Shown here in pieces: positions 1-64,000 of a DNA stretch of 64,000 nucleotides (positions within the stretch are counted from its first letter, which is position 1; the number at the start of each line of letters is the position of its first letter). The position numbers and the translations under genes are program-made. This stretch comes from Ginglymostoma cirratum (lineage: Eukaryota). The notes below the pieces were generated by a model. The model was not told where the DNA came from. It made no database searches and worked only from the letters and a program-made list of their open reading frames with translations. The stretch lies in contig JAHRHZ010000012.1 of the NCBI GenBank assembly GCA_024137785.1, forward strand, positions 70,042,853-70,106,852, given 5' to 3'.

Positions 1-320
1 TTTCCCCCAGAGTGGGGGACTTAATTACTAGGGGTCACAATTGCAAGGTGAGAGGGGAAAAGTTTAAGGGAGATATGTGTGAAAAGTTCTTTACACAGAG
101 GGTGGTGGGTGCCTGGAACACGTTGTAAGCAGGGGTGGTGGAGTCGGGCACGATAGCGTCATTTAAGATGCATCTAGACAGATACATGAATGGGCCGGGA
201 GCAGAGGGATACAGATCCTTGGAAAATAGGTGACAGGTTTAGATAGAGGATCTGGATCGGCGCAGGCTTGGAGGGCCGAAGGGCCTAATCCTGCGCTGTA
301 ATTTTCTTTGTTCTTTGACT
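1..320 (+). mobile_element. CR1-type (HER1-like) LINE 3' end
   Basis: End-of-ORF2 sequence (ttctttacacagagggtggtgggtgcctggaac), then the 3' tail ggcttggagggccgaagggcct...ctgta and a (ttctttg) repeat. Confidence 0.8.
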
Positions 321-3265
321 TGGAACTATAATCGCTGCCCCATCACTGTTGCTAGGTCAAAATCTTGGACCTCCGACATGCAGCACTGTATATGTACCTA
401 CACCAGATGGAATGCAGTAGTCAAGATGGTTCTTTCTCCTGCACCCCTACATTCTCAAGGGTAATTACAGAAGGCCACAAATGTCAGCCTTATGACTGGC
501 ACCTTCATCTCATCTCAGAATAAAAATGTAGCCGCCCAGAAACTGAGAAGAGTGATGATGAAAGTGAGGTTAGGCTAGGTTGTGATGTGGGCCAACAGCA
601 TAGAAATGAATTTGGATTTTCAATCTAACACTATTCAAACAATACTGTGTAGGTTTGCCCATTTCTCAATTCTATAAACGTCTATTATAATATTTTTCAT
701 CACTACATCATGGTGCAAACAAATTGCTTTCCAAGTTCCCTTCCTAACTTGATACAAGCAAACATACGAAATAGGAGCTGAAGTAGACCGTTTGGCTCCA
801 AGCCAGGTCTGCCATTTAATGAGATCAGGGCTGATCTGTTTCCATATCCCCACCTATATCTATAAACTTAATTCTTCTTGGTGACATGAATCAAAGGTTA
901 AGAGAAACTTTAATAATATAACTTCTTGATCTCCCTAAAGTTGTCATGGAAGCACAGTTTAATTTAAAGCCCTATAATGTCATTTTAATTTCACTTTAAT
1001 TTGGTCCAAGGCATGCTTGGGTGATTTTTGTCACATTATATGCTAACAGCATTATCACAGTTGCACAATTGCAAAATATATGTGTTTGCAAAGGATATAA
1101 AATTAGCTGTGGAAAAATAGACACACACAGCAAGCTTTGTTTCAAAATAAACATTGTCACCAACCCATGATGGGCTATTTTCCCACAAGTTTTGCAGAGT
1201 ACAATACTATTGAAGTTTCTCTTGCCCACAACTTGATGTGGGGTCAGGCACTGCAGACGCTGTTACATTTCTTTGCTTTCACAACATGATCTCTAAACAG
1301 TCAGAAAGCAAATATTAAATGAATACCTGAGGTATGAGAAATGCACTAGTTCATTCATTAATCTTGCTGAAGGTAAACATAGACATCAAGTGTTTTGTTA
1401 AACGTAGCCACCCAAACCTGTGTCAGGTTCAAGCAATTCAAGCTTCATGGATCATTTTAAATTTAATTAAATTCACTAGGCAGTTTTACCCATAATAAAA
1501 GACAGCTAATCAAATTTCAAGCTCAAGGGAGATTTAGTCACAAAAGGAAATCAGATGGTCGTGGACTTGTGTGAATTCTATAAAAACCACAGTTGTTACT
1601 CGATTTCATATGCTAGGCTGAGGAGTCAGTATTTCGCATGTTAGAAAACTAATCAGAAGTTGCAATACTGGAGCAGTACTTAGAAAGTTTAGGTCTGTGT
1701 ACAATAAATCCCTTTCAAATTCAAAATGGTCAAAAGACGATGCCTCGAGTACAATTTCATTGTGATAATAAGCACTTCAGGAAAATATCTTAATGTAAAG
1801 GTATATTTTCTTTTAAAATCAATTGTCTAGTGTAATTTTGCACTGTTAGAACATTTGCCACTTTCGACTCTACCAATCTGTTAAACTATTTTAAACAGTA
1901 ACAATTAAACACACATTGTCACCTGAATACAGAACTATGTATAGCTCTTCTATACCATTGCTTGCCATAGGAGGTAAATGAGACTGTGCTGCCACCACTG
2001 GACTACATTTAAGGATCCACTTCCCGTAACATTTTATTTTGGATCACAGATGTATGCACTCAGTCAATACAGTGAGACAAACAACATAATTTTCCCACGA
2101 ATAGCACGTAGAGATCTTTGCCAATCTCAGAGGAAAAGTACAACGTCCACGAAAGCTCACATTACCATATATACTGACTTTGCAGTGGTTAGTGACTTTG
2201 TGTTGTGGATTCTCGTTCATAATGCAAATGGCACAAGCAGCCTTGGGTAGTATCATTTCATAGAAGTGTTTATGGAACATCAAACTAGCGCCAGGAAACC
2301 ATTCAGCAAAACAAAAACAAGATGAAGCACAAACTGCATCACTATTAATTTAGTATATGTGACAGGAGCCTGTCTGCTAAATTTTGCTCACAACTGTAAG
2401 CTTGTTGATTGGAATATTAGGATACTTAAGTATAACTGATTTGTCTTATTCATGTAATTCAACCACGCTTGGAAAAACTAACAATAACAGACTGACAAGA
2501 AAGCTAAACTGCATTTAAATTCACAAATGGATACAAATTGTGAAATGTTCATCATCTTATTTTTGCCAGCAACACTGAGCTTCAAAAACTGGCACTCACA
2601 GTAAAATGTACTTGAACAATACATGTGAAAACCCAACTGAAATGCAGTAGCAATTCCAGTTAGTGAAATCACATGACGTAACTTCATAAATACATATGAA
2701 AATATGGAATTTTCATGAACTAGCAGTGAAGGACGTAGCACTAGAAAACAGGAACCGAAATCCCAATTCGCTCTCATGTAGCACTGACCAATGTACTTGT
2801 GTACAAAATTTGAACAGATTTGTAATTAACCTGCCAACGAACACTAAAGTTTCCAAAACCAATCACAAGTTTATAAATCTCAAAATCTCAACGTAATAAC
2901 TATGGGAAACATACCAAGTGAATTTTTCCTCCCAATAGCTTTTAACCATTATAAGAATTGATGGTACACATTACTCACATAACTTTTTGATGCATTGCAG
3001 TAATCTAGTATAATTAAGAAAGAAAAGGATATAAAATGAAGATGGGGACAGCAAACCTCTGTCCAGTTTGTGTCACTTAAGATCCAGAGTAAATTGGATT
3101 CCAGTAATTTAAAGAGCATTTGAAGACAGCTTTAGTTATTTGATGGTGGAGAGAAACTGGCAGATATTATAGTGAGATAGTTTTTTTTTTAATCTGCTGA
3201 TGCCTCACTGTCTGGTCATTGAAAAAGTTAAAGATAGTGGAAGTGGGATATTCAGTAGTACTTAC

Positions 3266-3282
3266 AGTGCCTGCGTCCCTCT
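3266..3282 (-). CDS. TLE1: TLE1 exon 8, 17-nt microexon: (E)RDAGT
   Basis: ggaaacag|AGAGGGACGCAGGCACT|gtaagt. It completes the phase-1 codon from exon 7 and corresponds to DREPGT of mammalian TLE1. A long pyrimidine tract lies upstream (about 3335-3365). Confidence 0.85.
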
Positions 3283-6200
3283 CTGTTTCCACAGTAACCA
3301 CAAAATGCATAGATATGGTGGGTCAGATACAAAGGCAAAAAAGAAACAAAGAAAAAAGAAAATTAGAACGCAAGCCGACAGATGCTTTCACAACAGCTTT
3401 ATTCATTCAATTCATTGCACATTTCTAATACATTTTTTTTAAAAGTTCCACATATACTTTAACATTATAGGTACATCAGTTCTTTGCATACAACCCCTGG
3501 CCTTGAAACCAATGACAGAATAAATTACTGCTGGGTTATTAAATTAAAATGGCAATGAAAGTTATTCAGCAAGTGCAATTCTTATTCATTAAATTAAATT
3601 GATTCACAACACATCGATCTTAATACAAGACTTTTTTTAAAATATGAAAAGCAAAAACTGTTCAATTTAACTGAGCAGAATGATTTGACATGACTACAGC
3701 TAAAACTTAGCAACATCAAGTTTATTTTCCCTCTTCTGACATACATTTCAGAAAGATAAAACAGTACGGATGGTTTTCTGGTAATGTCATTGTCCATCAA
3801 ACACTCTCTGGTTATCAGTAGTAGTAAAAAGACAAATAAACTGTAGTAGAATTACAAACATCTCCCATTTGTCTCCGGCTAGTGCAACCGTCTACCGGAC
3901 GTGGTTAGTGAAGCTAGAAACATTACAGTATGATCTACTTAGGTTCAGGCCAAGTCTGTTTAGATTCAAAACAGTTTTGTCTTTTGACAAAGACACCTAC
4001 CAATATATCCTGCATATCATTCCAATCTTAGCATCATCGTGTGAATATCTTTTATAGTTGTTGAATTTTTTTTAAAAAATGGCAGAGAGATAAGATCAGC
4101 AATGGGAAATAAAAAGAGAGATAGAATCAAAGCTGGTCTTTGTGTTGTTTTAGTTTACATTAGAGGAGGTAACTAATATTATATTTGGTCCAATGCACAA
4201 ATTTTGTGCTTTTTCTCAACCTTTCCAAAATTTCTTCAATACACAATACATAAATGATATTTTCATGCTTTAAAAAAAACACCATTTACATCATTCCATT
4301 CATCACTAAGAGAACATAACTTTATATTACAAAATTTGAAAGCCTAAGCCAACAATTTACAACAATATTAACTGAGGAAACAAATATTTTGGAGAGGTCT
4401 GTCTTCTAATTTCTTATTGGGGAGCAGGGGGCTAGACGATAAAGGATCAGGTTAACATCATAGGGTTTCAGGCAGCTGTACTGAATATTCATGACAAAGA
4501 GGACCAAACATTCTGCAAGGAAGGCCATGTTGCAAACAGTGACAAAACTGTAAGACATCTTGCATAACAAGTATCTCTTTACAATGACAATCTTGGTCAT
4601 CTTAAAAGCGATTGACCTATTTAGTGTATTTTCTTCACTCCTTTGGATCTAGTCAGAATGGGAAAAAATGTTGCTTTTTGCGTGTGGCTAGGTTGTTCAA
4701 GAAATCTAGAGCTTTGTGTTTTCCCCCCCCCATTTCTACACATCTGGCATCATACAGAGCACAGATAAACAATTTGTAGCCACTTGCCTTAAATGCATTA
4801 AGAATCACAGAATCCATCTTGTAAATCAACATTTTGATGGGAATAACTTTTTATTAAATTTCAAGTATTAAAACTATTCCCAATTAACGAATAAACTCTA
4901 TTCATAAACACTAGTGCATTGAGATTATTTTATTTAGTTTTCAAAAAATATTTATTAGATAATTATCGCCACCATTTGTGAATACTCTCTTTTAAAAAAA
5001 GACAATCATATTGCACATCAAATTGCAAAGTTCACTTTTTAGAACAGTTTCTTGGTGCTGGAAAATTTGCATAGATATATGGTGAAAAAGATGCACTACT
5101 GTACTCACAGGAGCATGCGCTTATGCGTCATGTTGAGCATGTGGATACATAAGTACTAAATTAAGAGGAGAAAGGCAGTCTGGTAGCAGAAGGCTTTTTT
5201 GAAACAAGAAACCAATAAGCAAACAACTTAGCTTTTGTATTAGTTTGAATGAGTAATTGTCCTTGAAGAGTTTTGGAATATCATCTGCATTCTGTCCCTC
5301 TACTTTTCGATTACTTTTACCCTCCTGGTGGGGTAGATGGGGGAGTGGTGGAAGAACAGAATAACAGCAAGGACAGAAGATGTAATATTCCTCAGCTTGC
5401 AGTTAGAATGCACATAACTCAGACTTCCAAACACCCTACATAGCTGTTTTCCTTATATTATATCATTGTTTCACTGCTGTCTGCAAGAATCATGTTTGCC
5501 TACATATTAGAGAGGCTTGCCAATCTTGTATGAGGCTTAATAGTGAGTTGGATCCAAAAGATCACAAAATTCTTCCTCAGCAATAGTCATTTCCAGGACA
5601 TGTGAATGTGGGGTTGAGGGCAGTGAAGAGGGCTAATAAGAGAAACTGAACATTTGCAATGCATGATGCCAATTAAAAATCATAAACATATTACTTAAGG
5701 CAAAATATCCTAAATATTACCTGACAAAGCATTTAGATTAAGACACTTGAAATCACTTCAATATTTGTAAAGATTTTATTTAAGACAAAGGTTCCTCTGC
5801 CTCACCCGTTTTAATTTGCAAATTTAACATTTAAGGTAGGGTGCTGGAAAAAGGAGGGGAAGAAGTGTGAGAAAAGGGTATGCTAACAGTGAAAAGAGAG
5901 CAGTTGCTAATGCTAACAGGCGTGCAACATTTGAATGGACTCCTTATCCTGATCAAACAGGTCAAAGCAATTAAAAATGAAGGTGATGCAACAACTAGCT
6001 TCCATCACATCAATACATCTATTACAGAAAGTAAATCGGATAGTTAATTTTAAGTAGTTAAGATCTACTTATTGCAAGAGGAATTATCAGTTGGATGAAA
6101 ATAGGCAGCAAATAATATGGCAGAGGAATAAGCAACATTGTATTATTTCCATCTAATTCAAACACCATTACTTGTTCTTGCCTTGATTCTCAAATACTAC

Positions 6201-6689
6201 AAACAAAAAGCCTCCCCCTCCTCTCCAGCTGTGAATTGATTTAAATGGGGCTGTAGCATTGTAATGATGTGGTAAAAGGGATTGATCTCTTGCAGGTATT
6301 ACCATTTTATTTTCTATGACTGCCTGTTTACTCGTGGACTTGGGCCTTTATTCATTTGCTGAGCACTTGCTATCATTAACATATACTCGGGAGCAATCAG
6401 CAAAGAAACTGAAGATCAGTCGACAGACAGCAAAGATTACAATTACCATGAATGCTGTGGAATGTAATACCTCTGTTTCATGTAGTTATAACATATGATG
6501 CATGAAACTGGGATGGCACAAATGACATTAAGAAGCAAGTTTGGAGTCAGCCCCAAAAATGTCATAATTTTGCCTTCATCTCCCATGTAAAGAGGAAGTC
6601 TTCTTCCATTTTCTTTAAATGTGGATAGTGTTCCACAAGTTATGCTTCGATACTGTTCACTTTAATGTAGACAGCCAACAAAATAGTCA

Positions 6690-6910
6690 TATTTGTATCT
6701 GTGCTGGAGAAACTCAGCAGGTCTGGCAGCATCTGTGGAGAAAGAAACAAGCTTTTAACATTTCAAATCCAATACAATTCTTCTTCAGTACTGATTTGGA
6801 GAGTCATTGGACTCAAAAAGTTAACAGTTTCGCCACAGAAGGTGCCAGACCTCCTGAGTTTTTCCAGCACTCTGTTTCTATTTCAGATCTCCAGCATCTG
6901 CAGTGTTTAC
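6690..6910. mobile_element. Palindromic Penelope-derived short repeat
   Basis: 42-nt inverted arms at 6702-6743 and 6828-6869 (5 mismatches), ending in tccagcatctgcagt like the other copies in this window. Confidence 0.7.
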
Positions 6911-7142
6911 TTCTGTTATAATGGTATTTGTAGCATAACACATCACAGAAAACCATAAAATTCAGAAGTTGAACAAGTTAATTTAAATCTTGGATTTTAA
7001 AAAAAACTGATTGTTTCAGCAATTGGTTAACTATACATTTTTTTTGCATCTTGTATCAGTTTTGAAACCAAACAAAAACAACATAGCTGTGATTGACTGA
7101 AATTCACAAAAGGTTTCTAATCAGGCCTGCCTTGCTTCTCAC

Positions 7143-7347
7143 CTCTGTGGTGGTCCGATTCATGGTGCTTCTTATCATCTTTCATAGAAAGGTGGGGCTG
7201 TCCACCCAAAACACTTGATAGAGTCAAAAGGCCTGCGCTGCTACCAAGTGAGGGGATTGATGGAGGCTGAAGTCCTGAAGGATGAGGAGTGAGAGGCACG
7301 GGAGGTCCATGACCATGAGAGAGATGTTGAGCCTGAAGTTGCTGTTG
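7143..7347 (-). CDS. TLE1: TLE1 exon 7 (205 nt): [70 protein letters not shown] domain
   Basis: atgatcag|CAA CAG CAA CTT...CAC AGA G|gtgaga. It overlaps ORF 7117..7299 and matches the TLE1 GP domain. Confidence 0.95.
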
Positions 7348-8094
7348 CTGATCATATTAAGACCACCATAGATTTGCCAGGAAATGAAGTGAGAGTAGGG
7401 AGAAAAGAAACACAATATGATTAATTTCAGTGAAAATTTCCTTACACAAAGTTCAGCAACAAAAGAGAAGTAAAATTCGCAGTAAAAAATACAAAAGCAA
7501 CTAACAGCAACTGCAGTGAACAGAAACACCATCATTTTACGTGCTCAGCTATGATGGTTAACATTTACACATAACCGTGGTTAACTTTGTTTATCTGTGC
7601 AAGATTGCAACTCAAAACACACACTGTCAGTGATAAACAACCACACAGAGTAGATGCAAACATTGCACCAGGCCTTTTAAGTTTATTTTGAGTTGTGATT
7701 ACAAACTTCCAGCTCCGAATTAAACGGACACACTTGAAATTGTTATGTTGGTTCAATTTCAGTTGTGTTTCTGGGACAAATATCTATAAATCATCTCCAT
7801 CTAAAATCCCTTATTAATGTAACAAATCAAATTTACTGGGATAAATGTTTGTATCTGGCTTGCTGATGGTGGTCTGCAAAATAATAGAGAGTCAACAAAA
7901 GTAGTTTTATGGTGCAAATGTTAAATTGTGAACCTACAAATGCAATGTGGAGAATAAGTGTCTGGTTACTAACATGGAAAGTATAAAATTGTAATCAGCA
8001 CAGTAACGAGAAATACAGATGACCTTTTGATATGTATTCTGATCCGACAGGTCAATTTTTAACATGCAAATGAAAATTTATGTTTTAAAAATGC

Positions 8095-9120
8095 CTGGCT
8101 AGATGGTAATGGTTGAGTGGGGAATATACCAGACCGAGAGTTTACAGATTGTGTTGGAGTACAGTTCTGTTGCTGATGAGGACCTAGTGCCTAATGGATG
8201 CCCAGCCTTGAGTTGCTAGATCTGTTCGAAGTCTTTCCCATTTAGCATGGTGACAGTGCCACAAAACACTTTGGAGTGTATTCTCAACGTCTAGGCAGGT
8301 CTTCATCTGCACAAGGACTGTGAGATAGTCACTCTTACCAATACTGTGATAGACAGATGCATCTGCAGCCAGCAGACTGGGAAAGATGAGGTCAAGTATG
8401 TTTTTCCCACTTCCCTTGCCACCTGCTGCAGACCCAGCCTAGCAGTTACATCCTTTAGGACCTGACTAGCTTGAACAGTAGTGCTGCTACTGAGCCACTC
8501 TTGATGGTGAATATTGAGATCCCTCACCCAGAGTACATTTTGCGCCCTTGCCACCATCAGTGCTTCCTCCAAGTGTTGTTCAACATGGAGGTATACTAAT
8601 TTATCAACCAAGGGAAGACAGTATGAGGTGGCAGCACGGTGGCTCAGTGGTTAGCACTGCAGCCTCACAGTGCCAGAGACCCGGGTTCGATTCCAGCCTC
8701 AGGTGACTGTCAGTGCGGCGTTTGCACATTCTCCCTGTGTCTGTGTGGGTTTCCTCTGGGTGCTCCGGTTTCCTCCCACAGTCCAAAGATGTGCAGGCTA
8801 GGTGGATTGGCCATGCTAAATTGCCCATAGTGTTCAGGGGTGTGTGGGTTATAGGGGGATGGGTCTGGGTGGGATTCTCCAAGGGTCGGTGTGGACTTGT
8901 TGGGCTGAAGGACCTGTTTCCACACTGTAGGGATTCTAATTCTAATCAACAGAATGTTTCCTTACCCATGTTAATCTTCATGCTCTGAGACTTCATGAAA
9001 ACCAGAGTCAATGTTGAGGACTCCAGTGGCAACTCTCTCACAACTATATACCACTTGGTGCGATTTATTACTCAGCCAGCTAACTTTAATTACTTATACT
9101 GGTCTTCCAGTTGGTTTACA
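8095..9120 (-). mobile_element. Decayed LINE (CR1/L2 group) fragment encoding an APE endonuclease-like region, interrupted by a SINE
   Basis: ORF 8303..8611 reads HVEQHLEEALMVARAQNVLWVRDLNIHHQEWL, a GDFNxHH-like endonuclease motif. It is frameshifted. Confidence 0.7.
8630..8946 (+). mobile_element. HE1-like tRNA-derived V-SINE
   Basis: A box tggctcagtgg and B box ggttcgattcc; V-domain-like core tttgcacattctccctgtgtctgtgtgggtttcctctgggtgctccggtttcctccc; CR1-like 3' tail with (attcta) repeats. Confidence 0.88.
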
Positions 9121-9349
9121 TATTCTCCGCAGGTGTTACGCCATTTTTTTAAAAATGGTTATTTATTTATCAGACATGGTTGTTGTTTGCTGGGCCAGTA
9201 TATATTGCCCATCCCTAGTTGCTCTTGAGAAGGTTGTAGTGAGCAGTCTTCTTGACCTGCTGCAGTTCATTTGGTGCAAGTGTGTCACAGTGCTGTTAAC
9301 AAGGAAGCTCCTATTACAATACCACCTAAATAAACTATTTAGCTAGGCA

Positions 9350-12300
9350 CTTTAGCTACAACTTAATTCACAAGTCTTTGGAACATAGATGGATCATTTT
9401 TAGGCTCAAATGCCATCACTCAAAATTAATGGACCAAATGGGTCATATCAAAGTCTGATATATCCTTAGCCTTTGAAGTTAATGGTACCCATCAGAACCT
9501 TTAAAATTGATTAATCTTAGAAAGAAGTAAAGCATTGCCATCCTTATCAGTACAATCTTCTAACTGAAGGAACTGGGGATGAATCTGATTTTGCTACTGC
9601 ATTTACTTTTTTCCAATCCACTTAATATATAGTGAACACATCAGTTTAGGAACTAACATGACCAGCAATCTCAAACAGTTGATTTTCCAGCACATACTGA
9701 ATTTCCATTTCCACCAGAGCTTGTACTTCTGAAATTAACTACTAAAAATGTTGTTTTAATGGTATTGATTTGTCAACATCCACATTGCCTACACAGTATA
9801 TCCAGATGTACATCTTCAAATTTCCTTGAATTTTTCAAGTAACCTTACTGAGTCTTCCTGTTGTCTTTGCTGCATGTACAATGTTAACTAATTCTCTCGA
9901 TATTTCATTATTGGGTAGTCAAATTTTTAGAAGTTTGCATAGTGAATTGTTTACCTCTCCTCCAACCTCACTCTTTATGTCTCTGTCATCCTCCTGTTTT
10001 CTTACCATCTGGTATACTTACTCTTTTTCATCTTTCTCCTTGTGATGATATCACTTTAACATGTTCACAGGTCATAAACAGATTCTTCTTCCTGCTTTCA
10101 GGAGTATCTACCAGATAAGTTATTGTCGCAATTCTCCTAATCAACCTGTACATACCACTGAATTTCACCTACAGAGACTAACCTTATGAAAGGTAATAAC
10201 ACTAAAAATTTTTCTCCTATTTGAAACTTTATAGACGCAGCAAGTTTGTCCATTCTTTCAGCCTGCTTGTGACGTTTCCAAATGCTCTTGTGCCACTTTA
10301 GACACCCAGCCAGTCTCTCTAGAAACACGGCCATGTGATCCAATAGTCAGGATTCCTCTTGTCCCCTTAAAAAGCCTCCTTAAACAGCTTTGATGGGTCT
10401 CTCATCTCAATGATATAGATCAATTCAAATACCCCAAACCCAGTAAATTAATTCATTTGGGGAATCTCTGGTAGCAATGAGTAAGAAATCTAGCCCTTTG
10501 TCCTAATCCTGTGGGTATTCATGACAATATACTTTAATCATTGCATTTTTTTGTGATTAGATGGCGTCTTTCCAAAGCTTGCAAATGATAGGCAGTATAC
10601 TTTAACAGTTTTATACCAAACTTGTTCATTCATTATTGAAAAACTTTAAGGCATAAACTCAGAAACTTGGCCTGATTACATTGTTAATTGGGAACTTAAA
10701 ATGGGTAAATAAAAAGAGCTTTTCCACTACTAAATGGTTCTCATTTCCATAATTATAAGGATATACTGGTGTCCTGCCTTTGTTTTTGGCCATGGTCCTA
10801 ATGCAATCCATTGACACGCAACAGGTTTGTCTCTTAAAGATGCCAGCTCAATTATACATTGACATTTTCCCACAACCTGACCAATCTGACTTGCTTTACA
10901 GAACCACACTTCGTCCTTAGGAAATCTTGTCCAGGTAAAATGCCTGTTTATCAATGTTTTGAGTTTTCCATATTCCTATACTCTGCCATAGGAATTTCAT
11001 GTGCTATTCACAGTAGCGTTTTTATAGATTTTAGGTGATACCTCTCCCTGATGCATAAGTGTTCTTTCCTCATACACAGCTATTTGAGGTTGTCTCCACT
11101 TCTCCGTCAGAGTATCGACTTGTTTAACCCTGGAACTGCTTTATACACTATTAAACACTTCCTTTGAATCATCCCCATTCTTAAAGAAGGTTTTAGCTCC
11201 TCTAACATCTATTTGTAGTATAACTTTGATCTCTGTTAATGGACTATGGTTAGCGTTAGTCTGGTCACCACATGTGACAGAAAAATATCAAGAACCTGTT
11301 TCTGTTCCTGTTCCGTTGCTTTAACCTCACTTGGACTTTCACAACTAATGAGTTGAAGCTATAACTTTATCACCACCAAATCATTACTGGAGTTAAGCCA
11401 ACTCCATCCACAAGTTATTTCTTAACAACAACTTCTATCATTGTTCTGGACAGCAAGCTACGCTCCAATTGCATTTTATTTTACGATGGAACAGGGGCAT
11501 ACTCCCCACTTATCCAGTTTATTAACTCTTTGTATTGAAAGCCACTCTCTGGAAGGAAAACCATAACCTTCCTCAGCAAGAGAGTTTGAGTATATCTCAT
11601 GTCTCTTAACAGAGTTATGGGCTATACTGCATCATTTGAAGAAAAAAGGCGTCTCTCTCCTTCTTTATCTCTTTCATTAAATTATTAACCTCTCCTGCAC
11701 TCCAGGCAGCATTTGCCTCTGATTTTCTGGCTATAGTTAAAGCAACAATTTGATCCATGGTATTTTCCTTGAGTTTATTGTTTGGACTAATGGACGTAAT
11801 GACCTAGTATTATTGTTGGGCTGTTAGTCCGGAGACTGAGATAAAGTTCTGGGGACCTGGATTCAAATCCTGCCACAGCAGATGGTGAAATTTGAATTCA
11901 ATAGAAATCTGGAATAAAGAGTCTAATGATGACCATAAATCCATTGTTGATTGTTGGGGAAAACTGACACAGTTCATTAATGCCCTTCAGGGAAGGAAAC
12001 TGTTATTCTTACCCAGTGTACATTACATGTGACTCCAGAATCACAGCAATGTGGTTGATTATTAACTGCCCTCTGGGATTGACAATAAATGTTGGCCTAG
12101 CCAGTGATGCCCTCATCCAACGAATGAATTAAAAAAACTCATTCTAACAACCACAATAAGTCCCACGGACTTCCCACTCAACATCCAGTATTCTGAGTAA
12201 AGGTGTCTGACACTATTACAATGGAACTATTTAGACATTCAATCTTTCACCCCCACCTTCAGCATCTTTCTTTCTGATCTGTAGGGTTCTTGGGCTTTCC

Positions 12301-13370
12301 CTGCTGTTCTTTCTCATCCTGGCTACTAGCCTTTGTTTCACTCTCACATCCTCTATCCTCAGGTTTATGACGGTCATAGAAAAGCAGTTTAGTTTTATAG
12401 ATCAGCTTGTAATTGTCAGCCATTACTGCTGCTTGTCTACCAGTTGCAACCCTTAGGTTCTCAACATGTATTGTAACTGCAAAAAAAAAATTGGTGAGTT
12501 TTATTTAAATCTCTAAAACCTTCAAAATTACTTTGATTTACTATTTCAAATTTGATATATATTCATTCAGTGTTCTTCCTCAGACGTCTAAATTTTTACT
12601 TGCGCACTTCAGGAACTAACTCTTGCAAACAGAATTGCCTTCCTACAACGTCATAGTCCGCAGCAATCTTTTCTGACAGTAATGCTTAAACTTCATGTGG
12701 TTTACTTGTAAAATCCAGCTTTCCTTCAGCTACTTCATTTCTTTTGCTATTTTCACAAACAACAAGGAGAATGCTTCGACATCCTTTCCCCCTACTAGAC
12801 TTTAGATTATGACTACAAACTTCCTCATTACAGCCTTTGTCAGAATCTAACATCTCCTTTAGAAAATGTACAATTTTAAGATGATATTCATCTCTTTCTA
12901 CCCATTCCATTTCTCTCTGAAATGCAATTTTAAATTTTCTTATCTCATATCTTGCTTTTCTAGTTTCCTTTTCCATTATTTTATTCCAGAGCTTGTTCAT
13001 TTTCTATTTTGAGCTGCTTTATCTCTTTCTATGTTCAAGCTGCTTTAATTTAATTGTGTCTTTTCCATCGCGAGTGACTCGTCACTTGGTGAACCTAGTC
13101 CCTCCTGTTTTTCAACCAATCTCAGATACTTTGCCAATATTTCAATTATCTCTGCCTTCTGAGCTTTGGCAGGCAACTATACTTTGAATTCATTTGCCAA
13201 TTCCAGCAGTCTAGCTTTTTTTAACCGCCTCTGAATCCATCAGGGATGTCTATTCCAACAGCAGAATGTTGACCTTGTTCAAGCTTTACTATTTGCACAA
13301 ACTGCACATCCAATCATACAATATCCCCTTGCAAAAGATCCCAACAGCAAGCCCCCAAAACGTTTGTTAC
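9350..13370 (-). mobile_element. Decayed Gmr1-like Gypsy LTR retrotransposon (gag/SCAN-like, protease, integrase, truncated RT)
   Basis: Minus-strand remnants: ELVPEVRK*KFRRLRK (gag, about 12.6 kb); IAHEIPMA...GPWPKTKAGHQYILIIM and GLDFLLIATRDSPNE (integrase, 10.4-11.0 kb); VDWKKVNAVAKSDSSPVP and VPLTSKAKDISDF (RT, 9.45-9.65 kb). PBS-like sequence at 13337-13357. Confidence 0.8.
11790..12137 (+). mobile_element. tRNA-derived shark SINE nested in the Gypsy element
   Basis: B-box-like ggattcaaatcc, core ggtgaaatttgaattcaat...gtgactccaga, and an A-rich end. A related inverted copy lies at about 26415-26740. Confidence 0.7.
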
Positions 13371-16199
13371 GGCTTTACCAGAAAGAGCGCAAACTGATCA
13401 TTGCACCTCACTGTTCCACAAATCAGCACCAAATGTGTAAATGTATAGAATCCTAATGAGACCAACAACCAATTTTCCTAACTAACTACTATTCAGGACA
13501 GAAGTAGTTCACATCAGGTTTCGTCATTAACAATACACACCCATTTGCAAGCTTTCACTAAAGCTCCAAAAAGAAAATGGAATCTTTGGACACAAGGGCA
13601 CTGACAGGTTTGGTTTGAAAGGTTTTTGTTTGATTTGCTAAAGAACTCACCAACATATCACAGACCAACTAGAAAATACTTTTTAACCGTTTCACTTTCA
13701 GTCATTTCAAGTAAGATTATTCAGGCGATGCTTGGATATTGCTTAAAATGTTTATTTCGTTCATTTTAAATGCATTGCCAGTCATAATTAAATGTTACCA
13801 TGTCACCATTTTTAAACAATATAGTTTATGCCTGGTTTTTGCTGAGTTATGGCAGATATTGTGCTTAGTGATATGCAAATATGAGTGGAAGGCAGATAGA
13901 CGAACACCTTTCTAAACAGATACAATTTGCTCCCAAGTCACTGACTGTGCCCGCTACAGGATCTATATCCCATAATATAGAGTGCACAGTACAAGAACAG
14001 GTTGCAACAAGTAATTAAATGTCAAGTTGAGAGATTTCCTCATATAAACAATTTAGCTATATAAAGCATTGTATAGTATGTCATAGTAACACAGCCCATT
14101 AATACAGACCAGTGAAGATTCTTCGAAAGTCTTTGAATTTTATTGCAATGTATATGACTTCCAAAATATAGCTGAATAGAAGACAATATCTAAATGATTT
14201 AATTAACAAAAAAAGCTATATTGCAGCATCAAGCATCACTCCACAGTAACAGGTTTCCTTAAAGCAAGTTAATATAATTTGCTTCACGCCCAAAATAATT
14301 GAGAACTTCAGTGATAGGCTGCAAGCCAGGAATGAAAACAAACAAAGCTTGTCTTGATGTATGCACTATGGTCCACCAGGCAAGCTTATTAGCACTTAAT
14401 TAAAAACTGGACATCTGCCATTAGAACTAATTTCACTGCAACCCAAGTAACAACTTTGTCTTCTTACCAATTACCACTATTGCTCACTACTCAAGTGTTG
14501 TGTCCAATTTCTTTGATAGAAGCGGTGATGCATGTACAGCAAGCTGAACTGACAGCAATTAACAACAGGCTTTGCAAAAATAGCTAGAATGTGGACATAT
14601 AACCCCTTAGTACTATAACTCAAGGAGGAGAATAGAACTTTACACTGCAAACAGCAAATGCATCAGGCTGATTTGTCTCCCCAATAGAATTGTGGATAAT
14701 AGGATTAATTCTGTCCAACCAGCATTCAGGTTTTGAGGGTTGTGGAATTAAATAACGGTTTACACTAATCAGATTTCATATATTCAAGCGAGCTGGCAAG
14801 TTTCTATTTGAATTTCCAAATAGCACAAAAATTAAACCACTTGAATTTCCTAACAGTCTTCTGTAAACAACTAGTTGGAGATTAACAAAAAAGACTATTC
14901 AAATGCTTTTCATGTTTGTATTGTGGAAGCAATTTTGCAACACCGATTCAAAGCATGGGTAGAAATGACAATTTATTCTCAGTTTTGATTCACACTCAAG
15001 GCATTAGAGTTGTCAGATGTCAAGATGGAACTTTTCCATATCTGATGGCAACTCGAGAGCAAGTTTAATGAAATTTATTTCTTAGATGAGTGGTTGGAAG
15101 GAATAATTTTTGAAAAAAAAAGCACAAATATTCATTTTTGCATTTAGTGAGCTTTGAATTCTTTTGGGATTTTTTTTGTCCACCTAATGTACTACAGATC
15201 TGGTAATAAAGTGACTAGGTTCCTCGACCAGCAACTCAAAGTTTCTGAATCCAATTTCTGTATTGCAAAATGTGAAACTCAATTCCTTATATCTAGTAAA
15301 TTGTGGCCTGATTAAAGAAAGTAGTGGTGAAACTACGGAATTGTAAAAGCCATTTTTTAAATTAATAGGTCACCAATTATTGCCCAGGTCAAATTGTACT
15401 TGAGAAGATGAAGGTGAAGGTGAAGGTGAGCTACTTTCTTGAACCAGTGTGGTCCATTTGGTGTAAGTGCACCCATAATAGTGCTATTAGGGAGGGAGGG
15501 AGGGAGGGAGGAGGATAGTGACTCAGGACGGTGAAGGAACAGCAATACAGTTCCAAGTTAGGACCATTTATGGCTTGGAGCAGAATTTGTTAGTGAAGGT
15601 GTTCCAATGTACCTGCTGCCCTTATCCTTCTAAGCAGTGCAGGTTGCGAGTTTGGAACGTCCCGTCTAAGAAGCTTAATCGACTCCTGAAGGAGTCGCTG
15701 AGAAAACACAATCTGCCTTGCTGACTGAAGTTCTTGCTCTGGGATACTAAACACTGGCAACTTGTGTTTGGGTAGCTTGCTGCCGCCAACTTATTCTTAA
15801 CAAGAAGATGATCCGATCTAAAACAGAGATATAGCTTATGTACTTTATTGCATATACAATCATCTACAAGCCATATTAGTAACATAAAGATTGCTGCTGA
15901 CACCATGAGAAAACAGGTGGTTATTGGTCTTTATTCAATGAGATACCAAGATATCTGCCACGCCAGAATCACTAGATTGTTTGGAGCCTGATAGTCTCCA
16001 CTATTAACTCTTTCAGAACCATTATCTTTTATAACATCTCCACTCCACCTCCACCCTTGTCCCAAGTTTTGTCTCCGTCCAATCCACCACTCTCACTACT
16101 TATACACACATGTATATAAATTACACTTACAACTATCTCAAATATCTGACAACACAAAGTAAAGCAGTCTGGAAATTTTGCAATTCTTTCAGAATATTC

Positions 16200-18800
16200 T
16201 CTTTGGACTTAGAAAATTGATAGGTCTTCGACATGAGAACAGTTAACCCTGGTTATGTTCTTGACCCTATGCTTAAACAGGTAGCCAATCCATTACCTTA
16301 CATGGGGGACTCTTAATTTTTCTGTAGAACTCTTCCCTGAAAGATCAGGTCACTTTCTCGTTACATCATCTTGAGTCCTTTAATCTCATTAATTTCCTTC
16401 ATGGAAGATTGCTGTTCTGTTGAAACAACTATTTTGTTTTATGTGGTATCCTGTATTTCTGAGCCAGTCAAATTTTATTGACAGAATCCTCTATCGCAGT
16501 AACAGGTAGTTTCTTCCTAACCATGTCCTAAATCTGTGAACACTGATCATCCCAACCCAGTGTTGGCACCCAGGGAGTAGTAAGCAGCCCATCTTCCATC
16601 TGTGTAAGCAAATCTTTATTCCTAATCTGCAGAAATCACTATATTGAAATATGTAAACTCTTCATTTCAACTTGTAAATCACTTAAACATCTTAATTTGC
16701 CTTTTGGTTGTCTTACTGTTGAACGTAACATATTCATTTCCTCAGTCATGCTCTTTGAGAATAGCTGCTAACTCAGCTCCACCATTTGTAGTGATAATTC
16801 TTCCATGGAAGAAAAAGAATTGAAATATTCTTCTAGAACCAGTGTAGCTTGATCATCTTCATCAAACTTGAATCAGCTAATACTCCTTTTTTTGCCAGCT
16901 GTGTTTTTTGCGAAGAATTTGAGTTAAAGATTGATCAATAAACTCAAGTGAGTTCTACTGATCATTCTGATTCTCCTCATCTGCATTTTCTTGCAAACGA
17001 TGCAGGTTTCTACAGTGATGACCAGACCATTTTCCAATGTTCAATCTCTCTTTTGAGATGTCTGAACACCGTCCCACTGATGAAGCTGTATGTACAACTG
17101 GTGATTCCTAAAATGTCCTTGATGCATCTGTTTCAGGACATTTTTCCCAAAAGTGCAACTGGTTATTACTGTCATGTAGAATTGTGAAATGCTATCGGTG
17201 CTCAAAGTCCTTCGCTAATTCACTGAACATTTGGTCTGGCCATCCTTCAGCGCAACACTGGCAAATAGCAGTGAATTTTCAGATTTTGTTCTCAATAAAT
17301 TTACTTGAGCCTATTTTGGCTTACTGGCTGTTGGTTCTTCTCAATTATACGAAGCATACTTCTTATGTCATCCAACTAATCTCAAAGATTGTGTCTTTTG
17401 TTTGGACTCTGCCATCAGTCCAGGCAACCCAATGAAATCTTCTAGCCTTGGAGATAGTATAAGGATTGCAGATGCTGGAAGTCAGAGTCCATGAAATGTG
17501 GCAGTGGAGAAGCACAACAGGTCAGACATTGGAAGAGCAGGAAGGTCAACGTTTCAGGCTTGAACACCTGCTGCGCTTCTCCAGATCCACACTGTATCGA
17601 AATCTTCTAGCTGTTGTTCAACAGTTTGTTTTTGGACCAGCTGTTGGCTGATTGGTACACTTTTGGACAAATTGATGCAAGTCATTTTTGACCCGTTCAC
17701 TGCCCATTGTAACCAGTCAGTCAATCTCCTTTAGTGCTGGTGCAAACACTGAGGCCAAGATATATGTAAAGTTTCTTATATATGCTCTATAATCTTATGC
17801 CTTTTGATGTTGCAGCATTGCTTGTAGAAAATATTTAATCTTGAAACCTATTTCAGCTCTGTAGGTTGTAACTTCTGTTTCTTCCAATGATAAATAATCT
17901 GATAGTGACACTCAAACATAAAAGTAATGAGCTGTCCATTCTCATAAACTGATTCCATCAAACTCAAGTCAGCTGTATCATTTATTTCCCTGAATAGTGC
18001 ATTGAGTATCTTCTCTAATGCTGGTGGCTCCACCAGATTAATATTGAAAAGCAGCTATTCTGCACCAGGACTGAAAATGCTCCTTTTCCCAACAGGGATT
18101 TTTATCTTTGCTCACCTCTAATATGTGGTCACTGAACCTGTAATCTGAACTGCTCTTACTAATTCTCACCTCCTAATGGATCTGTAACTAACAGCTGCGA
18201 CTAGCTTCTTGCTCACCCTCGCTTCTACCCTTCTTACCAGGATGAGAAGCAAAAGGCTTTATCACTATTAAGTGCTGCTGTTCCCTTACTGACATTTCCA
18301 GGAATTTCTCTGCAGGCTGTCTAACCGTTCAACTGCTTCTTTGATTGGCTGTATGGATGGTTCTTAAAACTGTGAAATTAAGTTTCTTCTAGGTTGGTTG
18401 TAATTCATTCTATATAGCTAAACCAAATTCCAATCCTCACTGCTAGTAATTATGTCACTTCAATCAAATGATGCCAACTGCTGATCACCATGTCATATTT
18501 TGTTTTGCAATATCAACCACTGGTAGCACATGGTCGGGATAGTTCACTGCCACCAACTGAATGTTAACAAAAAGAGGGTCTTGTATTAACAAAGGTATAA
18601 TTTATTATGTAATAACAATCAAGTATAATTTACATTATTCAGATAAACATTGCCACCAAGATCATGATGAGACCTGTGAACATAAGTCTTTACTCATGAG
18701 ATCCGAGATGTCTTTCCCCACCCAAGCCAAATGGCATCAGATTGATTAAGGCTTAACGCAGTCTCCAACATTAACCTTTTCTAAACCATTACCTTATATA
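16200..18800 (-). mobile_element. Possible second, heavily decayed LTR retrotransposon remnant
   Basis: Minus strand shows an LTR-end-like GTGACA followed by PBS-like ctagcagtgaggattgg (about 18430-18458), broken gag-like ORFs (17848..18033) and a possible protease TGSRR remnant near 16840. Support is weak. Confidence 0.4.
17450..17600. mobile_element. Penelope-derived short repeat, old copy
   Basis: tgcagatgctggaagtcagag...gcaggaaggtcaacgtttcagg resembles the copies at 55021 and 58688. Confidence 0.6.
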
Positions 18801-21800
18801 ATACTGACCTTGTAAGCATTTCATGCCTTCATTGCAACAAGAGATTCATAGATCTTTTCAGTATTACCAATTGCCCAAATTAATAAATTTAAAAACCTAG
18901 TCAATGCACTATCCCAATACAAACAATCTTAAAACGAACATTTCTGTTTTAGTGCTGAATTCTTTTGGAGCAGTCTAAGTGAAAATTTAGAAGTCATGTC
19001 TGCAGTACTCTGTGAGCAGAGATGAATTAACTGATCCTGACCATCACATTTAATCAAAGTTTTCTTTTTATTATAAGTTATCATATGATTGAGGCTGTAT
19101 CATCAAGCAATCAGAAAGCCTGGAAAGGAGGCAAGGGAGGGGAAAAAAATGATGAAAAGGAATCAATTAGGCATCAGCAGAATCCATAGGATATACAGCT
19201 CAATATTTAAGAGTACAACTCCCAAAAACAAAATAAACCTATCCGTATTAATCACTCTGACGGAGTCAACAAGCTATTTGTGTTTCTTTGCATTAGTGTG
19301 TGAGCCAACAGCCATGAAGAAATACCAGTGAGGTTCCTGAAGTATGTTGAGTCACTCATTTGTTTTAGCCTACAATTTCTCAAAAATTTTGCAAGGTACT
19401 TTACGTTAACAGTGAGCATTTAGAAATGGCTGAATTTGTGGTCAATATCACTGGGCACAGCATGGTGTACATATGCACAGAGTGTTGCTTTTAAGCTCAC
19501 ATCCACAGCAAATAAATGCAAATAACTTAGTCAGTATCAGAGGGATACAAGCACCTTGCAGGGAATGGTTCTAGGGAGAAAATCTAAAAAGGGCTTCTTA
19601 TCACATTGCTGCCAAAAACCTGTTGATATGATAGCTCCAAGTATGTTAAAAATATAAAACAATTTGATCCAAATTGAGAGTCACAACATAATTTACTTTC
19701 AGGTATCACACAAAGACACAGTAGTAGCAATGAATACTGGAAAAGAATTGCATGTTTGATTTGAATGAGCCTGTAATTACCTCAATTCTTACTTGAGGTC
19801 AAATATTTTGCTCGAAGAGATCGTAGAAATTCATTTACACTGAACAGGAGAAAATCATTGCATGTTGTATTTGAACGAGATCAGTTACTCCAAAGTTTGC
19901 TATTTTTGAAGATTTCAAATACGATCAAGAGTATTTATACTAATGGCATGATGTCATGTGCGCAGATAGATCACAGCAGGCCTAATTCCTGGTGGCTCCC
20001 TATCGTCTCTATTGGGAACACACTCCATTTAAGAACGTATTTTCCTGTGCAAGTCAAATCTGCAAACTATTAACATTCTATCCACTGTAATTTTAGAAAT
20101 GGAAATAACTATTTTCTCTTTCAACATAAAAGTTACAATTTGAAATATGATTAGAACAGAATTTGCTAAATCTCTACTTCTGAGGCCAGAGCTGTCAAAA
20201 TTTTACAGGTTGTGAATATCTTCACAGCAGTTACAATGACTCATCAGTAGACATCATCTATCCTCTTTTTACGCTATGCTCTTAAACATACTTCAAGCAG
20301 TCTAGTTAGTACCCCTATTAAAGAATTCAAATTTATTCCATCATCCTACATTGAAACAAAGTAAGTTAAAACTATAATCAATAGAACATCAATTTACCTT
20401 TGTCCTTTCTTTCGCTTCACCCTTTCCCACAGACCACACTCCCATTGTTGGGAGGATACTTAAAGCCATGTTTCATTTTTTTTTTAAACACTTAAATGTC
20501 GCCACAACCACTTAGCTTTGCCTTTATCCTTTTCCCTCATTCTGATTATTTCTAGATCCTCCAATTGACTAATTACTCTACAGAATGCACGTTCAAGAAG
20601 TTAACCCTGTTTACTGCATCTCATCATAATACAGACAGTGGATGCTAATACAAGTGAGGGAAATAGGGCAAGGGGTTGGATGGAACGCAGATAAAAATGA
20701 TCCAACACCTTTTGATCCTCTACTCAAACCTAATTATGAGATATCTTCTTTCATGAAGAACAGGATGCCTAATTTTACATAGCAATGCTAATTAAATTCT
20801 ATTAACATTTTTATGGATTTGTCTGCACAATGCACGAAAGGAAAATGGACACATCATGAGCTTTGCTAATCAAGGTGATTATCATTAATAGCAGCCAACA
20901 AAATGCAGACTTTGCCAGAAGGGATAAATGAAATCAGTCTAAAATAAAACACAATTTAGGAATATAGATTCTATGCTAATCTATAAAGCACTTAGGTCTT
21001 TCAAGAAAAGAACTTTACTAGGACTTTTGTTTCAGTTAGTTATTCTTGGTATAATTATTAGTGGATTTTAGTGCATAATCCCTATTGTCCTTTACACTAG
21101 GTCATGTCCCTTTGTGATGCAGGCAGCTGCCATAAAATGGATCAGCATTTATTTGCACTGCAGCTGCTGCTATTACAAATAGATAGACTTCTGCTGTCTG
21201 TTTCCCCTTAGGAGACAGGTTGACACATTGCATGTTCAATGACAGAGCAAAAGGTCCTGAGATTTGTCAGCCCAATTTTATGCTGTTCTGGTTTGTCAGG
21301 ATGCACCAGTTCCTCCTTAAGCAAAAATAATTCATGTGTTAGAGCACAAATTGAATTGTACCACACAGGATAATTCTGAAAGTAGCCATTTAATTTTTGA
21401 CAGAACACAAAAACAGAATAGAACAGAATTTGTTAAGCTTTACTACTTAGTTAGTGACCATATCTTTTGGAAGTTATTGACTTTGAATTTAGCAAGTGAT
21501 ATCACTGCTTTCTACCTTACGACCAAATCCCCAGCGGTCTGCATGAATTGGCTTTTCCAAATTTGGCACGACACAAAAATGGTTAAATTACCAAGTATAC
21601 TATGACTGACCACAAGTACCATTTTCAAAAAATAAACGCTTGCCAATTTATATAACTTTTGAAGTTACACTGTGTTCATTTTTAACTTTTAAAAATGACA
21701 AGGTAAAGTGATTTACAGAACGTCACTTTCTTTAGTGCTTTGTTTACCATGAAAACAGGATAGAAACATTAGTGAGATTTTCCCACTGCTGTGCCAGAGC

Positions 21801-23335
21801 TCAGTAACAGTAAAATCCAGCAAGATGGTGCATATGCTATCAACTTGATTATCAGACATCAAGTCATGAATGAGCAGTAAACTCCTATGATAAAGTATTA
21901 GACCGATAAAAGGCAGCATCTCTGGGCCCCATTAAAAAACTTCATGAGCCAGTTACCAACTACTTCCTCTCTGTAGTTAACACCTCAGGCATGTCCACAC
22001 TGTTTGCAAACAAAGTCTTGTTAGACCCAAATTTGAGCTTCCAAGCTCATAAGCTTTCCATACTAAGAATGTTACTTCCATCTCTAAACTTCAGCTCATC
22101 CAAAATTCCCTGTCCATTTCTTTAAAAGCATGATATTGCTTAAGAATCAGAGAACACAAATATAAATTATTTCTTATTGTGGAGTTTCTATCTGCAGATT
22201 GGATAAAACAGAGTTTGGAGCAATTGTTGTACAACATAATATGATAAGACTAAAGTAGATTGAGAGATGCAGGGGGATGGGGAGTAGAGATGGCGATGAA
22301 ATTAAAAGGGGCGAGAGCATGGGACAAGAGAAAGGGTTAGAAGTTAAAAGGAATGTGTGGGAAGGTTATAAAACTTACTGAAACCTCAATAAGGCATGTA
22401 CATGTAAAACAGCATGAAAAATGTACTCCTAAATGTCACTGACATTGTTTCAGAACAGAATCATTAAAAATAAAATAAAAGGTCATCCCATCAGTTTATT
22501 TCACCTAATTGACTGCCAATAGCTTACCAGAGGCAATCTGACTGTAGATCTATAATTGAGAAATGATGAAAGAAAACTTTTCAAGCAGTACGCAATTCAT
22601 TTATCAGCACTAATCCACCGCTTTTATTTTTCAATCTCCAGTTGGAAAGTAATTTTGAGTCCAGATGGATTAACTAGTCTCTTTGTCTAAAGATGTCATT
22701 GGTCTTTGCCAGTGTTAATCCTTACAACGGCATGTCTAATTATCATTACAAAGTGCCTCAGAGAACTATAAAAACCAGCAGGGCATCTTCACACAGGCAA
22801 TTAGCATAAATTGATAAATGAGTAACTTGAATTTGCCAAATCCTCTCATGCACGATGCAAATTAAAATAAAAGTGGGTTGTTTTAGCAAGTTAGAAAATA
22901 TCAAAATTTACAAAATCCATTTCTTGTGACTAATGTGATACAGAAGGAAGGGGAATAAAATCGAAAGCACCAAGACTTACAGGGTTTATTTCATAAAAAT
23001 TGTGCAAAATTGACTTTCGAATCACAATATTTCAGTCACAAGGACACAGCAAAGACACAGGAAAATGACTTGATCAAGAAGCATATTGACTGGCTAAATT
23101 TCACAGCCCATTAGAAAACACAATTGTCAAAGATTAATTACAGATTTCCACTTAGCATCAAAGACAACATTATTTTATGTATAAAATCTGAATAAGGAAT
23201 TTAAAGGAATGAAGATGTCATTCTAAAGAACATTACATATATTACCCTAAAACACCAACACACAATACACAAATAAAAGTAAGTGAATAAGATGGGTATA
23301 CACACTGTAAGAGGCAGACTGGGAAGCCCACGTAC

Positions 23336-23410
23336 CCCGATGATGCTGTTCAACTCTGCCATGGTCACTTGTTTTGCACGCTCCACAGCCTGTGCCACCT
23401 GTTGTTGATG
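23336..23410 (-). CDS. TLE1: TLE1 exon 6 (75 nt): [25 protein letters not shown]; extendable to 23306 by an alternative donor
   Basis: gaacaag|CAT CAA CAA CAG...ATC GGG|gtacgt. A second donor, ACA|gtgtgt, lies 30 nt downstream. Confidence 0.95.
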
Positions 23411-24410
23411 CTTGTTCACAGAAAGAAGATTCTTGTGTTAAATTGTTAGTCTTCATAAATAAATCCTGTTGCATTTAGAAAACTGAATTATATATGAAAT
23501 TTGTTTCATTTATTATGCTGGTGTTGGACAAAAGTGGAACTGTGTATATCAAAACACATTTTACAAGAAACCAAATTCAAAGTCAAACAGCATCACACGT
23601 TAATGCACCAGTGTACAGTATGCCAGATGCAGCAAGAGAAACCTCAGTTAAGTGCCCATTCTACCTGTGTTAGCCTCAACAATAAATATCAGCAAAGTGT
23701 TTAACTGAACTAGGCTGTACCATCATTCAACAACAGGAACAAATACCTAGCAGGAGTCAGTGGACAGGGAAGAGTGAAAAACATTAAAGTTGTCTCTCGC
23801 CATCATCTCTTCCAAACAACCATTATTGATTAAGACTGTGAAGGTTTATTGTAGCACTGGATCAGTCTCCTAGTTGAGATCAGCTAATTCTGTACTGACC
23901 AGGAATCAAGGTGGAATTGGTCAGTATACTCATGACATCACATACATGCACTTACGTGCATGTCTGCATGCACATGACAGGGTGTGTAGGTGCATGCATG
24001 TGCGCACACATGTGTAGAGGTAGTTTTGTTACAGTCTAATTTGTTTATGAAACAGTTCTCAACAACAGTTCCTTTTGGACCATTGATGGGGATGTAAAAA
24101 GTGAAAATATATAATACCTTTTCCTTGCAAACCATTTATTAACCAAAAAATGTGAAATGAGGAAAATATAATTAAAACAAAGACATGAACTCATAATGAC
24201 AAGTTCTGATATTTAGCAAGTCAGTTTCATCCTGCAATTTAGCATGTGAAGTACAGTACTCATCATGTTATATTAGAACTTACACATAAAAACACTCCTC
24301 GTAAAACAGTAAATGAGATATTCACAATAATCATTACTAAAACAGAGTAACTTCCGAACACTGAACAGAAATGCAAATAAACAACTAAACAATTCAATGA
24401 GTTCACTTAC

Positions 24411-24473
24411 TTCCTGAGACAGAAAGGGAATCACTTGTGCACAAATCGTATTCAGACGTTTGGCTATTTCTGT
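24411..24473 (-). CDS. TLE1: TLE1 exon 5 (63 nt): TEIAKRLNTICAQVIPFLSQE
   Basis: cttatccag|ACA GAA ATA GCC...CAG GAA|gtaagt. TEIAKRLNTICAQV is the TLE1-type sequence; TLE4 has AEIVKRLNAICAQV. Confidence 0.96.
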
Positions 24474-24719
24474 CTGGATAAGAAGATGACAATTGATTAA
24501 TTTTTTAAACATCAGCACCTACTTGTGAAATATTCTGTAAATGAGAAAATAAACTTTACAATATAGTAAATCAAGTGACAAATGTTTCTAATGTAGTGTA
24601 AAATATCCCTAATAAAAAAATCATTAATAAAAGAAACAAATCTTTTTGATCAGCATAAGCACAATGAAAAGCAACTAAACTGAAGTTCTCTTGTTGAATT
24701 TTGAAGCAAAAAAAAAAAT

Positions 24720-24950
24720 GTTGTAGAGTCTCAGAGTTACACAGTACAGGAACAGCCCTTCGGTCCAACTAGCCCATGCCAAACATAATCCCAAACTAGA
24801 CTAGTCCCACCTGCCTGCTCTTAGCCCATAGCTCTCCAAGCCTTTGCTATTCATGTACTTATCGAAGTGTCTTTTAGATTTGTAAGTGTGCCCACATCCA
24901 TCACTTCCTCAGGAAGCTCATTCCACATGCAAACCACCCTCTACTCCTTG
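24720..24950 (-). mobile_element. CR1 LINE 3' end
   Basis: acacagtacaggaacagcccttcggtccaac...acatccatcacttcctcaggaagctcattccac is the reverse complement of a CR1 3' region. Confidence 0.7.
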
Positions 24951-26414
24951 AAAATGCAGAGTTGCACAAACAAAACATGATGCTACTTTCAGTATTTTCT
25001 ACAGATTCTGCTGTTGTGCCTGTAAAATATACAGAGATGACACCAATTTCTAAATCTAATCAATGCTTTTTAAAACAATCTGCTTTCTCATGCTTACAGC
25101 TTATTATTTTCAGTTTTATTTTTATAGTAATGATACTCAGACTTACTAACAATCCAGTTAACAGATGCACAAAAGAAAATAGAACAACTGTAAACATTCG
25201 TTGTTTGGTTCATTATTCTTGAAATAGAATGCTGCAGTTTATAAAAAGGTGTAATCTAACCAGCCTCTATAGTTAAATCACACTTTCCTGACTAAAGTGC
25301 TACTGTTTTGCTTATGTATCAAATTCTATTGGCATGGTTGGTTGGACATGCTTAGCACCAAGTCTAACAAGACTCCAAGGTTTCTTTCAACTACTTATTT
25401 TGCAATTCGACACCATTTATGGAATGTTCAAGTTGCTCTTTATGTTATTACTTTCTTGCGTTGTTCTGCCCATTTACAAATTTTGTCCATGTGTTCTGTA
25501 ATTTAATTCCACCATTTCCTCATAATTTGCTTTTATCAAGAAAAGTAATTTGTGTTAAGTCCTTGAATTTATGTTAGTTACAAAAATCCAAAGCAACAAC
25601 AGTAATATCTGGGACGCCCCATTCAAAAATTCAAGTCCCTCCACAACCACACCCCATTTAGTTACTTTAAGTTCACTTAACTTAAGTATACACATTCTTA
25701 TGGGACTGGCAAGTTTCCGAATTAGAAAGAAGAAGAAAAAGTTTGCACACCTTTCATGACCTTCTAAATTCTGTAACCATGGCCACAGTTTCATGGGGTG
25801 GGGGACAAAAAGAGGAGACAGAAGAGGGAGACATACGCAGACAGACACGGAAACAGAGAGACACAGAAAGAAAAGGATGCAATGAAGTGATCCCAACATG
25901 TCGAAAATCCAAACTTCATGGGACAACTGAAACTCACCAATCAGTTCAAAGAAGCCCCATTCTCATTGATGTCCAACATGTGAGAATTATGAACTTTTAC
26001 ACAGGATATAAATATATTCAAGAACAGATAAGGTATGTACAACTGCCACACTGTTAAGTTATTCAAATAGCCAGACTTCTAAAAATTGAAAAGAATAACT
26101 ATCTGTCTGCACCAGAGTGGAAAATGATGTTTGCTAGCAATTCCAATTGCTCTTTAGTGACATAACGCAAGGTCAAACTTTACTGTATTATTCACCTGAC
26201 TTTTCACATTTTCATAATGAATCTCCACCCATAACACCCTATTTGGACAGTGACGTATCCATGAACAATTAAAAAAAAACTTAACTCCTGATTAAAAATC
26301 AAACATCTGTATTCATAATCCCAAATAAATAGCTAATCTTTTTTAATAACTTCTTTGAGCTGTCAATCAAACTGATAAGTTGTATCTGAATACCGATGTT
26401 TGACTTTTAAAAAA

Positions 26415-26740
26415 TTGTTCCCAGATGTATCACTGCCTAGGCCATCATCTACCGCCCTTCCATAACTGCCCAGAAGGTAGTTCAAAGTCAACAGCTGTGC
26501 GATCTGGAGTCACAAGTTGACCAGACCAGGTAAGGAAGGCAGACTTGTTTCCCTAAGGAATAATGGTGATCTGGATGTTTTTTACGATGACTGACAGTAG
26601 ATACAAAGTTGCAATTCAACCAGCATTTCATATCCAGATTTTGTACCACCATGAGTTTCAAACCATATCCGAGGACATTAACTTGAGGATTCGGACTGCA
26701 AGCCCAGTAATATCTACACAAAACCACCTGCTGCCCACTA
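26415..26740 (-). mobile_element. Shark SINE, same family as 11790-12137
   Basis: tctggagtcacaagttgaccagaccaggtaagga...ttccctaagga is the reverse complement of the core at 11970-12050. Confidence 0.6.
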
Positions 26741-27874
26741 GTGCTGAATGGATTTAGATGTACTAAATGGGCTTTCATGAGAGTGCTTCTTTAAAACAAA
26801 AGACAAAGTCTGTAATAGATACGTAGAACTTTATTTAATCCCAAAATGGTTCCTTAGATCTGCTCATATTAGATGCTAGGTGAGTTGGTACAGAGCATAC
26901 AAGGGCACAGGGTGGAGGATGTGGGCAGAGGTAACACCAAGTTGACATAATGGGCTTTTAGGGTCATGGAGTGGTACGCCATGAGTTGACAATGATGAGC
27001 AAAAGGTGGTAAATGGGGATGAAAGGGAGAAGGGCTTGAGGGACCAATGTTTAAGAAAAGAAAAAAAAACTGAGTTTAAGTGCCATAGAACAGAGGCCTA
27101 ATTGATATTCAAAACAATATGCTATCCGAATCCAGGTAAACAGGCCAGAGTGCATCCCACACCAGACCCCAAATAAGGATCACCCATTCAGGGCAAAATA
27201 TTCCTGATTTAGACTCGGCAAGTTATAAAAGCAAAATCAGACATTATCTCTACAACAGTTCCGCATTCACTCTTAACTGCACTGTAATTCCAAGCAATAT
27301 TACATGCTCAAATATTTGAAGCCAAGCTTGTAGCCAGGGCCTATTGTCTCAAATTTAAACACAGCGTAAGCCCTTTGATACAGGTTTGCATTTGGACATT
27401 AGCTTGCAGAAGAACAAAAACACAAAAAAAGTGTTGGAGATCAAACAAAACCAGAACATATTAACAAACAATTTAATGCCCTGGATAAACTCTCCCAGCA
27501 TTCCATCGAATGTACCAAAAACAGCACTGTTTACACAGACACAGAAGTTTAATGAGTATTTCCAATTTTTAGTTACCTGGAAACATGTGCACTGAAAGTC
27601 AACCTCATTCCCATCCTTCATTATCAGATAATTATTTACAGTAGACTAAAATTTATGCAATAACAAGTGGTCATATCATACTGCTGTTCATACCCAAAGT
27701 ATAGCCTGAGAACAGTCTTACTCAAGATCCCAAAGCCACTTGACTTCAGACCAGCAAAGATAACCAGCATTACCCATGAACACAAAACTGCCCTCTTTCT
27801 GACCTTATTATAGAGGGAACGTCATTGATGAAGCAGCTGAAAATGGTTGGTTCCAGGACACTACCCTGAGGAAC

Positions 27875-27993
27875 TGGTTCTTGTGACTCAGTGGTAGTAT
27901 CCCTGCCTCTGTGCTAGGAGGCCTGGGTTCAAATCTCACTTGTTCCAGGAGTGTGTAATAACGTCTCTGAACAGGTTGATAAGAAAATATCTA
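27875..27993 (+). mobile_element. Short tRNA-headed SINE inserted in a LINE fragment; related copy at about 42320-42420
   Basis: gactcagtggtag (A box), gggttcaaatc (B box) and the ending aggttgataagaaaatatct. Confidence 0.6.
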
Positions 27994-28699
27994 CCCAAGG
28001 AATTCCTGCAACAATTTACTAGGGCAGAAATAGGAACTCCAATAACCACAACCACTGAGACAGTGTTCCCTCCAAATTTTGTGAACATGCAGCGGCTCCA
28101 AAGATCCAATGCAGGTGAAGCAAGTTATATCTGCATAGGCACACAACAAAATTTAAAAGGGGCCTTACATGTAGAATCGCCCCCATATTCCAAAGAGAAT
28201 AATTAGAAGCACTCTGCTACAGATACTGATAAGTTGGTAATCCACAACTTTCATGGTCATTTTCCTCTTGCTAGATTTCAGTTGTAAGGAGCAAAAGTTA
28301 TTATGCTCTACAATGTGGAAAATTGGCCTGCTATATCATTTGCAAACATCAGAACAAATTTAATCAAGCCAACAAATGACCTATCAGCCTACTTTAATTA
28401 TTGATAAAGTGATGAATAGAATCATCAACAGTATTATCAAGCACCATTTATCACCAACAACCTGTTCACTCAGACACAGTTTGAATTTCATCAGAACGAC
28501 TTAGTTCCAGACCTTACTATAACCGCGGTTCAAAAAAAAGTATTTAATTCCAGACATGAGAACAGAGCATTAGTGTCATGAAACAGCATTAATTGCTAGT
28601 CTTATTGTAAAAGGAACAATTAAGTAGTCATAATGTATTTGAATTCTAGATCAAATTTAAAAGTCACGTGACTCAAGTCCAGAAAAACAAATCTTGTAT

Positions 28700-29650
28700 C
28701 TGACCAAAGTCAAAGTCAATTCACTTAGAAAATCATTGTATGGTAAGAAAGAGCCAGAGGTTTCCTGAAAAATAAATCAATCTCGCTTGAGAAATTTACA
28801 AGATTTTCGAAGCTATAATGAACAGTGTTTATAAAGAGGAGCTAGATGATGTAATCTGTTTAGATTTCCAAAAGCATTTGAATAGGTGCATACAAAAGAT
28901 TATTAAGCAAGAGCTCATGAAAGTGGGAGTAATATATTAGCATATGAATTGTTAATGAACAGATAACAGTCAGTGGGGGATAAAGGGCACTTTCAAAGTG
29001 GCAGGTTGTGACAAGTTAAATGCTACAAGGATTATTGCTGGGGTTAAAGAGACATAGTAAATTTGCCAATGAAACAAAACAAATTGGAGTTCAACTGTGA
29101 GGACAACCAAGAGCCTACCAAAGAGGTACAGACAGATTAAGTGATTGGGAAACAAAGTGGAAATGAAGCATAATGCAAAGAAGTGATAGCTTATTCGCTT
29201 TGGTCATAACAGTAGAAAAGCATTCTCTTTTAGTAAAGGTGTGAAACTCCTAAATACTGATGTTCAGAGAGAGTGTATTTATGAGGACAACAGAGTTACA
29301 GAAAGCAACTAGCAATGCAAATACATGCTATTATTGCAAGAAGGGGGTTGGGGTGTGGCTGGAGGAGATGGAGACGGTTTAGAAGATGAAAAAGAAATCT
29401 GTTACAATTGCACACTGCTTTCTTGAGACCACAGTCGGGAGTAATGTGTGCAGTACTGGTCTCCATATTGGAAGTAATACAGGAAAGACTCATCAGTTTC
29501 TGGGAGGAGGGGATTCTCCTACAATGAGAGACTTTTGCTATCTATCATCCTTCGAGTCAATCACACAGGTCTGAATTAAAAAATATACCTTCAAACAGGT
29601 ATAGTGAACTTTTAGAATTCTCAACTGCTGAGGGTTATGGCTGCTCCAGC
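28700..29650 (+). mobile_element. Highly decayed CR1 LINE RT fragment
   Basis: ttagatttccaaaagcatttga is an LDFQKAFD-like motif, followed by aaatttgccaatgaaacaaaa (KFADDTK-like). Confidence 0.6.
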
Positions 29651-29679
29651 ACTTCTTAAAAATTCATTCATAGGAGGTG

Positions 29680-30930
29680 AAAATTATTGGCTGACCAGCA
29701 CTTATGGCTCATCTCATTGCCCATGAGAAGGGTGTGGGAAGCAGCCTTCTTGAACCGCTACAATCCATTTGGATTAGCTAGGCCCATGTGCCTTTACGGA
29801 GGATTTTTGGCTCACCAATAAGGAACAGCAATATATATTTCCAGCTCAGGATGGTGAGTGGTTCGGAGCAGAACTTGCAGATGTTTCCCATGTATCTGCT
29901 GCCCTTCTCTTTTTCAATGAAAGCATCTGAGAGTTTGGAAGGTGCTGGCTAAAGAGTCTTGGTGAATATTTGCAGTGCTTCTTGTAGATGGTACGATTAC
30001 TACTACTGTTACTACTACTACTATGCATCAGTGATGGGGAGTGGGTGTTTGCTGACCTGGTGCCAAACAAACAGGTCACTTTATCCTGAATGGTGTCAAG
30101 CTTCCAGGCTGATGTTGGAGCTGCCCTTATCTAGGCAAGCGGGGAGTGCTCCATCAAACTCCTGTGCCTTGGAGATGGTGGAAAGGCTTTGAGGAGTCAA
30201 GAGAGGAGTTACTCTCTGCAGGATTCCTCATCATCTTTGATCTGTTCTTGTTGTCACAATATTTATATGGCTAGTCAAGTTTGGTTTCTGGTCCATGGTG
30301 ACTTCCAGGATGCTGATAGTGGGGGATTCAGCAATGGTGATGGCATTGAATGTCAAGAAGCAATGACCGGACTCTCTCTTTTTGGACATGGTCACTGTCA
30401 TTCCAAACCTGGATATTCTTCAGGTCTTACTGCATGTAGGCAAAGTCTGCTGCAGTATCTGACGAGTCGCAAATGGTGCTGAATATTGTACAGACATTAG
30501 CACACCTCCCTACTAAAGGGAAGGTCATTGAAGAAGCAGCTGAAGAGGACTGGGACTAGGACATTATCCTGAGAAACCCATGCACAGATACTCTGGAGCT
30601 GAGATGACTGACCTCCAACAACCGTAACCTGCGTGTCAGGTATGACTCTGAACAGCTGAGTTTTCCCAATTCCCATTGTTCTTGGCTGACTGTGGCATCA
30701 AGGATGCAATCTCTCATCCCGTCCCTGGAAATCAGCTCTTTTGTCCATGTTTGAACTAAGACTATATACTGAGGTCAGGACTCGGGTGTTCCTGCCAGAA
30801 CACAAACTGAGCATCAGTTAGCTTGTTATCACTAACCAAGTGCTGTTTAACAACACCTTCCATCATGTTACTGATGACTGAGAGTAAACTGCTGGGACTG
30901 TAGTTGGCCAAGTTGGATTTGTCCTCCTTT
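29680..30930 (-). mobile_element. Decayed LINE (CR1/L2 group) RT and 3' fragment
   Basis: Shares segments with 15360-15670, 60120-60400 (same strand) and 36150-36900 (opposite strand), such as ttcttgaacc...gtccatttgg and tcattgaagaagcagctgaaga. Confidence 0.6.
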
Positions 30931-32269
30931 TAGTTTATAGGAGATCTTGATTTATTTGTCCAGGTAAGAACAAAATGGAAGTTTTTATAAACATAGCCTC
31001 CTCCTCAACACGATTCAGGCTCTGTGTGACCAAACAGCTGTTAACCAGGAGCATTATTTAATATGGGCTATAGTTGATATGAAGAGTAAGGTGACAAATC
31101 AGCAATGATCGCATTGATCGATGAAAGAGGCTTATTCATGTTCCTATGTACAAAGGTATAAAAAGCAGCACATTATGCATGAAGTATTTTGCTCAAAATA
31201 AAATTAAACATAGTCTCAAATGATTCACAACTTCAAAGAACCTTGAAGAGTAAATTATAGAAGTTTGATTGGTTTAGAGTTAAAAGAGATCAACAATAGT
31301 TTTTACAAAATAACACAACTGCTGTCCTACCTGCTCAAGATTTGATAAAATCTTTGAGGATTGTGTATCCCTGTTCCTTTTGAATGGAAGCATAATAATA
31401 AATACTTGTAAATTAAATCTTCAGGGATGAGGAATAGTGTGTTATGGCCATCTGCATCACTTTTGAAGAAAGGTGGGTTTACAGCACTCTACAAATGGAA
31501 ATCTCATCTTTCAAGAAACATGGAAGAGGGCAATCACACACTGACAAATTTTGTTATTTTTATGATTTGGTTACGGTGGGGAGCAATTCGCAGCTAATTT
31601 TTCAAAAAAGGAATATCAACAGCTTTCAGGCAGTGATGCTGATATCTATCATGAGATTATTGACCACATTCTGATGTCATTGCTGATTACCCCCAAAGCA
31701 AATAGGTCCTTGCTCAGCTTCTGTCTCCCTTTGAAAACCATCACTATTGCCACCTCTGCAAGTCAGACAATGGTACAAGAGCTAATATATATGGCTGTAA
31801 AACTGAAAGAATTTAGGTAATACATAGTACATAAAATGGATAACTTTAGAGTTGCAGCCATGTTATGTTCTTTCACCTCCTTTAAAGTTGACTTTGGTAC
31901 GACCATCTACATCTTATACAAATAAAAAAACTGTGACGAAGTGAAAGGCATTTTTCAGGGTACACGGATGTAGGGAGTGTAGATAATGAGTTCATTCTCA
32001 AACAAATACAAAAAGCTGGTTCATGCATCTCATATAGAGTTGGATATAATCTGCTTGCAATTTTTTGAAGTGCATGATCCAAGCCCTTTGAAGGAAGTGA
32101 CGAGTTGGTATTGTTCTATTTGGAGTGTACTTATCAATACTGGAGTAATATGCATAAATATTAAGTACTGCAACTTTATGTTGAATAAAACATACCCAAA
32201 CATTTGAAAACTGTGACAAGTTAGCAGTCATGATCCCAAATATCTTAGAAACCATAATCTTTAACAGTA

Positions 32270-32710
32270 TCCTCCAGGGCTCAACGGTGGCACTTTTGTC
32301 ATAGGATCAGAAGATTATGGCTTCGAGCTTCACTAGACTGCAGCTCAGAATCTAAACCAACAATTAAGCACAATAACGAGGGAATGCTATATTGTGATAA
32401 CAAGGTGTAGATACATTTGGGATGTTAAGGCAGATGGTGTCTTTACTTCTCACGTGGACATAAAAGAGCCTATTGTACTATTTCAATGGCATTGTAGTTC
32501 TCCCAGTATCCTGGCTAATATTTATCACTCAACTAACATTACAAAAGACTGTTTGGCTATTATCTCGGTGCTATTTGTGGGACCTCGTTGTGCAGCCATG
32601 CTTCCTACAATAGTGATTGCATTTCACAATGACATCATTGGCCGTAAAACACTTTGCTCAATTTGGGACTTCCTGAAGTCATGAAAGGCATTGACAACTA
32701 TAAATTCTGT
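32270..32710 (+). mobile_element. Deu-domain SINE (SacSINE1/AmnSINE1-related)
   Basis: gtggacataaaagagcctattgtactattt...ttctcccagtatcctggctaatatttatcactcaac...gctatttgtgggacct...gaagtcatgaaaggc follows the Deu core and tail order as I recall it. Confidence 0.7.
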
Positions 32711-35700
32711 ATTTCCCAGTACTTCTCAAACTGGAAAAATACGCATTTAAAAACACAAAAAGGGAACCAAATCCAGTTATGACACTAGCTAAATTAAGCT
32801 CGAGTTTGACTTGTTTGTTGCTTCAACTAAAGAGATACAAGAGATACAAAGCATATTTCAAGAGGTTTTCATTAGAATTTCATTTCTCCCCCATAAGATA
32901 ATGCATCAACAATCATACATTGTATAAAAAGTGACTTCACACCATATGAGTAATATTCTAATTTCAAAGCAGACCAACATAAAAATTAATCACCTATTTC
33001 ATTGCCAGAGTGGTCGAGGGACCTGCCTGCATTATTCAAAAGAAACATACATCCAAAGGTGCCCTTCGAGAGAATATGGAGCAGAAATCATGAAACTATT
33101 AAAAGTACATTTTAAAAAATACATTGTTTGAACACTGTAGTTCAAGTATCCAAAATACTTTGTAGAAATGACAGCTTTAGGCATGCATAATGATTAAGGT
33201 ATTTATTCTTTCTTTTACACATATAAATTTTATTTTGAAAGCTGCATGACCAGAGCTTGGCAGCACTAAGTGCATTACGCTTATTCACTCTCAGGGCAGA
33301 TTGTGAACCCATTGACAAGAGGAAGCTCTTGTATATGTCTGGCAGCTCTTAGCCCAGCATCTCAAGTACTCTTCATTGTTTGTGTTCCTAATGCAGAACT
33401 CTTGAAACACGCCAGAATGTTTGCATTCATTTTTAATAGCAAGCTTAAGAGCAAGGCCTATCAAAAGAATGACAAAGCAATTCCATTCATCAGTTCCTGC
33501 TACAGCAATGATGGCCTTTTGATTTATTCACAAATGACAAGCTCGGCAAGCCCCTTACTGAAGTACTTTCGTCTTTTTGAGAATCATTAGAATTAACATG
33601 AAGGAATTCTGCTACATTTTATATAATCAATGAGCATATGACATTTTCTATTCTTGTTTCAGTTCTCACTAATTAACAGCTTACAGCATTGACCTAGGGG
33701 CTTTCAGGCAAGCTTAAATTATTTGCTGCACACCTATATTCAGTATGTAACTACAAGATGAAAAGGGATAATCAAGAACATCAAGATAGCTTATGAACTG
33801 ACATTTGAACAGAAATAAGGAATACCTCAAGCATGATTGTATTTACGCACTACAAACAAAAAAAAGCGTCAGAATTTGCCATCAGTGGCACAGTGGTGAT
33901 GATGGCAGTCACCAATTAATTCAAAGTAAGTTGTCCACAAAGTTCTCTTGAGCTCTGCAGTATGGGTGTCACCCTTTTCTATATTCAGGTGCCAGGTACA
34001 GGAGGTTTATGCTGTCCATTCACAAAATAGACTATCACAATGAACAATTCTTTCAAACAGCAAATGATGAAGCAGGTTTCAACTGTTCACCTTTTACGAA
34101 TTTTAAAAAAATGGAACTAAAGATTACAACACGAGATTAAAATACAAAATGGAAACATCACACTTTAAAGAAAATCTTAATCTATGGAACAATGACAGAA
34201 AGGGAATAGAAAAATACATTTTGTAAACATAAACATGTTCACCGAAACAAGAGACATTGTTCACTAGTAATTACAAGCTGGCACACTTAAAAACCTAGTT
34301 ACACCTCATTCAAAGTGTACCTCTGTCAAGGGTTGTTATGGGTAGAGGGTAGCATAAAAATGAAAGTTCACACAATTCAGTACCTTTTACACTATTTCCA
34401 TCTGTTTGAAATTAAACAGCACAATCTACAGAGCAGCAGGGAGTCACTGACAGCAACTTCTGGATTTCTGCATTCAGCTGTGCATATTTGTTCTCCAGAG
34501 GTTATTGTTAATTTTACAGAAAAACAATGTAATTGCAGATGATTTTTGCCATAATTGCAACTGCAAAATCCAGATCAATAATTAATTATGCTTTCTTTTG
34601 ACCGTAATCTGTTAGCTGAAATATAAATATATATATAGAAGCAACATAAACTTATACTGAACTCAACTTGCACACAGTCTGATACTTATAGATAGTAACT
34701 TCCTGAATATTTTGCCACACAAGAATTGCAACACAGAAATATGGAAACTTACAGTACAAATTCAGGCCTTTCAACCAGTCATGCTTGTGCTGCCTCTTTA
34801 AAGAGCAGTTGTGCTTAGTCTCAAATCTCCTCTGATAGCATTTAACCCTATAAATTCTTAATCTTCAAGGACTTGTCCAATTTCATTTAAAATTTATAGA
34901 ATCAACTTCCACCACCTTTTACAAAGAGATTTTCAGATTCTAATAACTTCTCTCTCCCCTCAAGATTTTTGCCAACGATTCTGAGTTTATGACTTCTAGT
35001 TAATTCCCCATTCACCAGAGAAAAATTATTCCCTCTATCTACTTCGAAAAAATCTCTCAGCATCTTGAATACTTACATTCAGTCATTTCTTTAATCAATC
35101 TCTGCTTCAAGGAATACAGTTCTAACTTCTCCAACCTTTCCTAATCACAGACATCTCATAGCATCTTGACAAAATTCTGATGAAGTTTTAGGCCTTTACA
35201 ACTTTCCCAATTGTGGTAACCAGAATTGGCCACAATATTGCAGTTGATCCTTGACAAGTAATTTCTAATATTGTAAAATGACCTTTTTAGTAAAGCTTCT
35301 CGTAAATTATTCAACCTCCCAATGTGCTAAACATTTCTTTTCTTTATATTTTTATATGCTCTAAAAATGTTTATCCAAAGTTTTTCACACAACCATGAAA
35401 ACATTGGCTATTGTTCTGCACTACTTTCTACAAAACAGTCAGCTAATTAATCACTTCATTAATTCACATACCTACCTTATTAAGTCGATGCAAGAAACTG
35501 GCTGCATTAATTTACATTTTCCAGATTATTCCTTTTCTGAAAATGTTACTAATTGGAGACACCACCGGTGCTGAACGCCTTTTGTCAACTTTTTCAAAGA
35601 ACCATGTTGGTGAAGTTTCTGTGCATCTAACTGAGTGAATGTTCTCTGCCCATTGTAGCACACCCCTGAACAACTTGCCTAAGTTTTGTCAGTCATGGTT

Positions 35701-36149
35701 CAGATTGATTGAAATTGCTAAACTCTGGCAAAGTACACACAAGGATGCTGATGTTCAACTGAACTGAAGGTGCATAAGAAATTAGTAACATTTTCCATGT
35801 TTTTCTAGCCAGGGTAGGCTTGATGGGTGATTTAGAGCAAATACAGTCTCAATCTCCTATGAAACCATATGTTTCAATAACCAAACTGCTGGATCAAGTC
35901 ATCCTGCCCCAATAAACATACCTGCAGACTTCTCTAATTAAGACACTGCATTACCTGAGCGCTAATAGAGCACCAGCTCAGCACTACAATTTTTCATCAG
36001 CAGACATCTTATTCAAAAATCATGCCATCTGATAAATGACCCTTCCAATTTATTTCCTTTGTCCTTAACTTCGTATCCACCCTGATATATTATGTTAGAG
36101 TATGACATGAACAGCAGAGGTTATCCCAAGCGTAAACATTACATCAAAA

Positions 36150-36900
36150 TTCTGGGGCAGCAGTGGGTTAACAATAACCAGAAAGAGAGCTGTATTAGCT
36201 GTGGCTACAAGAGCCAGCCAGAAGTTAGGAATTCTGTAGCAAGTAATCAACCTCCCAATTCACTAAAATCAATCTGCTGTTTTGTGCCTACTGGACAGGA
36301 TTGTGACAAGATATTGTCTACTTGCTTGGACAAGTGCAGCTTCAACAATTCTCAAAAACCTCCACACGACCCAGGTGAAAGTAACTCGCTTGATCAGCAC
36401 CTCATCCACCAATTAAAAATGCACTCCCTCTACCAGCAGCACACAGTCCCAGCCATGTGGAACATTTACAAGATGCAGTCCAACAATTAGGCAAGTCTAT
36501 GTCAGTAACATTCCCAATAAATTGCACAGCCACTCAAATTCGTCCCAAGTCAGCGCGAGCAGATCAATATGCTAACACACTAAGTTCGAGTTTTCGAAGT
36601 CACTGCCATGTACGGATATTGGAGGCCTATAGACAAAAACAATTAGACGGAGTATTGTTTTTTAGCACCTTCCAAACCCGTATCTCTATTACGTAGAAAT
36701 ACAAGATCCTCAGCTGCATGGGAACACCATCAAGTTTCCTGCCAAGTCACACAACATCTCACCCTTCTCAAACTGTCAGTGGTTCAAATGCCTGGAACCC
36801 ACTTCCTAACAGCAAGTGGGATGTCTCCACACACCACGGGCTGCAGCTTTTCCAGTCAAATCACCACCACCTTCTTAAAGTTTAATTAGGAATGGGTAAT
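36150..36900 (+). mobile_element. Decayed LINE 3' fragment
   Basis: Inverse of the 29680-30200 and 15360-15670 family; ends caccaccaccttcttaaag...aattaggaatgggtaataaa. Confidence 0.55.
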
Positions 36901-37739
36901 AAAAATCAGTTCGAGTGATGAGTATGACTCACGTACTTGTGTTATCAAAAAGATGAAATATGTTTTCTAAAAGCCATTCACAATAGGAGTTAATGCCAAG
37001 AAGTATGGAAATAATTTCCAACAGTTAAGTCATGGCAGGTACTTGGGTAGATGGCATCCATCAATGCCATATAAAGGTTATACTGCTAACTGAGGTGTTT
37101 ACATATGTCATGTTATGCTAAAATTTATTTTCCTATTTACAAAGATACTCCTGCCTGTTTTCAGCAATATAGCATCATTAGTGATTGAGTGAATGGAGTT
37201 CAGTTTTATTAAATACTTGAGATTTGTAGTTGTTCTTAAGTTCACAACTGTTTGCTGTAGACCAAGGGCCACTTTTGAAACTGACAGTGATAGGAAACAT
37301 TTATTTATACTTCTGATTACCAATTAACATTATGAGGGCATTTTAAACAGTTGCTGTCAGACATTACCAATGTGTGCCAATTCATTCACATGGAGGTCTG
37401 ATATTACAATGTAAATATACCAATCATTAACAGCATTTATTGCTGAAAGTGGGAAATGGTTTGCTGTGCAGATAGAAAAGTAAACGTACGTAGCACTTGC
37501 TAACATACAAAGCTCCAATTCATACTGTAGCCTTACATCTTTCATCATGAAGAATTCAGGAGTTTGGCTCTCAGATGAGGAAAGGAAGACTTCAAGCTTA
37601 TAGACAACTCATGGATATTGGTCACAACAACTGCTGCATACACAAGGTGAAGTATTGTAGATTACCTTTACAACTTTGAACACAGTTCAAACACTGCATG
37701 CATTTTAAAGGCAACATATTGTTACAATACCAGAACAAT

Positions 37740-38290
37740 TCTGTTATACAGGACACTGTTAAGACCATGTCTCCTTTTTTAAAGATGGATGTAAATGTAT
37801 TGGAGATGGTTCAGCGGAAGTAGAGGTAGTAGACTGATATCTGGAATAAGTTGGATATCTACTAAGGATAAGCTAGACAGTCTGAGCTTATTTCACCTGG
37901 AACATAGAAGAGCTAAAGGTGACTTGTTGTTTAAATGATCCAGAATGACAAGGTGGGCGTAGAAAGGATGTTTTCCCTTTGAGGGTATTCAGAAGCAGGG
38001 GGCGCTATTTCAAGATTAGCGGTCACCTTTAAGATAAAAAATGAGGAGAATTTTTCTTCTCTCAAAGGGTTGTCTAATTTTTGAACCCTCTCCCAGAAGG
38101 CAATGGAAATAAGGTCATTGAATATTGTTAAAGCAGAGGTAGATCGCTTCCCTTGCCTAACAAGAATTTAAGGTTTTCAGGGAAAATGTGTGAATGTGGA
38201 ATTTAAAACACAAAACAGATCATGAACGATCTTTCTTGAATGATAGAGCAGTGTCAAATGATTGAATGGTCTACTTCTGCTCCTATATCA
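37740..38290 (+). mobile_element. Decayed CR1 LINE 3' fragment
   Basis: atgaggagaatttttcttctctcaaagggttgt...gaatggtctacttctgctcctatatc is a CR1 end pattern. Confidence 0.6.
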
Positions 38291-39787
38291 TATATCTGCA
38301 ATTATCAGGCCCTGCCCATTACAATATTATGAAAGTCAAGTTACAGAACATTAATATTACTTTGTTTTAAATAGTAAAATATTCGCATGATGATTTGAAG
38401 TTGAACTTCTCATTTTAATTATCATGAGACACACATTAGCTAACTCAGCTTTTGATAAACATTTGTTGTCCTTACATTTTACCTTTAGTTACAGTCATAC
38501 TTAGTGCACACATGCAATAGCCTTACTACTTGTGATCCTAAACATACACCCGTATAACGATTTTAAAAAGTTTAATTTTCAGATATTCACTAAGAATACG
38601 GTTCAACTGAAAGGTTAGAGACTAAAATGATACATCTAGCTTTAAATTTTCTTGAATAAAGTTGAGGAAATATGTAATTTATACTACAAAAGAAAGAACA
38701 AAATAAAGAGGAAAAATGTTCACTGACATTCTTCAAACCTTTTCAAACCCATCAACCATTTTTATAGCAAATAATTTCCAAGAATTACTTGCACCTTTTT
38801 CCTGAATCTTGTGAACATAAAAACAATCACCCTTACAAGAATGGTTATATAGGTACCTTTTCACTTGTAAATTGCAACACAATAATGCACAATAAGAAAA
38901 TCCAATGTTACACTTTTGCTCATTAATGAATAATTTAAGATGATCTGTGCCAAGCACAAAGAGAATAAAAATCGAAGGCTGTCACGCCACCACAAATGGC
39001 TTATTGACCTCAAGCCAATTCTCATCTCCATTTTTTTTAAGCAGACACATGACAAATGCATTCCTTCATGTCACTCAAATAAAACAGCATACTAATGTAT
39101 TCCAGTGTTCCGTTAATTAATTGTTTAATAAATGAGGAGCCGGAGCCAAAATTGTTAAGAGTGTAACAGCACATCAAATACCGTCTTATCAACACTGTGG
39201 TTTGATAAAGCATATTACAAACAGTAAGACGAAAAGACAATTGTCAAGTACAAGAACTTACAAGTGCTTTCAAGGTTTGAGTTTGAGAAGAAAAATTAAA
39301 CTGTGGTTTACATCATTTCTCAATTTAATAATCTGTGGGAACGCAAAAGATATAGAATAGCTTGTCAAACCAAACTTAAAATTGGTGCAAGTGCCGCTGC
39401 CAAAATTAGCACTCCCAAAAGCACATAAAATATTATTTCATTCCTTGAAATTTAATTTGTTCCAGCTAGTCTCCATAGCAACATAGACTCAATCATTGAA
39501 TCACTGAGTAATTGGAAATCTTGTCTTTCCTATCATTCCAAAATTCAAATGATGTGTTTCATGTGCTGGCATGATCAAATGTACAGGTCTCTGATGTAAC
39601 ATTCATTTAAGAATCCATATTCATTCCCTCTTCACTGAACCCTTAACATGAAGAAAGTCAAAACTTGGTATTTAAGTCTATTGGCAGACAATAATTTTAT
39701 TCATGCCTGTGTTATCTTCAGATTCAACCATTTCATTGGTCTGCAAACAGCCTCCCTTCTTCCACCCTCCATAAACTTACATTCATG

Positions 39788-39872
39788 AAGGGTTTGGGCC
39801 CGAAACGTCAAGTTTTCCTGCTCCTATGATGCTGCTTGACCTGCTGTGTTCATCCAGCCCCATGCTTGTTAT
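39788..39872 (+). mobile_element. Young truncated Penelope-derived insertion with a 12-bp flanking direct repeat
   Basis: cttacattcatg at 39776-39787 and 39873-39884. The body differs by 1 nt from 54059-54143. Confidence 0.8.
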
Positions 39873-42800
39873 CTTACATTCATGCAAAGCTCTGTTGGTT
39901 TATACTAAACTAACAGAATTTATGGCAAGATATCTACCTCACTTACTGACTTCCATTTGCTCCTAATCCAGCAGTACCTCTATTTTAATATCCTCATCTC
40001 CATATTTAATGCTTCAGTGGTCTCAATCTTTCCCAATTCTGCAATTTGATCCAGCCGTCTAACTCAGAAAACTCAGAGCTTTTGTGTATCCTCCACTTCT
40101 TTTGGTATGTCTATAGTATTCCACTAGTGACATTTCAAAATGTTGACCAAGTTGTCCATCAACTTTGTTGGTTCAATGTCATTGTTTTATTTGTCGGATT
40201 ACACTCTTGTGTAATTACACATTGGGATACCCTACAATGTTAAAAACTGCTAAATAAATGTAAGTTGTTGTAGCCCAACAAACCGAAAGGATACAATATT
40301 TTAGTTAGGTCTTTAAGCAAAACTAATCCAGGCATAAATTTTTAATAGGGTCATTTATTGATCAATGGCTTACAAAATGCACAACTCAGATAAAAGGAAA
40401 CAAGATTTTACTGCACCCTAAATATTTTATTTTTCAGATCTCAGTTTTAGTCAAACTTACAAATAAATTTGCAAGACTCAGAGAGATTTCTCACTATCAA
40501 AATTGTTCTCTCAAGGTAAACAAAACACTAAGCAAGTCAGAAACTGCCACAAATTGGCCACAAAGTCGCAAATTCATCTATAAATGGAGCAAAATGTGCT
40601 AACAGTTAGTGTTTTGTTTATAAATCTGAAGAGTCTTTTTTTAAGAAACATGCAATGAAGCATTTTTCATCTTCCGAATTTCCTTTGCTACAAAATAGTC
40701 TTTAGTAGCTGCTGCTCAATTTAATGTAAATATTCTTATTGCACAGCTGCAACTGTCAATATTGTTGAATCATAGCCAACTGACAGAAACTTAGCTGTCA
40801 TCGAGATGCTGGGAGACTCCTTCTCACATCTTTAGTATGTCATGACTCTCCTCGGCATAAATGCCTCACACCGTTATCAGTACTTGTAGCCTCTTTTCAA
40901 CACATCCCAATATATTTAACTTATTCGGCTTAGTCACAATGCAATAGCGTTGAAATGAACATTGTGACCTGGAATTACATGAATGCAAATAGCTTGGCAC
41001 TCCACCCAAATTATGTTGAGATGCCTTCCATTTGATGTTGGTCAGCAGGTTCTCTGGGTGCGCATTTGTAAAAATAGGTCTGCTTGCCATTAAAGTTATT
41101 CAGATTTTCAACTGAAGTGTTTTAGGAAAGAAAGCCAAGCCTGTTCTACTCATACAGTAGTCGCCTATTCAGAACCTATGCAGTTGGGGCATAAGATCTA
41201 CGAGTCTATTAGGAGTTTCAAATTAGATGACAAGAAGTAAATGCAAATGGTTGAGCAAAACAAATACTAGTTTAACCCAAAGAAGAATTAATTAATTAGT
41301 TACAAACAGTATATCTGAAAATAAAACTACTTTTTCTTTAAGACTAGACATCCAAACTTAATTCTACGTCCCTGCCTTTTCTGGTTCATAGCATTATACA
41401 GCCAAGCTACAACACAGCATCTAATGAAGCCAAGCTCCATGCAATCCTCTATCCTCCAAACTCATACAGCCAGCTCTTCTATAATTAAAAGGAACTTTTC
41501 ATAATTCATCCAAAGACAGCAATTGGATCTCAAAGTCAATTTCTCCAGCCATCGCCACTGCTTTCCAAAAGCCTTTCACTTCTAATGCAAAATCCATACT
41601 CCCATTGCCCTTGCAAAATGCTAAACAAGCAGTATTGGCAATTCACTTGAGTGCTGTAATATATTTACTGCAAATCCCCATGGCAAGACTCCTAATATAG
41701 TTTTTATTGTGTCTGCACTTGTCAATACAGTGACTGGTCACTGTCTGGATAATCTGCCAAGAGCAACTGTTTACCCAAGACAGCAATAGGATACACAAGC
41801 AGTGTAAACCTTTAACTGTCAAGGTTCCCTGGCTCTTGTCAATGGCCTTTAATTAACACTTCACTTTATAAACTTTAGACCTCATCAGTAATTCCTAACA
41901 AAAAAAGATGTAGGGAGAGAAGTGCCAGACATTCCATGCAGTTATCAGGTTTTGATTTGTTTATGTAAATAAAGTAAACATTGTTTAAATTAATTTCAGC
42001 CAACAATTAGTTTCAACTTATTGTTTAGAATTGTGCCATGAAATCATATGATATAAAACGCTGGACATTAAAAAAAACCCTCAAACTAATTTTCAAAATA
42101 GTTAGGTATGTAACCTACTTAAGTAGTTAAATGATAAACATATGTTTGGAACGTTCTTCAAAAAAACCTTCAATGTCAAGCTCCCCAGTTTGTTCTATTC
42201 TTTCAGTAACAGTTCACAAAATGGAAAACAAAACTGTCATCATGATAAGACTATTTTATCCCAATCTGATAATAACCAAATTTTAGAATTCAAACGTTAT
42301 TAAAAGGAGTCTGAAAATGCAGAGGCAGTGTCCCTACCTCTAGGCCAGAAGATCTAGATTCAAGTAATGCCTGCCTGTGTGCTTCATAACACATCTAAAA
42401 CAAGTTGATTAAAAATATCTTCAAATCCCTATTCAGATGCCAATATTGACAGCAACTTTACACTTAGAGTTGGCCAAAGGCTGAAATCCAACTTAACATC
42501 TTTCCCATTCAGGAAATTACAGTAATATAAACTCAGTCGCTTACAAAATAAATTTTCTGCATTCTTAATAATAATTCAGTATAAATAAACAATTAATTAG
42601 CAAGAGGTTCAGCTTTGTTACAACAAAATAACACCCGACAGAGATAAGATACTATCAACGATTCACCAAATGCAAGACTCAACTTGAAGACAATGTCAGA
42701 AAAACTAATGACACAAGTCACCTACAGCACCCTCAAGCAATTCATTTGAATCTAATGAGAAAAGGGAGATTAAAATTTCCAGCATCAGCACTCGCAATTA

Positions 42801-45800
42801 CTCAGCCACTTTGAAGAACCCAAGGGAACCCTATCAAGGGCCATAGAAATGAAAATCTAATAAAGTGTACAGACCCAAAGATACAAGAGATATGACCTAT
42901 GCTGTAATTAAATGGGCCTTACAAATACCTCCGCACAAATTGAAACATCAGCATGAGGCTAACAAATTAAAGAAATGGTAAAACTTCATTACGACAACAG
43001 TTGCAATAGGTCAACAGATTTTGTTCTAACTACAATGTAGTTTGCAAAGAAACCGATACATCTTTGAGCAACGTGAAGAACAGGGCCTTCCCTTATAACA
43101 AGTATTTTATTTAAATAAGGCTGAAAATACATGCAGTACTCAACTTCAAATAAGTTCATTTGCATAACCATACATTTCAGTTCACTGAAGTGTTGCAAAG
43201 CTACTTGAACCACTGGTCATCATTATGGCGCACACTACTTGTAGGGAAGTCTCACCATTTTCCTGTCAACAGCTAACAACCCCCTGGTGCAATAATCTAT
43301 GTCCATGGCCTTCATACCATGATTGCAAGCAGCCTTGAAGTGGAGCTGTGGGTGTCCTACTTAAGTTGCCTGGTCCCATTTACCTCAACATAATTGCTCA
43401 ACGACTGCTGTGTCTTCCATCCTGTTAAGGTGGCCAATCCATTAAACCAACTTTTGATGAGTGCTAACAAACATGGGAGTTCTGCCAGAGTCCTGATTTT
43501 GTCCTGCCAGGATATAAACATCATATGCTACAGAAGGCAAAAGGTCAACAGTTGTGTTAGTTGTATAACTTCACTCCACAGGTGGAGTGTATCTCCAGTT
43601 TGTTCTCTTTTTATTACAATTCCTTTCTCCAATTTCAAGGATTCCTTTATTTGCAGCTGAATGGAAACACTGCATATCCAGCATTGCGCATCACAAAATA
43701 CTTTACTATCTATCACTTAATCCAACCAAACATTGTATACTTATAATGTGAAGCAACAAAACTGTCCACTTTTACATAAACACTTAGTGTTACTCTCCAG
43801 GAAAGGCAAAATGAAAGGTGAATTACACTAAATGGCCAGGCTAAGAATATTATTATCCATCTCAGATCAAGGATAAGTCAAAGAACTTATGTCAGATCAA
43901 ATTACTTGAGGGGGAATAAAATCTGTCACTGGGAATACAGGTATCAGGGGAAAGAAGAGGGAAAGAGGGAATGGAAAGGAACAACTAAATTTCAGAATGT
44001 TTAGTTTCAATTTATTTAACAACAGCAAATCTTCTTTGTCTATTTTCCATCAAAAGTATAACCATACGTCTCAATAATACCTACATCAGACATTGAAAAT
44101 TGCATTCCTGCTGAATTATCCTGGAAAAGACCAATCAGCCAATTAGCAATGCCAATGGCAGCAAAACTCATGTATATATTCTAAGTTTCTCCTAGCCTGA
44201 CTTTTAATTAGATTAATAAAATATTATATCTGTTAGAACATAATCTATATATTATCTGAAATTTCCGAAGAACAAAACAAAGATTCCATGTGAAATCTAA
44301 ATAATTTAAATGTTTAGTACTAAGGTCAACAAATCAGGACAAAAATAAAGTTAACATTAAAAACTAGAGTATACTCTCAACATTCAAATTTATATTTGGA
44401 TTAATAGATCAATGTTAATCTGAAGTTTATAAAGGGTGGCCAAGGGTAACTGCAGAAGCCTAGTTACTGATTTCAATAGCTAAAATATTCCTATTTTGGG
44501 TGAAAAGGAATCTTGTGAACATGAAATATGAAAAACAAAATTCTTCCTGGCAAATCAATGTTTTACCACCACCAGTTAAACTGTGCAATCACAACACTCC
44601 ACATTTAATTATCTGCCTGTACATTATAACAGGAAATCATTAAACTCTGGAACCTTAAGCAGGTCGATGTCAAGAGCTGAAACATTAACAACTTTAGTTT
44701 AAAGCTTTTCCCAAATTTATCAGCGCACTGTTGACCTGTAAAAAAAGCCACATCTTCTATTTACACATTACTACTATGTCAAAAAAGAAAACAAAATTGA
44801 GACGTTCATAAAATGAATTAAGTAACATTGAAACGAAGACAGTTCAAACAATGAATATTCCTCACCAGTCAAAATACAGACTTTTTTCAAGCCAATACAA
44901 ACATGAAAAGAACCTTTTAATCAATTAAAACCAACAACTGTAATCCATATCCATTCATTTTCTTAAAACAAATGCTTCTAAATATGCTAAAATTTCTATT
45001 TAAACAAAAATACTGGGACAGTTTTTTTTCACGTTTTCAGCATTACACCATGAACAAAAAGCACTTATGTCTGAATAAAAACCATTTGCTCACAACTGTA
45101 CAACCCTGCAGGTGGTATCCTCAAAGACCAAGACAAACTTCAAGATGGAAATCTTCTTACAACGATCTTCTTACAACAATCACTTGCCATCTAGAGTATA
45201 AACTATAAAAAGATAAGCCTGCTAGGAGCCTCACTAATGCCCAGTCGTCCCCCAGAGAGAATTCTTGTCAAACGTAACCAGGCTGCATAAGCCTTTCTCC
45301 AGCATAATGAGCACTTAGGCCGCACTGGTGATCAGGCAGCAAAATGCATCAGTTTCAGCCAAGTTATTCCCCTGGGCGCAAACGTCATCTGTTTTGAAGA
45401 ATTATCATGCGATATAGAAACAATAAAAGTCTGAAATTTGTAGTATAAAAATACAGTATACTTGAAAACATATCTGCAAATTCAAATCTCTAGATGGAAA
45501 CAAATCAGCACTGAGAAAGAATCCATCAGTATTCTGCAAAAAAAAAGTTTAATTTAAAAATCCTTCACTGCTGTACATAATAACATCGCTGCATCTGACA
45601 ACCATGAAGATTATTATGCGGGCAACTCTGGATTTCCCTTTAAATGCAACACTCCCAATGACAGAAGCACCCTAAATCACCAGGCAAATACTGTATTTAA
45701 ATTAATACATCAAACCATCATTTCTCAGCTTTGGTTAAATTTTACAGCATTATATCAATTGAAGCAGAAGCCATGTTGAAACACACTCCCATTTTTTGGG

Positions 45801-46662
45801 CAAGCATGCATCAGCTGAGAGATAATTTAATAATGACCTTTTAAGAAGTAAATCAATGTCTTAAGGACTTACTATCAATCGTATCTTAAGGATTAGGAAT
45901 CACAGTCACCACTTCTCTTGGGTAGCCTGTATCCCACAATTAATGCTTTCTTGGCAAACAACCAGAGTCAAAGCACCATTTAATACATCAATCACTTGAG
46001 ATTTGCTTTGCGCACATTGTCCACCTTCCTTGTGCTTTGTTTGTTATTTTAATATTCTCAAAAATAGCCTTGCCTCATTTCAGTTCATCAATTGAGTATC
46101 TACGCCTCATGTACAGGAGCAGCTTCAGTTATCACAAATATACAATACAATAACTTATGACCATTGCTTTAACCTCAAAGAGCTTTTATTTCCCGCATCC
46201 CTGTAAACTCCACATGGACAGCCATGCAGCAGCATCAGTTCACCTTAAATTAGATCTTTTTGTATATATAAGAGCATTACTTACACTACACCATGTTCTG
46301 TGGACATTACATAAAACCTTCTAGAATAATAAATTCTGTTTATCAAGCCATGATGATCATGCCAACTTGCCAGCCATACAATAAAATTTGGATTTTAACA
46401 TTACGTTGCAAATTTATGTTTTCCTGTAACCCTGATCCACTGTACAACATTAAAAAGTGAACTTTGAAATGAAATACTTGCTAATAAGAAAATGCAGCAG
46501 CTCTAACCAACATGTGAAAGAAAAGGTAAACATTCTAAGTTCTAATGATGACTTGATCCAAAGTGGTTAAGGTTCTTTTCTTCCTTCATATGTTGATGGA
46601 AAATGTTTCGCTACTTCTACTTTACCATGTCCAAAAAAAAGTTTCTATAAAAATGAGCTTAC

Positions 46663-46707
46663 CTGTTTGTGCATCTCGATATTCAATCCATAAGACATTT
46701 CATAATA
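46663..46707 (-). CDS. TLE1: TLE1 exon 4 (45 nt): YYEMSYGLNIEMHKQ
   Basis: cctttacag|TAT TAT GAA ATG...AAA CAG|gtaagc. This is a highly conserved Groucho Q-domain motif. Confidence 0.96.
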
Positions 46708-46866
46708 CTGTAAAGGAAAAAATATTATGGTAAACCAAGTGATAATGATGTTTTGACGAAACTGAAGTGCGAGTTTTCAGTAGTTTACTCCCCAGTTCAG
46801 ATTGGGAAACATGACAAACTAATAGCACGTTACTTCTAATTTTACAAAATAATTGTTTAAACTCAC

Positions 46867-46930
46867 CATAACATAGTGTCGCTGCATTTCTGTCTTTTCA
46901 CTTGCCAATTTCTCACATTCCAATTTTAGA
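46867..46930 (-). CDS. TLE1: TLE1 exon 3 (64 nt): (S)[21 protein letters not shown]
   Basis: ttttatag|T CTA AAA TTG GAA TGT...GTT ATG|gtgagt. Phase matches exon 2. Confidence 0.96.
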
Positions 46931-47544
46931 CTATAAAACACAAAATTTTTTAAAAATCTTTCGCAAGATGCAATTGTCGTCACAAGGTCCAGTGCTTGTT
47001 ACCGATCCCTAACAACACCGAGAATGTCAACATAAGGAACTTCTTGAAGCAACAAGAAAGCATCTTAAAAAGGGTACCTACTTAACAGACTGCAGTAATG
47101 GCAAAAGCAGAAGTACTGGATAAATCAAAAGGAGAACTCAACCCCTTATAATGGACCGGATATTAAAATTCAACCGTAAACTTCAAGATACATAAAGCAA
47201 ATAAACTCAATTGTTCTAAATGGCTTAGGTATTAACTTAAACCGAGTTACATGCAATTGAAATCAACTAGTGTAATTTACGATTTTCAACGATGTAATTC
47301 ATAAGTGTCAAAAAAACAGTTCAGAGGGTTTAGACCACTCAGGCTCCTGGTTTCCTCAATGTGTGGTTTGTTGCAACCTTCTGAAAGGAAACAAAATCTG
47401 GCCGCAGCGAGAGCGCCGCTCTCTGGTGAGGGAAAGTAACCATTGGCTACCTACCGCAGACAAACCAAATAACACTGGAGCCTGTACTAACCAGCAGCAA
47501 ATAAACATACTTTTCCCCGGCAGAGAATGGGAGACTTCTTTCAC

Positions 47545-47645
47545 CTGTGATACTGAGCCTGTAAAAACTGGAACTCTTCTTTAATACGGTCCAACGATTC
47601 GGGGATGGTAAATTTGAAAGGCTGGGCTGCAGCCTGGTGCGGCGT
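47545..47645 (-). CDS. TLE1: TLE1 exon 2 (101 nt): [33 protein letters not shown](S), Q domain
   Basis: ttttctcag|ACG CCG CAC CAG...TAT CAC AG|gtgaaa. The peptide is near-identical to the vertebrate TLE1 Q domain. Confidence 0.96.
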
Positions 47646-48117
47646 CTGAGAAAACAGTAGGTAAGGAAACAAGAATTACAAGTACACAGAGACAAGAGAC
47701 CGCGAACGATTCACCTCGCAGCCGAGGCAGATTTATACCAGAAACTTTCCGACAGAAGAAAGGGACGAACACAAACACATGACACTGAAAGAGGGCAAGG
47801 TCCTCTGACAGAATTAAACACTGGACCTTTTGTGGGTCGACGTAAGCTCAGTAGAATCAGTGATCTTCCTGCCTAACTTTCAGGGGGACAGTTATTGAGA
47901 TGACATTGGTTCAAAACACAGTAATGAACAGATGTGCACACAGGTTATTTGGGAACCGGCTAGAAGTAGCTTTCCGCTTATAAAATACATCACACGACAC
48001 GTTGCTGGTAGTGCAACTATACATCAGTCCGCTGAGGTGTTTTCCTTTCCTTGAATAAAGATCACACAATGAAGTAACAAAGCAGTTGGCCAGGAGAGCT
48101 GCTTTCTCTTTACTTAC

Positions 48118-48141
48118 AGGATGCCTGCTCTGAGGAAACAT
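48118..48141 (-). CDS. TLE1: TLE1 (Groucho/Grg1) coding exon 1: MFPQSRHP
   Basis: Minus strand reads gcaATG TTT CCT CAG AGC AGG CAT CCT|gtaagt. MFPQSRHP is the TLE1 N-terminus, with a consensus donor and G at -3. Confidence 0.95.
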
Positions 48142-48559
48142 TGCTTGGGTCCGCCAGAAGCTCAGCTCCGTTGCTCAAACAATCGCTCGATCTTCTTTAA
48201 GAAACGCACATTAATAAGAATCCCCTCTAAAAGAAAAATAAAGTGTTTACTGCAAGCGCATCCTGGGTTTGGATCCCCAAAAAGGTGGTGTTTTAAGACA
48301 GACTTTAAAGCCCTCAGGGAGGCTGGCAGATTCCGCTGTCCCGATTCAACTCCTGTCGATCTTTAGGACAACAAAACCTTTCGGAAAACAGCAATTGCCA
48401 CTTCTGTAACAAGACCAAATTCCTAAGCCGCCCCAGGAAATCTTCTCGGCTTCTCTTTTTTTCGATTGCAGTATATCCAACAGAATAAGTATAAAAGGTA
48501 TACCGTGCGAAGTTTAAGCGGGTATAATTGCTACAGTGGAAAACAATGTAGCAGTTTCC

Positions 48560-49080
48560 CCCACACAGACTGGTTACATTAACACGCGGTTTCTTCGCTT
48601 CCCCCCACCCCCCCCGAGAGATCGTTCACCAAATTTAGACACGCGCAGTCTGAGGCTACGTTCCGTCCCACTCTACGCCAATCAGGATCCGGAAAGCCGC
48701 CTCTGTCACACGTGGGGTTGTGTCGTCATCACGGTGTGTTGCCCAATGGAAGGTGGCGACCGCGGAAGGCCAGCTGTCAGTCAAGCTGAGCGGAGACAGA
48801 GCCCAGCAATCGCGAGGCGGCCTGCCGTTGGGCTCTTTTTCCATTGGATACTATTGTACATCAATCACGCTGACGGCTTAGGCCTCAGACCAATTAAGGA
48901 CAGCATTGTGTCCGTTTGTCTCTTTCTGATTGGTCTAATTCTTTCACCCCGCCTTCACGTTGCCCCCACCACCCGAGCGGGCTGAGCTGAAACGGTTCGA
49001 ATCAAACGAGTGGCCGTCCGTCAGTCAGTCAGAGAGAGACAATAGGGCGGTGGCGGGCTCAGCTGTCACTCAAAGTAACG
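48560..49080 (-). promoter_or_regulatory. TLE1 promoter, within a CpG-rich island spanning about 47.4-49.1 kb
   Basis: CpG- and GC-rich against a CpG-poor background. CCAAT/ATTGG boxes at 48678, 48743, 48843, 48890 and 48929; CACGTG at 48709; GC boxes near 48947 and 49045. It lies just upstream of the start codon. The TSS cannot be determined from sequence. Confidence 0.75.
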
Positions 49081-50199
49081 TGGGTTCCAAACACTGACAG
49101 GGGAAAAAACATAGACAGACAAGCCTTTGTCCCACCCACAACTAAAAGACCCAGAGCAGGAATGTTAACTAATTATAACAGTGTAGAAAAGCTTCACATC
49201 TCGGTTTTGTTGGAGTGCATCTTGTCGAGTTGTTATGATTGTCGAAACCAACTTTGAACAAAAGGGTTTCCTTGAAGCTAATGTAGTCATAATTTTAGGT
49301 CTTATTATAGACAAAGCATTGATTAAATAAATTGGGATTTATTTCTTTGGTGCTTATGCCGCCCCTCCACATCGCCCCCCGCTCCCCAATTTTTATCGAG
49401 ATCTACTTCATTTTAAATCCTAGGTTTGGTAAAAGCGTCAACACATCAACAATGTTAGTGCTGAAATGCACATCAAAGCGGCCCACGTATGTTTTCATTT
49501 CGTTTTACTAGAAAATTGCATCCAGATGTTTAACAGGTATTATATCGGCTTTTTCAGACTTGATTACATCGGTTTATTCTGTTTGTTTACAGCTCTCCTA
49601 GCTTGTTAGGTAACACAAAAGAAATATTCACGGTGAATGTTAATTAATTATTTGAAATAGTCATATGTGTTGAGAAACAGATTATATCTATTACAAACCC
49701 CCCGCCCGCCCCCATGACTACAATTTGCTCGGAGTCCTGACTATATTTTTGTTGTTGGGGGAAACCCTCGGGGTGAAATTCTCCAGACAATACCTTCTTT
49801 GCACACAGGCCCTCTGTGAGCTGAAACTGTGGTAAATGTAGACTCCAGACCACACGCGCGATACCTAAAAGACGCCTTCATTTGTTTCAACTGTTTCGTT
49901 ACATGAATCTTAGTACAATACAATATCCTTATTCCACTCCTAAGTAATTCATGGTATCGCTCCTGTCAAGGCGTCATGCCATCAGCGAACCCTTTACCAA
50001 GGTTTAGTAAAAATGCAGGCAATTCCCCGTATTAATAACAAAATAACGTTTAATGTATGCACATAGACATCTTACACAGTAATAGACTATGGAACGATTA
50101 AAAATTAACAATAAATGTGACTGTTTCAATAAATAGTCTCGTACCTCACTGCACACTGGGAATGAGGACTGAATATTTCGAATGAGAACCGAAAGATTT

Positions 50200-50456
50200 A
50201 CGGATGCTAGAAATCAGAAACAAAAACAGAAATTGCTGGAAAAGCTCAGCAGGTCCGAAGAAGGGTCACCGAACCTGAAAAGTTAATTCTGAGTTTTCTC
50301 CACAGATACTATCAGACCATATGAGCTTTTCCAGCAATTTTACTTGGTAGGTCTGGCAGCATCTGTGGAGAAAAATCAGAATTAACGTTTTGGGTCCAGT
50401 GACCCTTCTTCAGAACAGCTGATGTTTTCCAGCAATTTCTGTGTTTATATTTCAGA
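50200..50456. mobile_element. Rearranged palindromic Penelope-derived repeat
   Basis: Inverted segments aaattgctggaaaagctca / tgagcttttccagcaattt, plus gaagaagggtcac / gtgacccttcttc. Confidence 0.7.
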
Positions 50457-53400
50457 TGAACCTGGTTTAGAAGGCAGTGTGTGATTACATGCAGCTGTAA
50501 ATCAGTTTCCACTTTTTAACCCACATATCCAGTCTTTATTTTCACATCATTACATCAGAGTATTCTGTAAACAATTCTTTAGTTCACATATTTCATATTT
50601 TTGTCATAGTCCTGTGCTTTTAAAATAATTTCTGTTAGGTTACCATGCTGTCACACCATTTCAACTTTGCAATTCCAGACAGCTTGTACTGCTAAGAGAA
50701 GATTATATAAAAGATCATGCCCTGCTTTCCAAATTGCAAAATTTTAGAACAACTCTGCTAGATAACAACTAAAATCAAAGTATTGTATGAAAATAAGGTT
50801 CAACTTTATGAGACTCAACATTACTCCCTGTCCTTAATTCCTGCTTTACCTTAAAGTGCACTTGAATTTGACTACCTTTGGGATAATGTTTAACTGTCTG
50901 CCACAGGAAGCGCAGATGGCAGCAGCTGAAAACATTGAAGATGGTGGGCTGGTGGAGACTGAGGAAGGTGGGGTGGTTTGGTATGATTGGCAGGTTGGAG
51001 TGAGAGGGGTGAATTTTTTTGCAAGGGTTAGGGGTATATATAAGTTTGTCAGAAGTTTCACCTTAGCCTGTGCATTAAAGCGGTAAACGTGTGCGTTGCA
51101 ACTTCAACACAAATGTGTGAATGAGTGGGCTGTCAATCCCCTGGAACAGATGTAGGGTTGCTAAATACGCAAATTAAAATTATAAACAATTTTTCATATA
51201 TTGCTTAGAGAATCAGGCACCATACCTGGTTAACTAGCAGTTCTCAAACGAATCATTGGTGGCTGCTCAATAAACAGTTAAGATAAGCTTGTTTTTACAT
51301 AAGTCCAAGAGGATCAACAATGCCCCTCTGGTTCTTAAAAAAAATCTCTCATTGCTGGTATATTTGGTCACTACAACTTCTCGCTCCCTTTCTATCCCCT
51401 CACTCCCCTCACCATCACCCCAGTGCACTCCATAAGACTTCTTCCTGCCTGACCTTTCAGCTAGATCAACATTAGAGCTGGATAACTTCCTAACTCCTAG
51501 AACAAACAAGGTGCAATGGGATCCCTTTGGGCATCTGTAGCTGCCTAGCAGTTTGCTAATAAATACAAAGCCTCCAAAGGCTTAAGTTCACCCCAACACT
51601 AATGGCAGGTGGAACAGACTCACGCTTTGGATACTACAGGAACCCACACTCATCTCCACCTTCAGTGTGTGCTAAGAATTCTGGGTATTTACAAGTCTCC
51701 AAAATGCTAAATTTGGGTAGCATCGAATTCTAAAGACTAAACGCGGTCTGATTGTACTATGGTACATATATTTTTAACTGTGTTTTATCTTTTTACAACT
51801 TTTCAAACTTCAATGTTCATTGACTTCACTTAATACTACTGTCTAAGTCTATGTAATTTTTTTCCAATGATCCAGATTTCCTAACTAGAAGTGTAGATCT
51901 TTTACAACATTGCAACGCTAGAATATTGTTATAATGGAATCAGCTAACAAGGAATGCTATACTAAAACAGTTTTATAGAGCTATAACTCAATAATTATAA
52001 ACTTGTTGATTTTATCTAAAGTTCCATTAAACTCACAAAATATCATCATGACTGATCTATGGCCTAATTCCGTATACCCACCTTTGCCCCGTATCCCTTG
52101 AAAAACAAATATCTACTAACCTCGGATTTAAAGTCTAGAATTGATCTAGTATTAATTACAGTTTTCAATTCCAAACTTCTATCAACCTTTTACTTATAGA
52201 AGTGTTTCCTAATTTCTTTCCTTAAAGGTCAGGTTCTAATTTATATTTCCCCTGGAACTAGACACCCAGCCAATGAAAAGAATTAAGTTTTATTTATCCT
52301 ACAAGTTCCTCTTAGTACTTTGAAAACTTTTATCAAATCTCCCTTAAACCTTCTAAACTCAAAGGAATACAATCGCAGTTTGTGGAATGCATCCTTGTAA
52401 CTTAACCCTGGATATGGCCGAAGGCTCATTATTTCATTTAAAGGGGAGATAACCAAGACTGGCTCTTCATTGCATTCTAGTGCTCTTGTTACACAGCAGT
52501 GTCAAGATTAAAATTTGCTCTTCAATTTCAAGGAGAGTTGATGATGGGGGGGAGAACGTATAGATGGAGTGGAGAAGGCAAAAGTGTCAACTGATTTGCA
52601 TAATTCACTGTTCTAGGTGGAGGTATATTTGAATAAAGCGCACATCTATCTGGAAATATGACATTAATAGTTTCAAGCAATAACCAAAAACTTGCCCTTG
52701 ATTTATATTTGCATCTGTTGAGAAAATACTTCAAATCTGATAAGCATGCAATTGGAAGCATTATATAGAATAGGATATACTATTTACATAACCCTGCAAC
52801 TATCTTATTTATCCATCATGCAGCCAATGTAAACACTTCAGCTGTATAATCAAGTAAGCTTCTGATTCAACCCATCAGTGACATTGTATGCGACACAGCA
52901 ACACAGAGTAAATTTACATGTTTACTATGTAATCAGAGAAAGCAGTCAAGGTGAAATCTAGTCACTACTAAAGCAGGTCTCTTCAGTGGTTAGAAAGAAG
53001 CTGACAAAAAGACTGTTGGTCTTTGCATCTTTTTATTGTCACAGGTGTGAAGATCTACATATTTATATCTGTTATATAGCACAATTAAATCTCACCTGGG
53101 AATCACAAGGAAACTATTGTACTATACTGTGAATTTTAAATCACCTAAATTGTGATTCTTGGATGAAAAATAAACAAGCTTGGTTTATGATCATCTCCAT
53201 TTATATAAACTTGATCTGTAATTAGAGCTGATTTGTAGTGTAATAAATTGCTTTGCTGCACATATAACGAACAGTGAAACCAGGCACTTTTTAAAATAGA
53301 TCTCCAGGTTCCACAGCTCTTTATTTTACTTTTTAAAACAGATTAGGTATCACCTCTTTGATAGTGCAGTGTTTAACACTTCACTACAAATGGTCATTCA

Positions 53401-54031
53401 ATAAACATTGCCTAACTTTAGAGCTGCTCTTAAAGAAAATCTAAGCATCAGCAAATGGACAGAGGTATGCGGAATGAATCAAGTCTACATAAAGCAAGAT
53501 CAAAGCAAACAAATATATTCTGAAAAAGCTTATTTTATTAACTACAATAAGAAGATAACATAGAAATGCTTTCATCCTCATCTATCTCTTATGGGATTCT
53601 TAAATATCATTGAGTGGTTTACAAATGTGTAAGGAATTTGCATGTGAGTTTTGAAACCAATTTTTTTCCATCAATATCCCACAAAAAGAATACCGTTTAC
53701 TTGTGACAAAACATGCAAAACTCTGCTTTGTCTTTTTGTTTGGCTGCACAATAAACTGAGCAAATTTCCCGTATGATGCTGTTAGACCATTAGGAAAATA
53801 TCAGTCAACGATGTGACGCAGATAATGCACACTTCATACGTTGATGGATTAACAAATCTCTGAAATTCAGTCTTAATTGGTTATCCTTTAATCGCTTGAA
53901 AAGTGTTTTAAAGAATAACTATGACAAAGCGAGTGACTAATTAGTTTGTTAGGACTTAGACATTTCAAACACCTTTGTTTCTATGATTTAATTGGAAGGT
54001 CATAAATGACAAAGAAAAACAAATGTTGTAT

Positions 54032-54145
54032 CAGAGATAAAAAGGTACTGCAGATGCAGGGTTTAGGCCCGAAACGTCAAGTTTTCCTGCTCCTATGATG
54101 CTGCTTGACCTGCTGTGTTCATCCAGCCCCATGCTTGTTATCTCT
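54032..54145. mobile_element. Young Penelope-derived insertion with an inverted 5' piece and a 16-bp flanking direct repeat
   Basis: aaaacaaatgttgtat at 54016-54031 and 54146-54161. Confidence 0.8.
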
Positions 54146-55019
54146 AAAACAAATGTTGTATTTTTTTCACTGTTTATCCAAACGGATGGAAGTATTCTCC
54201 TATGTGGACTCTCTGATGTATTTACTGTACGAGCAATTTAATATCAATAGAAATAAAAACATAATTTAAGACTATCATTTTAGATTTAAAGGCATTAGAT
54301 TTAAATGATCAAAACTTTCTCGGCATTGACATATTTCATAACACTTTTGAATGCCGTTGACAACCTCATTTATCTACAAAGCAGTCAGTGTAATCAGGTG
54401 ACATATTACAGAACACAACTATTTTCCCCAAGGGGTTATCTATCATTAAACCATTCATTTCTCATTTTAGTGCGCAGTTTACATAATTATTAGCTATTTA
54501 AAGAATAGTGGGAAGTTGTGGGTAGATAATTCATAACTGATTTGTTGTTATGTTCAGTGCGGGTTAAACATTTTGTTAAGAAGTGATAAAGAAGTAAAGC
54601 TGTACATATACACTGCTCTGCTAAATATAATACTCTATTCCTTCTGTCTGTAATAATTTTAAAGTTGAAGAAAATGTATAAAATAATATCTCATATGCTC
54701 TTTAATTGAAGAATTCCAAATGAATTAGAGATTGGGAAAACCAAGAAAGGTACTGCTACAAATAGTACCCACAAATAAATCTTTTTCAAGTCTTCTCTCT
54801 AACTGCATTTAGCGTGTGGTGGAAAATCTATTCCATGTTTGAAATTATCACTGTCAGAAGTGACACACATCAAATGTACAAAGTGTCCTTCCATCTACTT
54901 AATATGTTTTTCAAAGATTAAAAACAAGCAAATCACTTTTAATTGAATGATAGTGATTGCTTCAAATGTTTCTTGTGAAAGACCCACAAATGAACAAGCA
55001 GAAGGTAGGGTTAAAATTG

Positions 55020-55739
55020 TATCAGAGATAGTAGGAACTGCAGATGCTGGAGAATCTGAGATAACAAGGTGTAGAGCTGGATGAACACAGCAGGCTAAGC
55101 AGCATCAGAGGAGCAGGAAGGCTGATGTTTCGGGCCTGGACCCTTTTTTCTGAAGAAAGGTCTTGGCCCAAAACGTCAGCTTTCCTGCTCCTCTGATGCT
55201 GCTTGNNNNNNNNNNNNNNNNNNNNNNNNNNNNNNNNNNNNNNNNNNNNNNNNNNNNNNNNNNNNNNNNNNNNNNNNNNNNNNNNNNNNNNNNNNNNNNN
55301 NNNNNNNNNNNNNNNNNNNNNNNNNNNNNNNNNNNNNNNNNNNNNNNNNNNNNNNNNNNNNNNNNNNNNNNNNNNNNNNNNNNNNNNNNNNNNNNNNNNN
55401 NNNNNNNNNNNNNNNNNNNNNNNNNNNNNNNNNNNNNNNNNNNNNNNNNNNNNNNNNNNNNNNNNNNNNNNNNNNNNNNNNNNNNNNNNNNNNNNNNNNN
55501 NNNNNNNNNNNNNNNNNNNNNNNNNNNNNNNNNNNNNNNNNNNNNNNNNNNNNNNNNNNNNNNNNNNNNNNNNNNNNNNNNNNNNNNNNNNNNNNNNNNN
55601 NNNNNGAGCAGGAAGGCTGATGTTTCGGGCCTGGACCCTTTTTTCTGAAGAAAGGTCTTGGCCCAAAACGTCAGCTTTCCTGCTCCTCTGATGCTGCTTG
55701 GCCTGCTGTGTTCATCCAGCTCTACACCTTGTTATCTCT
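55020..55739. mobile_element. Palindromic Penelope-derived element spanning a 400-N assembly gap
   Basis: Inverted arms gagataacaaggtgtagagctggatgaacacagcagg and cctgctgtgttcatccagctctacaccttgttatctc. Confidence 0.8.
55206..55605. other. Assembly gap (400 N)
   Basis: Run of N. Confidence 1.
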
Positions 55740-56435
55740 ATAAGCAGAAAGTAGGGTTGGATTTCAAATTTAAGATGGCAATCGGGCACTTGAAGCAATC
55801 AGGCATCATGTTCCTTCTGTCAAATCCCAGCAATATCAATTTGGTGAGACACCATTTTCACACTGGATTTATTCACACTCTGTTCAATAATATCTAAAAT
55901 AAGAAAACTTAAAAGCAAATTAACATTAAAAGAGTATGTGATACTTTCCAATAGCTCAATACATGCATCCAGTGAGTAGTCAGAGACTAAGGCCAGTAAA
56001 ACTATGAGGAAAAACAGACAGGGTGAGGTTACTGAACAGTTGCGGGATTGGGGTACACACTTTGCAAAGTCTCTTCCCTTCATTTTCCTCCAGGTGATAC
56101 AATAGCACATATTTTGTGTTCTCTTTTTGCAGAACTGTGAAAGGAGGAGGTTTTCTCAAAGGGAAATTCAAGTGAAGAACAAAACCAAGATCTGAAAGAG
56201 GCAGGACTGTCAGTCTAAGGTGTATTTATTTTAATGCAGGGAGTATGACAGGTAAGGCAGATAAACTGAGAGGTTGGATTAATACATATAACTATGATGT
56301 CGCAGCTACTACATCTTGGGGCCTTTTCAGCGAAGCAATATGAGTCCAGCTCAGGACTAAGAAGAGTGCAATCACTTTACTGGGATTGTACTACAGGCCT
56401 CACAACAGCCAGTGGGTGATAGAGGAACAGATATG

Positions 56436-57133
56436 TTAGAATTAGAATTAGCTTTATTTTCACATGTACTAAAATGAGAAGTGAAAGATTTATAAATCAT
56501 CACTTACAGCGCCATCTCAGGTATAACTGTACCTAGGTACAGGTTCCTAGGTACAACATTCTTAGGGAAAAAAAAGTTAGAAAAGTAAAGAAATAAAAAG
56601 TCCAGCATTTCAGATCATAGGAGTAAATTAGAAAATAAAGAAATAAAAAGTTCAGAATAACAATCCTTCCAACCCAGTCCACTCTGGCATTTAGCCTCTA
56701 GTCTGCACTGGGCCTTGACGCCAGACCACTTCAGGTTTCACCTTGAGGCTCCTGAGGCTGGGAAACAGCTCTGGACTCATTTCGAGTTCATAAGTCCACA
56801 CTGAGGCCACGCCTGGCCAAAGAGATACTGCCATGAGACTGCCACACCGGGCCGAGACACTGCCATGCTGAGCCGCTAGGAGATCACCACACCAGGATGG
56901 GAGGCAGCCATATCAAGTCAAGGGATTACATTGCCAGGTTTGCGCTGAGGCTGAGATTTGAGGTTGGTCGGCTCGCCGAGCTGGTTTGTTGTTCCGCAAA
57001 ACCTTGAGGCTGAAATTCTGAGCCCACGCTGAGGCCAAGAAGAACGAAGGGAAAAAAAACACAAAAGAGGAAAGAAAAGAGGAAAAAACAGAAACAGATG
57101 GGGTGGATGAGCTCTGGCTCATCTTGGAAGAGA
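56436..57133 (-). mobile_element. Non-coding retro-insertion inside the CR1 element
   Basis: It interrupts CR1 at EEQIC|GQI, and the minus strand ends AATAAAGC(TAATTC)n. Confidence 0.55.
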
Positions 57134-58686
57134 GCAGATGTGTGGACAGATTATAGGAAAATGTGAAAACAAAAGCTTTTTTGTGGTGGGTGATTTTAAC
57201 TTCCCCTATATTGACTGGGACTGTCTTAAAGCCAGGGGCTTGAATGTGTGTAGTAAGTTACTTGTGTCTAGGACAGTTTTTTGAAACAATACATAAATAA
57301 TCCAACAAGCAAAGGTGCCATACTAGACCTGGTTTTGGCAAATGAGCCCGGCCAAGTGATTGATGTTTCATGGGGGAGGAAATAGTGACCATAACTCTGT
57401 AAGTTTAAAATTAATGACAGATGAGGAAAAGAGTTCTCCTTGGGTGAAAGTACTAAACTGGGGGAAGGCTAACAATCACAATATTAGGCAAGAACTGGGG
57501 AATGTACGTTTGTTGGGGGGTCTGCTGTTTGAGGGTAAATCCACATCTGGCATGTGGGAATTTTTTAAAGGCCAATTGATTAGAGTTCAGGACCAGTGTG
57601 CTCCTGTAAAATAGAAGGATAAGAACAGGAAGATTCGGGAACCTTGGATGACAAGAAAATGTAAAAGATTATTCAAAAAGGAAAAAGAGGCATACATAAG
57701 GTTTAGGAAGTTGAAGACAGAGAGCCCTCGAAGAATGAAAAGATAGCAGGAAAGAATTCAAACAAGGAGTTAGGAGGGCTAAAAGGAGCCATGAAATGTT
57801 TCTGGCAAACAGGATTGAGGAAAATCCCGAGGCGTTGTATACGTATGTAAGAAGTAAGAGGGTATCTAGGAAAAAGGCAGATACATTTAAGGATAAAGGA
57901 GGGAATTCATGAACAGAGCTGGAAGAAGAGGTTGAGGTCCATAATAAATACTTTGCATTGATATTCGCAACGGAGAAGGAGAGAGTCGATGATGAGTCTC
58001 TCATGGGGTATTTTGATATTCTAGGACATGTCAATATAAAAAAACGTGGGTGTTTTGAAATGCATTAAGGTTGACAATTCTCCACGGCCCGATGGGATCT
58101 ATCCCAGAACACTGATGGAGGCAGTAAGGAAATTCCTGGGACCTTGTATAAAATCATGTGTCCCTTTTAGTCATAAGAGAGGTCCTAGAGGACTGGAGAA
58201 TAGCCAACATTGTTGCTTTGCTTAAGAAGCACAACAGGGATAATCCAGGAAATTACAGGCTGCTGATTTTTAATTCAGAGGTAGGAAAACAATTGGAGAA
58301 AATTCTTACAGATAGGATTTATTCATATTTGGAAAAATATGGACATATTAGCAATAGTCGGCATGGTTTTGTGCGGAGAAGGTCATGTCTCATGAACTTG
58401 GTTAAGTATTTTGAGAAAGTGACAAAGATGATTGGTGATGGAAGGGCAGTGGATGTTGTCTATGTGGACTTTAGCAATGTCTTTGACAAGGTAGAAAAGG
58501 TGAAGTCACGTGGGATCCACACTGAGGTGGAAAGATAGTTGCAGAACTGGCTGAGCCATAGAAGACAGAGTAGAGGTGCAAAGGTGCTTTTCTGACTAGA
58601 GATCTGTGACCAGTGTTGTTCTGCAGGGATCAGCGCTAGGATCCAGTTGTTTGCAATATATGTACAAATGATTTGGAGGAGAATAT

Positions 58687-59030
58687 ATCAGAGATAAAAG
58701 GTACTGCAGATGCCGGAGAATCTGAGATAACAAGGTGTGGAGCTGGATGAACACAGCAGGCCAAGCAACATCATAGGAGCAGGAAAGCTTGACGTTTCAG
58801 GCCTAGACCCTTCATCAGAAATGGGGGAGGGGAAGAGGGTTCTGAAATAAATAGGGAGAGAGGGGGAGGCGGATAGAAGATGGATAGAGGAGAGGATAGG
58901 TGGAGAGGAGGCAGACAAGTCAAAGAGGCGGGGATAGAGCCAGTAAAGGTGAGTGTAGGTGGGGGGGTAGGGAGGAGATAGGTCAGTCCAGGGAGGACGG
59001 ACAGGTCAAGGGGGCGGGATGATGTTAGTA
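58687..59030 (-). mobile_element. Penelope-like element terminal (pLTR) fragment nested in CR1, with an intact hammerhead core
   Basis: Same family as 55020; minus strand reads CTGATGA-AGGGTCTAGGCCT-GAAACGTC at 58818-58791. Confidence 0.8.
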
Positions 59031-60839
59031 GGGGAATGTACATGGTTTGGTTAGTACATTTGTAGACGATGCAAAGACTGAGGGAGCTGCTGATAGTGAG
59101 TACAATTGTCAGAGGATACGGCAGAATATAGATATGCTGGAGACTTGGGCAGAGAAATGGCAGATGGAGTTTAATCCGGACAAATGTGAGGTGTTGGATT
59201 TTGGAAGATCTGATGCAGAAGGGACATACATTGAATTTGGCAGAACCCTTAGTAGTGGTTGCCACACTACCAAAGGATGCGGAGGCTTTGAACAGGATTC
59301 AGTAAACATTTACCAGGACGTTGCCTGGTTTAGAGGGCATTTCCAATGAGGAGAGATTGGACAAACTTCATTTGTTTTCACTTGAACATTGAATGATGAG
59401 GGGCGATCTGAGAGAAGTTTGCAGAATTATAAGGGGCATGGATAGAATGGATAGTCAGAGTTACCCAGGTCTCATTGCATCTCCTCATTGCATTTCCCAA
59501 TCTGTTGTTACTCAGATAATAATTTGGTTTCCAGTTTTTGCTTTCAAAGTGGATATTGCCAGCTGTCTCGCTTTAAGGTGAAATTGTGGTAGTCTGTTAC
59601 AAAGAAGTCACTTTAGAAGTTCAACTCCTGTTTCGAGCTGATGAATTGACTACAAATTTTGTTTGGAAACTATAATACAGTTCGAGTAAGCAATTTTTAA
59701 TCTTAATTAATTCTGATGAAAAGTCTTCAACCTGTACTTTAGCTCTGTTTTTCTCTTTGCAGATGCTGCCAGACTCGTTGAGTATTTCTGACATTATTTT
59801 TATTTCCAGATTTCCAATATTTGGCTTTTGACATTTATGTTTTTGTCCTCTGTGGGTATAAGGTATCAATTATTGTTTAAACTATGTGTAATTACTGTGT
59901 GAATTTAATGTTTTTTTTACTTCCTAGATTAGGATCAATAATTCTGTTAATCAGCACAGTGTTAACTTTAACTTTCACATGCTGTTCAAAGGTCTGTCAG
60001 ATGTTTGCTGGAAGGATCACAAATTTGGCCAAAATTCAGATATACTAGACCTTAGCTTAGATCAAGCTTTTTGCAATAATCTTTATTTCCCCTTTTATTT
60101 GCTAATGTGATGTCAGATTCATCACAGGGGCAGCATTTGTTGTCCATTCCTAGTTATTTTTGAGATGTTGTTGGTGGGTTGCCTTTTTGAACATCCTTCC
60201 AGCATAGGTCCTCCAATAGTGCTATTTGAGTAGGGAGTTCCAGGTTTTTGATCCAACTGCAGTGAAGGAGTGATATATAATTACAAGTTACGATATATGA
60301 CTGGAGGGGAACCTGCAGGCAGTGGTATTCCTATACATCTGCTTATCTTTGTCCTTCTAGGTGGTAGAGATCATGAAATTGTAAGCTGATGAAGCTTTAG
60401 CGAGCTAAACTGTTGTAAGCAGAGTCTCCACCTACCCCTAGCAAAGCTGTTGAGTAATGGGTAGGTCAAATTATTGTTTTCACAGGGTAAGTCTCGCACA
60501 GATCAGTTCATGTGCAGGTACCGGCATGGTGACTGAGAGAAGGGGAATATAGCCAGTGGGCATCTTGCATTTCTCTAAAGGGCCCACTGATGTGGCCACA
60601 AGAATATTGATGAATACACAATCTTCTACCCACTTCCATCTTACAGCACTGACACCCAGCAGCATTCCCAATCTTCAAGCCCTGCTCCTCCTCTAGGTCA
60701 CACTGATGAACATGGATTCCGAAAAAGTACATTCAGTCACCTAGAAATGTGATCGGACTGTGCAAAATAGCATCCAAGAGTCCAAAATGGCAGCAAGCTT
60801 GTGTGTAATTCTTCCATGGTGTAAGTGCACCATCGTCTA

Positions 60840-61200
60840 CGGGTATGGAGAGGCTAGATGCAGAAGGAATGTTACCAATGTTGGCAAAGTCCAGAACAAG
60901 ATATCACAGTCTAAGAATAAGAATGAGCCATTCAGGACTGAAATGAGGAAGAATTTCTTCACTCAGAGAGTTGTGAACCTGTGGAATTCTCCTCCATAGG
61001 ATGTTGTTGAAGCCAGTTCATTAGATGTATTCAAGAGGCAGCTGGACGTGCCGCTTGTGGCTAAAGGAGTCAAGGGGTTTGGGGAGAGGGCAGGAATGGG
61101 ATACTGAGATTTTGTGATCAGTCATGATCGTCTTCAATGATGGTGCAGGCTCAAAGGGCCAAATGGCCTACTCCTGCACCTATTTTCTGTTTCTAGGTTT
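60840..61200 (+). mobile_element. CR1 LINE 3' end
   Basis: ORF tail FRTEMRKNFFTQRVVNLWNS and 3' tail gggccaaatggcctactcctgcacctattttct. Confidence 0.85.
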
Positions 61201-64000
61201 CTATTAGTGCTCTTATGCAGGCAGCCATTATATGTACATGGTGTGGGTATCAGATTGTTTGAAGGTGCAAAACAAAAGTCTAAAGCTTACTTCAAGCCAT
61301 CTTTGCAAAATTTGATTTTAATAAGCAGTAGGGTTGAGATCTACCATTGTCTATGTATAAAGCCAGGTTTGTGGTAACTCTTAATTGGGGCAGCATAATA
61401 AAACATGTCTGACTTCTGGAATGCACCTTGTGTCAGCTTGGAATATACATTTAACTTGAAAGTTAAGGACAGTGATTCCCTCCATTGCCTTTATTAAAGC
61501 AATGGTGGTTGCTTATTTCTGAAAGGCTTTGTGGGCTACTTTAATGATAGGACAGCTTAAGCCTCATTGTGCATTGTTCCTTTGCCATGACTGATAGGTC
61601 ACACCCAATGCCAAAGGCAGTATCTGCTGTAGATCACGCACAGCCTGGAATCTTTGTATTTTCTCCTCCCACTCCTCTTCAATTGCAATATAACTATCAT
61701 CAGTAGGAGCCACACCTATGCACTTGGCAAAGAAACTCCTCAGGACTGGTTAGGTCTCGTAGTACTGCATTGATTCTTTGGAATCATCTCTTTTATGTTG
61801 CAATATTACTGTGCAGCAGTGGACTGTTGTACAAGTTCATAATTGACTATAATAGCATTTAATCTCCTTTTACTTTGGCAATTTTTGATCACTTTTTGGC
61901 AGCTCATATTAAGAGCTTCATACGATTGGAGCAGCAAACTGGGCATTCACGTAAATTTGGCATTCTGACCCTGAAACTTCAATGGGCTGACGCTGTAACC
62001 ACAAGAGGTTGGATCAGCATTCTACATTGCTAAGCCTCACCTTACGGTGGTCTTTCAGAGATAGCCTGGTGGTGACTGAAGCCTCTTTCTTCCCCTTTAA
62101 AGGCCATTTTTAAGGAGTGACTGAGCTCAATGAAGGAACATCTTACACTTAATTTTTTGGGACCAGAAAATAAAATGTTTGCGCCATCTCCAAACATTTC
62201 AATACACTTTACTCATTCCAAAAAATAGCATTAATTCATGCAAAAGCTCAAGGATATCAATATTCATCATGAATATGAAAGGCATGCTGGAGCTCACAAA
62301 CCGATTAAAGATGACAGCAGAAGAATCAATCAATTTTTGCAATTTTTTTTGGGGCGGTATTAGATTGAAGTTGGCTAGTTGAACTGTAGTCTTTTCAAGC
62401 CATGAACTTCCTTAGGTTCCAATGTTGTCACAGAGGGAATGTATACATATATATGATTTTCTCCTTTGTTGATATAAGTCATCTTTTTGTTAAATTCAGG
62501 GTGCCACATATGATTGCTGAGCAATAATTTATAATCTGCTAACATGGATCATGACCTTCTAATTCCAGTTACAATGGCAGCAGGCAGATATGTGTGAGAA
62601 ATCCTACAATTAGTTATTTTTGTAGGCTCTCCCTTGATTCAACGGTGATGTCTACTCAGGGTTGAAAGTCTCTGCTGTAGATTTTCATGTTACTCACAGG
62701 ACAATTCTCAGCCATAGATCTTTGGGCAAATGGGGTGGATATCCCACTAGGCGAGGCAATCCAGAGTTCAGCTTCCTGCTAGTGTTGGCATTTGGAAGAT
62801 GGAAAGCTTGTTCACTCATGTCATTCTCTAAATTTTAGAACTGTACCACTTTATTGTTTCACAGGATGATTAATTCTCAAATAAAATAATTTATAATGTG
62901 AATTGTTGACCATTACAAGTTTAAGCAATAAAAATAATTATGTAATAAATTGAAATTATTTTAATGTGGTCATAATAATTCTGCCATATTTGGATCACAT
63001 TCCAAAGAAACCCGTTCATTTATATCCCAGGCTTTAAAAGACTACTTGCCATCATTTGTGGATATTTTTTATATATTAGTATCTTCTGTAAATTTTCCCC
63101 ACTCATTTGCCTCCTAATCCTGCTGATGCCAGGAACTGCTTTCTGTCTCCTTGACCACCATTTCTGTGAGATTCAGCAGAGTATTCAATTGGTCAGAGCC
63201 TCACAATTCAGACCTATTCTGCCCTCACCATATGCCCTTTTCTGGGACATATGCACATCCGGCAGAGTTTACTGGATAACAATCAATTGGAGAACAAAGG
63301 TGAGTTCCCAATGCTTAATCCAGGGATGTTATGGTCTGTTGTGTCACCTCTCTGATTGTCTTAGCCGAGGTTAATTACTCCCAGTATGGAATGGAGATTG
63401 AAGTTGGAACTTCCTGATATTAATGGTCCAATTATACTTTGCCATTGCTTTTGCCTCTGTGTCTCAAAATTGAGCCATGGGTGGATTTTTTTTCCACTTC
63501 ATTATCTTTGGTATTATTGTTATTTTCTCCTGTTCCCTATGCAGCATCATTGGTCAAGAAAGGAGTTCAGGTGCTACTAGGGTTTTACCATTGATGTAGC
63601 ATTGTTCAAGGAAGTAAATCATTGTGCCAGAGATTTCTGCAAGTGTTTTCCTATTACTCATATATCCATAATTATGTGACGCTTTATCACAAAAATCCAG
63701 CAAAGATCCAGGATATAGCATATGGAGTACATTTACTGTGAGTACCTAGCTGTTACTTACGGAGCTGAATGCTGGCACCCAGCCTTGGCTTTTATCACTT
63801 TTGCACATGACCAAGCACCCTAGCATGTCCTTCCCTCACCTAAATTCTTCAACTATAAGTATTTATTCTGGATAAGTCCTTCAGAAGGTCCTGAAACTGT
63901 TCTATCTAACCAACAAACGTCTCTTCAAGTTCATACAGGAATATATGACCAAAGGTTGCACCCATTTCCAACCCAGCTCTGAATCCAACATTCTAACATC

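Follow-up and report, generated by a model that had tools for sequence, protein, structure and literature searches.

Gene structure

The window, a 64,000-nt stretch of shark DNA (G000:C12), holds the 5′ part of the shark TLE1 gene on the minus strand. Exons were called by tblastn with catshark TLE1 as the query and by reading of their boundaries. Coding exons 1–7 (24, 101, 64, 45, 63, 75 or 105, and 205 nt) all fall inside the window and have AG/GT ends. Once joined, they agree with catshark TLE1 (P0001) in 202 of 210 positions, and the best protein matches in the homolog search carry the name TLE1. The gene stands tail-to-tail with TLE4 on C12. Exon 7 of this shark TLE4 (L004 / L008, at G000:C12:68.8745 Mb) is 24 nt shorter, in frame, than that of TLE1 and of tetrapod TLE4. 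The TLE1 features are:

48118..48141, minus strand: coding exon 1, which holds the ATG (tblastn and boundary reading)
47545..47645, minus strand: exon 2, Q domain (tblastn and boundary reading)
46867..46930, minus strand: exon 3, Q domain (tblastn and boundary reading)
46663..46707, minus strand: exon 4, Q domain (tblastn and boundary reading)
24411..24473, minus strand: exon 5, Q domain (tblastn and boundary reading)
23306..23410, minus strand: exon 6, with two in-frame donors, giving 75 or 105 nt
7143..7347, minus strand: exon 7, GP domain, 205 nt (tblastn and boundary reading)
7142-7141, minus strand: GT donor of exon 7, read from the sequence
7117..7143, minus strand: read-through tail GEKQGRPD-stop, whose first G is the last base of exon 7
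3283..7142, minus strand: intron 7, 3,860 nt, likely the 3′ UTR of a short isoform
3266..3282, minus strand: micro-exon 8, 17 nt, ERDAGT when spliced, the first exon specific to full-length TLE1

Exon 7 opens directly into a short reading frame. On the minus strand, positions 7143–7117 read GGT GAG AAG CAA GGC AGG CCT GAT TAG, that is, GEKQGRPD followed by a stop, which confirms in the sequence the first-pass annotation's claim that reading through the exon-7 donor encodes a tail and a stop. Exons 1–7 and the tail join into one open reading frame, and because exon 6 has two donors (75 or 105 nt), the predicted short protein is 200 or 210 aa long. It shares 183 of 200 positions with the cow short form. 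With its stop after exon 7, the predicted protein keeps the Q and GP domains but loses CcN, SP and WD40. The full-length exons, from exon 8 onward, sit downstream of the tail stop; exon 8 is the micro-exon at 3282–3266, so intron 7 measures 3,860 nt. The remaining four long TLE paralogs of the shark also have 17-nt exon-8 candidates.

Conservation of the ending

The eight-residue ending sets TLE1 apart from TLE3 and TLE4 among the proteins surveyed. The survey drew 236 proteins from three homolog searches plus cluster look-ups, and 127 of these are shorter than 320 aa; the query contained the tail, one search listed the best 120 of 919 matches, and the surveyed rows are interdependent, many being mammals or members of 90% clusters. 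Of 64 TLE1-type rows, P0053 was set aside as a form spliced to exon 8 and P0152 as a partial one, which left 62 read-throughs; from the TLE3-type set we left out P0211, which is without exon 7. Among the matches listed under 320 aa, a tail of exactly eight residues ends 61 of the 62 TLE1-type read-throughs. Among the matches listed it is absent from both paralogs that the first-pass annotation had named for comparison, TLE4 (0 of 21 read-throughs) and TLE3 (0 of 23), whose read-through lengths are scattered from 2 to 141 aa. The TLE1-type exception, P0229, has the tail, and its sequence runs on past it. A complete search of 35 matches repeats the contrast, with the tail in four of four TLE1-type rows, none of seven TLE4-type and none of 23 TLE3-type.

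The tail varies by vertebrate group while its length holds. The 61 tails read GERPGKPD (39), GERHGRPD (11), GERHGKPD (4), DERPGKPD (4), GERHGKPT (2) and GERHGKQM (1); GERPGKPD belongs to mammals, GERHGRPD to birds and GERHGKPD to snakes, and the three rows with GERHGKPT or GERHGKQM are frog-like by similarity only. Named carriers comprise mammals, birds and squamates. The mammalian tail, which the first-pass annotation gave as GERPGKPD, is present in just that form in named records (cow NP_001091489.1, orangutans, bats, beaver, ground squirrel), and the rattlesnake record with the tail is titled 'Groucho protein GRG1-S'. Upstream exon peptides are also contained in 39 of the 61 carriers, a set that includes gene models and assemblies on 0.7–2.5-kb contigs. 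The shark and mammalian tails are identical at five of eight residues, differ by K/R swaps at two more and share the same stop.

Four TLE1-type records (P0039, P0153, P0230, P0231) end in DERPGKPD. They may stem from a partial TLE1 duplicate without the donor, possibly a recent repeat of the TLE5 route discussed below.

Tail length and stop position, both expected by the first-pass annotation to be conserved, persist in birds and squamates. Conservation is imperfect at the KPT and KQM endings and in the chimaera, whose TLE1 model P0007 reads GERQAKQNW onward with no stop at the tail position; the stop may have been lost in chimaeras, or the model may be an artefact that bridges it. Among the matches listed, the TLE1 tail and stop appeared in no cartilaginous fish besides this shark and in no ray-finned fish, and there was no named short TLE1 isoform of a shark.

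Transcription and candidate polyadenylation signals in intron 7

Shark RNA reads cover the sampled part of intron 7. We took coverage over window positions 4400–7100 from a poly(A)+ run (X21), about a quarter of which was read. Mean depth is 4.5 (1.6–8.5) over 21 repeat-free intron-7 bins (4400–6583) and 11.6 in the central exon-7 bin, which puts the intron-7 part at ~40% of exon depth; depth is 0 in the only bin that lies entirely within intron 6, a single 85-nt bin in one run of one study. A second raw run (X22) gave only two reads at the locus. No 3′ end or poly(A) junction appears among the reads over 4400–7100, which stop short of 3403. Loose read ends and joints gave no signal at the exon-7 donor, in tables swamped by a repeat near 6700–6900. 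Two contigs guessed to be RNA, X2 and X3, extend 967 and 779 letters further, to ~3433 and ~3621 if collinear; we left them uncounted, as both have ends near A-runs and contigs cannot reveal transcript ends. The read coverage of intron 7 fits a retained intron equally well.

A high-copy repeat that has inverted ends occupies window positions 6700–6910, within the predicted 3′ UTR; introns of the paralogs contain further copies.

Two sets of hexamers bear on where a short transcript would end:

6306..6352, minus strand: two AATAAA hexamers, at 6352 and 6311, probably not main ends
3398..3403, minus strand: AATAAA, candidate poly(A) signal, preceded by three TGTA and followed by a U-rich region, 121 nt before the exon-8 acceptor

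The first-pass annotation had pointed to AATAAA motifs about 770–810 nt downstream of the tail. Such motifs do occur, 765 and 806 nt downstream of the stop (6352 and 6311), but they are probably not the poly(A) site, because X21 reads continue beyond them at a depth of 4.8. Depth rises slightly in the distal direction along intron 7, from 3.6 to 5.3, and downstream U is low at both hexamers (0.18 and 0.24). The best candidate poly(A) signal in intron 7 is probably the AATAAA at 3403, near the 3′ end of the intron. Its downstream U of 0.64 compares with at most 0.47 in the other nine hexamers of intron 7 and at most 0.51 in 47 other intronic AATAAAs, although U-richness is expected near any 3′ splice site. 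None of the four long TLE paralogs has a hexamer within 250 nt upstream of its exon-8 candidate.

A probable short TLE1 isoform

The shark feature is the counterpart of a known isoform, described as Grg1-S in mouse and TLE1-IPA in human. Splicing of mouse Grg1 gives rise to Grg1-S, a Q+GP form that, according to the accessible text of PMC3698143, binds TCF4 and represses TCF reporters; the available parts of PMC3698143 and PMC2997355 cite Lepourcelet and Shivdasani 2002 as its source. Human TLE1-IPA (TLE1-201), reported in 2025, is a 200-aa protein with eight new residues after residue 192, produced by intronic polyadenylation (PMC12456218), and its publication upholds the first-pass annotation's statement that mammals have a WD40-less Q+GP isoform of TLE1. 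As described in the accessible text of PMC12456218, the TLE1-IPA 3′ end was confirmed by 3′RACE, the mRNA half-life is like that of the full length, the tagged protein is nuclear and dimeric, its overexpression dampens TLE1-dependent genes in human cells, and the tail falls in a region modelled as disordered. That text calls the intron the sixth, the residue position nonetheless matching the exon-7 junction, and the words 'Grg1' and 'AES' are absent from it. Truncated splice forms of TLE3 and TLE4 are cited in the available part of PMC2997355.

The shark and mammalian forms share the gene, the exit at the end of the GP exon, the eight added residues and the 200-aa length. They differ in the tail itself, GEKQGRPD against GERPGKPD, and in the predicted shark 3′ UTR, which would reach up to ~3.7 kb with a repeat inside; the shark form is predicted from gene sequence and intron reads. 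Nuclear entry, dimerisation and an effect on transcription come from tagged human and mouse forms only and would apply to the shark by analogy. The truncated TLE3 and TLE4 forms resemble these proteins in being short N-terminal products of long TLE genes, but their exon-7 read-through tails vary in length and sequence. Our literature search found nothing on the tail's depth of conservation or its relation to TLE5; Bajoghli 2007 and Lepourcelet and Shivdasani 2002 may touch on these points.

The tail matches the ending of the short TLE1 of land vertebrates, and we consider it likely that shark TLE1 yields such a short isoform by polyadenylation within intron 7, probably just before micro-exon 8. 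Since the start of shark intron 7 corresponds to the short-TLE1 ending of mammals, birds and snakes, sharks likely make the short form too, and sequence comparison suggests that it has likely been kept since the jawed-vertebrate ancestor. We infer selection on the peptide rather than the RNA from amino-acid conservation, and we also infer the 3′ end and the short protein of the shark.

Such an isoform would arise from competition between two processing events. Exon 7 could be spliced to the 17-nt exon 8, or the transcript could be cleaved at the candidate poly(A) signal that precedes the exon-8 acceptor by 121 nt. Where cleavage won, most of the 3.86-kb intron would become 3′ UTR, and exon 7 plus 26 nt would form the last coding exon. 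With Q and GP kept and CcN, SP and WD40 absent, the predicted product would oligomerise with full-length TLEs, and its presence in TLE oligomers would alter which factors they reach, in line with reports on the human and mouse forms.

Short TLE1 has so far been regarded either as a splice variant of the mouse or, in breast cancer cells, as a minor product of intronic polyadenylation. What is new here is the apparent age of the tail, the layout with a candidate poly(A) signal before a micro-exon, and the possible connection with TLE5. Conservation of the tail from shark to mammal would make short TLE1 a selected product and would argue for isoform-specific genetics. It would then be one of few intronic-polyadenylation isoforms with a history traceable that far.

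Other accounts of the conserved stretch

An RNA element could produce conservation next to the exon-7 donor, though we judge this account unlikely. Intron 7 would be retained or slowly spliced, its early stop would lead to decay or nuclear holding and so tune TLE1 dose, and the peptide would be a by-product of a donor-proximal splicing element. This agrees with coverage that is even across sampled intron 7 with no end seen (reads over 4400–7100), with the single base change that suffices for each K/R swap, and with a next exon that is a 17-nt micro-exon, intronic enhancers being common around micro-exons. It sits poorly with the spliced assemblies of exons 1–7 plus tail found in many tetrapods, and with the long paralogs, which also have 17-nt exon-8 candidates, yet in TLE3 and TLE4 show no conserved intron head. 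The human isoform, moreover, is cleaved, polyadenylated and as stable as the full length according to the available text of PMC12456218.

A chance origin, in which reading into any intron quickly runs into a stop and the donor consensus imposes G-E, is refuted by the TLE1-versus-TLE3/TLE4 survey and a random-draw null, and we give it practically no credence. The null consisted of 400,000 random intronic sequences drawn with a constant donor hexamer, each scored by BLOSUM against the mammalian tail: 15,961 have their stop at codon 9, 22 close with PD-stop, and none reaches the score of the shark tail, nor does any of 2,604 real GGT sites. A stop at codon 9 does occur at ~4% of GGT sites (94 of 2,604), and G and E are dictated by G followed by GTGAG at the donor; even so, when positions 3–8 alone are scored, 0 of 400,000 draws attain the shark–mammal score, and the TLE3 and TLE4 read-throughs range from 2 to 141 aa.

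Relation to TLE5/AES

The short form encoded by TLE1 resembles the product of a separate gene, TLE5. The shark genome has six TLE genes, of which L002 (C274:11.51-11.59 Mb) is TLE5 (best matches 96%). Downstream of it we found no CcN or WD40 exon matches before the next TLE gene, unlike the TLE1 locus, which carries the full-length exons. The last exon of shark TLE5 ends HQR-DEGVQKPD-stop (L002:1705-1731, G000:C274), in the register of the TLE1 read-through; it has GAT at the position of the TLE1 donor, and its last nine bases are the same as those of the TLE1 tail. The eight-residue register is present in 17 of 18 cartilaginous TLE5 rows among the matches listed. TLE5 (AES, Grg5) has the Q+GP architecture of the TLE1 short form, and the distance between the KxxK motif and the stop is 21 residues both in the TLE1 short form and in shark, frog, bird and mammal TLE5, as against 22 in three teleosts. 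It differs in its separate locus, in having GAT instead of a donor, and in grouping with the TLE4/TLE2 side rather than with TLE1.

TLE5 does not derive from TLE1 itself, because a TLE1+TLE5 clade is rejected. In our tree a TLE5 clade with 100/100 support excludes TLE1 and stands beside TLE4/TLE2; the AU test, run on a short alignment whose bootstrap had not settled, gave p-AU 0.012 for TLE1+TLE5 and 0.35 for TLE5 with the TLE2-like gene. At the DNA level, the TLE5 end matches the TLE1 intron head at 20 of 39 nt, the best of 15 paralog pairs (null 69/200,000). Comparison of TLE1 intron 7 (7360–3375) with the region downstream of TLE5 revealed no 3′ UTR homology beyond the shared repeat. The TLE1 intron head matches exon 10 DNA at 18–21 of 53 nt (401–2,310 of 20,000 null draws), at best a weak hint that it is an exon 10 relic.

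We tentatively propose, with somewhat less than even confidence, that the short isoform predates the split of TLE1 from TLE2/4/5, before the jawed-vertebrate radiation. TLE1 would keep it by intronic polyadenylation, TLE5/AES would be the same isoform fixed as a gene through donor loss (GGT to GAT) in a truncated duplicate, TLE2 would keep the stop alone, and TLE3 and TLE4 would have lost it. In the accessible part of PMC2997355, AES is treated as a tandem duplicate of TLE2, and short splice forms are not considered; the accessible part of PMC9692235 adds nothing on AES origin. The register shared by TLE1 and TLE5 offers a testable route to AES, isoform first and gene later, against the published one of tandem duplication followed by new function.

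An alternative that we hold only slightly less probable is a fusion: the last TLE5 exon would consist of exon 7 joined to the opening eight codons of exon 10, followed by a new stop, and convergence on a K-x-D end would account for its resemblance to the TLE1 tail. We compared bony-vertebrate TLE5 C-termini (P0242, P0250, P0241, P0347, P0238) with P0001 residues 249–256: herring, piranha, frog, ostrich and mammal-type ends match the exon 10 start (DSDGDKSD) at 5–7 of 8 positions and TLE1 tails at just 1–3 of 8. The phases of exons 7 and 10 are compatible, and the p-AU of 0.012 against TLE1+TLE5 also suits a fusion. In shark TLE5, however, 3–4 of 8 positions and the stop agree with TLE1 tails, against 3 of 8 positions with exon 10, and its DNA is nearer the TLE1 intron head (20/39) than exon 10 (best 24/53, 46/20,000, the best of 24 comparisons). 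The TLE2-like gene, a possible parent (p-AU 0.35), also has a TAG at codon 9 of intron 7, which again speaks against fusion. A mixed history of the TLE5 end is a third alternative beside an older tail and an exon 7–10 fusion, and the tail itself may go back to an early copy of the CcN motif of exon 10, or may mimic that motif.

The surroundings of TLE5 contain further TLE genes. Two full-length genes stand tail-to-tail beside it at G000:C274:11.84-12.21 Mb, as TLE4 and TLE1 do on C12; the names we use for these two long paralogs are our assumption, taken from trees and human gene order. The TLE2-like one (L005, G000:C274:11.9378 Mb) reads GTGMKLAV-stop through intron 7, with no likeness to the TLE1 peptide, and a stop at this codon is met at ~4% by chance. 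The ray ortholog of one C274 gene, P0142, carries the source label TLE4, yet groups apart from TLE4.
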